Assembly (NCBI GenBank): GCA_030612025.1
Contig: JAUWOR010000008.1
Coordinates: 29,849 to 93,848 of the forward strand
Direction: 5' to 3'
Length of the DNA stretch: 64,000 nt
Origin: Dehalococcoidia bacterium
GTDB taxonomy: Bacteria > Chloroflexota > Dehalococcoidia > GIF9 > AB-539-J10
Shown here: positions 1 to 64,000 of the stretch, in pieces
How the letters are laid out: each line of letters begins with the position of its first letter
Numbering within the stretch: the first letter of the stretch is position 1
Program-made: the position numbers and the translations under genes
Notes under the pieces: model-generated
What the model saw: only the letters and a program-made list of their open reading frames with translations
What the model was told of the DNA's origin: nothing
The model's database searches: none

Positions 1-58
1 GCCTTAGCAAATTTGGGCGAGAGTACATAGCACCGTAGCCTTTTAGCCGCCATTATAC
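1..58 (-). repeat. degenerate/truncated attC-like site (runs off window edge)
   Basis: minus strand GTATAAT (near-complement of the cassette core GTTATAC); shares CTCGCCCAAAT with the attC at 384-460. Confidence 0.45.
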
Positions 59-94
59 GTAGCGAACGAAATAAAATAATCAGCCAGGGAATGC

Positions 95-295
95 CTATTT
101 CCCAAGCACTTTATATACCGGTTTTATTGCTGCTAACACAAAAATTATAGCATACCAATACCAATCTAAACTGAGCAGTGGTCCCCAAAGTTTCGCTATC
201 ATTAAAATACAACCTGCAACACTCAGTTTCATGAACTGGATATCAATCCAATTCAACTTTTTTATTTTTGCATCTGCCAAAGTTCCAAAAGTCAT
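95..295 (-). CDS. small membrane protein, probable integron gene cassette 2
   Basis: 66-aa ORF with two hydrophobic segments and an AGGAGG SD; lies between the attC core GTTATAC (384-390) and a degenerate attC at 1-58. Confidence 0.7.
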   Translation of the reverse strand: MTFGTLADAKIKKLNWIDIQFMKLSVAGCILMIAKLWGPLLSLDWYWYAIIFVLAAIKPVYKVLGK

Positions 296-383
296 ATTTT
301 TATACCTCCTTTCTATTTAAATTCAGCCTCTATTTATACTAAAATTCAGGTGGTTTAAGAATTTGCCTCCCGAAGCCAATTGC

Positions 384-853
<470 letters not shown>

Positions 854-869
854 TCACCTCCAGGATATC

Positions 870-895
870 GTCTAACAGCCATATAAACGAACTCT
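870..895 (-). mobile_element. attI-like recombination core (GTTAGAC)
   Basis: GTTRRRY core 23 bp upstream of the VOC start, near-complement of the cassette's GCCTAAC; no upstream attC palindrome seen. Confidence 0.5.
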
Positions 896-925
896 GGATT
901 CGCCCAGTCCGCTGTGGCTTATCAA

Positions 926-954
926 ATCTTGGCATCTGTCACAGTAGCCGTCAA
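926..954 (-). promoter_or_regulatory. possible Pc-like cassette promoter
   Basis: TTGACG-17 bp-CAAGAT with a TG extension, pointing into the cassettes. Confidence 0.35.
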
Positions 955-1018
955 GCTAATTGCAACCACAATTGCAGGGCCCCTCATTATCTTCCTAACA
1001 GGGCCACTCCCCCCAAAA

Positions 1019-1043
1019 GCTGTAATTGCATTCCAGACGGACA
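1019..1043. repeat. 25-bp direct repeat copy A
   Basis: GCTGTAATTGCATTCCAGACGGACA, 19/25 identical to copy C. Confidence 0.6.
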
Positions 1044-1080
1044 TTTGTGGATAATGTGATTGAAGTGTATTTCCTCATTG

Positions 1081-1518
1081 TCAACTGAACCCTCTTTGTT
1101 TAAATGCTGCAGCATTCTCGGCCATCTTCTTCAGGAGGTCAAGGGCAAGCTGTCTTTCATTCTCTGTAAATCCGGTGGCCAGACCTTCAGTCCAGTGTTC
1201 TAAAGCTCTTTCTATCCTGGGCACGACGTCTTTGCCTTTAGCTGTCAGAGAAAGCCTGTAAAACCGCTTGTCCTGGGAATCACGGTTTTTCGCCACATAT
1301 CCTAGCTCCACCAGCTTCTTAATTGCTCGCGCCGTCGTCGTTTTATCCATGCCGAGTGCTTCACTCAATTCGTCCTGGCTCAATCCATCCTGCTGATAAA
1401 GAACACGGATAAAGGGCAAATGACCTCCCTTGACATCGAGTTCAGCAAACTCTTTGTCTATAAAACTACGGCTGTACCTGTGAATGATAGAGACCCACCT
1501 GCCTAATGACTCGTTCAT
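1081..1518 (-). CDS. MarR family transcriptional regulator
   Basis: GLSQDELSEALGMDKTTTARAIKKLVELGYV...DKR...LTAKG winged HTH. Confidence 0.92.
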   Translation of the reverse strand: MNESLGRWVSIIHRYSRSFIDKEFAELDVKGGHLPFIRVLYQQDGLSQDELSEALGMDKTTTARAIKKLVELGYVAKNRDSQDKRFYRLSLTAKGKDVVPRIERALEHWTEGLATGFTENERQLALDLLKKMAENAAAFKQRGFS

Positions 1519-1524
1519 CGTGTA

Positions 1525-2886
1525 TCACCCCGCTTCCATTAGAATTTGCTGTTTCTTGAACTCACGCATCTGGGGAATAACCATAGCAAGCGTTATGATA
1601 AAGGATAATGTATCGGCGATTGGGAATGATAGCCATACCCCATTAAGTCCGAAGAAACGTGGCAGAATGAATACTAAAGGGATGAGAAAGAGAATCTGCC
1701 TGGATGTAGAGAGAATGAATGTTTGAATTGGTTTTCCAATTGCCTGAAATATGGTTGCGCCAACAATCTGAAATCCGACCAGCCAAAGTGCCATAAAGAT
1801 AAGCCTTATTGCATGGGTGCCTTGGGATATAAGGGCAGCATCCGTGGAAAAAAAACGTATAATCGGCTCAGCGAAAAGGAGGATGATTAAGACAGCACCG
1901 ACGGAAAAGGCCGCCGCAATAATAACGGACCGGCGTATTACTTCTATTCCCCTGTCATAACGCCTCGCACCATAGCTGAAACCAAGGATTGGCTGGAGTC
2001 CCTGAGCAATACCCATATTCGGCATTACGGCAAAGTGCAGCACCCGATGTACCACACCAAAAACTGCTATGGAGACATCCCCACCGTAAAAACCAAGAGT
2101 CCTGTTAATAATGACAGCAATAAAGCTTCCTGCTGCAGTCCTTACAAACACACCGAATCCTATGGCTACAATTTCCTTGACTACAGTCCGCTCAAGAATA
2201 AAGTTTTTCACCCGAATTCGTAGGGAACTCTTTCCAGAGAGAAAATAATGCGCCAGATACAGGGTGGTGACAACATGTGCAATAACCGTTGCAATTGCAG
2301 CCCCCCGGATACCCATGCCAAGGGCAAAGATGAAAACTGGGTCAAGCGCAATGTTTAAAAGAGCACCTATAAACATGCTTATCATTGCCACCCGGGCATT
2401 GCCTTCCGCCCTGATAATAGCATTGGCTGCCATAGAGAATCCGTGGAACACCACGCCGAGAAGAATTATATCCATGTATTCTTTTGCGTAGGGTAGAATG
2501 GTGTCCGTAGCTCCAAAAAGACGGAGAAGGAAAGTGCTTCTTGACAATGCCACAACCGCTAACGTTCCCCCAAGAATAAGAATCAAAATTATGGCATTAC
2601 CCAGTGTACGTTCCGCCCTTTTCATATTGTCAGCACCCAGGCTTCTAGAAATAAGGGAAGCTGCCCCTATTCCTACCATCAGCCCTATGCCCATTATTAC
2701 CATCTGGATTGGGAAAACAATGGAAATGCCGGCGATACCCAGAATACCCACTCCTCGACCAACAAAAATCGCATCTACGACGTTGTAGAGAGACATAACG
2801 AACATGCCTGCCATCGCTGGGAGAGAGAGTTTCCACAGCAATGTTTTTATGGGTTCGCTAGCTAGAGCTACACTGTGGTCATGCAT
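1525..2886 (-). CDS. MATE family efflux transporter (MepA-like)
   Basis: LYNVVDAIFVGRG, LNIALDPVFIF, GAAIAT motifs; ~12 TM segments. Confidence 0.93.
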   Translation of the reverse strand: MHDHSVALASEPIKTLLWKLSLPAMAGMFVMSLYNVVDAIFVGRGVGILGIAGISIVFPIQMVIMGIGLMVGIGAASLISRSLGADNMKRAERTLGNAIILILILGGTLAVVALSRSTFLLRLFGATDTILPYAKEYMDIILLGVVFHGFSMAANAIIRAEGNARVAMISMFIGALLNIALDPVFIFALGMGIRGAAIATVIAHVVTTLYLAHYFLSGKSSLRIRVKNFILERTVVKEIVAIGFGVFVRTAAGSFIAVIINRTLGFYGGDVSIAVFGVVHRVLHFAVMPNMGIAQGLQPILGFSYGARRYDRGIEVIRRSVIIAAAFSVGAVLIILLFAEPIIRFFSTDAALISQGTHAIRLIFMALWLVGFQIVGATIFQAIGKPIQTFILSTSRQILFLIPLVFILPRFFGLNGVWLSFPIADTLSFIITLAMVIPQMREFKKQQILMEAG

Positions 2887-2905
2887 AACTTATTCAAATC
2901 CCTTC

Positions 2906-2957
2906 ATCAGTTGTAAATACAACTGATTATATCAAGGCATAGTTGTAAATACAACTA
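2906..2957 (-). promoter_or_regulatory. sigma70 promoter with two MarR-type operators
   Basis: TTGTAT-17 bp-TATAAT overlapped by two copies of palindromic AGTTGTAAATACAACT. Confidence 0.8.
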
Positions 2958-3041
2958 ATCTTTGAAGTAGCCTTCCAGTAGAATTTGAGTGGAAGGCAGA
3001 AGGTTATTTATCTCCCAGCCAGAACCATTTCCCGCTCTAAA

Positions 3042-3066
3042 GTTGTAATTACATTCCGCATGGGCA
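3042..3066. repeat. 25-bp direct repeat copy B
   Basis: GTTGTAATTACATTCCGCATGGGCA, 23/25 identical to copy C. Confidence 0.8.
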
Positions 3067-3071
3067 CGGAT

Positions 3072-3749
3072 TCATGGGTACATGCTCCTTAGTTCCTCTA
3101 CAATTCTCCTCTCTTCCGTAAGTTTCTCTCTTTGCTCCGGGGTTAGGCGAGTTTGGTATTCAGCAAGCTTACGGTGTAACCTTTCCATCTCCTTACCGGG
3201 TTTCGCCCCCTCGAAACCAGACATTGCAGGAGTTTCTTTAACTCCTTCGGCTAGGCCGATTTTAGCAGCAATCCTCGGATACCATGATGGTCTAAAAAAC
3301 CCGGCAGTTAACCAGTCTCCAAACCGCACTATCAGAATGTCAATATACCGCATAGGTGGAAAGAACCACCGCACAACCCCGCCTTCCTGACCTGTCACAG
3401 CACGCAATAGGGTGCCTCCTCCAGCATACAAGAAACATAGCGTGAGAAGAAAACAGGGCAGGCAGAGGATGACGAGGATCAGACTCCAAAAACCACCAGT
3501 GCCAACCGCACCAAAGATAAAGCTGAAGATAAGGCCAAACATAGACCAGACAAAGGCCAATACCAGGTAACCAGTGCCCCTGTACTCAGGTGGCTCTAGT
3601 TCGCTTAGTTTGGCGCCTCTTACTTCTGGATTAACGGCACTATGTTTGCCGGCAACAAATAATAGAGCAGCAGCCGTCAATGAGAGGCCAGCAAGAATAG
3701 CAAAGAAAGAGGGAGAAAGTAATCTACCCAGTCTTACTAAGATTTCCAT
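3072..3749 (-). CDS. hypothetical membrane protein
   Basis: ORF with ~3 TM segments and a charged C-terminal helix; GGAGG SD before ATG 3749. Confidence 0.7.
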   Translation of the reverse strand: MEILVRLGRLLSPSFFAILAGLSLTAAALLFVAGKHSAVNPEVRGAKLSELEPPEYRGTGYLVLAFVWSMFGLIFSFIFGAVGTGGFWSLILVILCLPCFLLTLCFLYAGGGTLLRAVTGQEGGVVRWFFPPMRYIDILIVRFGDWLTAGFFRPSWYPRIAAKIGLAEGVKETPAMSGFEGAKPGKEMERLHRKLAEYQTRLTPEQREKLTEERRIVEELRSMYP

Positions 3750-3910
3750 GGCCACCTCCCTTCAAACTAGCTCCGACAAATATTTAAGGATAGCATAACA
3801 AATTTGAATGTGATGGAGCTAGTTGCAATCTCTATCGCTGAGCGATTTGACAGAATTTTGCGGATGAAATGATTACCCTAGTCCCTTCTCAAACAACTTT
3901 CCACCCCAAC

Positions 3911-3935
3911 GTTGTAACTACATTCCGCACGGGCA
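3911..3935. repeat. 25-bp direct repeat copy C
   Basis: GTTGTAACTACATTCCGCACGGGCA. Confidence 0.8.
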
Positions 3936-4065
3936 AGGGTTTAGCTCCATTCTAAGATATTGACCATCACGCGAACGAGGACTAAACTCAAGTCCCAAAA
4001 GTTGATTATCACCTCTGAAAATCTGGTAATATTAAAAAGGGGGAAACGTAAGAAAGGAGACAGCT

Positions 4066-5118
4066 ATGAAGATTATTGACCTGCGAAGTGATACGATAAC
4101 CCTCCCCACAGAGGATATGCGCCGAGCCATGTATGAGGCTGAAGTAGGAGATGACGTTTATAAAGAGGACCCCACCGTTAATCTCTTAGAGGAACTAGCT
4201 GCCCGCATGTTGGAGAAAGAGGCTGCTCTCTTTACAGCCAGCGGAACTATGAGCAACCTTATTGCTATCCTGACATATACCCGCCACGGCAATGAAATCA
4301 TCATGGGCAGTGAAGCTCATATGTTATGGGCCGAGGTTGGCTCTGCATCTGCCTTAGGTGGAGTCGTGATGAGGACTGTTCCCAACGAGCAAGACGGCCG
4401 GCTGGACCTTGGTATGGTGGAGCAAGCTATTCGACCAGAAAATATCCACTTCCCTCAGACTACGCTCCTCTGTCTAGAGAATACCCACAATCGCTGTGGT
4501 GGCACTGTTCTGACTCCTGAATACACATCTACTATCGCCGAACTCGCTCACCAACATGGACTTCGGGTTCACCTGGACGGAGCACGCATTTTCAACGCCG
4601 CCGTTGCCCTTGATGTGCCTGTAAGTGAACTGGTTGCACCCGCGGATTCTGTCTGCTTCTGCCTCTCCAAGGGCCTCAGCGCTCCCGTGGGCTCTCTCCT
4701 GTGTGGGACTCAGGAGTTTGTAGCGAAGGCCCGCAAGTGGCGTAAGATGCTGGGAGGAGGAATGCGCCAGGTGGGAATCATCGCTGCCGCTGGCATCATT
4801 GCTCTTCAGAAAATGGTTGCGCGTCTGGCTGAAGATCACGCTACTGCCCGGCACTTAGCGTATGGGCTAGCCAACATCCCCGGCATCACCGTTCACCCTG
4901 ACAGGGTTCAAACCAACATCGTGATGTTTGAGCCTCCGATTACCATCCCCGCTCCCGAGTTCATCCAACGGAGCAGTGCCCGGGGTGTTAGGTTCGGCTC
5001 TCTGGGTGGGCGAAGAGTGCGGGCCGTCACGCACCGCATGGTCACAAAGGCAGATATAGATGAAGCCCTGAACCGTATTGAGTTTCTTGTCAGAGAAACA
5101 GAGTCAGAAGCCCATTAG
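4066..5118 (+). CDS. ltaE: low-specificity L-threonine aldolase
   Basis: IDLRSDT, VGDDVY.EDPTV, CLENTHN, HLDGARIFNA, CLSKGL.APVG. Confidence 0.95.
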   Translation: MKIIDLRSDTITLPTEDMRRAMYEAEVGDDVYKEDPTVNLLEELAARMLEKEAALFTASGTMSNLIAILTYTRHGNEIIMGSEAHMLWAEVGSASALGGVVMRTVPNEQDGRLDLGMVEQAIRPENIHFPQTTLLCLENTHNRCGGTVLTPEYTSTIAELAHQHGLRVHLDGARIFNAAVALDVPVSELVAPADSVCFCLSKGLSAPVGSLLCGTQEFVAKARKWRKMLGGGMRQVGIIAAAGIIALQKMVARLAEDHATARHLAYGLANIPGITVHPDRVQTNIVMFEPPITIPAPEFIQRSSARGVRFGSLGGRRVRAVTHRMVTKADIDEALNRIEFLVRETESEAH

Positions 5119-5302
5119 AAAAAGATTCCTCTCCCGAGCCTCGAAGTTAAGCGCTCGCTTATCGGGCTGTAATGGAGTATAGCGAGCGTGAATTGGTTAG
5201 AACTCGCGGTTCGCCTCAAGTGTTACCTATGTGGTCAGTCAGCACACTATGGTGCAACACATCGCTCAATCAGGTATCATTGTCACTACTAAGGAGGTCA
5301 AT

Positions 5303-6172
5303 GTGAATAAAGTAGCTATTATGACTGACTCCATTGCCGCTATACCGCCGGAAATGGCACAAGAATATGGCATCGGAATAGTGCCAGCCCACGTCATCAT
5401 GGATGGTAAGGATTATCCTGACACAGAAATAGATATGGGAATGCTCTATGCCCAGCTTGAAGGAAAAGAAAACCTGCCGACAACTTCAGGTGCTACCATA
5501 GGGCAATTCTTGCAAGCCTACCAGGAGATGAGCCAGAGGGCAGAGGCTATCCTGGTTATCACTCTCACTTCAGCTTATAGCGCAACATATGGGGCAGCCG
5601 TACAGGCTAGAGAAATAGTTCATGAAAAGCTGCCCAACACCACTATTGAAGTGATTGACTCACGCACCGTCGCTGCCGCTCAGCTACTTATTGTTCTTCA
5701 GGCAGCCAAGACAGCCGCACAAGGCAAAAGTTTTCAAGAGGTAACCAAGGTCGCTAACGACATGATACTCCGAGTAAATGATCTGTCAACGCGAGATACC
5801 CTTTTCTACCTGGATAAGGGAGGGCTAGTATATGAGGCTGGTTCATGGGCTAAAGCTGAATTAAAAAGCACTTTCAGAGCAATTTTGAAGGTCGATGCCT
5901 CTACTCAGGGGATAACAAAGCCTGTAGCCAGAGCTAAAACCAAAACACAAATAATGAACAAGATGGTTGACATAGCCAAGGAAAAAGTCAGAGGCAAGAA
6001 ATTATATGCTGCCATAGTGCACACCAACGTCCCCGACCAAGCCGAACAGCTAAGAAAAATGATTCTATCCCAATTCCAGTGTGATGAAATTTATGTTGCT
6101 GAAGCCTTGGGAGCGACAGCAGTGAAAAATGGACGCGGGCTCATTCACTTTGCATTCTACGGTGGCGACTGA
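5303..6172 (+). CDS. DegV family fatty acid-binding protein
   Basis: KVAIMTDS, LPTTS, SATY, VIDSR motifs; GTG start after AAGGAGG. Confidence 0.9.
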   Translation: MNKVAIMTDSIAAIPPEMAQEYGIGIVPAHVIMDGKDYPDTEIDMGMLYAQLEGKENLPTTSGATIGQFLQAYQEMSQRAEAILVITLTSAYSATYGAAVQAREIVHEKLPNTTIEVIDSRTVAAAQLLIVLQAAKTAAQGKSFQEVTKVANDMILRVNDLSTRDTLFYLDKGGLVYEAGSWAKAELKSTFRAILKVDASTQGITKPVARAKTKTQIMNKMVDIAKEKVRGKKLYAAIVHTNVPDQAEQLRKMILSQFQCDEIYVAEALGATAVKNGRGLIHFAFYGGD

Positions 6173-6177
6173 GCAGG

Positions 6178-6645
6178 TCAGCACTCCATAGGCTGTGTTG
6201 ATATATCACATATCTGTGGGGCAACCAATTTTGTGATGTCCTGCACCTTCAGCTTGACTAACCTTGTTCTCGTCCCGCCACCACTCCAGACGCACTCGTT
6301 GCTCAAGACCTGTTGATCGAGATATACGGGCAGCCTCTTCTTATGTCCCACCGGAGGTATGCCCCCTGTGGGATAGCCAGTAACCTTTTCTGCAATTTCA
6401 TCTGAAGCAATTTTCACTGATTTTGACTGAGAGCAAGATTCAAGCTTGTGCCGGCTCACACTGCAGTCAGCCCTCACTATAGCTATTAGCGGCTTTGAAT
6501 CTTGGTTAACAAAAACAAGAGTTTTTACAATCCTATCTAAAGGTATGTCAGTAGCCTTGGACGCTTCCAAGGCATGATGGGTAGATTTTTTCTCCACAAA
6601 TTCAAATTCAACTTTGTTTTGGCGTAGAAACGCTGTTAGATTCAC
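6178..6645 (-). CDS. YbaK/EbsC family aminoacyl-tRNA deacylase
   Basis: IVKTLV, TGYPTGGIPPVG, SGGG motifs. Confidence 0.9.
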   Translation of the reverse strand: MNLTAFLRQNKVEFEFVEKKSTHHALEASKATDIPLDRIVKTLVFVNQDSKPLIAIVRADCSVSRHKLESCSQSKSVKIASDEIAEKVTGYPTGGIPPVGHKKRLPVYLDQQVLSNECVWSGGGTRTRLVKLKVQDITKLVAPQICDISTQPMEC

Positions 6646-6728
6646 TCTATACCCTCGAGAAACTATTCTGCTTTATATACTTTCTTGAAGGATATGTCGC
6701 CTCCTTCACTGGTAGCTATTGAAGCGTC

Positions 6729-7646
6729 TTACTCACCAAGTCTGTCTCCTGCTTTCAAATCCACTTGCTCGGCGAATTCTGTACCTGCTATCTTGGGAAA
6801 GCCTCCCACTTGCACCCGTTTAACAAGGATGGCCCCATTCATGGCAGCCACTGTAAATCCCTCTTTAGTAATATTAATAACCTGGCCAGGCAATCCACCC
6901 ACACCGCCCACAAGTAGTTCTGCGTCAAAAAGTTTGAGCCGCTTACCCCGAAAATAGGTTATTGCCCCTGGCTGAGGATTAGTGCCCCGAATCAGATTAT
7001 AGACTCTGGTTACCGGCTGAAGCCAGTTAAGAACAGCATCTTTTTCAGTGCATAGCCCTTCGTAAGTAGCTTGTGATTCATCTTGGGGGATTCGTGGAGC
7101 TATTCCCTTTTTAATCAACTCGATGCTCTCCACTAATGCCTCTATTCCCAATGGGAAGAGTTTATCGAAGTAGAGCGAGCCCACAGTATCATCAGGAGAA
7201 ATCTCTACCTCCCTCTGCAACAGGGTAGGGCCGGTATCTATCCCTTTATCAGGCCAGAAAATGGTAATGCCTGTCTTAGTCTCTCCATTGATGATAGCCC
7301 AGTTAATGGCACTACCACCTCGATGCTTCGGAAGTAACGAGGGATGGTATTGGATTGTCCCCAACTTAGGATAGTTTAGGATACTCTCAGGTATGATACT
7401 GGTTACATAAGCCATAACATTCAGGTCCGGCTTAAACTTAATATACTCGGTATAAACCTCTGGGGCTCGCATTTCTCCTGGCTGAAAGGTTGGTATACCT
7501 AATTGAACTGCTAATTCCTTAAGCGGGTTTGTCTTTCTAGGAATATCAGGAGAGGTATAAACCCCGACAATCTCCTCTCCCCTTTCGGTCAATGCCTCGA
7601 GAACTTTCTGGCCAAGGGCTGCTTGCCCTATTATGACAATACGCAT
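6729..7646 (-). CDS. methionyl-tRNA formyltransferase-like protein (10-formyl-THF dependent)
   Basis: YHPSLLPKHRGGSAINWAI, DKGIDTG, RGTNPQPGA; the IIGQ N-terminus resembles the hydrolase domain of 10-formylTHF dehydrogenase. Confidence 0.85.
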   Translation of the reverse strand: MRIVIIGQAALGQKVLEALTERGEEIVGVYTSPDIPRKTNPLKELAVQLGIPTFQPGEMRAPEVYTEYIKFKPDLNVMAYVTSIIPESILNYPKLGTIQYHPSLLPKHRGGSAINWAIINGETKTGITIFWPDKGIDTGPTLLQREVEISPDDTVGSLYFDKLFPLGIEALVESIELIKKGIAPRIPQDESQATYEGLCTEKDAVLNWLQPVTRVYNLIRGTNPQPGAITYFRGKRLKLFDAELLVGGVGGLPGQVINITKEGFTVAAMNGAILVKRVQVGGFPKIAGTEFAEQVDLKAGDRLGE

Positions 7647-7697
7647 TGCCTACCCTTTCTCATCCTTTAGGGACTCAACATTTTGGCGCTAATGGGT

Positions 7698-7782
7698 TGG
7701 TGGGGAAGGGGGGACTCGAACCCCCACGCCTTGCAGCACATGATCCTAAGTCATGCTCGTCTGCCAATTCCGACACTTCCCC
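7698..7782 (-). tRNA. tRNA-Leu(TAG)
   Basis: cloverleaf GGGGAAG..CTTCCCC-ACCA, anticodon loop CT-TAG-GA, long variable arm. Confidence 0.95.
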
Positions 7783-7877
7783 AGATACAAAATCACTTAA
7801 TACAATAGCATTTTATCAGACTTGCCTCAAACAATCGGGACTCAAAAATGCAAAGATTGTTTGGGAAGCTCGCTTTT

Positions 7878-7975
7878 TGTCATTCTGAACCCTATGGGCG
7901 AAGAATCTCTTAATAGACTCTCCGCGGAGTCTGTCCTGAGCGTTATGAGATCCTTCGCTTCACTCAGGATGACAG
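7878..7975. repeat. REP-like palindromic element (GTCATTCTGA...TCAGGATGAC family)
   Basis: terminal inverted repeats TGTCATTCTGA/TCAGGATGACA with inner GAAGAATCT/AGATCCTTC. Confidence 0.75.
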
Positions 7976-8193
7976 CGAAGGACTCAGATCAACAATTTGC
8001 TGTTAATAAACATCCCCAAATGCAATTCCACACCCTTAAGAGCGCCCTTGTTGTAACCTTCGTCGTGCTCGCTCGGATATTGAGCATATTGTGAGGCTTG
8101 GTGGTTGGGAAAGCCCTGATATGGTGCTCAGATATACTCGGTCAGTGAAGTTTGAGGATAGTTTGAGGGTTTACTGTGGGCTGGAGACTTTAT

Positions 8194-8523
8194 CTAAAAC
8201 CTAGCCCTTCGCTTCACTTGGAACATAAATGAGAGAGGTTTTTCGAGAAAGTCATTAACCCCCTTGGACTTGTCTTGGTAGGCTATAGTTTCTTTACCAA
8301 TCATAATAGTAGCATAAGCGAGCTTTACCTCTTGCGAACCTAGCATCTTATAGTCTGGGTTGCGTTCGTTAACCTGGACAATTCCGCTCACGAAGCGGCT
8401 ATGTTGCGAGGGTCCATCTTCAAAAGGAACATCTTGTAAGGCGATTCGCATGCCACAAACGAGGTAGTTAGCATAAGGACTAGTCCCAAGACTAGAAGGA
8501 CGAAATATTTGTTTCTGCTCATT
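8194..8523 (-). pseudogene. probable frameshifted lipoprotein remnant
   Basis: signal peptide MSRNKYFVLLVLGLVLMLTTSFVAC in one frame, continuation in the overlapping frame 8194-8451. Confidence 0.4.
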
Positions 8524-8672
8524 CCTCCGCCCTCCGTTGTACCTTCCCCTTGTCCAATTATACCCTTGATGAACCTCAAATAGAAGGCTCTCATTATGTA
8601 TTTCCCATTCACCTGCTAAAATCTCGCTTGAAGAGACATGTTGTAGGTTGACTATAGCAAGAGGAATTTACT

Positions 8673-9079
8673 ATGTGGATTCGAGAGCCTGGTAAGGTCA
8701 CTGACAGGATAGATTTTCCAGGAACACGAAAAAAACTGCCTATATCCGCTTAAAGGTAAAGAGACTGTGATTATTGCATGACTTTTCTCTATATATGGAA
8801 TCGCTAAGGAAGCTGGCGGCTTATGAGGTAGCGCTATGTGCCTTTGCCCATCATGGTGTTTTTATCGCTGACCAAGCAAAAAGTATCCTCCCGTAAGGCC
8901 CAGAACAGACAGAAAGGTTTAAGGACTACATTATGGAGCAATACCAAAAAACAGGTAACCTAGACAAAATAGCACAAAACCTTGCCGCTGAGGCAGCGGA
9001 GAAAAACAAAACTCCCTTCCTCAGCCTGGAATTCCAGACCACTATTGCCAAGACTGTAATCCGTAGGATATTAGGCTAG
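8673..9079 (+). pseudogene. MBL-fold metallo-hydrolase pseudogene with internal deletion
   Basis: MWIREPGKVTDRIDF.. / ..CLYPLKGKE.. / DFSLYMESLRKLAAYEVALCAFAHHG; frameshifts and an internal TAA. Confidence 0.65.
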
Positions 9080-9098
9080 CTTGCCGAATAAACAAGAC

Positions 9099-9407
9099 TC
9101 AATATCTTCGACGCCCTCCTCCACCTCCACCTCCACCATAAAACCCACCGCCGCCTCCGCGTTCAGTGCGAGGACGCGCCTTGCTAACAGTAAGCTTCTG
9201 CTCCCTTAATGGCGTCTCGCTGAGGCCGTCAATCGCTGCCTGAGCCTCGGTATCTACTGACATCTCAACAAATCCAAATCCCCTGGGTTGGCCAGTATAC
9301 CTATCTTTGATAATGTTTACCGATGTAACTTGCCCAAAAGCCTCAAATGCCTGGCGTAACTCCTCTTCAGTAACCTCGGGTGACAAATTACCTACATATA
9401 TATTCAT
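9099..9407 (-). CDS. RRM RNA-binding protein with Gly-rich tail
   Basis: RNP2 IYVGNL, RNP1 RGFGFVEM. Confidence 0.95.
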   Translation of the reverse strand: MNIYVGNLSPEVTEEELRQAFEAFGQVTSVNIIKDRYTGQPRGFGFVEMSVDTEAQAAIDGLSETPLREQKLTVSKARPRTERGGGGGFYGGGGGGGGRRRY

Positions 9408-9437
9408 AATATTACCTCCCTTTGCATTTTTATTTTA

Positions 9438-9502
9438 TCACCCTCACCTTAGTTCCTTCGCTTTGCTCAGGACTAGCATCACCTCCCTTCAAGGGAAAGG
9501 CT
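9438..9502. repeat. REP-like element (CCCTCACC...AAGGGA family)
   Basis: CACCCTCACCTT...CTCCCTTCAAGGGA; related copies at ~10108-10180 and 20875-20910. Confidence 0.55.
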
Positions 9503-9595
9503 AGGCGAGGGGTTAAAATACGCTGAATCTTTCCACTTCTGAACCTTCGGGGGCTGGGCTCAATTCCAGCCCCTTTGAATCCAGTTACAATCAAC

Positions 9596-9901
9596 CTATT
9601 GTCGACTGCCCAATTTAACTTTGTTGTAACACTCACTGCAATATACTGGCCTGCCTTCTCGAGGCTCGAAGGGTACCTCACATTCCTTACCACACTCAGC
9701 GCATACTGCCGGATACATTTGCCGCCTCAGTCTATCGTCACCAAAGCTTCTGCGCTGGTTTCTCCTTGCCTCACGGCAGGCAGTGCAACGCTTGGGCTCA
9801 TTAGTATATCCCTTAGCCGCATAGAACTCCTGCTCCTCAACAGTAAAGGTAAATGTAGCGCCACAGTCAGAACATTGGAGTGTTTTGTCTGTAAACCCCA
9901 T
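9596..9901 (-). CDS. zinc-ribbon / CxxC-x17-CxxC domain protein
   Basis: DKTLQCSDCG..EQEFY..KG...EPKRC..C plus AVCAECG..VPFEP...PVYCSEC. Confidence 0.9.
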   Translation of the reverse strand: MGFTDKTLQCSDCGATFTFTVEEQEFYAAKGYTNEPKRCTACREARRNQRRSFGDDRLRRQMYPAVCAECGKECEVPFEPREGRPVYCSECYNKVKLGSRQ

Positions 9902-10243
9902 TGGATGACCTCCTTTCTTAATAATATTTGGCTAGAGTCTCGGTCATCCAACGTCTGTAAATGGAACTAAAGGAATTTTTTCCAGAGAATCGGTAACCTG
10001 AACTTATAACCACTGTGATAAGTATATATGTTAATGGTAAAATTTGCAAATTAATCAAGCTTGGCCGATGCAGAAACTAAAGTTTTAACTGCAAAACCAC
10101 CTTGCGGTTCTCCCTCCCGCTAGGGGAGGGAGATAGAGGGAAGGAGAGTTTACCCTCACCTACCCTCTCTTGTAAGGAAGAAAAAATTCATTACATGAGA
10201 GGGATTTTATAAGATATTATGCGGAACACTATGATTTAGGGAG

Positions 10244-11170
10244 ATGCATAAAGGAAAACTAAAGTCGAAATTCTTGGGATGCTTGATAGGGGCAGCCATA
10301 GGTGATGGGCTTGGCGCTTGGCGAGAAGGAAGGAGGATAGCTGAAAAAGAAGATATTGCCTCCTTAGCTGAGAGGGTGGAAGAGCTAGCTTATACCGATG
10401 ACACTCACATGACAATCGGTGTGGTGGAATCGCTGATACAAAGCAGGGGCTTTGATGGAGAGCATATGGCCCAAACTTTTATCAAAAACTATGAAGCTGA
10501 GCCATGGCGTGGCTATGGACCAGGGCCACCCAGAGTTTTTAGGATGATAAAGAGGGGTGAGCCATGGGATAGTGCCGCAAGCAAAATCTATAGGGGTGGC
10601 TCATTTGGAAACGGGTCAGCGATGAGAGTGGCACCAATAGGACTCCTATATTCTAATAACCCAGCCAAGTTGAGGGAGATTGCTTACAAATCAAGTTCTA
10701 TTACCCATTTTCACGAATTAGGCAAGGAAGGAGCAGCCCTCCAAGCTTATGCTGTAGCCTTAGCCCTGAATACTCCCTCGGATGAAGAAATTGATCGGGA
10801 AGCTTTTCTTCTAAAACTCCAGAACTTTGCCCAAACCCAGTTATATAAGGAAAAGATAGCCAACACGAAAGAGCTACTGGGCGAGCAAGATAGGGCAAGG
10901 GTGGTTGCTGTGCTGGGAAATGGTATAGAGGCGTTAAACTCAGTGCCAACTGCCATCTATTGCTTCCTAAAGCAGCCGAAATCCTATAAGGATTCAGTGA
11001 TTTATGCCATAAGCTTAGGCGGCGATACTGATACCATAGCTTCCATGGCTGGGGCTATCTTAGGAGCCTACCTGGGTATAGAGGCCATTCCACAAGAGTG
11101 GAGACTAAAACTCGAAAACAAGGCTTATATCGAAGGTTTAGCAGAAAGGTTGTGGCAAGCTGCAACGTGA
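10244..11170 (+). CDS. ADP-ribosylglycohydrolase (DraG/ARH family)
   Basis: GAAIGDGLG, YTDDT, GNGSAMRVAP, GGDTDT. Confidence 0.93.
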   Translation: MHKGKLKSKFLGCLIGAAIGDGLGAWREGRRIAEKEDIASLAERVEELAYTDDTHMTIGVVESLIQSRGFDGEHMAQTFIKNYEAEPWRGYGPGPPRVFRMIKRGEPWDSAASKIYRGGSFGNGSAMRVAPIGLLYSNNPAKLREIAYKSSSITHFHELGKEGAALQAYAVALALNTPSDEEIDREAFLLKLQNFAQTQLYKEKIANTKELLGEQDRARVVAVLGNGIEALNSVPTAIYCFLKQPKSYKDSVIYAISLGGDTDTIASMAGAILGAYLGIEAIPQEWRLKLENKAYIEGLAERLWQAAT

Positions 11171-11208
11171 ATTTTGCCTCACCATGGTACCAAGGACAAA
11201 GGGGGCGG

Positions 11209-12189
11209 CTATACATGGAACTCAACTATGTCTCCATCCTGAAGCACATGTTCCCGGCTGACTCTCTGCCCATCATACTTCCCCGAGCCCCAAACAACAG
11301 CATATTTCAATTTGTCTTTAAAATCTTTATGGATAGATTCAGCAGCGTCCTTCACAGTGCTGCCCATTTTCAGTATTACAGGATCGGTTAAGTCAGCCTT
11401 GCCTCCCGGGGTTTTGGTATAAACTCGGAAAATGCCCAGAGCTTGGTAAATTGTTTCCTTCAATTCCTCTAAGCCAATTCCTTCCCTGGCAGAGACCGAA
11501 ATCATAGGAAATAATGTGCCATATTGCGAATCTAACCTTTTCCAGTTGCTGGTCGAACCTTCCATATCATACTTATTGCCAATGAGCAAAATTTTCTTTT
11601 GATAGCTCCCTAGAGTTGCTTCTTTAGCATTATCCGTCACGGGCTCTATTCTGGCCTCTTTTAACTCCTGAAGAGTATTCTCCACCTGGCTTACCGACTC
11701 AATACTGAGGTCTACCACAATAGCAATAAGGTCAGCTCCCCTAAGTGTGTTAGCTAGCAATGTTCGCACATCTCTATGCCCTATAGGTGGCGTATCAACC
11801 AGTTGAATCTGGATATTCTCAAAACCCATCATTCCTGGGATGAGAGTTTGGGTGGTAAAAGGATATGCCGCTATCTCAGGAGACGCCTCGGTGACTGCTG
11901 CCAATAGCTGTGATTTCCCCACGTTGGTTGGACCTACTAGTATTACTTGCCCAGCTCCTTCCCTTCGAATATAGAAACCTGCTCTTCTGGCTGTAGCATA
12001 TTTCTTTTCCGCTTCCTGTGATAACCTGGCAATCTTCCGCCTTAGCCCTGCGTGGAGCTTATCAGTGCCCTTATGTTTGGGCATAATGGCAAGCATGAGT
12101 TGCAAAGCCTCAATTTTTTCCTCTGGGTCCTTAGCTAATCTATACTTTTTCTCGGCTTCAAAGTATTGTGGCGGTAAGTTCGCTGGCAT
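11209..12189 (-). CDS. OBG/DRG-family GTPase with TGS domain
   Basis: MPANLPP, PKHKGT, GPTNVGKS, YPFTT, DTP, NKYD, C-terminal TGS (IHKDF, LQDGDIVE). Confidence 0.92.
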   Translation of the reverse strand: MPANLPPQYFEAEKKYRLAKDPEEKIEALQLMLAIMPKHKGTDKLHAGLRRKIARLSQEAEKKYATARRAGFYIRREGAGQVILVGPTNVGKSQLLAAVTEASPEIAAYPFTTQTLIPGMMGFENIQIQLVDTPPIGHRDVRTLLANTLRGADLIAIVVDLSIESVSQVENTLQELKEARIEPVTDNAKEATLGSYQKKILLIGNKYDMEGSTSNWKRLDSQYGTLFPMISVSAREGIGLEELKETIYQALGIFRVYTKTPGGKADLTDPVILKMGSTVKDAAESIHKDFKDKLKYAVVWGSGKYDGQRVSREHVLQDGDIVEFHV

Positions 12190-12290
12190 ACACCTATTTT
12201 AACACCTTTAAAGGAAGGCAAGTACGGAATATAGACAAACTTCCTTGCAAGCTGGTATAAATATCCCAACAAGCCATTAAGCAATTTGGA

Positions 12291-13301
12291 TTGACAAATC
12301 TTTCCCTATTAGATGCAGCCAAGCTTATCCAGAGGGGAATACGCAATTATATAACTAATCGCCCCTTAGTAGTCTCTTTCGAGGTGACACTTTCCTGTAA
12401 TTGCAACTGCCGACACTGTGACCTTGGCGGCATAATAAAAGACGAAAAGCAGCTTAAACCAGATGATTATGCTAGGTTAAGCAGACTCCTAAATCCACCC
12501 GTGGTGCAAATCTCTGGCGGTGAACCACTTCTACGTAAAGATATAGTAGATGTAGTCAAGGCTATCAAACAATCTAAAGGGGTACCCTGCTTAATATTTG
12601 TCACCAATGGGGCACTACTAAATGAGGATGTCTATCTACAACTGCATGAAGCTGGGGTAAACCAGCTTTTAGTATCGCTTGATTTCCCTGATGAACGACA
12701 TGATGAATTCCGACGGCGACCAGGTCTGGATAAACATCTGGAGCGAACAATTCCGAAGTTAGCAAGCTTTAGCCACCGGGACATTATTTTGAACACAGCC
12801 ATAACGAAAGCCAACCTAAAAGATATATTGCCTTTAGCCCAAAAAGCCATGAATTGGCATGTATTCATATTGTAGAGTGCCTATACTTCACAGCGAACAG
12901 GTGACAAGGCTTACTCCGTCAATGATGAGAAGGATTTAGAGCTTTTGCGTAAAACTATTTATGCGCTGATAGAATTAAAGAGGCATGGCAATCATATAAC
13001 CAACTCTAAAGCTGTACTTTTAAATACCCTGAAGTTCTTTGAACGAGGCTACCGGCCAAATTGTAAGGCTGGTATAAGATTCTTTGTCATAATGCCTGAT
13101 GGAAGCTTCGTCCCCGGCTCATTGCATCGCAACAAATATTCCAGTCAAAAAGAAATGATAGAAAGCTTCTCACGAACTAACCAATGTGGTGGCTGTTATG
13201 TAGCCATAAGGGCTTATAGCGATCGCTCACTTTGGGGATTATTGAAAGATACTCCAGCATATGGCAAACGACTTTTCGCTCACCCCAAGGGGATTACATA
13301 G
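12291..13301 (+). pseudogene. radical SAM/SPASM protein interrupted by in-frame TAG
   Basis: CNCNCRHC, SGGEP, VTNG; TAG at 12873-12875; the same frame continues to the SPASM-like CKAG...PDG...CGGC. Confidence 0.75.
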
Positions 13302-13331
13302 ATAGGGTGTAACTTAAACCAAAACCCTGAA

Positions 13332-14036
13332 TCACCATAGCTGGGGCAAGAACCTAAATGCCCCATATCCCAAGTAAGCCTCAACGAGGCACCTAATTAG
13401 CCGGCCGGCAAAGCAGGCAAGGATAAACTTCCACAGAGGAAACTTAGCTGACCCGGCAACAATCCCGATGAGGTCAAAAATAAGTACCGGCAACAAGGCA
13501 AAAAGGAAGATGGCAAAGCTCCCATACCTCTTCATCCAGAATTCAGCCTTGTTGTATTTTTCTGAATATTTATCGAGGATTATCTTTCTCCCCAAATAGC
13601 CAACAACATAGCTGCTCAGTTCCCCTAAAGTAGCACCTGCCGCAGCTACCACTCCAAGCAATAAGGGATCGAATAACGGTTCTAAAGTTAAGGGATCTAA
13701 AGCTGCTCCTGCCCCTATTATGACTGCTTCCCAGGGAAGGGGGAAAAGAATAGTGACGCAACTAAGAGATACCAAAAATATTCCGAGATAGCCATAAGCC
13801 AGAAATTTCTCCAAATCCAGATAAGAGCGGGCAAGGAAAAAAATCGCTGCGGATAAAGCAAAGACCAAAATAAAAGCTGATATTTGGAAAGACTTGCGAG
13901 TTACAACTTTCTCCCGAAGGAATTGAACTTTGGAAGCAATGCTCATCTTGCCCAAACTATACCACACCTTTTTTCGTTTTCCTGCCAATGGTGTGCCAAA
14001 TACCTCATTTGCTATATAAGAGACTTGAGCCATCAC
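13332..14036 (-). CDS. VTT/DedA (YqaA-like) membrane protein
   Basis: GATLGELSSY..GY.G, FALLP..FDL.GI.AG, GRLIR; true start may be downstream. Confidence 0.85.
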   Translation of the reverse strand: MMAQVSYIANEVFGTPLAGKRKKVWYSLGKMSIASKVQFLREKVVTRKSFQISAFILVFALSAAIFFLARSYLDLEKFLAYGYLGIFLVSLSCVTILFPLPWEAVIIGAGAALDPLTLEPLFDPLLLGVVAAAGATLGELSSYVVGYLGRKIILDKYSEKYNKAEFWMKRYGSFAIFLFALLPVLIFDLIGIVAGSAKFPLWKFILACFAGRLIRCLVEAYLGYGAFRFLPQLW

Positions 14037-14125
14037 GTAAAAGAATTCATTTAAGTAGCCTAGCTATGATACAATAGTCTCACTACGGTCAAGCTGAATT
14101 TAAGCTAATAAAAAGGAGGCCTGAG

Positions 14126-14674
14126 GTAAGGTGGAGATATTCCATCCCCATAATTGTAAGCTTGGTGATTTCGTTTGGTTGTGCCCCACAGGGGGTTGGA
14201 CCACCGCTGACTGGCGAAGAAACGAAGCGGATAATCGAGGTAGAAGCTGCTGACCAAACATTGCTTTACCGATGTCAATCTATCTGGTCGGCGGAGAGGT
14301 TCTCAGAACTCTCAGAGAATGACTTAAAAGCAAGATTCAAAGAAAAATATAACGTAGATGCTCGGGAATTTAAATTCTCCTTTGAGCCAGCAAATCACTC
14401 AACTGTAACCAAGTGCAATATTTATGGCACTATTACAAAAAGTAGGAATAGTTATACAGCTGACTTACTTTGGTTTTTGAGACCTCTCGGGTTAGACTTT
14501 ATCAATGACGCTTTTGAGGAATCCAACCATGGGCTTTCCTAGAAGGGATGTGTCAATGGTATTCCAATGAGTATTGAGGTTAAGTGCCCACCACAAGACT
14601 GTGTCTATGAGGCTTGGCAACGTCCAGTTGGCCACTGCCATGGACATATATGGTGGCCAGTCTCTTCTGAATAA
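14126..14674 (+). pseudogene. putative lipoprotein pseudogene (GTA at expected start, in-frame TAG)
   Basis: AGGAGG SD then GTA; lipobox-like SFGC; TAG at 14540-14542, frame stays open to TAA 14672-14674 (GHCHGHIWWP). Confidence 0.6.
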
Positions 14675-14688
14675 AGTTAAGGGGAAAA

Positions 14689-15333
14689 ATGAAGATTACA
14701 ATTGTTTACGACAACGAAGTAAAGAAGGAGGGACTAAAGGCAGATTGGGGATTTTCCGCTCTTATAGAAAATGAAAAGGCGCCGCCAATTCTGTTTGATA
14801 CCGGTGCCGATGGCACCACATTGCTACACAATATGAAAGAACTAGACATTGACCCCAAAAATATAGGGATAATAGTGCTCTCACATGCTCATTGGGACCA
14901 CACTGGAGGGCTTTCTGAGATTCTCAAGCAAAATGAAACCGCTGAGTTTTACATCCCAAGCTCGTTTAGAAGGGCATTTCCTGCTAGGAAGATAACTACT
15001 GTGGGCAAAGAGGCTATTCAAATTTGCCAAGATGTCTTTTCCACTGGCGAACTCGGAGGCACAGAGCAGTCCTTGGCCCTCAAGATTGATAAGGGAATAT
15101 TTGTGGTAACAGGTTGCTCTCACCCGGGAGTGGGGAATATCCTGAAGGCTGCCTCAAAATTTGGAAGGCTCTATGGAATCGCCGGCGGGTTTCATGGGTT
15201 TCGTGACTTTAAGGCTTTAGATGAACTATCGCTAATTTACCCCTGTCATTGCACTCAATATAAAAGGGAGATAAGAGAGCTATTTAAGGATAAAGCTTTG
15301 GAATGTGGAGCCGGATTGGTAATCCAATTGTAG
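14689..15333 (+). CDS. MBL-fold metallo-hydrolase
   Basis: ILFDTG, SHAHWDHTGG, GCSHPG, GGFH, PCHCT. Confidence 0.92.
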   Translation: MKITIVYDNEVKKEGLKADWGFSALIENEKAPPILFDTGADGTTLLHNMKELDIDPKNIGIIVLSHAHWDHTGGLSEILKQNETAEFYIPSSFRRAFPARKITTVGKEAIQICQDVFSTGELGGTEQSLALKIDKGIFVVTGCSHPGVGNILKAASKFGRLYGIAGGFHGFRDFKALDELSLIYPCHCTQYKREIRELFKDKALECGAGLVIQL

Positions 15334-15334
15334 C

Positions 15335-16021
15335 CTATGAACCTCCGTAATCTCTTTCTCCAAATATCTTAGTTCCTATTCTAACTATATTGGCACCTTC
15401 CTCTATGGCAATTTTATAGGAGTTTGTCATCCCCATGGAAAGATATTTCATCTCTACATTGGGTAAATCAAGCCCCTTAATCCTTTCAAATATCTTTCTT
15501 GTCTCCACAAAATAAGGTCGGGCATCTTCAGGGTTTCCAAAACGAGGTCCCATAGTCATAAGTCCCATTACTTTGATGTTCCTGAGGTTTGAGACATCTC
15601 TTACCAATTGCTCCGCGTCCTCTGGGAATACCCCTGATTTTTGTTCTTCTCGACCGCTATTTATCTCAATTAATACTGGCATTACTTTGCCAATTTGAGC
15701 ACATCTCCTATCAATTTCCTTTGCTATTTCCAAAGAATCAACGGTTTCTATCATATCGAACATTTCCACCGTTTTTCTTCTTACATTATGCTTCTGAAGG
15801 GTCCCAATGAAATGCCATCTTGCTCTCTTCCCTACCACTTCATACGCCTTTTTTGCTTCCTGAACATAATTTTCCCCGATGATTTTTACTCCTGCCTGAA
15901 CCGCCTGCAGAATCTCCTCAGGTGTTCTTGCTTTCGCTGCTGCTACCAATTCGATACCATTTGGCAATTCAGCCAATATCCTTTGAATGTTTTGTTTAAT
16001 CAACGCAGCCACATCTACCAT
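15335..16021 (-). CDS. yggS: YggS family PLP homeostasis protein
   Basis: GENYVQE, WHFIG.LQ, GLMTM, LSMGMT, VRIGT.IFG. Confidence 0.95.
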   Translation of the reverse strand: MVDVAALIKQNIQRILAELPNGIELVAAAKARTPEEILQAVQAGVKIIGENYVQEAKKAYEVVGKRARWHFIGTLQKHNVRRKTVEMFDMIETVDSLEIAKEIDRRCAQIGKVMPVLIEINSGREEQKSGVFPEDAEQLVRDVSNLRNIKVMGLMTMGPRFGNPEDARPYFVETRKIFERIKGLDLPNVEMKYLSMGMTNSYKIAIEEGANIVRIGTKIFGERDYGGS

Positions 16022-16075
16022 CCAAACTTACAGCTTTATCTGCACTCTCAGAGCTTTGATTGTCTTAGTGATAAC

Positions 16076-16708
16076 TCAATCAAAATAGCCCCAGAACCAA
16101 AATCTGTCAGTTTGAGGATCGATATAATAGAACTTGTTACCGATAAAGCAACCATTCTTAAGATGATACCCATTGTCCCTAGCAACTAGAGTTACGGACA
16201 TCACATAGCCATCATCATAAGCATGAGCCTGCAACATGCGCGCAAAATCTTCGCAATCAAACTGATTAGGAATATACCTGTTACTATCAGTATCATCCTG
16301 CGAAAGCCAAAGTACCAACTCTTCTTCGCTTCGGAATTCTCTGAGGGGCCTCCCTGGTCCGGGTTTTGTTTTGTAAGCATCTTTCCAATACGCTATTTGC
16401 CATTGGAGATCTGCTATAGCATCCTCCTCTTCCGCTCCCCTTTTACTCATGACTTGATACTGATACTCCAAGGCCACATATTGATGCTCCAAATCTTCGT
16501 ACTTTTGGCTTAGGTAATCATATTGCTGGCTTAGGTAATCATTTCTTGAATTCAATTGCTCATATTCGCAGCTTAATTCAGCGTATGAAGCCTGGATTTG
16601 CTGTAACTCCTGCTTAACATTCCTAACATTGGAATGCTGGATACCACCAAATACACCTCCTACCACCAGTAAAGCTCCCAACACAGAAATTATAATGGTC
16701 TTTCCCAT
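16076..16708 (-). CDS. membrane-anchored coiled-coil protein with putative Cys-His-Asp domain
   Basis: N-terminal TM, heptad coiled coil, FDCEDFA / YH / YIDPQTD. Confidence 0.7.
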   Translation of the reverse strand: MGKTIIISVLGALLVVGGVFGGIQHSNVRNVKQELQQIQASYAELSCEYEQLNSRNDYLSQQYDYLSQKYEDLEHQYVALEYQYQVMSKRGAEEEDAIADLQWQIAYWKDAYKTKPGPGRPLREFRSEEELVLWLSQDDTDSNRYIPNQFDCEDFARMLQAHAYDDGYVMSVTLVARDNGYHLKNGCFIGNKFYYIDPQTDRFWFWGYFD

Positions 16709-16921
16709 AATTGTGCCCCCTTACTAATCCCCTTATTTCGTATTATGTTGATTGTCGCTTATCAATCCAGTAGCTGGGACGAGAGCTAAGGGAGTTTCCC
16801 TTTTTAACATATGCCATTGTATAGCACCACCCTCCACACCCCGTCTTTCAGATATAACCCCAAATCACAATGGTGCTTGATTTACAAACTGAGGAACTTT
16901 GAGCTTAATTTCATATTTAAT

Positions 16922-16966
16922 GTGAGCCGCCAAGGACTCGAACCCTGAACCGGCTGATTAAGAGTC
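16922..16966 (-). repeat. att site: duplicated 3' half of tRNA-Lys
   Basis: GTGAGCCGCCAAGGACTCGAACCCTGAACCGGCTGATTAAGAGTC; identity stops just past the anticodon loop. Confidence 0.9.
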
Positions 16967-17104
16967 GCAAGCGAACTATACCACCCGATGCTCCCAAATA
17001 GCAAGACGTGCTATAAGGTTTGAGGATTAGACTCATTTTGTATCTGAGGTGGCATCAGGTGCTGGGGCATGCTCAGAAGTTTGTTAGCAAAATGTTAGCA
17101 AAAC

Positions 17105-17263
17105 TTAGGAGCTTGGGAGAGTCTCTGGTTGGTTCGGTTCTTCCCTCTTTTCCTGGGAAATTTCTAGCCTGGCGCCACACTTGAGGCAGGTTTGGTGGTC
17201 TGGCTCAAGCAATGCCCAGCCATAACAGTGGTAACCACATTTGGGACATTTTCCTTCTGGCAT
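17105..17263 (-). CDS. small zinc-ribbon protein (52 aa, not in ORF track)
   Basis: MPEGKCPKCGYHCYGWALLEPDHQTCLKCGARLEI...; AGGAGGAG SD, directly after the HTH gene. Confidence 0.7.
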   Translation of the reverse strand: MPEGKCPKCGYHCYGWALLEPDHQTCLKCGARLEISQEKREEPNQPETLPSS

Positions 17264-17266
17264 CGT

Positions 17267-17572
17267 TCACTCCTCCTTCAGAAGGGCGTCGACATCCTGG
17301 CGGCGGAATCTCCTATCATGGCGGGGGCCAATACGGTATGATTTTAGTATTCCGTTTTCACTCCAGTGTCTCACAGTATTGGGATGCAACCCAAGCAACT
17401 GAGCTACACCGCTTGTCGTGAGCATAGCCCCAGAGGCTTTTTGCGGTGATGGTTTCTCCGTGGCAATTTGCCTGACTCGCTCACGACTTATGCCCAACCT
17501 GCGACCGATTTCGGCATAACTTAACTCGGCCTTCCTTAACTCAACTACCTCATCCCGCGAAGTCATTAGCAC
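17267..17572 (-). CDS. double-HTH protein (sigma-r4-like + excisionase-like HTH_17)
   Basis: LSYAEIGRRLGISRERVRQ and MLTTSGVAQLLGLHPNTVRHW....L..YRIG...RRF. Confidence 0.85.
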   Translation of the reverse strand: MLMTSRDEVVELRKAELSYAEIGRRLGISRERVRQIATEKPSPQKASGAMLTTSGVAQLLGLHPNTVRHWSENGILKSYRIGPRHDRRFRRQDVDALLKEE

Positions 17573-17598
17573 TGTCAGCCTCCTATAAATCCCGGGTT

Positions 17599-17622
17599 AG
17601 GGAGTCCCTTTTATGGGACTCC
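17599..17622. terminator. hairpin/terminator downstream of surface protein gene
   Basis: GGGAGTCCC-TTTTAT-GGGACTCCC. Confidence 0.55.
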
Positions 17623-17657
17623 CCTTCCGTGATTCTAGCCTTGAGTTTAGCCAATGT

Positions 17658-20600
17658 TTAGCCCTCAGCCCTGCGGCGCCTGATAACAATAAAGCTACCA
17701 GCTATTATAGCCATACCTATAACAATCCACGGCGCCAGAATAGCTGGCTTATTAACGGGGTAAGCCTCACCACCTACTGGAGGCGCTACTGGGTAGGATT
17801 TAGAATCATTGGGATCCGTCTCACCAGGGTCCACCCTCCCATTGCCATTGAGGTCCTCTTGACCATCCGAAAAGCCGTCGCCATCGGTGTCAGGATTCAA
17901 AGGATCGGTAGTCGTGGTAGGATCAGCATCGGGGATGAATACCGCTGGGTCGGTATCAACTCCCTGTGGTGCGGTGAGACCTTTCTCTGTGCCATCCTGG
18001 ACTCCATCACCATCTGTGTCTGGGTTGTTGGGGTCGGTTTCGCCGGCATCCACACAGCCATTCGCATTCATGTCCTCTGAGCTAGCAGGGCCATCCAACA
18101 GGCCATCGTCATCTGTATCCCCATCGTTGGGATCAGTTGTGGTGTCTGGACAACAATCCCCAGGACCACCCTCTTCGACGCAAGTTGGCAAGCCATCGCC
18201 GTCTGGATCGTCAGAGGGGGCAGTTAGCCAGGGTGTAACCGTCACGTCAGCGCTCGTTTTGTCTCCTGGCCCACCTGGGTTCTCATCGGGATCATCCGGT
18301 CCGCCGGCGTTGCCCCACCAGTTGTAGGTGGCGTCTACCACGTTGCCGGTGGTATCATTGACTCCGAAGTTCGTATTGCCGGAGATGTTGTTGCAGTTTA
18401 TTGGGTTGTCGTGGCAATTGGTACCTGCCAGCTTAATCCCTATATCGGTGTTCGAGGTGATGTCGTTGTTATAGATTTCGTTGCCGCTGGTATGGGGGCC
18501 ACACCCCCAGAACAGATAGATACCTTTCTCCGAGTTCCCAGTTATGAGGTTCCCGTATATCTCGTTGTCGGGTGAATTCTCCAACATGATGCCGACGGTG
18601 TTGTCCGAGATAGCGTTGTTGTCGTAGATCTCGTTGTCATGGGCGTTGAATAAGTATATACCATATCTAACGCCCCCTCCGGTGTTATGTGATACCTCGT
18701 TTTCGTATACCTTGTTGCCGTCGCATCCTATATCCATCCAGATGCCCTTCTTGTTGGAGTTAGTTGTATTGTCGTGTATCAGGTTGTTGTCTGCATACTG
18801 CATGAATATACCGGTATTCCTCCACCCAGTAATTGAGTTAAAAGTATTGCCGACAATTTCGTTGCCATTGGATTCATATACCTGTATGCCATAGTCCACC
18901 GCGTTATTTGAAAAATCGTTTCCGGATATGGTATTGTTATTTGCCGAGTTCTCCAGGTAAATGCCGTCCCCAAACTGCAAGTTGCTACCTATATTGTTGG
19001 ATATAGTGCAGCCAGATGCACCATCAAGCCATATGCCCCTAGCGGCATTTTGCACGGTGAAGCCGTCGAAGGTTACATTATCGGCTGTTATCTTAACAAC
19101 AGGATTCGGACCGGGCCCTCCACCATCTATAAACGTGTTCGCTGCTGTGCCATTGGACTGGATGGTTAGGTTGGCCTTATCCACGGTTATCGGGAAAGTC
19201 TCGCCAAGAGCAGCATTGTATGTGCCCTCCGCCACATGCACCGTGCTCCCAGAAACATTATCAATACCGTCTTGGATAGTGGCAAAGGCATCGTAGCCAA
19301 AGGTGTGCCCATCGGCTGGGTCACCAGGACTAAGGCTTGCCCAATCGTCGTCTACCCAGACTTCATCGGCTAGGGGCAGAAAACGAATGCCAATATCACC
19401 GCCGTCAGAACCAGCATTTTTGCATGGTGACCCACCTTGCAAGGTGTAATCTAATCCAGCCGCATTAGTCCATAGCGGGTCTTGGTTAATACAACCATTA
19501 GCCGCAAGCGCAAGCGTATCCCAGCCATCGTCTATATTGTTCCACGTGTCAGTATAAGTAACATTGGGTGCATCGATGCAAAAAGCTTCCCCTCCGTTTG
19601 CCACAATGCAGTCTCTAACTGTTCGTGTAGCCGCCCAATTGTTAAACCCATAACTCTGAAATACATTGGCTACACAGTTTTCAAACACAATTTCACCGGG
19701 ACACACCCAGTCAGCTTCAAAAGCACCATAACTATCATGAACTACGCAGTTAGAAACTGTCCATGTGCCGTCACAACTTCCAAAACGCATACCAAGGCCC
19801 TTATAGGAACTCTTGGCATTTTCTACCAGACAGTATTCAATAAACCCAACACTTCCAGATAGAGTGTGAAATATCCCTATACCCTTTGGTTTGGGATGCC
19901 AAAAGCCGCTACTGTCACCGGTAAACCAGATATGGTTATTCTGGATATAGACATTTGAGCATTCATGGATGTGGAGTGCTGCTAAGTCGTTCCCTGCGCT
20001 GGCCTCATTGTCGCCGCAGCGTTCAAATTTACAGCCGCGCACAACAATGTTACCGCCGCTCATTTTACGGAAATTTACGCCTACTCCTCCCTGGTTAGCA
20101 TCGTTGATGAAGGAACAGCTTTGCACCAGTATTGTATGCACATTCGGGTGATAATAATCCGGGCCTGATTGACCCTGTTGGTGATTGGTAATCATACCCC
20201 AAGCATAGTAATCCATAGGATTATTCTTCATGGTAAGCCCGACAAAACCAATATTGTTACTTGTTCCTTCCAGCCAAAAACCACGGTCTGCACTGGACGC
20301 TGGAGTTGGATTGGCTGAACAGTCAATAATCGGAGTATTACCACTTTTTGCCCGAACAATCAGTTTTTCTATGTTGTTTATGTGGATATTTCCGTCATAG
20401 ACAGCTTCATCCTGGATCTCAATGATAGCCCAATCATCTCCGTCACGCGTGAGAGCACCTTCAACAGCAATCTTCAGGGCATCACCACCACCTGTTACTG
20501 TCATCGTGGCAGCAGCATTTAATTTGCTCACCAAACCGTTGAAGGCCGCAGGCAAATCCGTGAATTCCCCCCACCGACCATTCGGGTCCCATATTACAGT

Positions 20601-20729
20601 GTCTCTGTACGTATCTGCGTTTGCCTCCACCGTTCCTGCCATTGGCACTGCTATTATTCCCAAAGACAACACTAGTGCCAGGGCAACCAGCAAATAAACT
20701 GGCTTGGCATACCATTTTGTTTTACTCAT
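17658..20729 (-). CDS. large secreted right-handed beta-helix (NosD/CASH-like) surface protein with Ca-binding DxDxDG repeats and C-terminal anchor
   Basis: signal peptide; repeated GI.L..S..N.I..N motifs; DTDGDG repeats; PVGG..PVNK-TM-RRRR tail. Confidence 0.85.
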   Translation of the reverse strand: MSKTKWYAKPVYLLVALALVLSLGIIAVPMAGTVEANADTYRDTVIWDPNGRWGEFTDLPAAFNGLVSKLNAAATMTVTGGGDALKIAVEGALTRDGDDWAIIEIQDEAVYDGNIHINNIEKLIVRAKSGNTPIIDCSANPTPASSADRGFWLEGTSNNIGFVGLTMKNNPMDYYAWGMITNHQQGQSGPDYYHPNVHTILVQSCSFINDANQGGVGVNFRKMSGGNIVVRGCKFERCGDNEASAGNDLAALHIHECSNVYIQNNHIWFTGDSSGFWHPKPKGIGIFHTLSGSVGFIEYCLVENAKSSYKGLGMRFGSCDGTWTVSNCVVHDSYGAFEADWVCPGEIVFENCVANVFQSYGFNNWAATRTVRDCIVANGGEAFCIDAPNVTYTDTWNNIDDGWDTLALAANGCINQDPLWTNAAGLDYTLQGGSPCKNAGSDGGDIGIRFLPLADEVWVDDDWASLSPGDPADGHTFGYDAFATIQDGIDNVSGSTVHVAEGTYNAALGETFPITVDKANLTIQSNGTAANTFIDGGGPGPNPVVKITADNVTFDGFTVQNAARGIWLDGASGCTISNNIGSNLQFGDGIYLENSANNNTISGNDFSNNAVDYGIQVYESNGNEIVGNTFNSITGWRNTGIFMQYADNNLIHDNTTNSNKKGIWMDIGCDGNKVYENEVSHNTGGGVRYGIYLFNAHDNEIYDNNAISDNTVGIMLENSPDNEIYGNLITGNSEKGIYLFWGCGPHTSGNEIYNNDITSNTDIGIKLAGTNCHDNPINCNNISGNTNFGVNDTTGNVVDATYNWWGNAGGPDDPDENPGGPGDKTSADVTVTPWLTAPSDDPDGDGLPTCVEEGGPGDCCPDTTTDPNDGDTDDDGLLDGPASSEDMNANGCVDAGETDPNNPDTDGDGVQDGTEKGLTAPQGVDTDPAVFIPDADPTTTTDPLNPDTDGDGFSDGQEDLNGNGRVDPGETDPNDSKSYPVAPPVGGEAYPVNKPAILAPWIVIGMAIIAGSFIVIRRRRAEG

Positions 20730-20752
20730 TTTTTCCTCCTTTCGTTATTTTT

Positions 20753-20809
20753 GAGATTGCCACGCTGTTTGCCACGCCTTCGGCTGACAACTTCGGCTCG
20801 CAATGACAG
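20753..20809. repeat. REP-like element (GAGATTGC...CTCGCAATGACA)
   Basis: 49/57 identical to 44357-44413. Confidence 0.8.
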
Positions 20810-20862
20810 CCCTGGGGAATGCCCAAGGGCACCGGCATGGGTAATTATTATGTTAAGCTGTT

Positions 20863-21279
20863 TCATGGATTGTCACCCTCACCTTTAGCCTCTCCCATCA
20901 AGGGAGAGGGAATGCGAGTTTTGGTGCGCCGAAGCAAGGAACGAACCCAGGCTAAAAGCAAGATTAAATTAAAGGGGTGAGTCATATAAACATCTGCTCC
21001 GGATTCCAGAAAATGAATTCCTGCCCTTTCTTCCTTATCTTTGCCAAGGATAATGATGGGAGCTTTGCATATCTCCCGAATCTGCTTACATGGCTTATCT
21101 CCATTCATTTCAGCGAGAGCCTCAGCCATGATTATCACATCAGGCTCTTTCCTCCGTATTTCAGCCAAAGCTTGCTGACCATCATCAGCAGTTACCACTT
21201 GAAACCCTGAGTGCTGTAAGACGAAAGTTAATCTATCCGCTGCCTGTAGGTGGGGATGAATTAGTAAAATCCTGTCCAT
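20863..21279 (-). CDS. atypical stand-alone response regulator receiver
   Basis: receiver fold (RILLI, GFQV..A.DG..AL, EPDVII, GADVY) lacking the acidic pocket Asp pair, phospho-Asp and Lys. Confidence 0.75.
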   Translation of the reverse strand: MDRILLIHPHLQAADRLTFVLQHSGFQVVTADDGQQALAEIRRKEPDVIIMAEALAEMNGDKPCKQIREICKAPIIILGKDKEERAGIHFLESGADVYMTHPFNLILLLAWVRSLLRRTKTRIPSPLMGEAKGEGDNP

Positions 21280-21480
21280 CGGCTCCTTCAGCTAATATCC
21301 TGATAGGGGCTTGCCACCTTTAGTTATCATATATCGTAGCATCAAGTTTTGTCAAGATGCTTCTAATAACTTCTTTTTATTTCTAGTTGTGCCTAATTTT
21401 GGCCAGCTTGATATTCTTGGGTCAAATACAGTAAATTTCGGGTTTTTAATCAGGCAGGATTGAAAGTAAAGGATAAGTCT

Positions 21481-21672
21481 ATGGTAAAGGAAGATGAACT
21501 AAACCGAGGTGTAGAGAGGATATTCCTGACGTTTCGGGAAGCGCAGAGCTTTTTAGGGATAAGCCATCAAACGATGTATAAGCTTATGAAGGAGGGGCTG
21601 CCGTCTCATAAGATAGCCAGGAACCGGGTGTTCTTTAGGGAAGACCTTATTAAATGGATAAGAGACCACTGA
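21481..21672 (+). CDS. excisionase-like HTH_17 DNA-binding protein
   Basis: FLTFREAQSFLGISHQTMYKL...GLPSHKI....F...DL.KWI. Confidence 0.85.
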   Translation: MVKEDELNRGVERIFLTFREAQSFLGISHQTMYKLMKEGLPSHKIARNRVFFREDLIKWIRDH

Positions 21673-21784
21673 TTGGTGAAGGATTAAGGCAAGGGTTACT
21701 TTGAATCTATGCTAGAGTGCGTGAGATTTGACAAGATACTGAAGCTAGATGCTAACAAAATATTAGCAAAGGGTCTTAACCACG

Positions 21785-21860
21785 TGGTGAGCCGCCAGGG
21801 ACTCGAACCCTGAACCGGCTGATTAAGAGTCAGCTGCTCTTCCAATTGAGCTAGCGGCCC
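21785..21860 (-). tRNA. tRNA-Lys(CTT)
   Basis: GGGCCGC...CT-CTT-AA...GGTTCGAGTCC...GCGGCTCACCA. Confidence 0.95.
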
Positions 21861-21918
21861 ACAAGTAAATAGATATTATCACTGAAAAAGGATAGAAGAC
21901 AAGGCCAAGAATAAACAA

Positions 21919-21955
21919 ACCTCCTCCTGCCTTTGAGACAGGAGGAGGTAAAAAG
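21919..21955. terminator. rho-independent terminator
   Basis: ACCTCCTCCTG-loop-CAGGAGGAGGT flanked by A/T tracts. Confidence 0.7.
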
Positions 21956-21971
21956 CTAATCTCGCGGCGAG

Positions 21972-22724
21972 TTAAATTATGGCATAGGCTATCTGAATGG
22001 TGAGAGTGATTTTCAGCTCTCCAGGGATTATAGGAGTCTCCGGGGCAGGAGCTGCACTAACTTCTTCCAAAGCCCTGGTAAGTTCTGGCCGATATACGGC
22101 ACCCTCGGAAATATAAGTGGGCTTACCCAGCTTAACATCGGCTAAATCAGCTAATTGTAATGCTTTGTCTTTAGCATCCTTCACCGCTTTAGCTCGCGCC
22201 TCTTCATAGTATGGAGTTGGGTCATCCACACTAAAGCTTATCCCCTGAATCTGAGTAAGGTCACCGCCAGCTTCGGCTACAGCATCAATAATATCCCCAA
22301 CTTTGTCCATCTCTCTTATCTTGGCAACCACTATATTGGTCACTCGGTAGCCAATGATTTCCTCCTCATCTTTCTCTCTAATCCATCTTGTCACGGGATA
22401 GATGCTGAATCGCTGCGTCTGGATATCCTTCTCAGCCACGCCATTATCTTTCAATGCTACCACCACTTCATCCATGGCTTCGCTTGCCTGTGTTTGAGCC
22501 TCGGCTACTGTATCCGCACGAGCCTCAACTCCAAGGCGCAACTCAGCTATATCGGGAACTGCCATTGCTTCTCCCTGACCAGTAACCCATATTCCAGTAC
22601 TTTGCTGCTGCGCTACAGGAACAACATCTGGACTACCTTCCCACCCCGGTATACTAGCGCAGCCAGCGGCACCTAATGCCAGCACCGCTATCAAACAAGG
22701 AATTAACCACCTAGCCTTTTTCAT
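21972..22724 (-). CDS. SIMPL/DUF541 domain lipoprotein
   Basis: lipobox AAGC; GIWVTGQGE..AVPD.A, DIQT..FSIYP, AR..AV.DA..KA..LA. Confidence 0.9.
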   Translation of the reverse strand: MKKARWLIPCLIAVLALGAAGCASIPGWEGSPDVVPVAQQQSTGIWVTGQGEAMAVPDIAELRLGVEARADTVAEAQTQASEAMDEVVVALKDNGVAEKDIQTQRFSIYPVTRWIREKDEEEIIGYRVTNIVVAKIREMDKVGDIIDAVAEAGGDLTQIQGISFSVDDPTPYYEEARAKAVKDAKDKALQLADLADVKLGKPTYISEGAVYRPELTRALEEVSAAPAPETPIIPGELKITLTIQIAYAII

Positions 22725-22808
22725 GCAAACCTCCTCTCGTAAAAGTATCTTTTCACTTGGTATAACGACTAAACTGACTTTTGGTTTATGATAGAATAGC
22801 TTTCGTTA

Positions 22809-23402
22809 ATGAAAATTCTTCGCGAAATCGGCATAACCATTCTCATAGCTGCTGCCATCTTCGTTACCATTAAAGCCACCGTGCAAGGCTATAGGGTGCA
22901 ATATTCCTGTATGCTACCAAATATTGAAGATGGTGAGTGGATTATGGTGAATAAAGCAAGTTATTTCTTCTCGAATCCTGAACGAGGAGAGATTATTGTC
23001 TTTTGGCCGCCTGAGGATGTTAACTCACAATACCCGTTCATCAAGCGAGTTATTGTCCTGCCCGGCGATACCATGGAAATTAAGGATGGCACGGTCTTCA
23101 TCAATGGTATTCCCATAAATGAACCTTATATCTTTCCAGAACCATCACGACGCTATAAGGACTTTGGCCCGGAAAAAATGCTTGTTGACCAATATTTTGT
23201 TCTGGGAGACAATCGTAACAATAGCAATGATTCCCGTTCCTGGGGGACAGTCTCCCGAGATGACATTATCGGCAGGGCCTGGTTTGTGTACTGGCCACCG
23301 AGCAAATGGGGACTGGTAAAACATTACGGCTACCCGGAGTTAACTGAAGCAGGTGCGCTGGGAGCAGCAATCTGCAATTCAGTGGGAGGTGCACTTGAGT
23401 GA
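22809..23402 (+). CDS. lepB: signal peptidase I
   Basis: S.M.P, IKRVI..PGD, YFVLGDNRNNSNDSR. Confidence 0.92.
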   Translation: MKILREIGITILIAAAIFVTIKATVQGYRVQYSCMLPNIEDGEWIMVNKASYFFSNPERGEIIVFWPPEDVNSQYPFIKRVIVLPGDTMEIKDGTVFINGIPINEPYIFPEPSRRYKDFGPEKMLVDQYFVLGDNRNNSNDSRSWGTVSRDDIIGRAWFVYWPPSKWGLVKHYGYPELTEAGALGAAICNSVGGALE

Positions 23403-23961
23403 CGAGGTGCTGAAGATATTCAAAATGGCCGGGGCGATAAAGGAGGGTCATTTCCTCCTTGCCTCTGGATTGCATTCACCCATGTATTGGGAGAAGTTTC
23501 GAATCTTGCAATATCCGCACTATACTGAGAAGCTGTGCCATCTTATGGCGCAACATTTCAAAGACCAAAGAGTAGAACTGGTTGCCGGACCAACCACCGG
23601 AGGCATTATCATTGCTTTCGAAACTGCTCGGCAACTAGGAGTACGGAGCATTTTTGCCGAAAAAGAAGGAGACACAAGGGTCTTTCGCCGTGACTTTACT
23701 ATCACCCTCGGTGAGAGAGTCCTTATTGTGGACGACATCCTGACCACAGGTGGCTCGATTAAGGAGACAATAAGCGCTGTTAGAAAACTTGGTGGCATCG
23801 TCATTGGTATCGGAGTGCTTGTCGACCGGAGCACAGAAAAGGTAGACTTTGGTGTGCCCCTTTTTAGCTGCCTCCGCTCTCCTACCACAGTTTATCCCGC
23901 TGAAGAATGCCCTCTCTGTGCTGCTAATATCCCTTTAATTAAGCCGGGCGCCCTAAAATAG
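23395..23961 (+). CDS. pyrE: orotate phosphoribosyltransferase
   Basis: GHFLLASGLHS, VLIVDDILTTGGS PRPP motif; TTG start after GGAGG. Confidence 0.93.
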   Translation: MSDEVLKIFKMAGAIKEGHFLLASGLHSPMYWEKFRILQYPHYTEKLCHLMAQHFKDQRVELVAGPTTGGIIIAFETARQLGVRSIFAEKEGDTRVFRRDFTITLGERVLIVDDILTTGGSIKETISAVRKLGGIVIGIGVLVDRSTEKVDFGVPLFSCLRSPTTVYPAEECPLCAANIPLIKPGALK

Positions 23962-23983
23962 TGGATTGTTTGGCATTTCTCCC

Positions 23984-24133
23984 TGTCATTGCGAGCCCTT
24001 CGCTTTGTGTCATTCTGAGGGAGCAGAACGACCGAGGAATCTCGCTCAGGATAAACTCCGCGAAGAATCTCATAGCGCTCAGGACAGGCTCCGCGAAGAA
24101 TCTAGAGACCCCCTCCCCTTATTCAGGGTGACA
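23984..24133. repeat. composite/nested REP-like cluster
   Basis: TGTCATTGCGAG, TGTCATTCTGAG, repeated GCTCAGGA..CTCCGCGAAGAATCT, closing CAGGGTGACA. Confidence 0.75.
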
Positions 24134-24196
24134 GTAAAAACCTACAAACCTAGCTTGCTTGACAGCGAAGGGAGGAAAACCTAGAATATCCGTACA

Positions 24197-24269
<73 letters not shown>

Positions 24270-24278
24270 CTTTGAAAT

Positions 24279-24353
24279 GCGGAAGTAGTTCAGCGGTAGA
24301 ATGCTTCCTTGCCAAGGAAGAGGTCGCGAGTTCGAATCTCGTCTTCCGCTCCA
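24279..24353 (+). tRNA. tRNA-Gly(GCC)
   Basis: cloverleaf, TT-GCC-AA loop, encoded CCA. Confidence 0.95.
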
Positions 24354-24372
24354 TCTGAAAGGGGGTAAACGC

Positions 24373-24457
24373 GCCGAAGTGGCGGAATGGTAGACGCGGC
24401 AGTCTCAAAAACTGTTGGGAGGCAACTCCCGTGTCGGTTCGAATCCGACCTTCGGCA
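24373..24457 (+). tRNA. tRNA-Leu(CAA)
   Basis: cloverleaf, CT-CAA-AA loop, long variable arm. Confidence 0.95.
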
Positions 24458-24465
24458 GTAAGCAA

Positions 24466-24536
24466 TGCCGGGTTGTGTAGCGGTAGCACGAAGGACTTTG
24501 GATCCTTTAGCCCTGGTTCGAATCCAGGCCCGGCAG
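24466..24536 (+). tRNA. tRNA-Gln(TTG)
   Basis: cloverleaf, CT-TTG-GA loop. Confidence 0.93.
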
Positions 24537-24567
24537 CTCTTTTGGCCTGTTAGAAAAGGAGGTGGAA

Positions 24568-24762
24568 ATGGAAATAAGCTTGGCCCGGCGGAAGTTGCCA
24601 CCGGTTCCTGGGCTTCCCAAAGTGGAATTGCCTGAAGTGGTGGTCAGACTACCTGGGAAGATAGAGGCAAAATGGGAGGAGTTGGAATTGGTATCAATAG
24701 AATTTTGCCCCGCCGCCCCTAAGGGCACTAAGTTTATCTTTAAGGAAAAACGAACCCAATAG
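24568..24762 (+). CDS. small hypothetical protein inside tRNA operon
   Basis: AAAGGAGGTG SD, ATG, 64 aa filling the Gln-Asn spacer. Confidence 0.6.
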   Translation: MEISLARRKLPPVPGLPKVELPEVVVRLPGKIEAKWEELELVSIEFCPAAPKGTKFIFKEKRTQ

Positions 24763-24768
24763 CTTTGT

Positions 24769-24843
24769 TCCCTGGTAGCTCAATGGTAGAGCAGGCGGCT
24801 GTTAACTGCAAGGTTGTAGGTTCGAATCCTACCCGGGGAGCCA
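24769..24843 (+). tRNA. tRNA-Asn(GTT)
   Basis: cloverleaf, CT-GTT-AA loop, CCA. Confidence 0.95.
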
Positions 24844-24855
24844 CCTTCGAATTAA

Positions 24856-26001
24856 CTAGTAGGAATCTCTATAAATCTGGGCTACGGCAGGAGCATCAAG
24901 CAAATTAGGGTGTTTACTAAGCCAAGGAGCTGTCCTCACGGCACAATCTGCCATTTCTTCGATACGCTGAGGTTCGATGCCCAAAGCTCGCAAACTGAGT
25001 TTCATCCCCACCTTATCCAACCACCCTTCGACTGCAGCTATCCCATCTGTCTCAGCAAAAACATTTCTGCCCAAGGAATTAAACCTATCTTGCCGTACAG
25101 GAAAAGTATACCTCATCCAAGCAGGAAGCAGTGCCGCCAGTCCATCACCATGGGCAATATCATAGTACCCACTTAGAGAAAGCTCAATACCATGAAGAGT
25201 CAGATAGCCGGCACCACTTCCCAGATGTCTAACCGGTGAACAGGCAATGGTACTGGCCCAAGAAAGCTTGGTACGAAACTCAATATCGTCCAGCTTGCTC
25301 AGTGCTCTAGGTAAAGTCTCCACCACCAGCTTCATCACCGTTTCCAAAATTCCATCGGTCAGAGGAGATGCTCTCTCTGTTGTAATATAGCATTCGCCTA
25401 CATGGCAAAAAATATCCACTCCTCCCTGCGCTGTTGGCTTCTGAGGAAGGGTAAGCGTCAGTTCAGGGTCTACAATGGAAACCTTGGAAAAGAAAGCCGG
25501 ACTAAATAACACCCGCTTCTCATGAGTTTCCCAGTTAGTAATCACGGCAGCATTATTGGCTTCAGAGCCGCTGGCAGCCACAGTCGGTACCAGCACAAGA
25601 GGTAATAAAGGTTCCACTACTTCAATATCCTCAGCTCCAATATAATAATCCCAAATTGGTTTACCGCCACTGCTAGCTAATGCCATGCACTTGGCTGTGT
25701 CCATAGCGCTGCCGCCGCCAAGACCAATGATTAAGTCCACCCCCTTTTGGCGAACCAATCTAGCCCCCTCATCCACAGTAGAGGCACGAGGGTTAGACAC
25801 TACTTTATCAAAAATGCAGACCTCCAGACCGTTGTTCTCCAAGTCTCGGGTTACCTTATCTAGTAACCCTGTTTGTCGCGCACTGTGGGAACCAGTTACC
25901 AGCACAACCCGCCTGCCCAATCTTCTCACCTCTGCTCCCAACCTCGTCACACATCCTGAGCCAAAGATAATCTTAGTGGGTAGATATAAAGTGGTTACCA
26001 T
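24856..26001 (-). CDS. iron-containing alcohol dehydrogenase (butanol DH-like)
   Basis: LGGGSAMDTAK, PTVAASGSE, DIFCH, H..E..LS, IAHG.GLA. Confidence 0.93.
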   Translation of the reverse strand: MVTTLYLPTKIIFGSGCVTRLGAEVRRLGRRVVLVTGSHSARQTGLLDKVTRDLENNGLEVCIFDKVVSNPRASTVDEGARLVRQKGVDLIIGLGGGSAMDTAKCMALASSGGKPIWDYYIGAEDIEVVEPLLPLVLVPTVAASGSEANNAAVITNWETHEKRVLFSPAFFSKVSIVDPELTLTLPQKPTAQGGVDIFCHVGECYITTERASPLTDGILETVMKLVVETLPRALSKLDDIEFRTKLSWASTIACSPVRHLGSGAGYLTLHGIELSLSGYYDIAHGDGLAALLPAWMRYTFPVRQDRFNSLGRNVFAETDGIAAVEGWLDKVGMKLSLRALGIEPQRIEEMADCAVRTAPWLSKHPNLLDAPAVAQIYRDSY

Positions 26002-26236
26002 AAGACGCCTCCTGAGAAAGTATCAGCTACATAAATAATACTTCAAAAGAGAATTATATCATGTTACCTACACCATCAAGTTTGCGAACGAAATAAGTGG
26101 TGGAACCAAATACAGTGAAGTAGCATCTGCTCCACCCAGTGGAGGTAACCATTACAGTACATGTTCAGCCCTCAGTTGCGCCGCTTGTAGAAGATAGTTT
26201 CCGCTTAGCCGCTGAAACTAGGGGCTGCCACAATGA

Positions 26237-27073
26237 CTAGCGCAACAAGAATAGACTGATAGCCATCACCAGCATGCCAGTTCCCAGCCCTAGGAGCACA
26301 AGATGCTCCTTGCCATATCGGTGAGCCAAGGGGAGTATTTCATCTAAACTTATGAACACCATTATGCCAGCTACGAAGGCCAGCATGCTTGATAGGAGTG
26401 TTGGGGTCAAGAAGGAGTATAGAATCCCATAGCCGACGAGAGCCCCCACAGGCTCAGCTACACCTGACAAGAATGAGTATGTGAAAGCTTTGCGACGACT
26501 GCCCGTAGCATAGAAGATAGGCACCGCTACTGCAATACCCTCAGGAACGTTGTGAATGGCAATAGCCACAGCTATCGTTATTCCAAGGGCAACATCTCCA
26601 GTAGCTGCAGCGCAGAAGGTAGCCAGCCCTTCTGGAAAGTTATGAATAGCAATACCAAGTGCAATAAGAACGCCAGACCTCATAAGGGATGACTTTGATG
26701 GAGTTGTAAGTTGTGGAGGCAAACCCGAGATCTCCCGCTGCCCTAGTTCATCGATATTTTGAGGAGCTTTTTCTACACGCTCCTCTTTATACTCATGGGG
26801 GACAAATGTATCTATTAGCGCAATGAAGCCGATGCCAAGGAAAAATGCTATGTTGGCTCTGGCAAAACCAACATCCGCGATAGCTGTCCCCAGGAGTTCG
26901 GTAAAGGAAATATATATCATCACACCGGCGGAGAACCCTAGCGCCACAGCCAAGTAGGAGTATTTAGGCGTCCGTATGAAGAAGGCAATGGTGCTACCTA
27001 TCCCGGTGGATAAGCCAGCCAGGGTAGTGAGCAGTATGGCAAATGATAGATTAATTTCCATGACATGACTCAA
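26237..27073 (-). CDS. zupT: ZIP family zinc transporter
   Basis: GFSAGVMIY.SF.EL, IAIHNFPEG, IHNVPEG, SG.AEP.GA. Confidence 0.92.
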   Translation of the reverse strand: MSHVMEINLSFAILLTTLAGLSTGIGSTIAFFIRTPKYSYLAVALGFSAGVMIYISFTELLGTAIADVGFARANIAFFLGIGFIALIDTFVPHEYKEERVEKAPQNIDELGQREISGLPPQLTTPSKSSLMRSGVLIALGIAIHNFPEGLATFCAAATGDVALGITIAVAIAIHNVPEGIAVAVPIFYATGSRRKAFTYSFLSGVAEPVGALVGYGILYSFLTPTLLSSMLAFVAGIMVFISLDEILPLAHRYGKEHLVLLGLGTGMLVMAISLFLLR

Positions 27074-27088
27074 TCAACCGCATCCTAT

Positions 27089-27655
27089 TTAAACCACTTT
27101 GGTATTTGCTAATTTTGCTATTTTCCTAAAGTTAAGCAGGTGACCCTTTTGCTCTTTCAAAGAGAATAAACCTGTTGCTTCCATAATCTCTAGAATTCTA
27201 TCTCTCTTCATACGAAAGCAAAAACGTGTAGAAAGGTATCCATTTGGTTTCAAAACTCTATACAATTCTTTTAGTAAAGGCTCCTTACTCTCAATTTCAG
27301 GCAGCACTCCATATAGCAAAATGATGTCTACACTTTCACCAGGTAATCCAGTATTCCCATCAGATAATATCGTATCTATATTACGAACCCCCCCCATTTG
27401 AACTCTTTCTTCCACCTTTTTTATAGCTGATGGTTGCCTATCCAAAGCATAAACTTTTCCTTTCTTACCTACCAAACTGGCGACAGGGAGAGTGTAAGAC
27501 CCAATGCCACACCCGTAATCCAATATTTTCTGCCCCACTTCAATATTTAGTCTGTTTAGTTCTTCTTCTGGTTTGAAGGGAATACCAAATTTATCTCTTA
27601 ACCCTAAAAGGAAATACTCTATTCTAGATTTGATATCAAGATTTCTCATATACAT
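27089..27655 (-). CDS. class I SAM-dependent methyltransferase
   Basis: ILDYGCGIG, VYALD, LKELYRVLKPNG. Confidence 0.9.
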   Translation of the reverse strand: MYMRNLDIKSRIEYFLLGLRDKFGIPFKPEEELNRLNIEVGQKILDYGCGIGSYTLPVASLVGKKGKVYALDRQPSAIKKVEERVQMGGVRNIDTILSDGNTGLPGESVDIILLYGVLPEIESKEPLLKELYRVLKPNGYLSTRFCFRMKRDRILEIMEATGLFSLKEQKGHLLNFRKIAKLANTKVV

Positions 27656-27787
27656 GTTAAACAGAGTCGTGATGCTATGCTGACAATTCCCCTCCCGATT
27701 AAAGCACCGGCGATATAGGTGTTAATTCTATATCCATAATATGGCTTCCCCAGGTTCTCTTTCATGTGTATTACAACCCCTTTCCCT

Positions 27788-30028
27788 TTATGCCCGCCTA
27801 TCTACAATTATCCTGAGCAAGGCAGGCAGGAATATGATGGCGCCAAAGAAGCAAAGGCTCAACCCAATAATGGGGATGAGGCTCAAGGACCTCATTGAGG
27901 GGTGGCTGGAGAAAAGGAACGAGGAAAATGCCAGACAGGTGGTGGCCGTGGTAAGGAATATAGCCTTCCCCGTGAGTTGTATAACTTGAGGCAGTGAACC
28001 CTTACCCTCTTCTAAGTAGCGGTGAACGATGTGAATGCCATCATCTATTCCTATTCCGATGACCAAAGGTATCATGCTAATCGAAGAAACGTTCAGATTG
28101 GCACCAAACCACTGGTAAGTTCCCAGGAGCCCAAGTACGCCAAAGGCAACTGGAACCATGGAAAGCAGGGCGTAGACCGGACTACGCCGCCTGGTCCCAA
28201 AGTAAACGATGAGGACAAGCATCCCGGAAGCCATCAAGGAGACGCGGATTACATCTGTGGTCATCACGGTAAGCAACTTGGTCCAGAGTACAGCGCTAGC
28301 AGTAACATCAGGGTGAATCTCACGTAGATCAGCGAGTAGCTTTCTCTGGTACGATTTATCATACAGGTCATCATCGGGGATTATCCTTATCAAGAACTCC
28401 CCCTCATCGGAAACCCACGAGCGGGAGATTTCGTTTGGTAGCTCCTTATAGCTCATCGGTGTTACCTCTATCCCGGGCACAGTGGCAAGTTCAGGATGAA
28501 GCCTAACAGCTTGCTTAATGGCCTCCAGCTTTTGGTCCTGATTTTCGGGTAGGTAATCGAGAATGGATTCTACCTTCAGAACCCCATCCACATTCTGAAA
28601 TTCCCTGACACAGCGGTTGAGTTCCCGCTGCCCTTTAACTACACAGGTAAGCTGCTCAGGGTCATAGTCAAAATTCTCCTTGACCTTCTCAAGCTGTTGG
28701 TAGGTCTCAACCTGAGTCGGCATGAGTTCATACATACTCTCACTCAATTTGGCACTGGGCGCCCTGATACCGAATAAGACAAAGAGGGCAACCAGGATTA
28801 CCAGAATTCCCGGAGCAAAGCGCTGTATTTGCACACCGAGCACTCTGAGAATATTGGATCTTGTGCGCTTAAGTTTGAACCGGCCAAATTTAAGCCTCAA
28901 GACAACCAGGGCAGGAAGCAGGACGAATACCGCCACCAGGGTCAGGGGCAAACCGATGGCGCCGATGACGCCTAACTGATGTAGCGCTTTGGTCTCGGCA
29001 AAGTAAAAGGAGAAAAATGCTGCTGCCGTGGTGAGACAACCCAGAATAACCGCCTTCCCAGTGTGGACAAAGGTATGCTCAAAGGCAAGGGTGACATTAT
29101 CGTGCTCCTCCATCTCACCCATAAACCTCGTCAGTAAGTGGATACAGAAGTCGATACCAAGGCCCAATAGCAGGACGGCAAACGCAGCAGAGAGTGCATT
29201 GAGAGAGTCATATACGAGGAATATCACCCCCGATGTCCAGATTATTCCGATGAGCAGCGGGATGGCGGACAGAAGCGGTAGAGACAGGCTTCTGAAAGAG
29301 ACGAAAAGGAGAATTAAGATGAGTATCAAGGTGATAAACGCTGTGAGGTAAATGTCTTGCATAGCCAGCTTGTCACCTTCGTAATCGATGACCATCAGAC
29401 CGCCAGTAAAGCCTACATTGAGGGCTTCATAGTCTTTATCCTCCCCCCTGGTTTCGGTGATAAGCCTCCCCAGGTCGTCGAGGAGATAATTCCTCTCCAG
29501 AGGATTCTCCATGTCTATGGTGAAGCCCATAGTGACGAGGTAAATCTTCTTGTTATCCGAGACGATATATTCTGAGAGAGTTGCCTTTTCCAGCGTAGCG
29601 GTTGGTAAAGCCCCGAGTATTTCTGGTGCGGCACGAGGGTCCGTCAGGGCGGCAAATTGCTCCTCCGGCAGGTAGAGAATTCCCTTTTCGGCGGCAAAGC
29701 TGAGGTCTTTTTTATATTGAATATCCTCCCAGCGGCTGTCCTTTTCTAATTTCTTTACCAGCGTCTTGGCATACGCCTTGGCGGTGTAAGCATTTGAGTC
29801 TGAACAGTCTATGACCACCACTACCATATTAGACCCTCCAAATCGCTCTTCAACTGCCTCGGCCGCGAGGAAATCGGGGTCATCCGACTCGAAGTATCCC
29901 TCCATGCTGGTATCTATGGTGAAATTTGAAGCCGGAATAGCAGCCAGTATGGTTATGCCAAGCACGACCGCCATCGTCTTTACCGGATGGCGGGTCGTCT
30001 TCTTCACCAGCCTTTCGAGAATATTCAT
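27788..30028 (-). CDS. MMPL/RND family transporter
   Basis: GLGIDFCIH, GIGIDDGIH, TG.A....LTT motifs; two repeats. Confidence 0.9.
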   Translation of the reverse strand: MNILERLVKKTTRHPVKTMAVVLGITILAAIPASNFTIDTSMEGYFESDDPDFLAAEAVEERFGGSNMVVVVIDCSDSNAYTAKAYAKTLVKKLEKDSRWEDIQYKKDLSFAAEKGILYLPEEQFAALTDPRAAPEILGALPTATLEKATLSEYIVSDNKKIYLVTMGFTIDMENPLERNYLLDDLGRLITETRGEDKDYEALNVGFTGGLMVIDYEGDKLAMQDIYLTAFITLILILILLFVSFRSLSLPLLSAIPLLIGIIWTSGVIFLVYDSLNALSAAFAVLLLGLGIDFCIHLLTRFMGEMEEHDNVTLAFEHTFVHTGKAVILGCLTTAAAFFSFYFAETKALHQLGVIGAIGLPLTLVAVFVLLPALVVLRLKFGRFKLKRTRSNILRVLGVQIQRFAPGILVILVALFVLFGIRAPSAKLSESMYELMPTQVETYQQLEKVKENFDYDPEQLTCVVKGQRELNRCVREFQNVDGVLKVESILDYLPENQDQKLEAIKQAVRLHPELATVPGIEVTPMSYKELPNEISRSWVSDEGEFLIRIIPDDDLYDKSYQRKLLADLREIHPDVTASAVLWTKLLTVMTTDVIRVSLMASGMLVLIVYFGTRRRSPVYALLSMVPVAFGVLGLLGTYQWFGANLNVSSISMIPLVIGIGIDDGIHIVHRYLEEGKGSLPQVIQLTGKAIFLTTATTCLAFSSFLFSSHPSMRSLSLIPIIGLSLCFFGAIIFLPALLRIIVDRRA

Positions 30029-30149
30029 CTGTTACCCGTGTCAAGAAATATAGGTGCCTTATCCTCTAAGAGCCATAACCCCCGTGCACCCTGTTTCCTC
30101 TACCTCAATTACGTCATGCTACACAACTATTTCCTACCTTAAAAGGGAA

Positions 30150-31349
30150 TTAAATCACAGGAAGTACAACTTCTTCTCCCTCTTTTAGCCCGGACAGAAC
30201 TTCAGTATATGTGCCATCGCTTAAACCCAGAGTAACTTGCCTCTTCTCAGTCTCATCGTCGGTGACAACTTCCACCCAGGGTTTTTCCAGAGACCCTTGA
30301 ATAGCTCGATTGGGTATCAGCAATACATTATCACAGCGGTTAGTGATAATTTCAGCACTGGCGCTCATGCCATCTTTAAGTTTTTCATCAGGATTCTGCA
30401 AAGTTATGGTAATTTTGTAAGACACCTCATCTTCCCAAACTTTGCCCGTTGGGGAGATGAAAGTTACCTTCCCTTTTACTTTTTTATCAGGCAAAGCAAT
30501 CAAGGTAATAATGGCTTCCTGCCCTAGCTTCACCCTGGAAATGTCTATCTCGTCAATTTCACCACTCATTTCCACTTCATTGGGGTCAACCAAGTAGATT
30601 GCTGGACTGCTGTATGTCATAGCCGAAAGCTGCTGCCCTTCATCTATATAAACATCGGCTATGATGCCATCGAAAGGAGCAATAATTGTCGCTTTGGCTA
30701 GCTCCAGCTCAACCACGGCTAACTCTAGCTTCGCCATATCCAGAGCTGCTCTGGCTTCATCTGTCTGCAGCTCAGCCAATTTAACGGAGAGAGGCAGCGC
30801 CCATCTTCTAGCGTGTGATTTTTTCTGTGCCGTGGATGTGCTCTCCCCGACTAACTCCAGTAAAGCTTGTGCTCTCTCAATTTCCCCTTGCTCTAAAAGC
30901 TCTTGAGCTTCCTCTAAGTTATTCTGGATTTCCTCTAAAGCTCGCCAGACCCCAGGCACGTCAATGGCATAAGTATTAGTATAATGTGGATAGATTGTTC
31001 GCATAAGGTTATTTTCAGCCATTTCGTAATTAGCTTGAGCCATTTCGCACCCAGCCTGAGCCATCTCTACTTTTAGTTCTAAAGGGCAAATATCGAGCTT
31101 GGCTAATACTTGACCCTCGATTACCTTATCCCCCTTTTCCACCAGTATCTCGTCTACCTCTCCCATAGTGCCAAATGGTAAGTACTCCTTATGACGCATT
31201 TTTAAATTGCCTTCTTTAGCAGAGACACTTATTATTAAATCGCCCCGAGTAACTTCAGCGGTTTGCAAAGGCATTTCTTGCTGGGCGCATCCGGCTAAAA
31301 TTGAGCCAACCAAACACATCGCTATTATTGAAATTAACCATTTTTTCAT
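30150..31349 (-). CDS. efflux periplasmic adaptor (MFP) lipoprotein
   Basis: lipobox LAGC; GEV.EILV.KGD.V..GQVLA.LD, I.APFDG, LKDGMSA. Confidence 0.9.
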   Translation of the reverse strand: MKKWLISIIAMCLVGSILAGCAQQEMPLQTAEVTRGDLIISVSAKEGNLKMRHKEYLPFGTMGEVDEILVEKGDKVIEGQVLAKLDICPLELKVEMAQAGCEMAQANYEMAENNLMRTIYPHYTNTYAIDVPGVWRALEEIQNNLEEAQELLEQGEIERAQALLELVGESTSTAQKKSHARRWALPLSVKLAELQTDEARAALDMAKLELAVVELELAKATIIAPFDGIIADVYIDEGQQLSAMTYSSPAIYLVDPNEVEMSGEIDEIDISRVKLGQEAIITLIALPDKKVKGKVTFISPTGKVWEDEVSYKITITLQNPDEKLKDGMSASAEIITNRCDNVLLIPNRAIQGSLEKPWVEVVTDDETEKRQVTLGLSDGTYTEVLSGLKEGEEVVLPVI

Positions 31350-31471
31350 TTAATCAGCCTCCTCTTTGGAAACGTCTCCATTTTACTGCCACCGCCAAAG
31401 CTCGACAAGACCGGTAACCACACCATAAATAGAGATACTAAAAGAAACACCTCCAAAACAATTATGCTCAT
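31346..31471 (-). CDS. small single-TM protein (41 aa, not in ORF track)
   Basis: GAGGAGG SD; MSIIVLEVFLLVSLFMVWLPVL...; ATGA overlap with the adaptor gene. Confidence 0.5.
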   Translation of the reverse strand: MSIIVLEVFLLVSLFMVWLPVLSSFGGGSKMETFPKRRLIK

Positions 31472-31597
31472 TGGCCCTCCTCTTATTATTCATTTGGAAT
31501 AACTTTCCACCACATCATTATTGCGCTGCTTTTTGTTTCATACACGCCATCCTACAACTTCTCCAGGCCAAAAAGAAAACGCTGTAAGCCCCCTGTT

Positions 31598-33307
31598 TTA
31601 CAAGATCAGGTTCTGCAGGCTACCCACGGTCAGTGCCGCGGCTACCATTATTCCCGTAGCTTTAAGGGTGTCTCTTGTCCGTAGCTCTCGAGCCAGTATC
31701 ACAAAGGTAGCCACACAAGGGAAAAACATAGCTAGGACCGTACTGCTGATAACCAGCTGCTTAGCAGTTAATGCTAAGGGAGCTAGCATGCCCATAGCCA
31801 CGTCCTTACGCAAAAAGCCAATAACTAGGGCAACAACTGTTTCCTTGGGCAACCCCAGCAACTCGCTCACAATCGGGGCAGCAATATTAGCAATAGCATC
31901 GAAAACCCCTAAAGCATAGAGAATATTTACCACCAGCACAGTGCTAAGAACTATGGGCAAAGCTTCTTTGATAAAGCCGGAGACCCGCAGCCAAAGCTTC
32001 TCACCGATGACTCGCCACGGCGGCAAGCGATAGGGCGGAATTTCCACCAGAAGTTCCGGGCTGAAACCCTTGACAATGCGATTAAGGATAAGCCCTATGA
32101 TAACCCAAGATGCAAACAGGCTACCGTAGACCATAGCTACGTACTGTCCACCTTGCTGCCCCACCAGTCCTATTATCATAGCTTGCAACGCTGCGCATGG
32201 AACGCCAATAGAAATCAAAGTAGCCGCAATAAACCTTTGTCTACGGCTCTCCAAAATACGGGTTGCCATAACCGCAGGCACATTGCATCCAAAGCCGAGG
32301 ATAGTAGGGATGATGGCATAACCGTGTAGCCCCAACCTGTGCATTAGGGTATCCATCAATACTGCTAAACGGGGTAGGTAACCAACATCTTCCAGTATTC
32401 CTAACGCCAGGTAAAAAGAGACGATATACGGTAACACCGCACCAAGAGGGATGTAAAATCCAGTGCTAAGCAAACCAAAGGATTGAAAATAGTCAATTTC
32501 CCCAGCAATAAGGTTGCCTATCAAGACACTGTGCCAGAAACCTCCTGACCCTAAAGCAAGGCTCACTTTCATTAGCAAAGGGGTCCATAGCCACTCGAAA
32601 AGAGGGTCGGTCACGTAACCAATGATACTCTCACCAATAAGGCGGATGACCCAAAAGGTGGCAAGGAGAACCACCAGGGCGATGAAAACTCCGCCCACCG
32701 GATGATCGCTGACGTCTTCCAGAACATCACGCCAGGTATGGTGGTGATGGCTTAACGATTGCACTTGACTGACGATATTGCCAACTCTTGCCCATCGTTC
32801 ATCACTACCAGAATAAGTAGTTTTAGGCACCTTCGCTTCTGGAAGACGCCTGACTAACCCCTTTATTCCTTGCCCGGTTACCCCTACTGTGGGGACAACT
32901 GGCACCCCGAGAAGTTCTTCTAGCTTGGCAACATCGATATTTATGCCTCGGTGACGAGTATCGTCCCAAATATTGAGGGCAACTATTACCGGTACTTGTC
33001 TTTCCAGCAGCTGCAAGGTGAGATTGAGGTTTCTCTCCAAATTGGTGGCATCAACAACATCGATGACTAAATCCCCGTCTTTAAGCATCTCCACAGCCAC
33101 CTCTTCCGCCTTACTAGTCGGCTCAAGAGTATAGGTGCCAGGCACATCGATAACTTCAGCTTGCTCTTCACCCAGTTTCAAATGACCCTTGGTGAACTGC
33201 ACCGTGGTGCCGGGATAATTGGAAGCGATTATGTGTATACCAGTAAGCCGGGAAAACAGGGCGCTTTTGCCCACATTAGGATTACCCACAAGTAGGATTC
33301 GCATCAT
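31598..33307 (-). CDS. feoB: ferrous iron transporter B
   Basis: GNPNVGKS, NYPGTTV, DVPG, LED.GY.PR, GFGCNVPA. Confidence 0.95.
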   Translation of the reverse strand: MMRILLVGNPNVGKSALFSRLTGIHIIASNYPGTTVQFTKGHLKLGEEQAEVIDVPGTYTLEPTSKAEEVAVEMLKDGDLVIDVVDATNLERNLNLTLQLLERQVPVIVALNIWDDTRHRGINIDVAKLEELLGVPVVPTVGVTGQGIKGLVRRLPEAKVPKTTYSGSDERWARVGNIVSQVQSLSHHHHTWRDVLEDVSDHPVGGVFIALVVLLATFWVIRLIGESIIGYVTDPLFEWLWTPLLMKVSLALGSGGFWHSVLIGNLIAGEIDYFQSFGLLSTGFYIPLGAVLPYIVSFYLALGILEDVGYLPRLAVLMDTLMHRLGLHGYAIIPTILGFGCNVPAVMATRILESRRQRFIAATLISIGVPCAALQAMIIGLVGQQGGQYVAMVYGSLFASWVIIGLILNRIVKGFSPELLVEIPPYRLPPWRVIGEKLWLRVSGFIKEALPIVLSTVLVVNILYALGVFDAIANIAAPIVSELLGLPKETVVALVIGFLRKDVAMGMLAPLALTAKQLVISSTVLAMFFPCVATFVILARELRTRDTLKATGIMVAAALTVGSLQNLIL

Positions 33308-33334
33308 CTCCTAACAAAGTTCCCAGGCAGATAT

Positions 33335-33583
33335 TTATCCAACCTCGACTATTATTCTGTTAGCCATGCCAAAGCCAATAGCTAGCTGGGCATTATCCAC
33401 CCTGAGAGTAACCGGCCCGCGAAAAAGAGTAGAACTTACTTTAGTCACCTTCTTCCCCGGCCTGATATCCAAAGCCTCCAGCCGCCGCATTAAGCCTCGC
33501 CCCCCCAGAATTCCAATTACAGTTCCAGTCTGTCCAATTTCCATCTGGCGCAAGGTCAATTGTCTCCCTTGGTGAATAGTCAT
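33335..33583 (-). CDS. feoA: ferrous iron transport protein A
   Basis: RL..L.I.PG..V, GPV, AIG...A..I.V; directly upstream of feoB. Confidence 0.9.
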   Translation of the reverse strand: MTIHQGRQLTLRQMEIGQTGTVIGILGGRGLMRRLEALDIRPGKKVTKVSSTLFRGPVTLRVDNAQLAIGFGMANRIIVEVG

Positions 33584-33766
33584 AATTTATCCCCTATCTC
33601 TGAAATGTCTTAACAAGGCCTCCCAAATAGCAGTCTTAGTTCTTCTAAATGCAGTCAGCCTACTTCGTGATTCTTTCTTATCTTGAATACTATGGTGAAA
33701 AACATATTGGCAACTACTCAATACCCTGAATCACTAATACATTGGATTTGCCAAAACAAAATTTTG

Positions 33767-33784
33767 AGTTAGTCTTGTCTAACT
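33767..33784. promoter_or_regulatory. DtxR-family operator upstream of feoAB
   Basis: AGTTAG-TCTTGT-CTAACT palindrome, matching 34325-34348. Confidence 0.75.
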
Positions 33785-33801
33785 TACACATATCAAAATT
33801 T

Positions 33802-34308
33802 TTACTTTCTCCTCTCCTCCTTCTCCAAACCCTTAGCCAGACACTCTTCAGGAAGCTGTCCATGCTCCAGATAATATTTATACCTTTTTGGGAAGTTAGG
33901 CTCTTCTAAGGGACATGCTTGTATAAACTCTATGAACTTAATCATCCTCTCCAGACTTAGCGGGCTAATGACGTGCTCAATCTTGCAGGCATCCTCCTCA
34001 GCCGTTTCCCGATCAATGTCCAGCGCCTCAGTAAAAAAGCAGCTCAGTGCTTCATGACGGTGAACCACACCCTCAGCAACACTTTCACCCTCAGGAGTAA
34101 GCTCCACGTATCTATATCTCTCGTGCACCACAAGCCCCTTCTCTGAAAGCTTCTCCAAAGCTGAAGTAACGCTAGGCATTCTAACTTTCAGCCTTCGGCT
34201 GATCTGACTTACCCTCACTGCTTTATTCGCATCACGAAGCATGGCTATCGCCTCAAGATAATCTTCCATACTAGGAGTATGTTGCCTTTGCATTTCCTGT
34301 TTCACCAT
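33802..34308 (-). CDS. DtxR/MntR family metal-dependent repressor
   Basis: SMEDYLEAI, SV...L.KL...GLV, LTPEG, RH, AE.DAC.IEH.IS. Confidence 0.93.
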   Translation of the reverse strand: MVKQEMQRQHTPSMEDYLEAIAMLRDANKAVRVSQISRRLKVRMPSVTSALEKLSEKGLVVHERYRYVELTPEGESVAEGVVHRHEALSCFFTEALDIDRETAEEDACKIEHVISPLSLERMIKFIEFIQACPLEEPNFPKRYKYYLEHGQLPEECLAKGLEKEERRK

Positions 34309-34324
34309 CGCTCATCACTTCAAG

Positions 34325-34348
34325 AATTGTTAGCCTTGTCTAACAATT
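34325..34348. promoter_or_regulatory. DtxR-family autoregulatory operator
   Basis: AATTGTTAG-CCTTGT-CTAACAATT. Confidence 0.75.
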
Positions 34349-34448
34349 ATGTCACTGCCTAATTTTCTTGTCAACACCCCCTCCGTATCTAGTTCCAAAA
34401 AAATTTGATATTATAGGCAGTAAAATAAATAGGTTTTAAGTTATTATT

Positions 34449-35093
34449 ATGTCAAGCAAATTAGTAAGGTGGATAGGCAGCGATGAAGCTGGCAAGGGCG
34501 ATTACTTTGGACCACTGGTGATTGCCGGCGTGTTGGTAGATAACACAATTGTTAAGTCGCTTGAGGAATTGGGGGTAAAGGATAGCAAGAGGCTTTCTGC
34601 TAATTCAGTAAAAGAATTAGCAAACAAAATTAAGAAAATGTGCCTGTGCTCAGTAGTAACCATAGGACCGGCAAAATACAATGAACTATATAATAGGATA
34701 AGAAACCTAAATCGCCTGCTTGCCTGGGGGCACTCTAGAGCTATAGAAAACATTCTAGATAGAGAAGAATGTGACTACGCCCTAGCTGACCAATTTGGAG
34801 ACGAGAAATTTATAATCGCTGCCTTAATGGAAAAAGGTAAAGGGATAAAGGTGAAACAGGAAATTAGAGCTGAAAGCGATATAGGAGTAGCAGCAGCCTC
34901 AATACTAGCCAGGGCAGAGTTTGTTCATCGCCTGGCAACGCTGTCAGTAAAATATGGAATGGATTTTCCCAAAGGCGCTTCGCCAGCAGTAATTGAAACC
35001 GGAAAGGAATTTGTCAGGAGATACGGAAAGGAAAGGCTAATGGAAGTGGCTAAAATCCACTTTAAGACGACAAAATCAGTGCTCGCGGACTAA
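34449..35093 (+). CDS. rnhC: ribonuclease HIII (catalytic domain only)
   Basis: IGSDEAGKGDYFGPLV, GVKDSK, YN.L, LA.GH, DQF, VAAASILAR, PKGA, AK.HFKT. Confidence 0.88.
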   Translation: MSSKLVRWIGSDEAGKGDYFGPLVIAGVLVDNTIVKSLEELGVKDSKRLSANSVKELANKIKKMCLCSVVTIGPAKYNELYNRIRNLNRLLAWGHSRAIENILDREECDYALADQFGDEKFIIAALMEKGKGIKVKQEIRAESDIGVAAASILARAEFVHRLATLSVKYGMDFPKGASPAVIETGKEFVRRYGKERLMEVAKIHFKTTKSVLAD

Positions 35094-35106
35094 AAGGAGG
35101 AGAGAG

Positions 35107-35155
35107 ATGGAGCCCAATTTATTGGGCGTCTGTGCCTGATAAATCAAGCAACTAC
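35107..35155 (-). repeat. GTAG-type REP doublet
   Basis: minus strand GTAGTTGCTTGATTTATCAGGC...GCCCAATAAATTGGGC. Confidence 0.6.
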
Positions 35156-35252
35156 AAAATTTGGAGGTGAAGAATTTCCGGGATAGTCAAGACAAATCTG
35201 AATCCAAAGCTAGAGCAAAATTAAACAGCCTAAGAATAAGAAAGGAGGGGAA

Positions 35253-35831
35253 ATGGAGGTAATTATCAACAACACAAAATTATCCCTAATCCAAGGAGAT
35301 ATCACCGAGCAAGCTACCGATGCCATAGTCAATGCCGCCAACCCCAGTCTAATGGGAGGTGGTGGTGTGGATGGTGCCATACATCGAGCTGGAGGGCCAG
35401 CTATCTTAGAAGAATGTAAGCAAATCGTTGCTAAACAGGGGCGATTGCCCACAGGAAAAGCTGTGATTACCACTGGAGGAAATCTTAAGGCAAAATATGT
35501 CATACATACTGTTGGCCCCATCTGGCGTGGCGGAAGTAGAAATGAAGCTGAGCTTTTAGCTAGCGCCTATCATGAATCCTTAACAGTGGCGGCTGAGAAT
35601 AAGTTAGCCAGCATCTCCTTTCCCTCCATAAGCACAGGAGCTTATGGCTACCCGGTGGCTGAGGCAGCCAGGATAGCCCTGAGAACCGTGGTTTCATTTC
35701 TCAAAGAACAAGCCACCTCTATCAAAGAGGTGGTATTCGTTCTTTTTGATTCCAAAACTTATGAAAGCTATTGCTCTGCGCTGCAGGAGATAATAGGCGG
35801 TTCTAAAACCCAGAAATATAAAGAGCATTAG
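35253..35831 (+). CDS. macrodomain O-acetyl-ADP-ribose deacetylase
   Basis: [38 protein letters not shown]. Confidence 0.95.
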
Positions 35832-35870
35832 AGCAGGCCTGGTTGAATGGTATTGGTAGAGTATAAGCCC

Positions 35871-36272
35871 TTACACAGAACGAATCTTTAGATTTTCTAC
35901 TGCTTCAAAATGTCTTATGTTACTAGTGAGAAGAGTAAGGTTATGATAAAGGCAGGTAGAAGCAATTAAGAGATCGAAGTCACCAATTATTCTTCCCTGC
36001 CGTCTTAATCTTCCCCGCTCTTTACCAAAGATTCTACAAATCCTTTCATCAATGCCAAGAATCACCAAATCTGGAGCTAGAAACCTCTTAAGGGTTTCCT
36101 CGCTTAGGACTGGATCACGAGAATAATAAATCCCCTCGTAAAGCTCAGCTAAAGAAACAATACTCAAAGCTAAACCTTGTGGGGCTAATTCCTCTAACTT
36201 CCTCGTAACTTTTTCTATCTTGTTGAAGTGGTCAATAATCCAGTCAGTATCAATAAGATAGGAAGTATTCAT
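35871..36272 (-). CDS. vapC: VapC PIN-domain toxin
   Basis: YLIDTD, SLAELY.G, DLLIA, LLTSN..HF. Confidence 0.92.
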   Translation of the reverse strand: MNTSYLIDTDWIIDHFNKIEKVTRKLEELAPQGLALSIVSLAELYEGIYYSRDPVLSEETLKRFLAPDLVILGIDERICRIFGKERGRLRRQGRIIGDFDLLIASTCLYHNLTLLTSNIRHFEAVENLKIRSV

Positions 36273-36514
36273 AGCCTTATCTCTGGTCTGGTGCTAACAA
36301 GGCGATCAGCATAAATATTCTTTTTTAGCTCCTCAGCATCTACTAAATCCTTCCAGCCCCCAGATGTAGCCTTCAGAGCTTCAAGGAATTTCTCTGCTTT
36401 AGAGCAGGGGATTTCAGAGATAGTGATAATCAGCTCTTTCCCTTCTTCAAATTCTAGTTTCTCTAATGGCTCAATTATTCCTTTTGAGAACCTTGCTTTT
36501 ATGCTCCTTGCCAT
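36269..36514 (-). CDS. antitoxin (AF2212/DUF104-like)
   Basis: IKARF..G.I.PLE.L...EG..L.I.I; ATGA overlap with vapC. Confidence 0.8.
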   Translation of the reverse strand: MARSIKARFSKGIIEPLEKLEFEEGKELIITISEIPCSKAEKFLEALKATSGGWKDLVDAEELKKNIYADRLVSTRPEIRL

Positions 36515-36702
36515 TTTCACTCCCTTGTTTTTGGCGATTAAGTTTTCTATCTATTTTTAGATTTCTAAATCTCGACCATTACTAAGTTTACTCCACCTGT
36601 GGAGACTGTCAAGGCGCATTGGTTTTTATGATGCTCAATCTGGATCAAAAAGTTCATCGAAGCTGTTTATAGTTAACCACATAGGTCGTTGCACAATTTT
36701 CC

Positions 36703-36731
36703 CTGTCATTGCGAGCAAAGCGAAGCAATCC
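36703..36731. repeat. REP-like half element
   Basis: CTGTCATTGCGAGCAAAGCGAAGCAATC. Confidence 0.65.
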
Positions 36732-36891
36732 CATACAGAATGTTGGGGCTTTTGGTGGTATTATACCTCGCCGCACGGGCTAACAAGCCATTGAGCATTT
36801 CGAGGTAGAGGTGGCTGTGGATGTCACACTACGCTAAAAATGTTACTTATCGAGGATATTATAGAAGTAAACCTTCATATAGCAGGCAGCG

Positions 36892-39441
36892 TTATAGCTG
36901 GGTTGCCGCTAGAGCGTGGTGGTAAAGTTGCTCGAAGGTCGTGGCTGTAGTGGAGCGAAAAACATTTTCCGGAACCTTTATATAGTGCCAGGATACTCCG
37001 GTGAGCGCTGTGGCATCCTGACACCATTTAGTAGCCCGAACATCTTTTCGAGCTACCTCTATATCCTCAAGTCCCTTGGTCTCTACCAAAAACATCTCGC
37101 CAGAGATAAGCCTGACTATGAAATCAGGATAGTAGTAGCGGACGCCACCCTGAGAACTTAAGTATTCAATAGCAAAGTGAGTAGCTTCAGTGTTTTTGGC
37201 AAAGGCAGCCACACCTAGGACGCCATCAAGAAAGGCAGCGAACTCAGCTTCGTAATGAGAATCACAGGCAACCAGGTTGAATATCGTCTTGTGCGCTGGA
37301 TATGTCTCTTTTGTCCAGGGGAAAGCATTGGTACCACTAAACTTGATGGGGTTTCCCTGAATATGTACGGGGTGTGACTCTATAGTTAGGTTATTTATGG
37401 CTTGAGCAAAGACAGTGATAATTATCTGCCGGGCGTCAGGTTCGCTGAGACGGCGCAATATGGCTGGACTATTTAGGTCAACCTCGTGTCCGAACAGAAT
37501 AGTACGGATATATTCTTTGACCAATGGCACCAGTTCAGCAAAGCGCCCTGGCATTCGTGCTTCCTTCAGAATCATCTGACTAAAATAAGCTATCACTCCT
37601 TCAGGCTGGTCTGGGAAGGGAATGAGTAAATCTTTTTCCTCCACTATTTCTCTAGTTAGCATGTGGCGACCGGTATAGTGAATAATGTCTTCTTTCACGA
37701 GATAACCGCTAGGTAAGCTAATAGTCCGTTTTGGTATCTTGTCTAAGTCAAGGGCTTTTAAGGCGGCTACCGAACGGCTGAGTACCGGGGAGAGCTGGGG
37801 AATCTCTATATCGAACTCAAGTTTTGTTGATTCTACAATAATAGTCTTAATATCAATGCGGACATTCTCCAGGCGGTCGCGCTCAATCTCAAGCCCCTCC
37901 TCCTTTATCTCTCTATCCCAGAAGTCACGAAAGGCATCATGCTCAACAACTATAACTCTCTCTTCAAAGCCTGAGCCTGGTCCAGTCATACGACGCAGAC
38001 CTCTGCCTAATGTCTGCTCAGGAAGGATGTTAGCTTTAGCAGTATAAGGACGCAGCGGGACAATAACCACCACATTTCTTACGTCCCAGCCTTCCCGCAG
38101 CATAAGGACACTTACAATAACCCGGTATGGATTCTGGTCACTGTCAACCTCACGGCTGGCTTGGCGAGCATCATCAAGTTCTTTCTTGGTAATCTCGCCC
38201 TTCTTATCGGTGTGGATAGTAAGTACGTGGTTACTCAAGTCTGGCAGTGTCTCTAAATAATCTCTAATATCGTCTGCTGACCTAGTATCCTCGGTCATAA
38301 CAAAAAGGACTGGTTTCTTGCCACTTTTCTGGAGGTCAGTCCAGTAGTCTCGCCATTTGGCAATGCCGGCGTCTATCCACTGGCGATAGCGTACCGAGGC
38401 GTCATTGCTGGGTATTTGCACTGGTCCGCCGATTTCACCCAGTATAGGCTGTTTAACAATGCCATCTTGAATAGCCTGTGATACAGGGTAATCAACTATT
38501 ATCTGGGGAAAGAGCTTTCCCTGTTGAGTCTTTGGTGTGGCCGAAAAGTCCAGTTGGGCAACTAACCCCGGTGCTCCCCGGCTCTGGAGTTGCTCGTGAA
38601 GATTTACAATGGTCTGATACCAGACCAGGTCTTCATCGTGAACATGGTGAGCTTCATCGTTAAGGAGCATCAGGTCAGAATGACGTAGAATGCGGTCAAT
38701 AAGCTCTCCGGCAGAGACTTTAATCTCAAGTTTTGGTTTAGGACCAAGCATTGCCTCAACCGGATTAGCTTCTTCTTTTGGCTCCCGCTCATAAAGGCGC
38801 TGGACATTGGTCAAGTAGAGTGTGCCAAGTGTGGTGGCTGGGGCTGGCTCATCTTGAAGAACAACTCGCATTTGCCAATCGGATGCCCACTCAGGCGGGA
38901 CAAGCGGGTCTTGGTCTTCCCGGAAAATCTTGCCGCCGGCAAAGTCCTGCTTTAGTCTTTCAAAGACAATAACATTGGGGGCGATGAGAAGAAAAGTCTT
39001 AGCTAAAGGCGAATTTGGCTCTTTAATACTATGGAAATATGACCAGACTATTGCTAGGCTCATTACTTTGGTCTTACCCGAACCGGTTGCCATCTTGAAG
39101 ACATAACGAGGAAAGCGGTCTGCGGCCGGGTCATAGTAAACACCCCCGCTACCGCCAAAATCCTGCATCAGTTTAGCAAAGGAGCGGGCTTGGACTACCT
39201 CGTAGCAATAGATAAGTGTTTCAGTGGCTTCACGCTGGCAGAAATAGTAGCCGAAGGGCTTGCCATCAGGGCTGCGATGGTCTTCAAAGAACCAGTAGGT
39301 TAGCAATCGGCGTGTGGTATCAGAGATGCCGGGATAGTCTTGGGCTCGCCATCCATCCACTACTTGCCGTAGCTTGGACACCAGGTAGGCGACGGTGGAA
39401 CGATGCTGAGTGGGTACAGCATACGGATTAAGCAGCTTCAC
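36892..39441 (-). CDS. res: type III restriction endonuclease Res subunit
   Basis: FKMATGSGKT, NDEAHH, SAT, L.EGWD, Q..GRGLR, C-terminal PDF...ETKG. Confidence 0.92.
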   Translation of the reverse strand: MKLLNPYAVPTQHRSTVAYLVSKLRQVVDGWRAQDYPGISDTTRRLLTYWFFEDHRSPDGKPFGYYFCQREATETLIYCYEVVQARSFAKLMQDFGGSGGVYYDPAADRFPRYVFKMATGSGKTKVMSLAIVWSYFHSIKEPNSPLAKTFLLIAPNVIVFERLKQDFAGGKIFREDQDPLVPPEWASDWQMRVVLQDEPAPATTLGTLYLTNVQRLYEREPKEEANPVEAMLGPKPKLEIKVSAGELIDRILRHSDLMLLNDEAHHVHDEDLVWYQTIVNLHEQLQSRGAPGLVAQLDFSATPKTQQGKLFPQIIVDYPVSQAIQDGIVKQPILGEIGGPVQIPSNDASVRYRQWIDAGIAKWRDYWTDLQKSGKKPVLFVMTEDTRSADDIRDYLETLPDLSNHVLTIHTDKKGEITKKELDDARQASREVDSDQNPYRVIVSVLMLREGWDVRNVVVIVPLRPYTAKANILPEQTLGRGLRRMTGPGSGFEERVIVVEHDAFRDFWDREIKEEGLEIERDRLENVRIDIKTIIVESTKLEFDIEIPQLSPVLSRSVAALKALDLDKIPKRTISLPSGYLVKEDIIHYTGRHMLTREIVEEKDLLIPFPDQPEGVIAYFSQMILKEARMPGRFAELVPLVKEYIRTILFGHEVDLNSPAILRRLSEPDARQIIITVFAQAINNLTIESHPVHIQGNPIKFSGTNAFPWTKETYPAHKTIFNLVACDSHYEAEFAAFLDGVLGVAAFAKNTEATHFAIEYLSSQGGVRYYYPDFIVRLISGEMFLVETKGLEDIEVARKDVRATKWCQDATALTGVSWHYIKVPENVFRSTTATTFEQLYHHALAATQL

Positions 39442-41435
39442 TGTACGTTAACCTCCAGTAGCTTGGTGGTGTCGTTGCCGAAGATGTCTACTATTTTTAC
39501 CAGGAGCTTATAGGTGCCGGGACTGAGATAGTTATGCCAGTCGCTTTCGGCAGCCAGCGTTGAGTGTTTTCGGGTGCGATATGACTGCCACTGGTTGTGA
39601 AAGGTGTCTTCTTTGAAGTCCCAGTCAACCGCCCAGTAGTCAACGTAATCTGACCATTTCTTGACTTTATCCCGCACCTCAAGGGGAACAAGCTCTAAGC
39701 TGGGGATAATGAAGTCCCTGAGAGCTATTTGAACCGCTGTTCCCTGCTGTCTGACCTCAGTTTCAACATAAGCCAGCTCATAGAAATGGACATCGCCAGC
39801 TTCCACCGCCCGCTTGTCCATGACCTCTCTGGGGATATTAAGCAGACGCAGGTCTATGCCTCGCCGCCTGGCTTCATTGCCAACCACATCGTGAAGCCCC
39901 ATCTCCCACTCCCAACCCAAAACATCCAGAGCCGTTAATCTGTTGGCTAAGCATTCTTCTAAAGCCTCTATGATTTCAGAGAGGGTAACCGGGGCATCGG
40001 TGGCGCCGACATGAACCATTCTGCCTGCCTTTCTGCCGTGAAGGTGGCTAAAACCGATGACCGGCTCAGCATGGTAGAGCCTAATGATAAAAGCCAGGTA
40101 TTCAAAGATAGCCTTCTGGCTGTCTTTCTGCCGACCACTTATGCCATTCATCTGCCAGTATTTTCGTTCATATTTACCCAGATTCAGGATTTCAAAAGGC
40201 TGGCAATCGGGAATGTCCAGCAAACGCTTTCTGCTAGTGTGAATGGCAAACCTGCCTAAATCGCAGCCGAGCCACCGCCTGCCCAGCTTCTCAGCCACCG
40301 CCAGTGTCGTCCCCGAGCCACAGAAGAAGTCGGCAATAATTCCGTTAGGCGGACATGCCATCTTGATAACTCTTCCTACCAATCCTTCGGGCTTCTGCGT
40401 TTCGAAATTCACCTTTTCTAAGCTGTGGGCACCAAGATATCGAACGCCCTCATCATCCCAGATGCTCTGAACCGGTTGATATTGGTGTTCATCAAGGTAC
40501 TGTTTATAGTGAACCGCTCCACCCCCTGTTATAACGATTAACCCACTTGCCCAAGCCTCATCTATTTTCTCCTGGCTCCAGCGCCAGTGCGTGCCCGGGG
40601 GAGGCACAATCATCTTATCCCCAAAGCGCCTGACAGGCCCAGCACCTTTTGCATTCATTGAAACGAGCCTATATCTACGACCATCAGCATCTTCATATTT
40701 GTAGAAGTCTTCAATGTATTCCTTGCGTAGCGGCACACCCGGTTGTTTGAAATAATAAGAGTCGCTCCGGGAATACCAAAGAATGTTATCATGAATCTGC
40801 CCACAGCCTTTGCGATCCCCATGAGCAGTTACCCTTCGCCATACAATTTCATTTACAAAGTTCTCCTTCCCAAAAATTTCATCCATCATCAGCTTCACAT
40901 AGTGCCCCACATGCCAATCCATGTGGACATAAATACTCCCGTTCTCCGCCAGTAGCTCTCGCATCAAGACCAGGCGCTCATACATCATCTGGAGATAGGA
41001 ATCAGTGCCTTTGCCCCAAGTATCGTTATAGGCTTTCTGCTCAATGATAGAGGGCTGTTTGACCAGCTCCTCGTCGCCTATCTTGACCCTGAAGCTGAAA
41101 TCATCGCCGGTATCAAAGGGTGGGTCAATATAGATAAGGTTAATCTTACCGGCAAAGCCTTCTTTCAGCAGAGAAGCCAGGACATACTTGTTATCACCCC
41201 AGATAAGCTTATTGCGCCAGACATCTTTATCAGCAGGTTTACCTTCAAAAAGAGGTAAGGGCGGCAAGCCTGCAAGTAGCGGCGTCTGCTCCCTGGTAGC
41301 CCGGGACTGATTTATGGTCTCAATGACCTGAAAGGGCAGCGGAACACGCTCTACTTGGGTGCGCTTGCCTTCCCAGACCAGCTCAGTTCCTGTGGCATTA
41401 ACCCTTAGTTTCTCGCTCTCGGTCATCCCTGCCAT
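39438..41435 (-). CDS. mod: type III R-M DNA methyltransferase Mod subunit
   Basis: N.LIWGDN, YIDPPF, TQKPE, ADFFCGSGTT; overlaps the res start. Confidence 0.92.
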   Translation of the reverse strand: MAGMTESEKLRVNATGTELVWEGKRTQVERVPLPFQVIETINQSRATREQTPLLAGLPPLPLFEGKPADKDVWRNKLIWGDNKYVLASLLKEGFAGKINLIYIDPPFDTGDDFSFRVKIGDEELVKQPSIIEQKAYNDTWGKGTDSYLQMMYERLVLMRELLAENGSIYVHMDWHVGHYVKLMMDEIFGKENFVNEIVWRRVTAHGDRKGCGQIHDNILWYSRSDSYYFKQPGVPLRKEYIEDFYKYEDADGRRYRLVSMNAKGAGPVRRFGDKMIVPPPGTHWRWSQEKIDEAWASGLIVITGGGAVHYKQYLDEHQYQPVQSIWDDEGVRYLGAHSLEKVNFETQKPEGLVGRVIKMACPPNGIIADFFCGSGTTLAVAEKLGRRWLGCDLGRFAIHTSRKRLLDIPDCQPFEILNLGKYERKYWQMNGISGRQKDSQKAIFEYLAFIIRLYHAEPVIGFSHLHGRKAGRMVHVGATDAPVTLSEIIEALEECLANRLTALDVLGWEWEMGLHDVVGNEARRRGIDLRLLNIPREVMDKRAVEAGDVHFYELAYVETEVRQQGTAVQIALRDFIIPSLELVPLEVRDKVKKWSDYVDYWAVDWDFKEDTFHNQWQSYRTRKHSTLAAESDWHNYLSPGTYKLLVKIVDIFGNDTTKLLEVNVQ

Positions 41436-41697
41436 ATTCTTACTATATGGCTTGGCTAAGGCTCTGTCAACATACCCGCTTCAGAACCACGGCACGGAGA
41501 TATGGTAGAATTACCTTGTGTCAGCCCTAAGTGAACAAACCGTCATAATGTTTACCAGACTGGCTTTAACTTGAACTTAGCTGTGTCGAGCCTTATTACA
41601 TATATACCGAAGACGCTTGATATTCCGTCTGGGGCAAGTTAGTAGAATATTTCGTGACTATATTGCTTACAAGTGAACTAAATTATAAAATAGGCTT

Positions 41698-43347
41698 GTG
41701 TCTGAGCAGAAAAGCAAGAATCCACAATTAAAGAAACCCAAATCAGAAGTACTCAAAGGGCATAAAAAGGTTGGGACCAAATATTTGCCCCCTCTTATGA
41801 CATATCTCAAGCTAGTGCCTATTAGTTGGGCTCATGATATGCTCCCAGAACTTCTATGGTTAGCTTTATTGAGCGACCAACTGGGGTATCGCGTAGCCAT
41901 ACAAAAAGCAATTCGACTTTCGGATATTATGAATACTATAGTACAGGAGCCAAGAAAGGGCGGGTTCAATTTGGCTTCTGACTTTAATAAAACACTTCAA
42001 AGTGAACGTGTTGAGGTCAAGTCCAAGATAGATGGTGGCCTAACAAACTCGTTGGACTCCTGTGTCGGATTAATAGCAAAGTTTTATCCAGAGTTGCCAA
42101 TGAAATGGCTGGTATCAGAAAAATGGATGAAGGAGACTAGTGTTGGATTGGATGGGCTTGAACAGATTAAGAATGCCATCAGGACACGCGTTGATAGAAC
42201 CAGCAAACTTGCAATGGAGTGTCAAGTATTAGCGTTTGTAATGGAAGGTAAAGCCGGCAAGTTGAAGGTTCATTCAGAGATTGCACATGATCTTAACCTA
42301 ATATCAGAATATCCCAATTCTGACGAAAGCCGTAGGATGGCTGCTCAAGTCAGGGCTGCCTTGAACGCTCTTCTTATGCACCGTAAGAAACCTCGCATTT
42401 GGCCAAACTATTTTTGGCGACACTCTTGGGAAATATCACTATGCGAATACCGTTCCAAAAATAAGGACTTTGAAAAGTCTTATCCAGATGTCAACGAGGC
42501 CGCGGAACCAGAGGCCGCGGTCATCCCAGCTGTTAATAAGAGTTTTGAATTTGGGCGGCAATTCGAAGATATGACTCAGACAGAACTACAAAACTTGTGG
42601 AATGATGCAAAAATTGATCTTGCTGATCCTACTAGGCACGATGTTATTATTGGCCTATTAGCGAGGAATTTACAGTTGGCATGCGATATTGTGCAAAACC
42701 CAGGTCTTTGGATTATGCCGATATCAGCTATTCTTGTAAGGTGTATGATTGAAACACAGATTAGGCTGACGTGGCTTATTAAATGTGGGAATGATATGGA
42801 CTTCAAGGATTATGTAGAGTATGGGCTTGGGCAAGAAAAGTTATATGTAGAACATTTGAAGCGCCTGTCACTTGAAGATCGCCTTGACAAACAAGAAATC
42901 ACCGAAGATATTGAAGGGCGGGAGAAGTGGATAAATGCGCAGCGATTTACCTTTCTGTTACCTGTTGATGTTGGTGGGGGTAACAAAGGCAAGAACCTTC
43001 GCGTTATGGCAGAGGAAGCTGGCATACTTGACCTGCATAGACTAGGATATAGCCCACTATCATCGGCTGTGCACGGGCATTGGAATACTATCGCACGATT
43101 GAACTTAACTCCTTGTTTAAATCCATTACATGGTCAACACTGGCTTCCAACTCTACCGCAACGTCCAATTAGTTTATTTTTCGTTTTTGATGCGGTTAAT
43201 TGTTACTCCGCGTGCTTTGAGCTGGTAAGCCTAGCACTTACAGGTAAAAAGAAGGAAAGCGAAGCAGTACTAAGCTATTTAAAGCGAATGCGGGAAGTAT
43301 TTAATTCTCCTCCTGAGCGTAGTGGAGGAAGTGATAGTACCAATTAG
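41698..43347 (+). CDS. DUF5677-like protein with uncharacterised N-terminal half
   Basis: C-terminal L.R...E......WL and Y..LS..VHG motifs. Confidence 0.65.
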   Translation: MSEQKSKNPQLKKPKSEVLKGHKKVGTKYLPPLMTYLKLVPISWAHDMLPELLWLALLSDQLGYRVAIQKAIRLSDIMNTIVQEPRKGGFNLASDFNKTLQSERVEVKSKIDGGLTNSLDSCVGLIAKFYPELPMKWLVSEKWMKETSVGLDGLEQIKNAIRTRVDRTSKLAMECQVLAFVMEGKAGKLKVHSEIAHDLNLISEYPNSDESRRMAAQVRAALNALLMHRKKPRIWPNYFWRHSWEISLCEYRSKNKDFEKSYPDVNEAAEPEAAVIPAVNKSFEFGRQFEDMTQTELQNLWNDAKIDLADPTRHDVIIGLLARNLQLACDIVQNPGLWIMPISAILVRCMIETQIRLTWLIKCGNDMDFKDYVEYGLGQEKLYVEHLKRLSLEDRLDKQEITEDIEGREKWINAQRFTFLLPVDVGGGNKGKNLRVMAEEAGILDLHRLGYSPLSSAVHGHWNTIARLNLTPCLNPLHGQHWLPTLPQRPISLFFVFDAVNCYSACFELVSLALTGKKKESEAVLSYLKRMREVFNSPPERSGGSDSTN

Positions 43348-43452
43348 CCAAAATGTGTCCTCAATTATCTATAGTGCCATGTTCGCTATCTACATCGCTA
43401 TGATACAATTATAAAAAGGGGCTGCGAGAGTAATTCTCGCAGGAGGTGGACT

Positions 43453-43704
43453 ATCACAGTTAGGGACAGCATACCGTGCCCAGCCTTGGGTTGTGGAAAG
43501 AGTTTTAGCTCTTTTCTGAACCTTGCAAGACACATGACCATGACTGGCAGGCCTAGTGCTACACGTTCCAGTAGCGAAGAAATCAATTGGTTAGAAGATC
43601 ATCTCGGCGAGGACTTCGTTGAGTTTGGATGGAAGTCTGACAAGAAAATAGCCATTGCTTTGAGAAGGCTATGGAAAGCCAACGACAACAGGTGGCCGCA
43701 GTAA
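43453..43704 (+). CDS. small C2H2-zinc-finger-like protein (ATC at expected start; possibly pseudogene)
   Basis: AGGAGGTG SD then ATC; CPALGCGKSFSSFLNLARHM. Confidence 0.5.
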   Translation: MTVRDSIPCPALGCGKSFSSFLNLARHMTMTGRPSATRSSSEEINWLEDHLGEDFVEFGWKSDKKIAIALRRLWKANDNRWPQ

Positions 43705-43792
43705 TACTTAACTTGGTTAAGAGCAACAATCCATCGGAATGTTTTTTGGTGCTTGAAGCGTGCTACGGGGAGTAGCCCGATAGATCCTTAGC

Positions 43793-44677
43793 TTACCATA
43801 GCATAGCCACGTAGCTACTCAGAGGCACCCCGAGCGAATCTGCTACAGGTTTACACTTCGCCATAAGGCAATAGAAAAACTTCCCTTGTTTGGGAAGCTC
43901 ACTCAAGGCTTCATAATGACCCATCCCTTTAGCAAATATCAGGTCGGCTGATTCAAACTCCTGCTTGAACTGAGTTGAGGCCAAGGTAAAAATTATTCCC
44001 GGCGAGGCTACACCAGTAGTTATGACCCTCCCAAAGTCATTTTCCAAGCCAGCATTGCTAATATCCTCCAGAGTAGCATCATTCTGAACCGGTAAGGGCT
44101 TAACTACGTAGATAACATCAGCAAATTGCCTCATCTTTTTGACTAAAGGCAAGTCGAAGTAAATTTCACCAGCATTATCAGCCAAATATAAAATTTTGCT
44201 TGCCTTTCTTAACCTCGCTTCAAATCGTTGTGAGTCATCTATGGCGAAGTTTACCGGTTTCCTTATATCGTCCTTGATGATGCTCGGCTGTCTGAAGAAA
44301 TCTATGGCATTCGCTGCAGCGGCGAGTTTAAGACAACCCTCAAAATCATCCTTATAGAGATTGCTTCGCTTCCTGCCACGCCTTCGGCTCGCAGCTTCGG
44401 CTCGCAATGACAGCTCAGGGTATAATTCCCTAGCAATTGCCATCTCCTTCTCTTTCATCCTCCGATAAGGGTCAGGATTGTGGGTTATTTCCTTTATCAC
44501 CTGATGAATCTTAGTAGCAATCACAATAGATATCTGGTCATAGGAAAATTCATCATCCAGAATTCTCAGAGCTTCTTCTATTGCCTTCTGTTTAAGCAAG
44601 TTATTATCAGTTGCTAAAGTAGCAGCTTGATGAATTAACCTTTGCAAACACTGATAGCATTCCAGTGAAATTTTCAC
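43793..44677 (-). CDS. ARMT1-like/DUF89 damage-control phosphatase
   Basis: C..C, DPY...K, N.ID, YLADNAGE..FD, P..NDAT, AKGMG.YE. Confidence 0.92.
   Translation of the reverse strand: MKISLECYQCLQRLIHQAATLATDNNLLKQKAIEEALRILDDEFSYDQISIVIATKIHQVIKEITHNPDPYRRMKEKEMAIARELYPELSLRAEAASRRRGRKRSNLYKDDFEGCLKLAAAANAIDFFRQPSIIKDDIRKPVNFAIDDSQRFEARLRKASKILYLADNAGEIYFDLPLVKKMRQFADVIYVVKPLPVQNDATLEDISNAGLENDFGRVITTGVASPGIIFTLASTQFKQEFESADLIFAKGMGHYEALSELPKQGKFFYCLMAKCKPVADSLGVPLSSYVAMLW
44357..44413. repeat. REP-like element in frame within DUF89 CDS
   Basis: 57 bp, encodes LSLRAEAASRRRGRKRSNL. Confidence 0.8.
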
Positions 44678-44706
44678 TTCACCTCCTGGTTCAAAAAGAA
44701 AGCCTA

Positions 44707-44807
44707 AGATTCTTCACCATCGTTCAGTCACCTTTTCCTTGTCATTCTGACAAACTGAAGCAGAATGAAGGGCATCAGAGATTCTTCGCCTACGGCTCAG
44801 AATGACA
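44707..44807. repeat. REP-like palindromic element
   Basis: TGTCATTCTGA...AGATTCTTCG...TCAGAATGACA. Confidence 0.75.
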
Positions 44808-44897
44808 GAGAATAAGGTTATCAAACACTCCCCTTAAATTTGAGTGACCTGCACTACTATATTATAATAACTGAAAAACAACCAGTGGGTGTGGGCT

Positions 44898-45968
44898 ATG
44901 CTTGATAAATTGGAATTAATACAGAAGCGCTATGAAGAGCTAACTCGGCTGATAGCTCAACCCGAAATAGCCACTGAACCAAAGCAAGTACAGGAGCTAA
45001 CCAGAGAGAGAGCTAGCCTCGAAGACATCGTCAACACATACCAAGAATACAAGGCTAACTCTAAAGAGTTAGCCGAAATGGTGGCTTTGCGCGACAGCAC
45101 TACAGAGGAAGACTTGATAGCTCTCATTAAGGAGGAAACGAGCAAGCTTAAACAACACCAGGATGATCTCCTTCGCCAACTCAAACTCTCTTTACTGCCC
45201 AAAGACCAGCTAGCTAATAAAGATGTCATCATTGAAATAAGAGCTGGTGCTGGTGGTGAAGAGGCAAGCCTTTTTGCTGCCGACCTATTCCGTATGTATA
45301 GCCGCTATGCCCAAAATAAAGGCTGGGAAGTAAACATTATCAATAGCAACCAGAGTGAAATCGGAGGCTTCAAGGAAGTAATATTTGAGGTTAAAGGTAA
45401 AGGCGCCTTTAGTCAATTAAAGTACGAGCGTGGCGTTCACCGAGTGCAAAGAGTGCCTCTCACTGAGGCTTCTGGACGAATACACACCTCCACAACCACT
45501 GTAGCTGTTCTACCCGAAGCAGAAGAAATTGAGCTGAACATCAACCCAGATGACCTCAAAATGCAATTCTTCCACAGCCATGGCGCTGGAGGACAGAATG
45601 TAAACAAAGTAACTACAGCAGTTCGCATTACGCATCTGCCCAGCGGCATAGTAGCTACTTGTCAAGATGAGCGCTCCCAAGTAAGAAACAGAATGAAAGC
45701 CATGGCAGTACTCCGAGCCAGGCTATTTGACTTAAGACAGCGCAAGCAATCTGAAGAGATAGATAGACAACGAAGAACTCAAGTAGGCAGTGGCCAGCGG
45801 GCAGAGAAAATACGCACCTATAACTTCCCACAAGAGCGTGTTACCGACCACCGCATCAATTCAACTTTCCACAATCTGAGCCAGATTTTGGACGGAGAAC
45901 TCGATGAAATCATCGAAGCTCTGTCTGCTAAAGAGCAAGTTGAACAATTAGAAGCAGTCCTTTCATGA
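44898..45968 (+). CDS. prfA: peptide chain release factor 1
   Basis: EIRAGAGGEEA, GVHRVQRVPLTE (PxT), GGQ, IRTYNFPQ. Confidence 0.97.
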   Translation: MLDKLELIQKRYEELTRLIAQPEIATEPKQVQELTRERASLEDIVNTYQEYKANSKELAEMVALRDSTTEEDLIALIKEETSKLKQHQDDLLRQLKLSLLPKDQLANKDVIIEIRAGAGGEEASLFAADLFRMYSRYAQNKGWEVNIINSNQSEIGGFKEVIFEVKGKGAFSQLKYERGVHRVQRVPLTEASGRIHTSTTTVAVLPEAEEIELNINPDDLKMQFFHSHGAGGQNVNKVTTAVRITHLPSGIVATCQDERSQVRNRMKAMAVLRARLFDLRQRKQSEEIDRQRRTQVGSGQRAEKIRTYNFPQERVTDHRINSTFHNLSQILDGELDEIIEALSAKEQVEQLEAVLS

Positions 45969-46816
45969 CTTCAAGCGAAACTTTATATTTAGCTGGCCAC
46001 ATATTATCTACGGCAAGAATTGACGATGCTTCTATCGAGGCTGAACTTTTACTATGCCATGTCCTGGGAATAGCAAAAACGCAGCTATATAGTGAACCAG
46101 CGCGGCTATTAACCTTGGCAGAAATAAATCACTTATGGCATCTCCTTCAGCGTCGTCTTCTCCACGAGCCCACCGCTTACATCTTAAAGTGTTGCCAATT
46201 CTATGGCATCAACTTTTACATTGACAATCGTGTTTCTATCCCCAGGCCAGAGACAGAGCTTTTAGTGGAAAAGGCTGTTGAGTTTGCTAAACAACGCTTC
46301 CCCCTAGGAAACCCTATCATAGCTGACATTGGCACCGGCAGCGGGAATATCGCTATCAGCCTTGCCTTGGCACTTCCTAAAGCTAAAATCTATGCTACAG
46401 ACATTTCAGCTTCAGCTCTCGAGGTAGCTGGTATGAATTGCCAGCATCATAAGCTTGACAGCCAAGTAGAACTTCTCCAAGGCAATTTGCTTGAACCATT
46501 ACCCCAACCTGTAAATGTCATAGTGGCTAACCTTCCTTACATCAAGGATTCTGAACTGAAGGCACTAAGTCTAGAAATAATAAATTTCGAGCCAATAATA
46601 GCTTTAGCCGGTGGCGAGGATGGCCTGGATAAGATACGCTGCCTTTTAGCTCAAATTCCAGGGGAAATTTGCCCTGAGGGAAGCCTGTTCCTAGAGGTAG
46701 GTCAAGCCCAAGACAAAGTAGTAAGCTCGATTATAAATGATTATTTCCCCCAAGCCAGTATTGAGTTAATTCCTGACTTAAGCGGTATTAACAGGGTAGT
46801 AAAGGTTATACTATAA
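45965..46816 (+). CDS. prmC: release factor glutamine methyltransferase
   Basis: EP.AYI, IPRPETE, DIGTGSG, ANLPY; follows prfA. Confidence 0.95.
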   Translation: MTSSETLYLAGHILSTARIDDASIEAELLLCHVLGIAKTQLYSEPARLLTLAEINHLWHLLQRRLLHEPTAYILKCCQFYGINFYIDNRVSIPRPETELLVEKAVEFAKQRFPLGNPIIADIGTGSGNIAISLALALPKAKIYATDISASALEVAGMNCQHHKLDSQVELLQGNLLEPLPQPVNVIVANLPYIKDSELKALSLEIINFEPIIALAGGEDGLDKIRCLLAQIPGEICPEGSLFLEVGQAQDKVVSSIINDYFPQASIELIPDLSGINRVVKVIL

Positions 46817-46828
46817 AAGACTGAGGAT

Positions 46829-47593
46829 ATGGAGATTGACTTATTATGCGACCTAATTCTGCAGGCTAAAAAGATTGTAGTTTTCACCGGCGCCGGTGTG
46901 AGCACTGAATCAGGGATACCAGATTTCCGCAGCCCAGGAGGAATCTGGGACAAATATGACCCCGATGAGTTCACCATTCAAAAGTTTCTCAGCAGTGCAG
47001 AAGCTCGCAGAAAACACTGGAAGATGCTCAGTGAAAGCAGCCTTATTACAGAAACCAAGCCAAATCCCGCCCATTACGCTATCGCCGAGCTTGATAGATT
47101 AGGTAAGCTGGATTGCGTCATCACTCAAAATGTGGATAACCTCCATCAAAAGGCAGGAGTACCTGAGAACAAGGTGTTTGAGCTTCACGGTAATATGAAA
47201 TGGACGATATGCTTAAGCTGCCACCAACGCTTTCTTACGGAAGAGCTATTACAAAGAATAAAGCAAGAAACCGATGTCCTTGCTTGCCCCAACTGTCAGG
47301 GCATTTTGAAACCAGATGTCGTTCTATTCGGTGAGGCACTACCCGAGAAAACATTGACAAAGGCCACTCGCCGCTCACAGAACTGTGACCTTCTAATCAT
47401 TATAGGCTCTACGCTCGTTATTTATCCCGCGGCTTATATACCAATGTATGCCAAAAATGCCGGAGCTAAGCTAGCTATTATTAACCTTAGCACCACTCCC
47501 CTTGACCATTATGCTACGTTAGTCATTCACGGCAAAGCTGGCGAAATAATGTCAAGGGTCATAGAAAAGGTTAAACTTTCCCAGCTAAAGTGA
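46829..47593 (+). CDS. cobB: Sir2 family NAD-dependent deacylase
   Basis: TGAGVSTESGIPDFRS, ITQNVDNLH, ELHG, CxxC...CxxC, KPDVVLFGE. Confidence 0.95.
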   Translation: MEIDLLCDLILQAKKIVVFTGAGVSTESGIPDFRSPGGIWDKYDPDEFTIQKFLSSAEARRKHWKMLSESSLITETKPNPAHYAIAELDRLGKLDCVITQNVDNLHQKAGVPENKVFELHGNMKWTICLSCHQRFLTEELLQRIKQETDVLACPNCQGILKPDVVLFGEALPEKTLTKATRRSQNCDLLIIIGSTLVIYPAAYIPMYAKNAGAKLAIINLSTTPLDHYATLVIHGKAGEIMSRVIEKVKLSQLK

Positions 47594-47675
47594 ATAGGCA
47601 CCTCACTAGTCTCAAGGCAAAGTTACCGCCAGTAATATAGTCGTTGTTTCACCCTATGGAGGTCGATTTCCATGC

Positions 47676-48443
47676 CTAGGTTACTGTTTTTCGAATACGC
47701 TTAATGTCCACCGCCTTACCAGTATCTTCATTCACTTCGATCAAGATGGCATTGAAGTCAACAATCCCCTTCCCCACTGACAAACGTCCAGGTATTTGGG
47801 AGAGAAAACGATTAATTACATTGTTCGCATCATCACCAATGATCGAGTCCATAGGACCAACCATGCCTATATCAGTAACATAAGCGGTACCTCTGGGCAA
47901 TATACGAGCATCAATAGTACCTACATGAGTATGTGTGCCGAGCACGGCACTAACTCGACCATCGAGATACCAACCCATTGCCACTTTCTCCGAAGTTGCC
48001 TCGGCATGAAAGTCAACAATGATAACATTTGTTTTATCTTTAAACTCAGCTAACAATTTGTCCATAGCTCGAAAGGGGCAATCGAAATTGCCAATGAAAG
48101 TGCGCCCCATAAGATTAACAACTAAAACATTGTCCCGGAACCAATAGCCACGGCCGCGAGACGCTGGAGGGTAGTTCAGTGGGCGGAGAATAGACGAATT
48201 ACCATCCAGATAAGGGAGAAGCTCCTTATGGGCCCAGATGTGATTGCCCGAAGTAATTACATCGATGCTTGAATCAAAAAGCTCCTGTGCTGTGTTTGGA
48301 GTTAACCCTATACCACCGGCAGCATTCTCACCGTTGCCTATTACCAAATCAAGCTCATATTCACGATGCAAGCTTGGTAGCAATTTCCTCACAGCGTTTC
48401 TACCAGGCTTGCCAATAATGTCGCCTATTACTAATATCTTCAG
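47676..48443 (-). CDS. ymdB: YmdB-family (TIGR00282) metallophosphoesterase, CTG start
   Basis: in-frame KILVIGDIIGKPGR upstream of the tracked ORF; NGEN, T.GNH, DFHAEATSEK, GTHTH. Confidence 0.9.
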   Translation of the reverse strand: MKILVIGDIIGKPGRNAVRKLLPSLHREYELDLVIGNGENAAGGIGLTPNTAQELFDSSIDVITSGNHIWAHKELLPYLDGNSSILRPLNYPPASRGRGYWFRDNVLVVNLMGRTFIGNFDCPFRAMDKLLAEFKDKTNVIIVDFHAEATSEKVAMGWYLDGRVSAVLGTHTHVGTIDARILPRGTAYVTDIGMVGPMDSIIGDDANNVINRFLSQIPGRLSVGKGIVDFNAILIEVNEDTGKAVDIKRIRKTVT

Positions 48444-48487
48444 TTTGCTTCGTCCCCTCGCAATGACATTGCTTTGCCCAAACCATC

Positions 48488-50011
48488 TTACTTAGCATAG
48501 TCTACGGCTACGGTCTCTCGCAGCACTATTACTTTTATTTGACCAGGGTAAGTCAGGCTTTCTTCTATTTTCTTAGAAATGTCCCGAACCAGCCTAATAG
48601 CTGTCAAATCATCAATTTCCTCAGGTTTCACCAAAACACGTACTTCCCGCCCAGCCTGAATAGCAAAGGCTTTCTCGACCCCAGGGAAACTACTAGCTAT
48701 ATCCTCCAATTCCTCAATCCGCTTTAGATATTGCTGCAAAGACTCACGTCTAGCACCAGGACGTGAACCACTTATAGCATCGGCAGCAGCAACAATAAAG
48801 CCCATAACACTGGATGTTGAAGCTTCGCCATGATGCTCAGCAACAGCTTGAGTTACTTCAGCAGATTTATCCCACTGTTTAACCAAATCAGCACCTATCA
48901 AGGCGTGAGAACCCCCCACTTCATAACTCACCGCCTTCCCAATATCGTGAAGCAATCCCGCCCTTCTAGCTACACCGGCATCGGCCCCAATTTCATCAGC
49001 CAGCATACCAGCTAGATGGGAAACCTCGAGGCTATGAAGTAAAACATTCTGCCCATAACTAGTACGGAATTTAAGCTGACCAAGTAACTTGATCAATTCC
49101 GGATGTAACCCTGGTACTCCACCCTCATAAGCAGCCCGTTCACCCTCATTGCGGATTATAACTTCAACTTCAGTCTTAGATTTTTCCACCACCTCCTCAA
49201 TCCGAGCCGGATGAATACGCCCATCAAGGATAAGCCTATTCAGAGCAATGCGAGCTATCTCACGCCTTACTGGGTCAAAGCTAGAAATGGTAACTGTTTC
49301 CGGAGTATCATCAATAATAAGGTCAACGCCAGTAGCTTGCTCCAAAGCTCGGATATTACGCCCCTCTCGACCAATAAGCCGCCCCTTCATCTCATCGCTG
49401 GGTAAGGAAATGGTAGATACCATGGTCTCAGAAACAACATCGGTGGTGCACCTCTGGATAGCCGTGGCTAAAACGCGTTGAACTTCTCTATCAGCTTCTT
49501 CCTTTACTTGGGCTTCCCATATTCGAACCTGCCGTGAGGCTTCCTCTTTAACTTCCTGCTCTAGAGCCTGGAGCAGAGAACGCTTTGCTTCATCGCTAGA
49601 TATGCCAGCCAGGGACTCAAGTTTCGCCAGCTGCTCTTTCCTTATCCGCTCGAGCTCAACCTTTGTCCTTTCGATGCCCTTTGCTCTATTATCTAGGTCG
49701 CGCTCACGCCGTTCTAAGGAATCTAATTTTCGCCCTAACGCTTCCTCTTTCTGGTCGAGGCGCCTTTCTAAGCGCTGTGACTGAAGGCGATGCTCCCTAC
49801 TCTCCGCCTCAGCAGCATTCCTAACCTTGGTGGCTTCCTCTTTAGCCTCAAGAAGAACTTCCTTATGCTTAGCTGTTGCTTCATCTAATAATCTCCGCGC
49901 TTCCTTTTTGGCACTTCGAATCTGCTGATTGGCTACCATCTGCCTGGCAAGGTAACCAACAAGGCCACCTAAAACAAGAGCAAGGCCAACTAAGATATAT
50001 ACATAATCCAT
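48488..50011 (-). CDS. rny: ribonuclease Y
   Basis: N-terminal TM, coiled coil, KH ([13 protein letters not shown]), HD (LLHDIGK). Confidence 0.97.
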
Positions 50012-50307
50012 CTTCCCTCTTTATTCCATTAAAGCAATGCATATAATTCATTAGGACTTAATATTAATCTTTTTGCGAATTGGAGTCAACCTTTACGTGA
50101 TTTCGACTAAGCCTAATATAGAGGAGAAGTACGATAAAGATAAATTAGGAAACAAAAAAGATAAAGCGCTACAGCAACTTATAATACTAAGAGCAACACT
50201 TTTAACAACTGAATAGTGGAAGGAAGGAAACACTTAAAAGCTTACAGTAGACTTTTAGTCTACCAACCGACCTAGGAATCATAAGACTATCGTCTTTCGA
50301 CTCCTTA

Positions 50308-51822
<1,515 letters not shown>

Positions 51823-51871
51823 AAACCTTCCTTCCACTATTCAATTGTTAAAGTGCACACTTACTTATTAT

Positions 51872-51899
51872 ATTATAAAGTATCTTGCCAACTTGTCAA
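51872..51899 (-). promoter_or_regulatory. rRNA promoter
   Basis: TTGACA-16 bp-TATAAT followed by boxA-like GCACTTTAACAA. Confidence 0.85.
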
Positions 51900-52051
51900 G
51901 GGCAGCAATAACTGCTTTTGTTCTCTTCCTAGTCAAGGACAAGTTTTTGATTTTTAGCCTTATTTCAAAGGTTCGCTAGCCCGTTTCCCAATCCGTCCTC
52001 AGTTATCCTTCTCTCTTTTACCTGGTTATTCTCACTACTGAATTTAAATTG

Positions 52052-52432
52052 CTATACCAAATCCTTGCCGCTGGGAACAACCCTATCAGGATGCTCACGA
52101 TCAAATGGTGGCCCATAAATCGAGAGCCTAACTCCCTTAACAGGCATAAAGAAGCCATGCTGCACTCCCACTGGACAGTAAACAAGGTCGCCAGTTTTCA
52201 CCTCAAATTCCTTGTCTCCAATATAAGCCCAACCCTCCCCTTGAAGTACATAAAGGAACTCGTCGTGCTCCCTATGCTCATGGATAAAGGGCTCCGTCTG
52301 AGGTTGCGCCTGCACCACAAGGGCAGTACAGTACTTGCCATCCACTAAAAAGGTGCGGGTCAGCTTGCGGTCATCGGGAATAGGGTTGTTCTTTACTACT
52401 TCAGCTATGTTCCATACGTATTGTTGTTCCAT
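52052..52432 (-). CDS. cupin domain protein
   Basis: H.H..HDEFLYVLQGEG...GDLVYCP.GV.H; AGGAG SD. Confidence 0.88.
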   Translation of the reverse strand: MEQQYVWNIAEVVKNNPIPDDRKLTRTFLVDGKYCTALVVQAQPQTEPFIHEHREHDEFLYVLQGEGWAYIGDKEFEVKTGDLVYCPVGVQHGFFMPVKGVRLSIYGPPFDREHPDRVVPSGKDLV

Positions 52433-52680
52433 CCTCTCGACTCCTTTCCTAAGGCTTAAGCTTAAAACAACTTTATACCCTCCCCTAAATGATAACAAGG
52501 GCGTCATACCATTGCAAAATATGATTTACCTTGGCGCTATTGTTCTGGTTCTTTTTTATTTTCCACCTCCTTATGACTTGAAAGAGAATAATGTGTCCCT
52601 GCTATATAAACGAGTACATAGGCTAGCCTAGCCAGGAAAATAATGATAGAATATGGAAAATTTTTTAGTAGCAGGTATTT

Positions 52681-53631
52681 ATGTCAGCTATTGAACAAAA
52701 AGAGCTAAATGTAGATTCAATTAGTGAAGGCAAACTTACCTGGGTCTATATTGAAAAACCCTCCGACAACGAAGTTAAATTTCTAAGGCAGCATTTTACC
52801 TTCCACCCTCTCAACCTAGATGATGTCCTGAGCCGCATACAACGCCCTAAAATCGATGAATATGAAGACCACCTGTTTATAGTCCTTCATTTCCCGGTAT
52901 TTGACAGGGAAAATCGCATAACGCGGCCCAGTGAGGTAGATATTTTTATTGGGGAGAACTATGTCGTTACTGTACATTGTTCTGCTGACCTCAAGCCATT
53001 AGCCAAATTCTTCCGTGAATGTCAAATTCATGAGAAAAGTCGCCAGACCTACCTAGGGAGAAGCTCTGCGTTCCTCTTCTACCACATCCTTGATAGATTG
53101 GTCAATTATTGCTTTCCTATCCTTGGTAAGATTACAGAAAGTATTGACGACATAGAGGATGTTATCTTCACTAAAGCTGTCCCTGAAACAGTGCGCCAAA
53201 TTTCCCTGATTCGGCGTGACCTCATTTCCTTCCGCCGCGTTATTCGCCCCCAGATTGCCGTAATTGAGACGCTAGAGGGAGAAGAATACCCCTTTTTTAA
53301 GGAAGAGCAGGAAGTTTATTTCGGCGATATTGCTGACCATACTCGCAAGATTTGGGATGGGCTTGAAGACTGTAAGGAGGTCGTTGATGGACTTGCTGAG
53401 ACTAGCAATTGGCTAACCTCACACCGAATTCAGGAGATAATGCGGGTATTAACTATTATCATGGCAATTCTGGCACCGCCTACCTTACTGTCTGGCATTT
53501 TCGGTATGAATATCCCTTTACCGGGAGGGATAGAATCTGGCAGGCTCTTACCCCTCGGTATACTGCTTTCAGTTATGGCACTCGTGGGCGCAGGCATGTT
53601 TGCTTACCTACGCCACCGGAAATGGATTTAA
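52681..53631 (+). CDS. corA: CorA family Mg2+ transporter
   Basis: QRPKIDEY, YFGDI.DH, GIFGMN. Confidence 0.95.
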   Translation: MSAIEQKELNVDSISEGKLTWVYIEKPSDNEVKFLRQHFTFHPLNLDDVLSRIQRPKIDEYEDHLFIVLHFPVFDRENRITRPSEVDIFIGENYVVTVHCSADLKPLAKFFRECQIHEKSRQTYLGRSSAFLFYHILDRLVNYCFPILGKITESIDDIEDVIFTKAVPETVRQISLIRRDLISFRRVIRPQIAVIETLEGEEYPFFKEEQEVYFGDIADHTRKIWDGLEDCKEVVDGLAETSNWLTSHRIQEIMRVLTIIMAILAPPTLLSGIFGMNIPLPGGIESGRLLPLGILLSVMALVGAGMFAYLRHRKWI

Positions 53632-53686
53632 CCTTTATAATAGCCACTGCTAAATTAAGCTGCTCTTGCTTTCCACAAGGTCAGCC

Positions 53687-54163
53687 ATGCAAATCAAATT
53701 TATTGCTGATAGCAATGTTGGCAAGTTAGCCAGATGGCTAAGGATGATTGGCTATGACACCTTGCTGTTCAAAGAAAAGGATGATAGCAAATTGATTAAA
53801 ATTGCCCTTAAGGAGGGAAGAGTTATCTTGACCAAAGACACCCAGATTATGAAAAGACGCCTAATTACAAATGGCGAGCTCAAGGCAATATTTATCAAGC
53901 ATGATGACCCTAAAGCCCAATTACAGCAAACGGTGAAAACCTTGAAACTAGACTATTATTTCAAACCCTTTTCTCTTTGTCTTGAATGCAATCAAGCACT
54001 CATACCTCGCAGCAAAGACGAGGTGCAAAGCTTGGTTCCATCCTATGTCTTTAAAACACAAAAACAATATACCGAATGCCCTTCATGTCATCGCATCTAC
54101 TGGCAAGGCACACACTGGCAAGCAATGGTTAAGGAATTAGAGAATCTTGCAAATGGAAGGTGA
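53687..54163 (+). CDS. Mut7-C RNase domain protein
   Basis: FIAD..VGKLARWLR..GYD, LTKD, CxxCN...CxxC.RIYWQGTHW. Confidence 0.9.
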   Translation: MQIKFIADSNVGKLARWLRMIGYDTLLFKEKDDSKLIKIALKEGRVILTKDTQIMKRRLITNGELKAIFIKHDDPKAQLQQTVKTLKLDYYFKPFSLCLECNQALIPRSKDEVQSLVPSYVFKTQKQYTECPSCHRIYWQGTHWQAMVKELENLANGR

Positions 54164-54275
54164 TGGCCTCAATATATTAACCCGAGTTCCGCAATGGTGG
54201 CGGGGACTAAATCGAAATGGTTGGCAATTCAAGGACTAAGGCTGTAAACTGGTAATTAGCACAGGTGAATTAGCT

Positions 54276-55049
54276 ATGTTATTAGCTATTGATATTGGAA
54301 ACACTGCGATCATCGTGGGTATATTTGACGATGATAAGTTAAAGGCAACTTGGCGATTAGCCACCGAAATTCACCGCCTGGCAGATGAATATGGTGCTCT
54401 ATTACTTACCCTTCTCCAACGCCAAAGGCTGCCATCTTCAAAGATCACCGGAGCAGCTTTATGTAGCGTTGTCCCGCCACTGGTACCCATCTTTCAAGAA
54501 GTATGTCAAAGATATTTCAGTACTTCCCCCCTGATAGTTGAAACCGGCATAAAAACGGGAGTACGCATCTGTGTAGATAACCCTCGGGAGCTTGGACCTG
54601 ATCGTGTGGTGAATGCTGTTGCCGCTCATCACCTTTATGGAGAGCCAGTAATAGTCCTCGACCTCGGCACGGCAACCACCTTTGATGTCATCTCCAAGGA
54701 AGGCAATTATCTTGGCGGAGCTATTGCCCCAGGAATCGGCATAGCCAGTGAGGCATTGTTCACTCGCACTGCTATGCTTCCCCGAATAAAACTAACTCGC
54801 CCCAAGCAAGCTATTGGCAAGAACACCATCTCCGCCATGCAATCAGGCATAATCTTCGGTTACATCGGGCTTATTGAAAGCATGATCCAGAGGATAGAGC
54901 AGGAACTGGGAAGCAAAGCAAAAGTAGTAGCCACCGGCGGCTATGCCTATCCTTTAGCCAAAGAAATACCAGCAGTAGAAATAATAAATCCCGATTTGCC
55001 CTTAATTGGGTTGCGTCTTGTTTATGAAATGAATAAGATTGAGCAGTAG
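54276..55049 (+). CDS. coaX: type III pantothenate kinase
   Basis: LAIDIGNT, SVVP, G.DR, DLGTATT, GGAI.PG, ATGG. Confidence 0.95.
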   Translation: MLLAIDIGNTAIIVGIFDDDKLKATWRLATEIHRLADEYGALLLTLLQRQRLPSSKITGAALCSVVPPLVPIFQEVCQRYFSTSPLIVETGIKTGVRICVDNPRELGPDRVVNAVAAHHLYGEPVIVLDLGTATTFDVISKEGNYLGGAIAPGIGIASEALFTRTAMLPRIKLTRPKQAIGKNTISAMQSGIIFGYIGLIESMIQRIEQELGSKAKVVATGGYAYPLAKEIPAVEIINPDLPLIGLRLVYEMNKIEQ

Positions 55050-55062
55050 CTGAGGAGACATC

Positions 55063-56259
55063 ATGCTGAAAGGAAAAACTATCATCTTAGGGGTAACAGG
55101 AAGCATTGCTGCTTATAAAGCAGTGGACATTGCTAGCCAGCTAACCCAGGCGGGGGCAAAGGTGGATGTAATCATGACTAAAGCAGCCACTGAGTTTGTC
55201 ACCCCCCTCACATTTCGAGCCATTACAGGTAGGCCTGTAGCTACTAAAATGTTTGACCTGGACATAGAGTTCAACGTTGAGCACGTATCACTAGCAGAAG
55301 CTGCTAGTGTGATAGTCATTGCTCCGGCTACAGCTAACATTATTGCCAAGCTGGCTGCTGGCATCGCTGATGACATGCTATGCTGTACCGTGCTGGCGAG
55401 TAAAGCACCTGTAATTGTGGCGCCAGCCATGGATATCAATATGTATGAAAATCCTATCACCCAAGATAACTTAACTAAATTGAAAGCACGTAACTTTATT
55501 ATTGTGGAACCAGCCTCAGGCAGACTGGCTTCAGGCAAGGAAGGTTTAGGAAGACTCGCTGATACCAATGATATTATAGGAATCACCTGCCAAGTACTAG
55601 GAAGGGGAGGAGACCTGGCTGATAAAGGCATCGTGGTCACCGTCGGTGGCACTCAAGAGCCTATCGATCCCATTCGCTGTATCACCAACCGCTCTTCGGG
55701 AAAGATGGGATATGCCCTAGCTGAAGCAGCTCGCGACAGAGGAGCTAAAGTAACGCTAATTACAGCACCCACTTCGCTCACTAAGCCCATTGGCATGGAA
55801 ATAGTCAATGTCTGCACTGCTCAAGAGATGTATCAAGCAGTAAGAAACGTTGTCCCTCAAGCTGATGCTCTAATAATGGCCGCTGCTGTGGCTGATTACC
55901 GCCCTCTAAGTGTAGCCAGAGACAAGATCAAGAAAGAAGGCAATCGCTTGACATTGGAGCTAGAGCGCACTCCAGATATCTTAGGTAGTATAAAAGGAGA
56001 GTTCATTAGAGTGGGCTTTGCTGCTGAAAGCAGCAACCTGGTAGAAAACGCTAAACAGAAACTCCAACAAAAGGAGCTCGACCTCATCGTGGCTAATGAC
56101 ATTAGCAGCTTCGGTGCTGACAACAATCGGGTAACCATAATTGACCGAGAAGGTAAGATTGATAGCTTGCCCCTTTTACCTAAAAGAGAGGTAGCTGACA
56201 AAATCTTGGATAAGGTAGCTGCATTACTCGCCACGAAGCCTAAGACCAGACATAGCTAG
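55063..56259 (+). CDS. coaBC: bifunctional PPC decarboxylase/synthetase
   Basis: GVTGSIAAYKA, APATAN, PAM..NM, GGT.EPIDP.R.ITNRSSGKMG, AAVADY, GFAAE. Confidence 0.96.
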   Translation: MLKGKTIILGVTGSIAAYKAVDIASQLTQAGAKVDVIMTKAATEFVTPLTFRAITGRPVATKMFDLDIEFNVEHVSLAEAASVIVIAPATANIIAKLAAGIADDMLCCTVLASKAPVIVAPAMDINMYENPITQDNLTKLKARNFIIVEPASGRLASGKEGLGRLADTNDIIGITCQVLGRGGDLADKGIVVTVGGTQEPIDPIRCITNRSSGKMGYALAEAARDRGAKVTLITAPTSLTKPIGMEIVNVCTAQEMYQAVRNVVPQADALIMAAAVADYRPLSVARDKIKKEGNRLTLELERTPDILGSIKGEFIRVGFAAESSNLVENAKQKLQQKELDLIVANDISSFGADNNRVTIIDREGKIDSLPLLPKREVADKILDKVAALLATKPKTRHS

Positions 56260-56262
56260 AAG

Positions 56263-58971
56263 ATGTCAAATCAGATTCCTAAAGCCTACGAGCCAGGCAA
56301 GATAGAGAGGAAGTGGTATAACTTCTGGCTTGAGCAAGGCTACTTTACCCCTAAAATAGACCCCAGCAAGAAACCTTTCGTTGTTATTATGCCGCCACCC
56401 AATGTCACCGGCGAACTCCATTTGGGGCATGCCCTGACTGATACACTAGAGGACATTATAATTAGGTGGCACCGCATGAAGGGAGAGCCCACCCTGTGGC
56501 TGCCTGGGACTGACCACGCTGGCATTGCCACACAAGTGGTTGTAGAGCAGGAGCTGGCTAAACAAGGGCTGAGCAAGAATGCTATCGGTAGGGAAAAATT
56601 TCTAAAAGTAATTTGGGAGTGGGCAAATAAGAGTCGGAGGAATATTAACTCTCAGCACCAGATGTTGGGGACTTCCTGTGATTGGACGCGGGACCATTTC
56701 ACCTTAGATGAAGGTCCGAGCAGAGCCGTCCGCACTGCCTTTGTCCGCCTCTATAACAAAGGATTGATCTATCGAGGAGAACGAATAATAAACTGGTGCC
56801 CACGTTGCCAGACCGCTCTTTCCGACCTCGAGGTAGATTACAAGAGTATTACCGGACACCTCTATTATGTCCGCTACCCTCTGACAGCTGATAGCTCTCA
56901 GCTGACATCTCTCAGATTTGTCACCGTAGCTACTACCCGCCCCGAAACGCTTCTTGGTGACACCGCTGTAGCGGTAAATCCCAAAGATAAGCGCTACCAG
57001 AATTTGGTGGGAAAAGACGTCATCCTTCCTCTTGTAAATAAAAAAATACCCGTCATCGCTGATGATGCTGTTGACCCCTTCTTTGGCACCGGGGTGTTAA
57101 AGATAACTCCAGCTCATGACCCTACAGATTTTGAAGTAGCTGAACGGCATAACCTGCCGTTGGTAAATATTATGAACCTCGACGCTACTATGAACGAAAA
57201 TGCTGGACCTTATGTAAACCTGGAACGCTTCGTTTGCCGCGACAAAGTAGTGGCTGACCTAAAAGATAAAGGATTATTGGAGAAAATCGAGCCCTACCCC
57301 CATTCAGTAGGGCACTGTAACCGCTGCCAAACGATGATCGAACCTAAAGCCAGCCAGCAATGGTTTATTCGCACCAGACCTCTGGCCGAAGCAGCTATTA
57401 AAGCTGTTAAAGAGGGTGATATCACCATAATTCCAGAGCGCTTCACCAAAGTATACTTTGACTGGATGGAAAATATCCGGGATTGGTGCATCAGCCGACA
57501 ACTATGGTGGGGACACCGCATCCCGGTATGGCACTGCCAAGACTGCAGCAAGCTAACCGCATCGGTAGATGAGCCTTTAGCATGTGAGCATTGCGGCTCA
57601 AATCAAATTGTCCAAGACCCCGATGTCCTTGATACCTGGTTTAGCTCAGGGTTATGGACGCACTCCACATTAGGCTGGCCAGATGATACCGATGACCTTC
57701 GTTATTTCTATCCCACCTCGGTAATGGAAACTGGCTATGACATCCTTTTCTTCTGGGTCGCTAGAATGATCATGATGGGGCTGGAAGATACTGGTGAAAT
57801 TCCCTTCCATACCGTTTACCTCCATGGCTTGCTTCGAGACGAAAATGGAGAGAAAATGAGTAAGCTAAGAGGGAATGTCATTAACCCCGCTGAAGCTATA
57901 AGTGAATACGGTGTTGATGCTCTTCGCTTCGCCCTGATCATCGCTAGCTCTCCCGGGAACGATATAAACCTGGGCCAAGGGAGACTGAAATCCAGCCGCA
58001 ATTTCGCCAATAAATTATGGAATGCCACCCGATTCATCTTCCAGAGTATAGATGCCGAAATGCTAAAAGGCCACACCTTACAAGTAGATGTCATTGCGAG
58101 CGAAGCGAAGCAAACTCAAGGATCACGGAGGGTGGAAGATCGCTGGATTCACAGCCAGCTCAACCGCCTTATCATCAATGTTACCAAACTGATGGAAGAC
58201 TTCCAATTTGGCGAAGCAGAGCAGCAAATCCACGATTTCATCTGGTCAGAATTCTGTGATTGGTATATTGAATTTGCCAAGATACGCCTTGGCAACCAAT
58301 CACCTCCCTCACCTTTACCTTTCTTGGTAAACACCCTGGAAATATCGCTCCGCCTCCTGCACCCATTTATGCCTTTCATTACCGAGGAACTTTGGCAAAG
58401 CTTAAAGCAGCGGCTACCCAATAAAAGCCAAATGCCAGCTTCCATAATGATAGCTCCATATCCTACCTCTAATGAGAAAGCCATCGACCCCGAAGCAGAA
58501 CAGGCTATGGATGCCGTGATAGAGATTATCCGCTCCATCCGTAATGCTCGCTCCCAATATAAAGTAGCACCGGCTAAATGGATTAAGGCTCAGGTCTATG
58601 CAGATGATCACTTGCCTTATATCACTTCTCAAGCCAAAGCTATAGAAACATTGGCTCGAGCCCACCCCTTAGCTATTCTCAATCGACAAGAAAGGAAAGC
58701 TGGTAAAGAAAAGGCACTCATTCTAGTTTTGAAAGAAGCCGAGGTGCTTTTGCCCTGGACAGGCATGATAGATCAGCTTGCTGAAAAGAAGCGCTTAATA
58801 AAGGAAAAAAAAATAACCCAAGCCAGGATTGCTCAACTTAATACACGGTTAAGGGATAATGCTTTTCTGACCAAAGCACCACCGCATATCGTGGAAAAGG
58901 AAAAACAGAAACTTTACCTGCTTAAAGACAAATTGCAAAGATTAAAATCAGAACTATCTCAGCTCGATTAA
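56263..58971 (+). CDS. valS: valine--tRNA ligase
   Basis: PPPNVTG.LHLGH, ATTRPET, DWCISRQLWWGH, KMSK. Confidence 0.97.
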   Translation: MSNQIPKAYEPGKIERKWYNFWLEQGYFTPKIDPSKKPFVVIMPPPNVTGELHLGHALTDTLEDIIIRWHRMKGEPTLWLPGTDHAGIATQVVVEQELAKQGLSKNAIGREKFLKVIWEWANKSRRNINSQHQMLGTSCDWTRDHFTLDEGPSRAVRTAFVRLYNKGLIYRGERIINWCPRCQTALSDLEVDYKSITGHLYYVRYPLTADSSQLTSLRFVTVATTRPETLLGDTAVAVNPKDKRYQNLVGKDVILPLVNKKIPVIADDAVDPFFGTGVLKITPAHDPTDFEVAERHNLPLVNIMNLDATMNENAGPYVNLERFVCRDKVVADLKDKGLLEKIEPYPHSVGHCNRCQTMIEPKASQQWFIRTRPLAEAAIKAVKEGDITIIPERFTKVYFDWMENIRDWCISRQLWWGHRIPVWHCQDCSKLTASVDEPLACEHCGSNQIVQDPDVLDTWFSSGLWTHSTLGWPDDTDDLRYFYPTSVMETGYDILFFWVARMIMMGLEDTGEIPFHTVYLHGLLRDENGEKMSKLRGNVINPAEAISEYGVDALRFALIIASSPGNDINLGQGRLKSSRNFANKLWNATRFIFQSIDAEMLKGHTLQVDVIASEAKQTQGSRRVEDRWIHSQLNRLIINVTKLMEDFQFGEAEQQIHDFIWSEFCDWYIEFAKIRLGNQSPPSPLPFLVNTLEISLRLLHPFMPFITEELWQSLKQRLPNKSQMPASIMIAPYPTSNEKAIDPEAEQAMDAVIEIIRSIRNARSQYKVAPAKWIKAQVYADDHLPYITSQAKAIETLARAHPLAILNRQERKAGKEKALILVLKEAEVLLPWTGMIDQLAEKKRLIKEKKITQARIAQLNTRLRDNAFLTKAPPHIVEKEKQKLYLLKDKLQRLKSELSQLD

Positions 58972-59660
58972 GAAACTTTGCGGTTTTTTAGCCCCATATA
59001 ATAGTGTAGCTTCACTAAGGCTTTTTGGGTATCACTGGCAACACAGGATTTGTCACTTCTCTTTAGACGCTGCTTAAATAACCAATAGGTAAATTCATTA
59101 ACCTCAGTCAAACTCATAGACTTACGCTTAGGATAATGTTTCTCCTTCCTGAAGCGAGCAACCAACTCCTGTTGAGTGGCACCGTAGATGCGTCGATACG
59201 CCTCGTCAATTACCCCTCCATCCTTGACCAAGCCCAAAGCCCGCTTTCTTTTGCGGACTTCTTCAGCTATAGCTAAAAGCAAAATTTGCTCCACAAGGAC
59301 ACCATAAAGATAGTTGAGATAAGCTAGATACTTGGCCTTACCAACCAATTCTCTAAATTCTTCTTTAGTCAATTCTATTGGTGGCCGGTCAAAGAAAAGG
59401 AGAGGAATTAGTTCATTCTCCGGGATAAGCCCATCAACTTCTTCACATAACCGCTCCGCCAGAACCAGCCAATCAAAAGCTTCATTGTCAATGAGATACC
59501 GATAGTGCCGTCCCTTGTAATCTTCCTCAGGACTAGTCCACAATCTGATGGCTTCAAGCAAGGCTAAATACCAATGCTTGCCAGCGGCAATAGCCTCTTT
59601 TAAATGTTTAATTGCCTGGGTATCGCCGGCACTGGAGGACATCATACTCACCCCTAACAC
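58968..59660 (-). CDS. conserved hypothetical protein
   Basis: long ORF co-oriented with the polX operon; no recognised motif. Confidence 0.7.
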   Translation of the reverse strand: MLGVSMMSSSAGDTQAIKHLKEAIAAGKHWYLALLEAIRLWTSPEEDYKGRHYRYLIDNEAFDWLVLAERLCEEVDGLIPENELIPLLFFDRPPIELTKEEFRELVGKAKYLAYLNYLYGVLVEQILLLAIAEEVRKRKRALGLVKDGGVIDEAYRRIYGATQQELVARFRKEKHYPKRKSMSLTEVNEFTYWLFKQRLKRSDKSCVASDTQKALVKLHYYMGLKNRKVS

Positions 59661-59703
59661 TCCCTAATTTTATATCAATTATATCCCTGTCACCCTTGAG
59701 GGC

Positions 59704-60381
59704 TCAAGGCAATATCCGCCAGCCATTATGCTCAGCAAATTGACGCAAATTTCTATCAGGGTAAGTTGCCACTGGGTTACCTACCAGCTTCAATAATGGA
59801 ATGTCAAACATGCTATCGGCATAAGCGAAGCTCGATGAACAATCTACTTCCAACCCATTTCGATCAATGAATTCTTTAAGCAACTTAGCTTTATTTTCAC
59901 CAAAACACAAAGGCTTAATAATCTTACCAGTATATTTCCCATCAATAACTTCGAGTTTTGTGCCAATTAAATTGGGCACGCCCAACCTTTGCCCCACAAT
60001 TTCTAAAAGCTCGCTAAATGCAGCAGAGATAATCATCACCAAATGCCCACTTTGCTTATGCTGCTTTAGAATCTTGACTACATCGCGGCGCAACGATTTA
60101 GGTATATAGTTATCAGTAACCCAATGAAAGACTTCTAGCACTTCTTCCTCACTTGCTCCTTCAAAAATGCCGCTCAGATCCTCCATCCACTTCGCCCTAT
60201 ATTTTTCTCTGTTGAGCAATTTGCACCTGCTCAATAACCATAAGGGTAAATGAGTAGACCAAAATGCTAATATCCAAGCTCTCTTCTTCTTATGCACAAG
60301 GTAATATTTGAGGAAGCCATCCCAGATATGTCCTGAGCATAAGGTCCCATCCAGATCAAAAATAGCCAGAATGCTACTCAT
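59704..60381 (-). CDS. HAD-IB family hydrolase
   Basis: FDLDGTL, IISA, K, AYADS..DIPLL..VG.P. Confidence 0.92.
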   Translation of the reverse strand: MSSILAIFDLDGTLCSGHIWDGFLKYYLVHKKKRAWILAFWSTHLPLWLLSRCKLLNREKYRAKWMEDLSGIFEGASEEEVLEVFHWVTDNYIPKSLRRDVVKILKQHKQSGHLVMIISAAFSELLEIVGQRLGVPNLIGTKLEVIDGKYTGKIIKPLCFGENKAKLLKEFIDRNGLEVDCSSSFAYADSMFDIPLLKLVGNPVATYPDRNLRQFAEHNGWRILP

Positions 60382-60387
60382 CTATCT

Positions 60388-62103
60388 CTATTTAAAAAAG
60401 GCAAGCAATTCCTCTAGAGGCAGAGTATTTAATATATGTTGAGGCTCGCACCAGGCTCGCCGAGCCACACTAACTCCAAACCTCATAAAACCCAGGTGGG
60501 TAACGCTATGAGCATCAGTCTCGATGGCAAGCTTTACTCCCAGCTCTCTGGCTCGAAAAGTATGAACATCGTTTAAATCAAGCCGCTCAGGCATAGCATT
60601 AATCTCCAGAACTTTATTATTCTTAACTGCCGCTCGGAAGATAGCTTCCAAATCCATGGCAATAGGCTCACGCTCGCACAAGAGACGGCAAGTAGGATGC
60701 GCTATAATATCCACGTCTGGGTTTTCTATGGCACTCAATACCCTCCTGGTCATCTTCTCCTCGCTTTGATTCATAGCAGAATGCACAGCAGCAATGACTA
60801 TGTCCAAATCGGAGAGTATTTCATGTGGCAAATCTAAGCTGCCATCTGCCCGAATATCAACCTCGATGCCGTTAAACACATAGATGCCATCCACCCTCTC
60901 ATTTAATGCCCTGATCTCAGCCATTTGTTTCCTTAACCTTTCCACATCAAGCCCATGAGCAATGCCCCGCCCCACAGAATGGTCGGTAATGGCTATATAC
61001 TGATAGCCTGAATTCTTAGCTGCCAAAGCCATCTCTTCAAGTGAGTTATGTCCGTCGCTCCAGTCGGTATGCATGTGAAGGTCCCCTTTCATATTGGATA
61101 CTTCCACAAGCTTTGGCAAAGTTCCTCGCTCAGCTCTCTCCACTTCCCCTTGGGCTTCTCTAAGCTCAGGAGGAATATATTGAAGCCCTAACCGATGATA
61201 AAACTCCTCCTCAAGAGCAAACTTCTTCAGCTTATCCGTAGCTAAATCGGTAATGCCATACTCACTCAACTTTAACCCTTGCCTCCGTCCCCTTTCCCTC
61301 AGGGAAATATTATGCTGCTTGCTCCCGGTAAAATACTGGAGTAGGGAACCAAAGGAATCATGCTCTACCATCCTTAAGTCAACCTGTAATCCCCCAGAAA
61401 CGATAGCGCTTGCCTTAGTTGAACCTTGAGCCAACACCTGTCCCATATGAGGCAAAGAAACAAAAGTATCTATAACCTCCCTGGCATTATCAGCAGTGCC
61501 CATAAGGTCAATATCACCCAATGTTTCCCTGAAGCGACGCAGACTGCCAGCATAGGTTAAATTCCTCACACCGGGAACAGAGCGGAGCGAGCCAAGGATT
61601 CGCTCCACAATGGGCAAAGCCTCGCCAATGGGAATGCGCTGGTCTTTGCGGCGCAAGGCTTGAATCTGCTGAAGGATGTTGCTAGCTGTCTTGTCACCAA
61701 GGCGAAAAAGCTTTGCTACTCGGCCACCATGAATCGCTTGCTCTAAGGCATCAACCGAGCTTATCCCTAGCTCACTAGAGAGCTTATTAGCCGTTTTAGG
61801 CCCGATTCCTGGAATAGCTAGAAGATTGGTTATCCCTTCAGGGAACTCAGCTTTCAGATTCTCGTAGTAGCCTAGCTTTCCTGTAGTCACTAGCTCAGTA
61901 GTCTTCTTAGCTATTGCTTCACCCACTCCAGGGATATTCCTTAAGTCCTCCCCTTCATCAAGCATAATCCTTATCTCCTTAGGATAATGCTCAATAGCCC
62001 GAGTTGCCTTCTGGTAAGCGCGAATCTTAAAGGCATTCTCGCCTTTAAGCTCCAGAAGGTCAGCAATATCACTGAATACTTTGGCAATAGCGGTGTTTTT
62101 CAC
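60388..62103 (-). CDS. polX: DNA polymerase X / PHP 3'-5' exonuclease
   Basis: AGSLRR...GDID, QYFTGSK.HN, GDLHMHT.WSDG, ITDHS, TDAH. Confidence 0.96.
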   Translation of the reverse strand: MKNTAIAKVFSDIADLLELKGENAFKIRAYQKATRAIEHYPKEIRIMLDEGEDLRNIPGVGEAIAKKTTELVTTGKLGYYENLKAEFPEGITNLLAIPGIGPKTANKLSSELGISSVDALEQAIHGGRVAKLFRLGDKTASNILQQIQALRRKDQRIPIGEALPIVERILGSLRSVPGVRNLTYAGSLRRFRETLGDIDLMGTADNAREVIDTFVSLPHMGQVLAQGSTKASAIVSGGLQVDLRMVEHDSFGSLLQYFTGSKQHNISLRERGRRQGLKLSEYGITDLATDKLKKFALEEEFYHRLGLQYIPPELREAQGEVERAERGTLPKLVEVSNMKGDLHMHTDWSDGHNSLEEMALAAKNSGYQYIAITDHSVGRGIAHGLDVERLRKQMAEIRALNERVDGIYVFNGIEVDIRADGSLDLPHEILSDLDIVIAAVHSAMNQSEEKMTRRVLSAIENPDVDIIAHPTCRLLCEREPIAMDLEAIFRAAVKNNKVLEINAMPERLDLNDVHTFRARELGVKLAIETDAHSVTHLGFMRFGVSVARRAWCEPQHILNTLPLEELLAFFK

Positions 62104-62150
62104 TGGCTTTATCTCAGACCCACTGAAAACAGTTTATGTTCAGTTGTACA

Positions 62151-62384
62151 CTATTTGTGTTCAGGTGCTAAGACCTTAACTTTCTCCCTTATCCACTCCC
62201 AATCAGGATCGCCATGGTTGAAGAAAGATTTAAAGTTATCCTTCAGCCACTCGTAATAATCATCTTCAACAAATTGACAGAAAGCCTCTACGAGGTCTTC
62301 CTTTGAAATGTTCTTGGGAATTTCTAACTCCATATCTTCAAATTGGCAATCAAGGAATTCTTCAACTACGTCTCTATCAAGCAT
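62151..62384 (-). CDS. small acidic hypothetical protein
   Basis: 77-aa ORF, acidic/aromatic composition, between the RelA/SpoT-domain gene and polX. Confidence 0.65.
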   Translation of the reverse strand: MLDRDVVEEFLDCQFEDMELEIPKNISKEDLVEAFCQFVEDDYYEWLKDNFKSFFNHGDPDWEWIREKVKVLAPEHK

Positions 62385-62434
62385 TTTTGGTTACCTTATA
62401 TAAGTATTCTACAAGTTCAGCCCTAGCTAAGTCC

Positions 62435-63391
62435 CTAGTAGTCAATGTTCACGCGACACGATGAGTCTACTTTTTTAAGTTCAGGACATATATCTATCAT
62501 CTCGTCAGTTATAAGTAAGTGCCTATTTTTCTGTCTTGTGTTATTAAGGAAAGCCCCCTTTTCTAGGAACAAGATAATCAATATTATCTGACACGGGGTA
62601 ATTGAGACTGCCTTAACAATATTAGTGTACTTACTAATATTTAGCCAACTGGATAAGTCTTCTACATTTGCTTCAGCTAGCCTCAAATACTCCTCGATAA
62701 TAATGCTCGCTCTTCGTAAATCTTCAGGTAGTTTCTCAGTACTCCAAACGTCTTTAAGTAGCTTTATTATCTCATTCCGCCGTTGATATGGTTTGTAGTC
62801 TTTTTCCTCTTGGATAGATGATATTTTCAGGAAATCGGACAACATCAGATCTACTAATTCAAGATTCGCTCTTAGTTCACTAGCTGTTCTCTCTTTTTGC
62901 CAAGTCAATATATCCGTCTTGTATGTCTGGGCACGAATCACTTCAGCTAGAGCATCCTGCAAACCAGTTCTAATTTGTAATTCAAACTTTTTCCCTAATA
63001 TCTCCTTATTACTTATCAAGGGATTATCTTTAAAACTCAATATTAATTGAATGTCATCATATATAAACTCGCTCGGGCGATAGCTCCTGAAATTCCTTCT
63101 TTCTACATTGAATCTCTCCTCTACTTTTTCGAGAATTGCACCAATATCAGAGTTACTCTTAACTATTAGCCTACAAGCAACTAAATCTTCAATTTCATCA
63201 GCCGGATTTTTATATCCTTCTTTCTCTATCTTCGCCATCAAGCTCTCTTTTGGCTTTGGCCTTGCTGGAACATACCTAATATCTAATGAGTCAGCTATGT
63301 TCCCAAGCGTTTGGTCAATATTGTACTTAAGAACATGTAAAGAGTTTTCTATTCTACCGTAGAATACTTCAATAGTCTTAGGGATTACCAT
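62435..63391 (-). CDS. RelA/SpoT nucleotidyltransferase-domain protein (divergent)
   Basis: R.K..ES...K, EDL.A.R, Y, FELQIRT..Q...A......YK. Confidence 0.8.
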   Translation of the reverse strand: MVIPKTIEVFYGRIENSLHVLKYNIDQTLGNIADSLDIRYVPARPKPKESLMAKIEKEGYKNPADEIEDLVACRLIVKSNSDIGAILEKVEERFNVERRNFRSYRPSEFIYDDIQLILSFKDNPLISNKEILGKKFELQIRTGLQDALAEVIRAQTYKTDILTWQKERTASELRANLELVDLMLSDFLKISSIQEEKDYKPYQRRNEIIKLLKDVWSTEKLPEDLRRASIIIEEYLRLAEANVEDLSSWLNISKYTNIVKAVSITPCQIILIILFLEKGAFLNNTRQKNRHLLITDEMIDICPELKKVDSSCRVNIDY

Positions 63392-64000
63392 TTTCCCTTT
63401 ACAACAATGAGTCGTTTTAATGTATCCTCACGAGTCTGTCTACTTTTAATACTATTAGACGCTTGCCTAACCGCCCATGCATAGACTTGAGCTTGCTCAT
63501 CACTCAGCTCATCTCGGATCTTATCTGCAAACTGTAAGAGGTTTTCTCTCGTCCTTTCAACATCTACCTCTAATCCACCACCACTCTCATCATATAACTT
63601 AGACATTGCAGACCATAAAGAATAGAGATCTGCAAGGTTACTATAACGTGTTTTGTATACCTTTAGCTTTGCAATCAGATCCTTACATACTTCGTATTTC
63701 CTTCTATTGCTATCTAAATCTGGAATATCATCATCATAATTTGCATAGTAACCATCTAAATGGTCTCTACCATCTGTGATTCCGTGCATGACTACCAAAA
63801 ATATTTCCGAAACATATTCAATGTCTAACATCCTTCTTATTCTTGAAGTAGTAGATATCCCCATATCACGCCAGAATGGATCATCTACTAATTGGGTTAC
63901 ATAAGTGATGAATACTCCAGCGAACCGTGCATGACGTAGCTCTTGTGCATTTAACCGAGCAACATTTCTGTTCAACCTGTCAAAACACTGATTTAAGTCT
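63385..64000 (-). CDS. DUF262 (GmrS/ParB-like) protein, C-terminal part
   Basis: frame open to the window edge; FDRLN.....LN.QELR.A motif. Confidence 0.75.
   Translation of the reverse strand, partial: DLNQCFDRLNRNVARLNAQELRHARFAGVFITYVTQLVDDPFWRDMGISTTSRIRRMLDIEYVSEIFLVVMHGITDGRDHLDGYYANYDDDIPDLDSNRRKYEVCKDLIAKLKVYKTRYSNLADLYSLWSAMSKLYDESGGGLEVDVERTRENLLQFADKIRDELSDEQAQVYAWAVRQASNSIKSRQTREDTLKRLIVVKGKW

Follow-up and report, generated by a model that had tools for sequence, protein, structure and literature searches.

A comM-derived direct repeat as the probable junction core of integrase-free gene modules in Dehalococcoidia

The left end of the window (the whole stretch of 64,000 nucleotides analysed here) raises the question of what three short repeats of the same orientation are doing between small groups of genes. 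The preliminary description read them as tandem recombination sites or element ends of a possibly novel cassette system. The source genome, G000, has 1,400,681 bp and is 95.6% complete; the window lies on its contig C15.

Repeat copies and gene modules

The degenerate 25-mer has exactly three matches in the window, at 1019-1043, 3042-3066 and 3911-3935, all on the plus strand, and none of 100 dinucleotide shuffles matched it (chance expectation 0), which confirms the three repeats. The pairwise identities (B/C 23/25, A/C 19/25, A/B 19/25) reproduce the values first given for B/C and A/C. The proposed search of the genome added a fourth, direct copy, D, at G000:C15:29717-29741, 132 bp to the left of the window; there is no further copy in the whole 1,400,681-bp genome. 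The features of the array are the following:

1..1018, minus strand, segment D-A: 66-aa ORF (95-295) and glyoxalase gene (455-847); copy D lies outside the window
1019..1043, plus strand, copy A: the most diverged copy, 19/25 to B, C and D
1044..3041, minus strand, module A-B: MATE efflux gene (1525-2886) and MarR gene (1081-1518)
3042..3066, plus strand, copy B: separated by 5 bp from the membrane-protein stop codon that precedes it
3067..3910, minus strand, module B-C: single gene (3072-3755) for a 227-aa membrane protein
3911..3935, plus strand, copy C: intergenic, with the membrane-protein gene and ltaE diverging from it
4066..5118, plus strand, ltaE (threonine aldolase-type lyase): gene that flanks copy C on its comM-derived side

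The 5-bp gap between the end of copy B (3066) and the stop codon of the minus-strand ORF (3072-3074) was found as described, and the distances from the motif to the next minus-strand start codon (C to 3755, 156 bp; B to 2886, 156 bp; A to 847, 172 bp) agree with the 155-170 bp reported earlier. A C-rich tract is indeed present ahead of each of copies A, B and C; the palindromic core, TGTAATTACA, is perfect only in B and carries one change each in A and C.

The 227-aa membrane protein has no family match in Pfam or NCBIfam. Module A-B contains a 16-bp palindrome twice, at 2909-2927 and 2941-2959, and segment D-A an attC-like imperfect inverted repeat at about 385-465. True attC-like cassettes are present at the same locus, at about 367-959 of the window. 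Positions 367-959 are missing from the congener G001 and from contigs of the public runs X5 and X8, which were compared by their assembled contigs (joint 362 to 960). An Rfam scan of the 30 kb to the left of the window returned nothing but three tRNAs.

The suggestion that the repeats form a second layer stacked on an integron was not sustained. The genome has no integron integrase, its two full tyrosine recombinases falling below the cut-offs of the IntI model with Xer as best match, and the 25-mer has no attC-type fold: when A, B and C were folded as DNA, both strands gave z values of -0.26 to +1.13 against shuffles, with no sign of a hairpin.

Distribution of the site and possible roles

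The 25-mer is the core of a site of about 60 bp (the semi-conserved region around copy A spans about 980 to 1052), which was found only in MAGs of Dehalococcoidia/Chloroflexota; a scan of viral contigs gave 0 matches. Among relatives, the motif is present in 20 of the 61 genomes of the order and in 11 of 401 sampled across the class. Most genomes have 0 or 1 copy, while G009 has 8 and G044 has 6. The site is 88-100% conserved across families, amid unrelated flanks, and occupies many unrelated intergenic places, so that a hotspot beside ltaE does not hold as a general rule.

Another reading is a dispersed functional DNA or RNA motif apart from recombination, such as a transcription factor site, a terminator, a leader peptide or a small mobile repeat. 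The copies are intergenic, the three in the window precede a start codon by 156-172 bp, and the minus strand of copy B reads ATG AAT CCG TGC CCA TGC GGA ATG TAA, a mini-ORF (MNPCPCGM*) with third-position variation among copies. On the other hand, the fixed promoter distance that would mark a transcription factor site was not observed: neighbour orientation is random, with all four classes represented (++ 23, +- 21, -- 18, -+ 15) and scattered distances. The mini-ORF lacks a conserved ATG, its coding-like pattern is explained by comM (see below), neither strand has a stable fold, and all four copies of the genome fall within a single 4-kb stretch. We therefore regard such a role as very improbable. 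More specific candidates were also discarded: a leader peptide or conserved gene 3′ end, as the upstream ORFs are not conserved and the opposite strand has no long ORF that terminates in the motif; a MITE or small mobile repeat, given four copies in 4 kb only, no fold, and breakpoints inside the unit rather than at its ends; and a link to tmRNA, since ssrA is unrelated and belongs to another contig, C1.

An asymmetric core of about 25 bp that occurs once in 13 of the 20 genomes with the motif and forms direct arrays would also suit dif, the chromosome dimer-resolution site, on which elements exploiting Xer had stacked. This explanation is hardly credible, because the motif is absent from 41 of the 61 genomes, among them the one-contig genome G053, because G009 carries its copies at 5 loci on 3 contigs, and because the GC skew of C15 keeps its sign at 30-34 kb and switches near 9 kb. 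A general dif consensus gave only four matches with 5 mismatches, none of note.

Anatomy of the site and its origin in comM

On the minus strand the site consists of (ATGAAYCCN)TGYCCNTGCGG, a bar, AATGTAATTACAAC and then a purine-rich arm. To the left of the bar, about 12 nt of the motif and about 9 flanking nt correspond to comM codons 352-358 (MNPCPCG); to its right, the AATGTAATTACAAC side is the end of the element. The repeat thus holds target-gene sequence at the very point where comM is interrupted, as observed in two metagenome contigs. In L069 the ORF beside the site encodes ComM residues 4-358 and ends in ...AMNPCPCGM*, and L114 has the same passage from comM into the motif, with frameshifts. 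In both, comM homology stops at motif position 14; in intact comM, TGCGG is followed across the junction point by CTATTAT. In more than 100 non-redundant copies the comM-derived arm has a sharp length of about 20 nt, with no ragged decay. As half of the site copies comM codons 352-358, the array is not a categorically new system, and this composition argues for a junction of integrative elements that target comM.

Traces of comM also occur near the array itself. A remnant of its 5′ part (aa 5-66) lies 170 bp from copy D. This copy stands at the right end of a 4.86-kb block specific to G000 (C15:24902-29762), which ends 21 bp past D; its left end agrees in 24 of 26 nt with the arm that G023 has on the element side of a comM 3′ junction.

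In favour of a comM att junction, comM sequence lies within 2 kb at 7 independent loci among the 159 motif instances examined. Among the observations that count against it, 151 of the 159 are nowhere near comM, and three loci (G026, G011 and L087) have an intact comM of opposite orientation with the motif 65-107 bp upstream, an arrangement that the att-junction model does not explain. A search of long contigs for further comM-motif junctions yielded the candidate G553, without comM.

Taking both sides into account, we consider it probable that the 25-mer is the attL-type junction core of comM-targeting elements of Dehalococcoidia and that the window holds accreted modules without integrases. 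Circular gene modules bearing one site would recombine with a resident copy; each insertion would leave direct repeats, and repetition would build integrase-free arrays by accretion, as in cis-mobilisable elements. The array of the window would then have the order D, cassette segment, A, MarR-MATE, B, membrane protein, C.

Arrays and module breakpoints

Clustered copies are always direct, in 7 non-homologous clusters with 9 adjacent pairs, and the modules between them measure 0.9-7.6 kb and have no recombinase genes. The proposal that the repeats delimit modules as copies of a recombination site was supported.

Module presence and absence was compared with the position of the motif, as had been recommended. 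The clearest case is contig L102, which equals L061 plus a module of 942 bp encoding a 173-aa membrane protein and a 70-aa XRE protein, and breaks exactly at the motif edges: in copy 1 homology stops at motif position 25, and in copy 2 it resumes at position 2. The empty form is also present in G009, L146 and L157. Over all pairs compared, breakpoints fall at position 25 in 8 pairs and at positions 1-2 in 8 pairs. A possible third allele at the L061 site is seen in L100, which may be a single chimeric join.

Within the source genus, the expectation that breakpoints would coincide with the repeats was borne out in part. At strain level, the homology of G002 with G000 starts exactly at 1019, the first bases of copy A. 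For the modules of the window themselves there is one weak joint, in a short contig of run X8 that joins 982 to 3008 without the MarR-MATE module (side 43 nt). Two further joints, 514 to 3045 and 514 to 3048, were set aside as probably from other organisms (sides of 30-41 nt, at a likeness floor of 88%), and stretches of the window that no contig covers were likewise left out of account.

The array of the window is common to three congeneric genomes. The orthologue of copy B is identical in G001 (25/25) and degraded in G002, those of copy C in G001, G002 and G003 are 23-24/25 identical, and across the genus the sequence of orthologous copies changes as that of their flanks does, with 141 of 150 positions identical. 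The flank-like drift and the degraded copy B give no sign of present function in this genus, where the array looks inherited, with decaying sites, rather than currently active. In our model, it would now be passed on within the genus while its sites drift.

These data invite the view that all copies are scars of old comM insertions, later rearranged, and that the differences come from homologous recombination, deletions or assembly chimeras. The array kept in three congeners with decaying sites is in keeping with it, and no recombinase is encoded. Other indels of the locus do not end at the motif, since the glyoxalase cassette breaks at -58 and the 4.86-kb block 21 bp past D. Short-k assembly can join contigs at 25-bp repeats, and chimeras could explain some breakpoints that fall exactly at the repeat, such as those of L100 and the X8 joint. 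However, two exact joins would be required for the L102 module, of which four other assemblies have the empty form; breakpoints pile up at positions 1-2 and 25; the comM arm has its sharp length in so many copies; and the site is conserved across families where flanks are unrelated. For these reasons, the scar explanation seems to us rather unlikely.

Recombinases

Neither PF00589 (tyrosine recombinase) nor PF07508 (large serine recombinase, LSR) has a match on contig C15. The neighbourhoods of the other copies were also inspected, as proposed earlier, and no recombinase gene was found at any motif junction. Around further copies at class level, the 1.5 kb on either side contain neither comM nor a gene for an LSR or tyrosine recombinase. 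Among protein clusters of motif neighbours of at least 230 aa, the 126 that remain when three representatives (comM, a tyrosine recombinase and an LSR) are left out include 1 rve transposase and 1 tyrosine recombinase, the rest being non-recombinase; seed searches agree that the modules lack recombinases. A cognate recombinase from an autonomous member or from the host was not found.

No LSR domain was found in G000, G009 (98% complete) or G044 (98%), and its presence does not follow that of the motif (6 of 20 motif genomes, 14 of 41 without), which counts against the att-junction model. In L133, an LSR 625 bp from the motif was rejected as the cognate enzyme because it has its own boundary, homology with G044 breaking 670 bp off; its junction, by eye a tRNA, was not confirmed by ARAGORN. 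In L043 the LSR is 2.1 kb away from the motif.

In two relatives of the same order, an LSR element does split comM: a 13.9-kb element with a 541-aa LSR, Prim-Pol, HTH_17 and a methylase in G052, and an element with a 532-aa LSR in G058. The split points are 6 codons upstream of, or at, the same CPC codons (0-18 nt off), and the element-side sequence of these junctions has no motif match within 6 mismatches. The recombinase of the arrays would act in trans; it is not encoded in G000. Since such enzymes sit at comM junctions in relatives, an LSR is the most likely candidate. All copies look like one junction type, and recombination between identical sites is not normal for serine integrases, which counts against a serine-integrase reading.

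Xer-like recombinases are present in 61 of the 61 genomes of the order, and the arrays could be an active integron-like platform, in which sites of about 60 bp are joined by an Xer-like or undiscovered enzyme and the likeness to comM merely records their birthplace. The uniform copy type fits recombination between identical sites, many sites lie away from comM, the congeners G009 and G027 differ by a scrambled gene order around their sites, and the module insertion in L102 is clean and bounded by 24-bp identity. Against this stand a core with only a 10-bp spacerless palindrome in place of inverted binding arms around a spacer, the neutral drift of the sites in the genus of G000 and the low copy number of most genomes. 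In addition, the Xer-like paralogue beside the motif in G026 was rejected: it is widely conserved and does not track the motif, since 8 of the 20 genomes with the motif and about 24 of the 41 without it have orthologues of at least 58% identity. An active platform of this kind is, in our judgement, unlikely.

A broader possibility, in our view less likely than not, is a portable docking site of about 60 bp that mimics comM over 20 nt, is used at many chromosomal loci throughout the class and allows recombinase-free modules to be inserted, excised and swapped by a recombinase acting in trans. If this is true, it would constitute a second, integron-like shuffling system, no longer tied to the gene that it first targeted.

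Relation to known systems and significance

The comM-targeting elements proposed here come from the same bacterial class as the ssrA islands of Dehalococcoides. Those islands are tandem, bounded by 20-bp direct repeats of target-gene sequence with an adjoining conserved motif not from the target gene; in autonomous islands DsiB, a serine recombinase of about 540 aa, is encoded beside attL; and for the islands that lack an integration module, 15 in number, cis-mobilisation through accretion was proposed (McMurdie et al. 2011, PMC3146451). Direct target-derived repeats and many integrase-free modules are thus common to both, while the ssrA target is the 3′ end of the gene, with all repeats within 100 kb downstream of it (PMC3146451), and here it is the middle of comM. 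The comM junction also truncates its target and does not restore it, most copies of the comM type lie at unrelated intergenic loci, and no copy has a recombinase beside it.

The LSR elements found in comM within the same order are similar in place, their LSR genes abutting comM at, or 6 codons before, the same codons; the gene annotation quoted for such elements is one typical of ComM/YifB. They differ in that their element-side sequences do not match the motif, whose own junctions lack an LSR.

Serial site-specific insertion arrays comparable to those described here are known from the composite SCC islands of staphylococci. CIMEs and ICEs that grow by att accretion likewise have direct att copies, integrase-free modules and serial insertion. 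CIME and SCC arrays stay at a single chromosomal target gene, whereas the present sites are portable and scattered. The CIME concept, of att-flanked modules without integrase that are served in trans, is cited in the ssrA report (PMC3146451).

Integron cassettes share with the present modules a small size, the general lack of recombinases and one orientation between repeated sites; here there is no IntI and no attC hairpin, and the modules are multi-gene, in both orientations, with their own promoters. The gene comM is also a recurrent target of other mobile elements, which inactivate it on insertion; among them are the AbaR islands of Acinetobacter, which are Tn7-like transposons (PMC11472951). 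The evidence here is for site-specific recombination, with a shared site of 24-25 bp. In the literature searched, no description of the motif or of comM-type islands in Dehalococcoidia was found.

Dehalococcoidia have small, streamlined genomes, in which adaptive genes are known to arrive as site-specific ssrA islands. The comM target points to a second acquisition route beside ssrA, with the junction sequence as a scattered docking site that marks accessory-gene additions, among them efflux pumps, peptidases, toxin-antitoxin pairs and catabolic enzymes. The 25-mer is a practical marker of island borders in MAGs of Dehalococcoidia, and the short pair of DNA sites gives a defined handle on the missing recombinase. 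Finally, uncultured anaerobes now stand beside other lineages whose natural-transformation gene comM is a target of mobile DNA.

Motif copies and their distribution

The three same-orientation repeats of the preliminary description are real: a degenerate 25-mer, referred to as the motif, occurs on the plus strand at window positions 1019 (A), 3042 (B) and 3911 (C), and 100 shuffles gave no chance match. The identities claimed for B/C (23/25) and A/C (19/25) hold, as do the 5-bp gap between B and the preceding stop codon (minus-strand gene 3072–3755) and the spacing of about 155–170 bp to the next minus-strand start codons, which measures 156, 156 and 172 bp. A fourth direct copy (D) is located 132 bp left of the window, at C15:29717–29741 (C15 is contig JAUWOR010000008.1, on which the window spans 29849–93848). 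In the whole 1.4-Mb genome (G000; 19 contigs, 95.6% complete), no copy beyond A–D was found, relaxed sub-patterns included.

Among 61 genomes of the same order, the motif was found in 20, with one to eight copies each (up to three mismatches), and the reversed pattern, as control, matched once. A class-wide sample (up to two mismatches) presented the motif in 11 of 401 genomes, from at least four families, with no control match. The exact pattern, searched in one genome per species (185,579 species), gave 15 loci, all titled as Dehalococcoidia, Dehalococcoidales, Chloroflexota or Chloroflexia MAGs. A metagenome scan revealed at least 123 loci, and the viral contigs scanned had none.

Alignment of 127 non-redundant instances showed a unit of about 60 bp, formed by a C-rich arm from about −28 (about −40 in sub-families), the 25-mer, and a weaker nGGGTTCAT rightward to +34. 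One sub-family (L037:7167–7251, L038:4858–4942, and loci L061, L102 and L217) carries, on the right side of the 25-mer, about 85 bp of extra conserved sequence, which is found in G027:C9 next to a decayed motif.

Other identities of the motif were rejected. When A, B and C were folded as DNA, the two strands gave z-scores of −0.26 to +1.13, which does not support a hairpin; nor is a transcription element supported by 156 instances, whose flanking genes fall in all four orientation classes (23, 21, 18 and 15) at spread distances. A dif site was discarded since the motif is absent from 41 of the 61 genomes, a one-contig genome among them, G009 has copies at five loci, and C15 has no GC-skew switch at the array. 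As for an integron site, the only two full tyrosine recombinases of G000 are Xer-like and score below integron-integrase cut-offs. The GC skew of C15 turns from positive to negative at about 9,000, which may be a replication landmark.

Origin of the motif in comM

The motif varies at positions spaced by three, and its minus strand reads ...NPCPCGM-stop. In locus L069, an ORF ending in the motif corresponds to residues 4–358 of ComM, the product of a competence gene, and finishes in ...VGAMNPCPCGM and a stop; L114 has the same ORF with two frameshifts, and in both comM homology ends at motif position 14. The intact comM of G000 (C15:16133–17665) reads ...TGC CCC TGC GG followed by C TAT TAT; at the matching point the motif reads ...TGC CCG TGC GG followed by A ATG TAA TTA CAA C. 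Codons 352–358 of comM thus account for about 12 nt of the 25-mer and for about 9 nt on its right side, whereas the remaining 13 nt and the C-rich arm form the terminus of an inserted element.

Among 159 instances, comM sequence lies within 2 kb at seven independent loci, by rough estimate far above chance for one gene among roughly 1,500. In G026, G011 and L087 the motif is 65–107 bp upstream of an intact comM in opposite orientation, which our model does not explain. The G026 case (L194, G026:C4:7300–16000) is an island starting at the motif copy 65 bp upstream of comM, and carries a PIN/Phd pair, DarT-DarG and a Xer-like recombinase.

comM as an insertion target in the order

A ComM search in the 61 genomes revealed several copies that are split or duplicated. 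In G052, comM residues 4–348 are parted from 348–509 by a 13.9-kb element; its 541-aa large serine recombinase (LSR) overlaps the comM junction convergently, and it also carries Prim-Pol, DUF669, HTH_17, an AAA ATPase and a methylase. In G058, a 532-aa LSR abuts comM truncated after ...NPCPC. Orphan comM starts that break off after ...GLPSF mark a second hotspot near codon 39, which in G060 and G041 has an LSR gene beside it.

Pieces of comM at the codon-39 hotspot
G060:C2:23267–23374 (L192), LSR gene adjacent
G041:C6:75308–75430, LSR gene adjacent
G027:C8:85221–85331 (L195), orphan 5′ piece

Orphan 5′ pieces occur in G027, G015 and G000, that of G000 170 bp from D. In G023 (L224, G023:C99), an intact end of comM leads into 2.5 kb that hold an XRE regulator, HicA and unknowns, but no recombinase. 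A displaced comM 3′ part comes next and begins at these same CPCG codons, as though a replacement comM end had arrived with the insert. The element-side sequence of the motif is absent from all these comM junctions, which therefore represent other element lineages sharing the same target.

Signs of recombination at the motif

Copies within 10 kb on one contig are always direct, in seven non-homologous clusters with nine adjacent pairs.

Clusters of direct copies
G000, the window's array
G009, contigs C16, C23 and C17
G044, contigs C3 and C30
L102

In all-against-all comparisons, flank homology stops at motif position 25 in eight pairs and starts at positions 1–2 in eight pairs, besides other classes. 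The check suggested in the preliminary description, whether presence/absence breakpoints of gene modules coincide with the motif, gave its clearest positive case in L102, which equals L061 plus 942 bp. Left flank and motif match at 96% up to position 25 of copy 1, and motif and right flank at 94% from position 2 of copy 2. Two genes lie on the insert, for a 173-aa membrane protein and a 70-aa XRE regulator. The empty arrangement of L061 is also found in G009, L146 and L157. L100 has different DNA after the L061-type site, a single join that could be chimeric, and the genes flanking sites in G009 are on different contigs in its congener G027.

Recombinases beside other copies, another check named in the preliminary description, are rare: seed searches gave two LSRs and two or three tyrosine recombinases among the loci searched. 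A Pfam scan of 126 neighbour clusters of at least 230 aa, which left out three already identified representatives (comM, a tyrosine recombinase and an LSR), gave one rve transposase and one tyrosine recombinase.

The array of the window

The modules A-MarR/MATE-B-membrane protein-C-ltaE are common to G000 and its congeners G001 and G002 (about 89–96% identical). G000 has three extra segments in relation to them.

Extra segments and associated features of G000
Window 367–959: extra segment 1, glyoxalase cassette with attC-like repeat; not present in G001, nor on contigs from two independent metagenome runs (joint 362 to 960)
Window about 385–465: attC-like imperfect inverted repeat with 9-bp stems, at the 3′ end of the cassette
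Window 455–847: glyoxalase gene, the single gene of the cassette
Extra segment 2, 1,032 bp: missing in G002, right breakpoint exactly at the first bases of A
C15:24902–29762: extra segment 3, 4.86 kb, absent from G001 and G002; GT4 and GH15 genes, comM 5′ remnant, D at the right end
C15:29339–29545, minus: the comM 5′ remnant, frameshifted, residues 5–66

At its left end, the 4.86-kb block agrees in 24 of 26 nt with the element-side arm of the G023 comM 3′ junction. Since D closes it on the right, the block therefore bears the two termini of an element belonging to this general family. Segment 367–959 looks like an orphan attC-type cassette, since the genome has no integron integrase; similar sequences are found at G000:C11:19584 and C7:3790.

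Orthologous motif copies in the genus differ at 0–3 of 25 positions (141/150 identical overall), and their flanks are 83–95% identical where alignable. In G002, B has four to five changes and an insertion within an otherwise ~96% identical stretch. The array, shared by these congeners, with copies diverging like their flanks and B degraded, therefore predates the genus, and has no sign of present selection. One short contig of an independent metagenome joins 982 to 3008 (shorter side 43 nt), a hint of loss of A and the MarR-MATE module. A degenerate copy with four mismatches (L041:6935–6959, G001:C39) lies between ltaE and a DegV gene, with no counterpart in G000.

Upstream of the MATE-MarR operon, the 16-bp palindrome AGTTGTAAATACAACT occurs twice (2909–2927 and 2941–2959, 32 bp apart) and is probably the MarR operator; its first bases resemble the 25-mer start. 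In addition, a word search gave about 25 copies of a longer repeat across G000 (e.g. C4:92857, C8:94773).

Proposed mechanism and relation to known islands

The best reading is an accretion or cis-mobilisable-element logic, in which circular modules, each with one site copy, would be inserted serially by site-specific recombination served in trans. The same logic has been described for the ssrA islands of Dehalococcoides (PMC3146451), where a 20-bp direct repeat adjoins a conserved motif not taken from the target, a 540-aa serine recombinase is placed beside attL, and 15 islands have no integration module.

The leading candidate enzyme is an LSR, because LSRs sit at comM junctions here and because a survey preprint (10.1101/2021.11.05.467528) reports that 12.4% of site-specific LSRs target one gene, which we take from its annotation to be comM. 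Against it, no LSR domain was found in G000, G009 and G044, and LSRs and the motif do not go together (LSRs in 6 of 20 genomes with the motif and in 14 of 41 without it). Moreover, the single junction type to which all motif copies belong would be better explained by a simple recombinase that acts on identical sites.

The repeats are recombination-site junctions derived from comM, and the cassette idea of the preliminary description was right in outline. The system belongs to a known kind, that of integrative islands with accreted modules without integrases. Literature searches turned up no account of this motif, and none of Dehalococcoidia islands of the comM type. The array in the window seems to be an inherited case of this kind that is now decaying, and what is added here is a compact motif marking such junctions across the class, together with a cleanly bounded insertion polymorphism.
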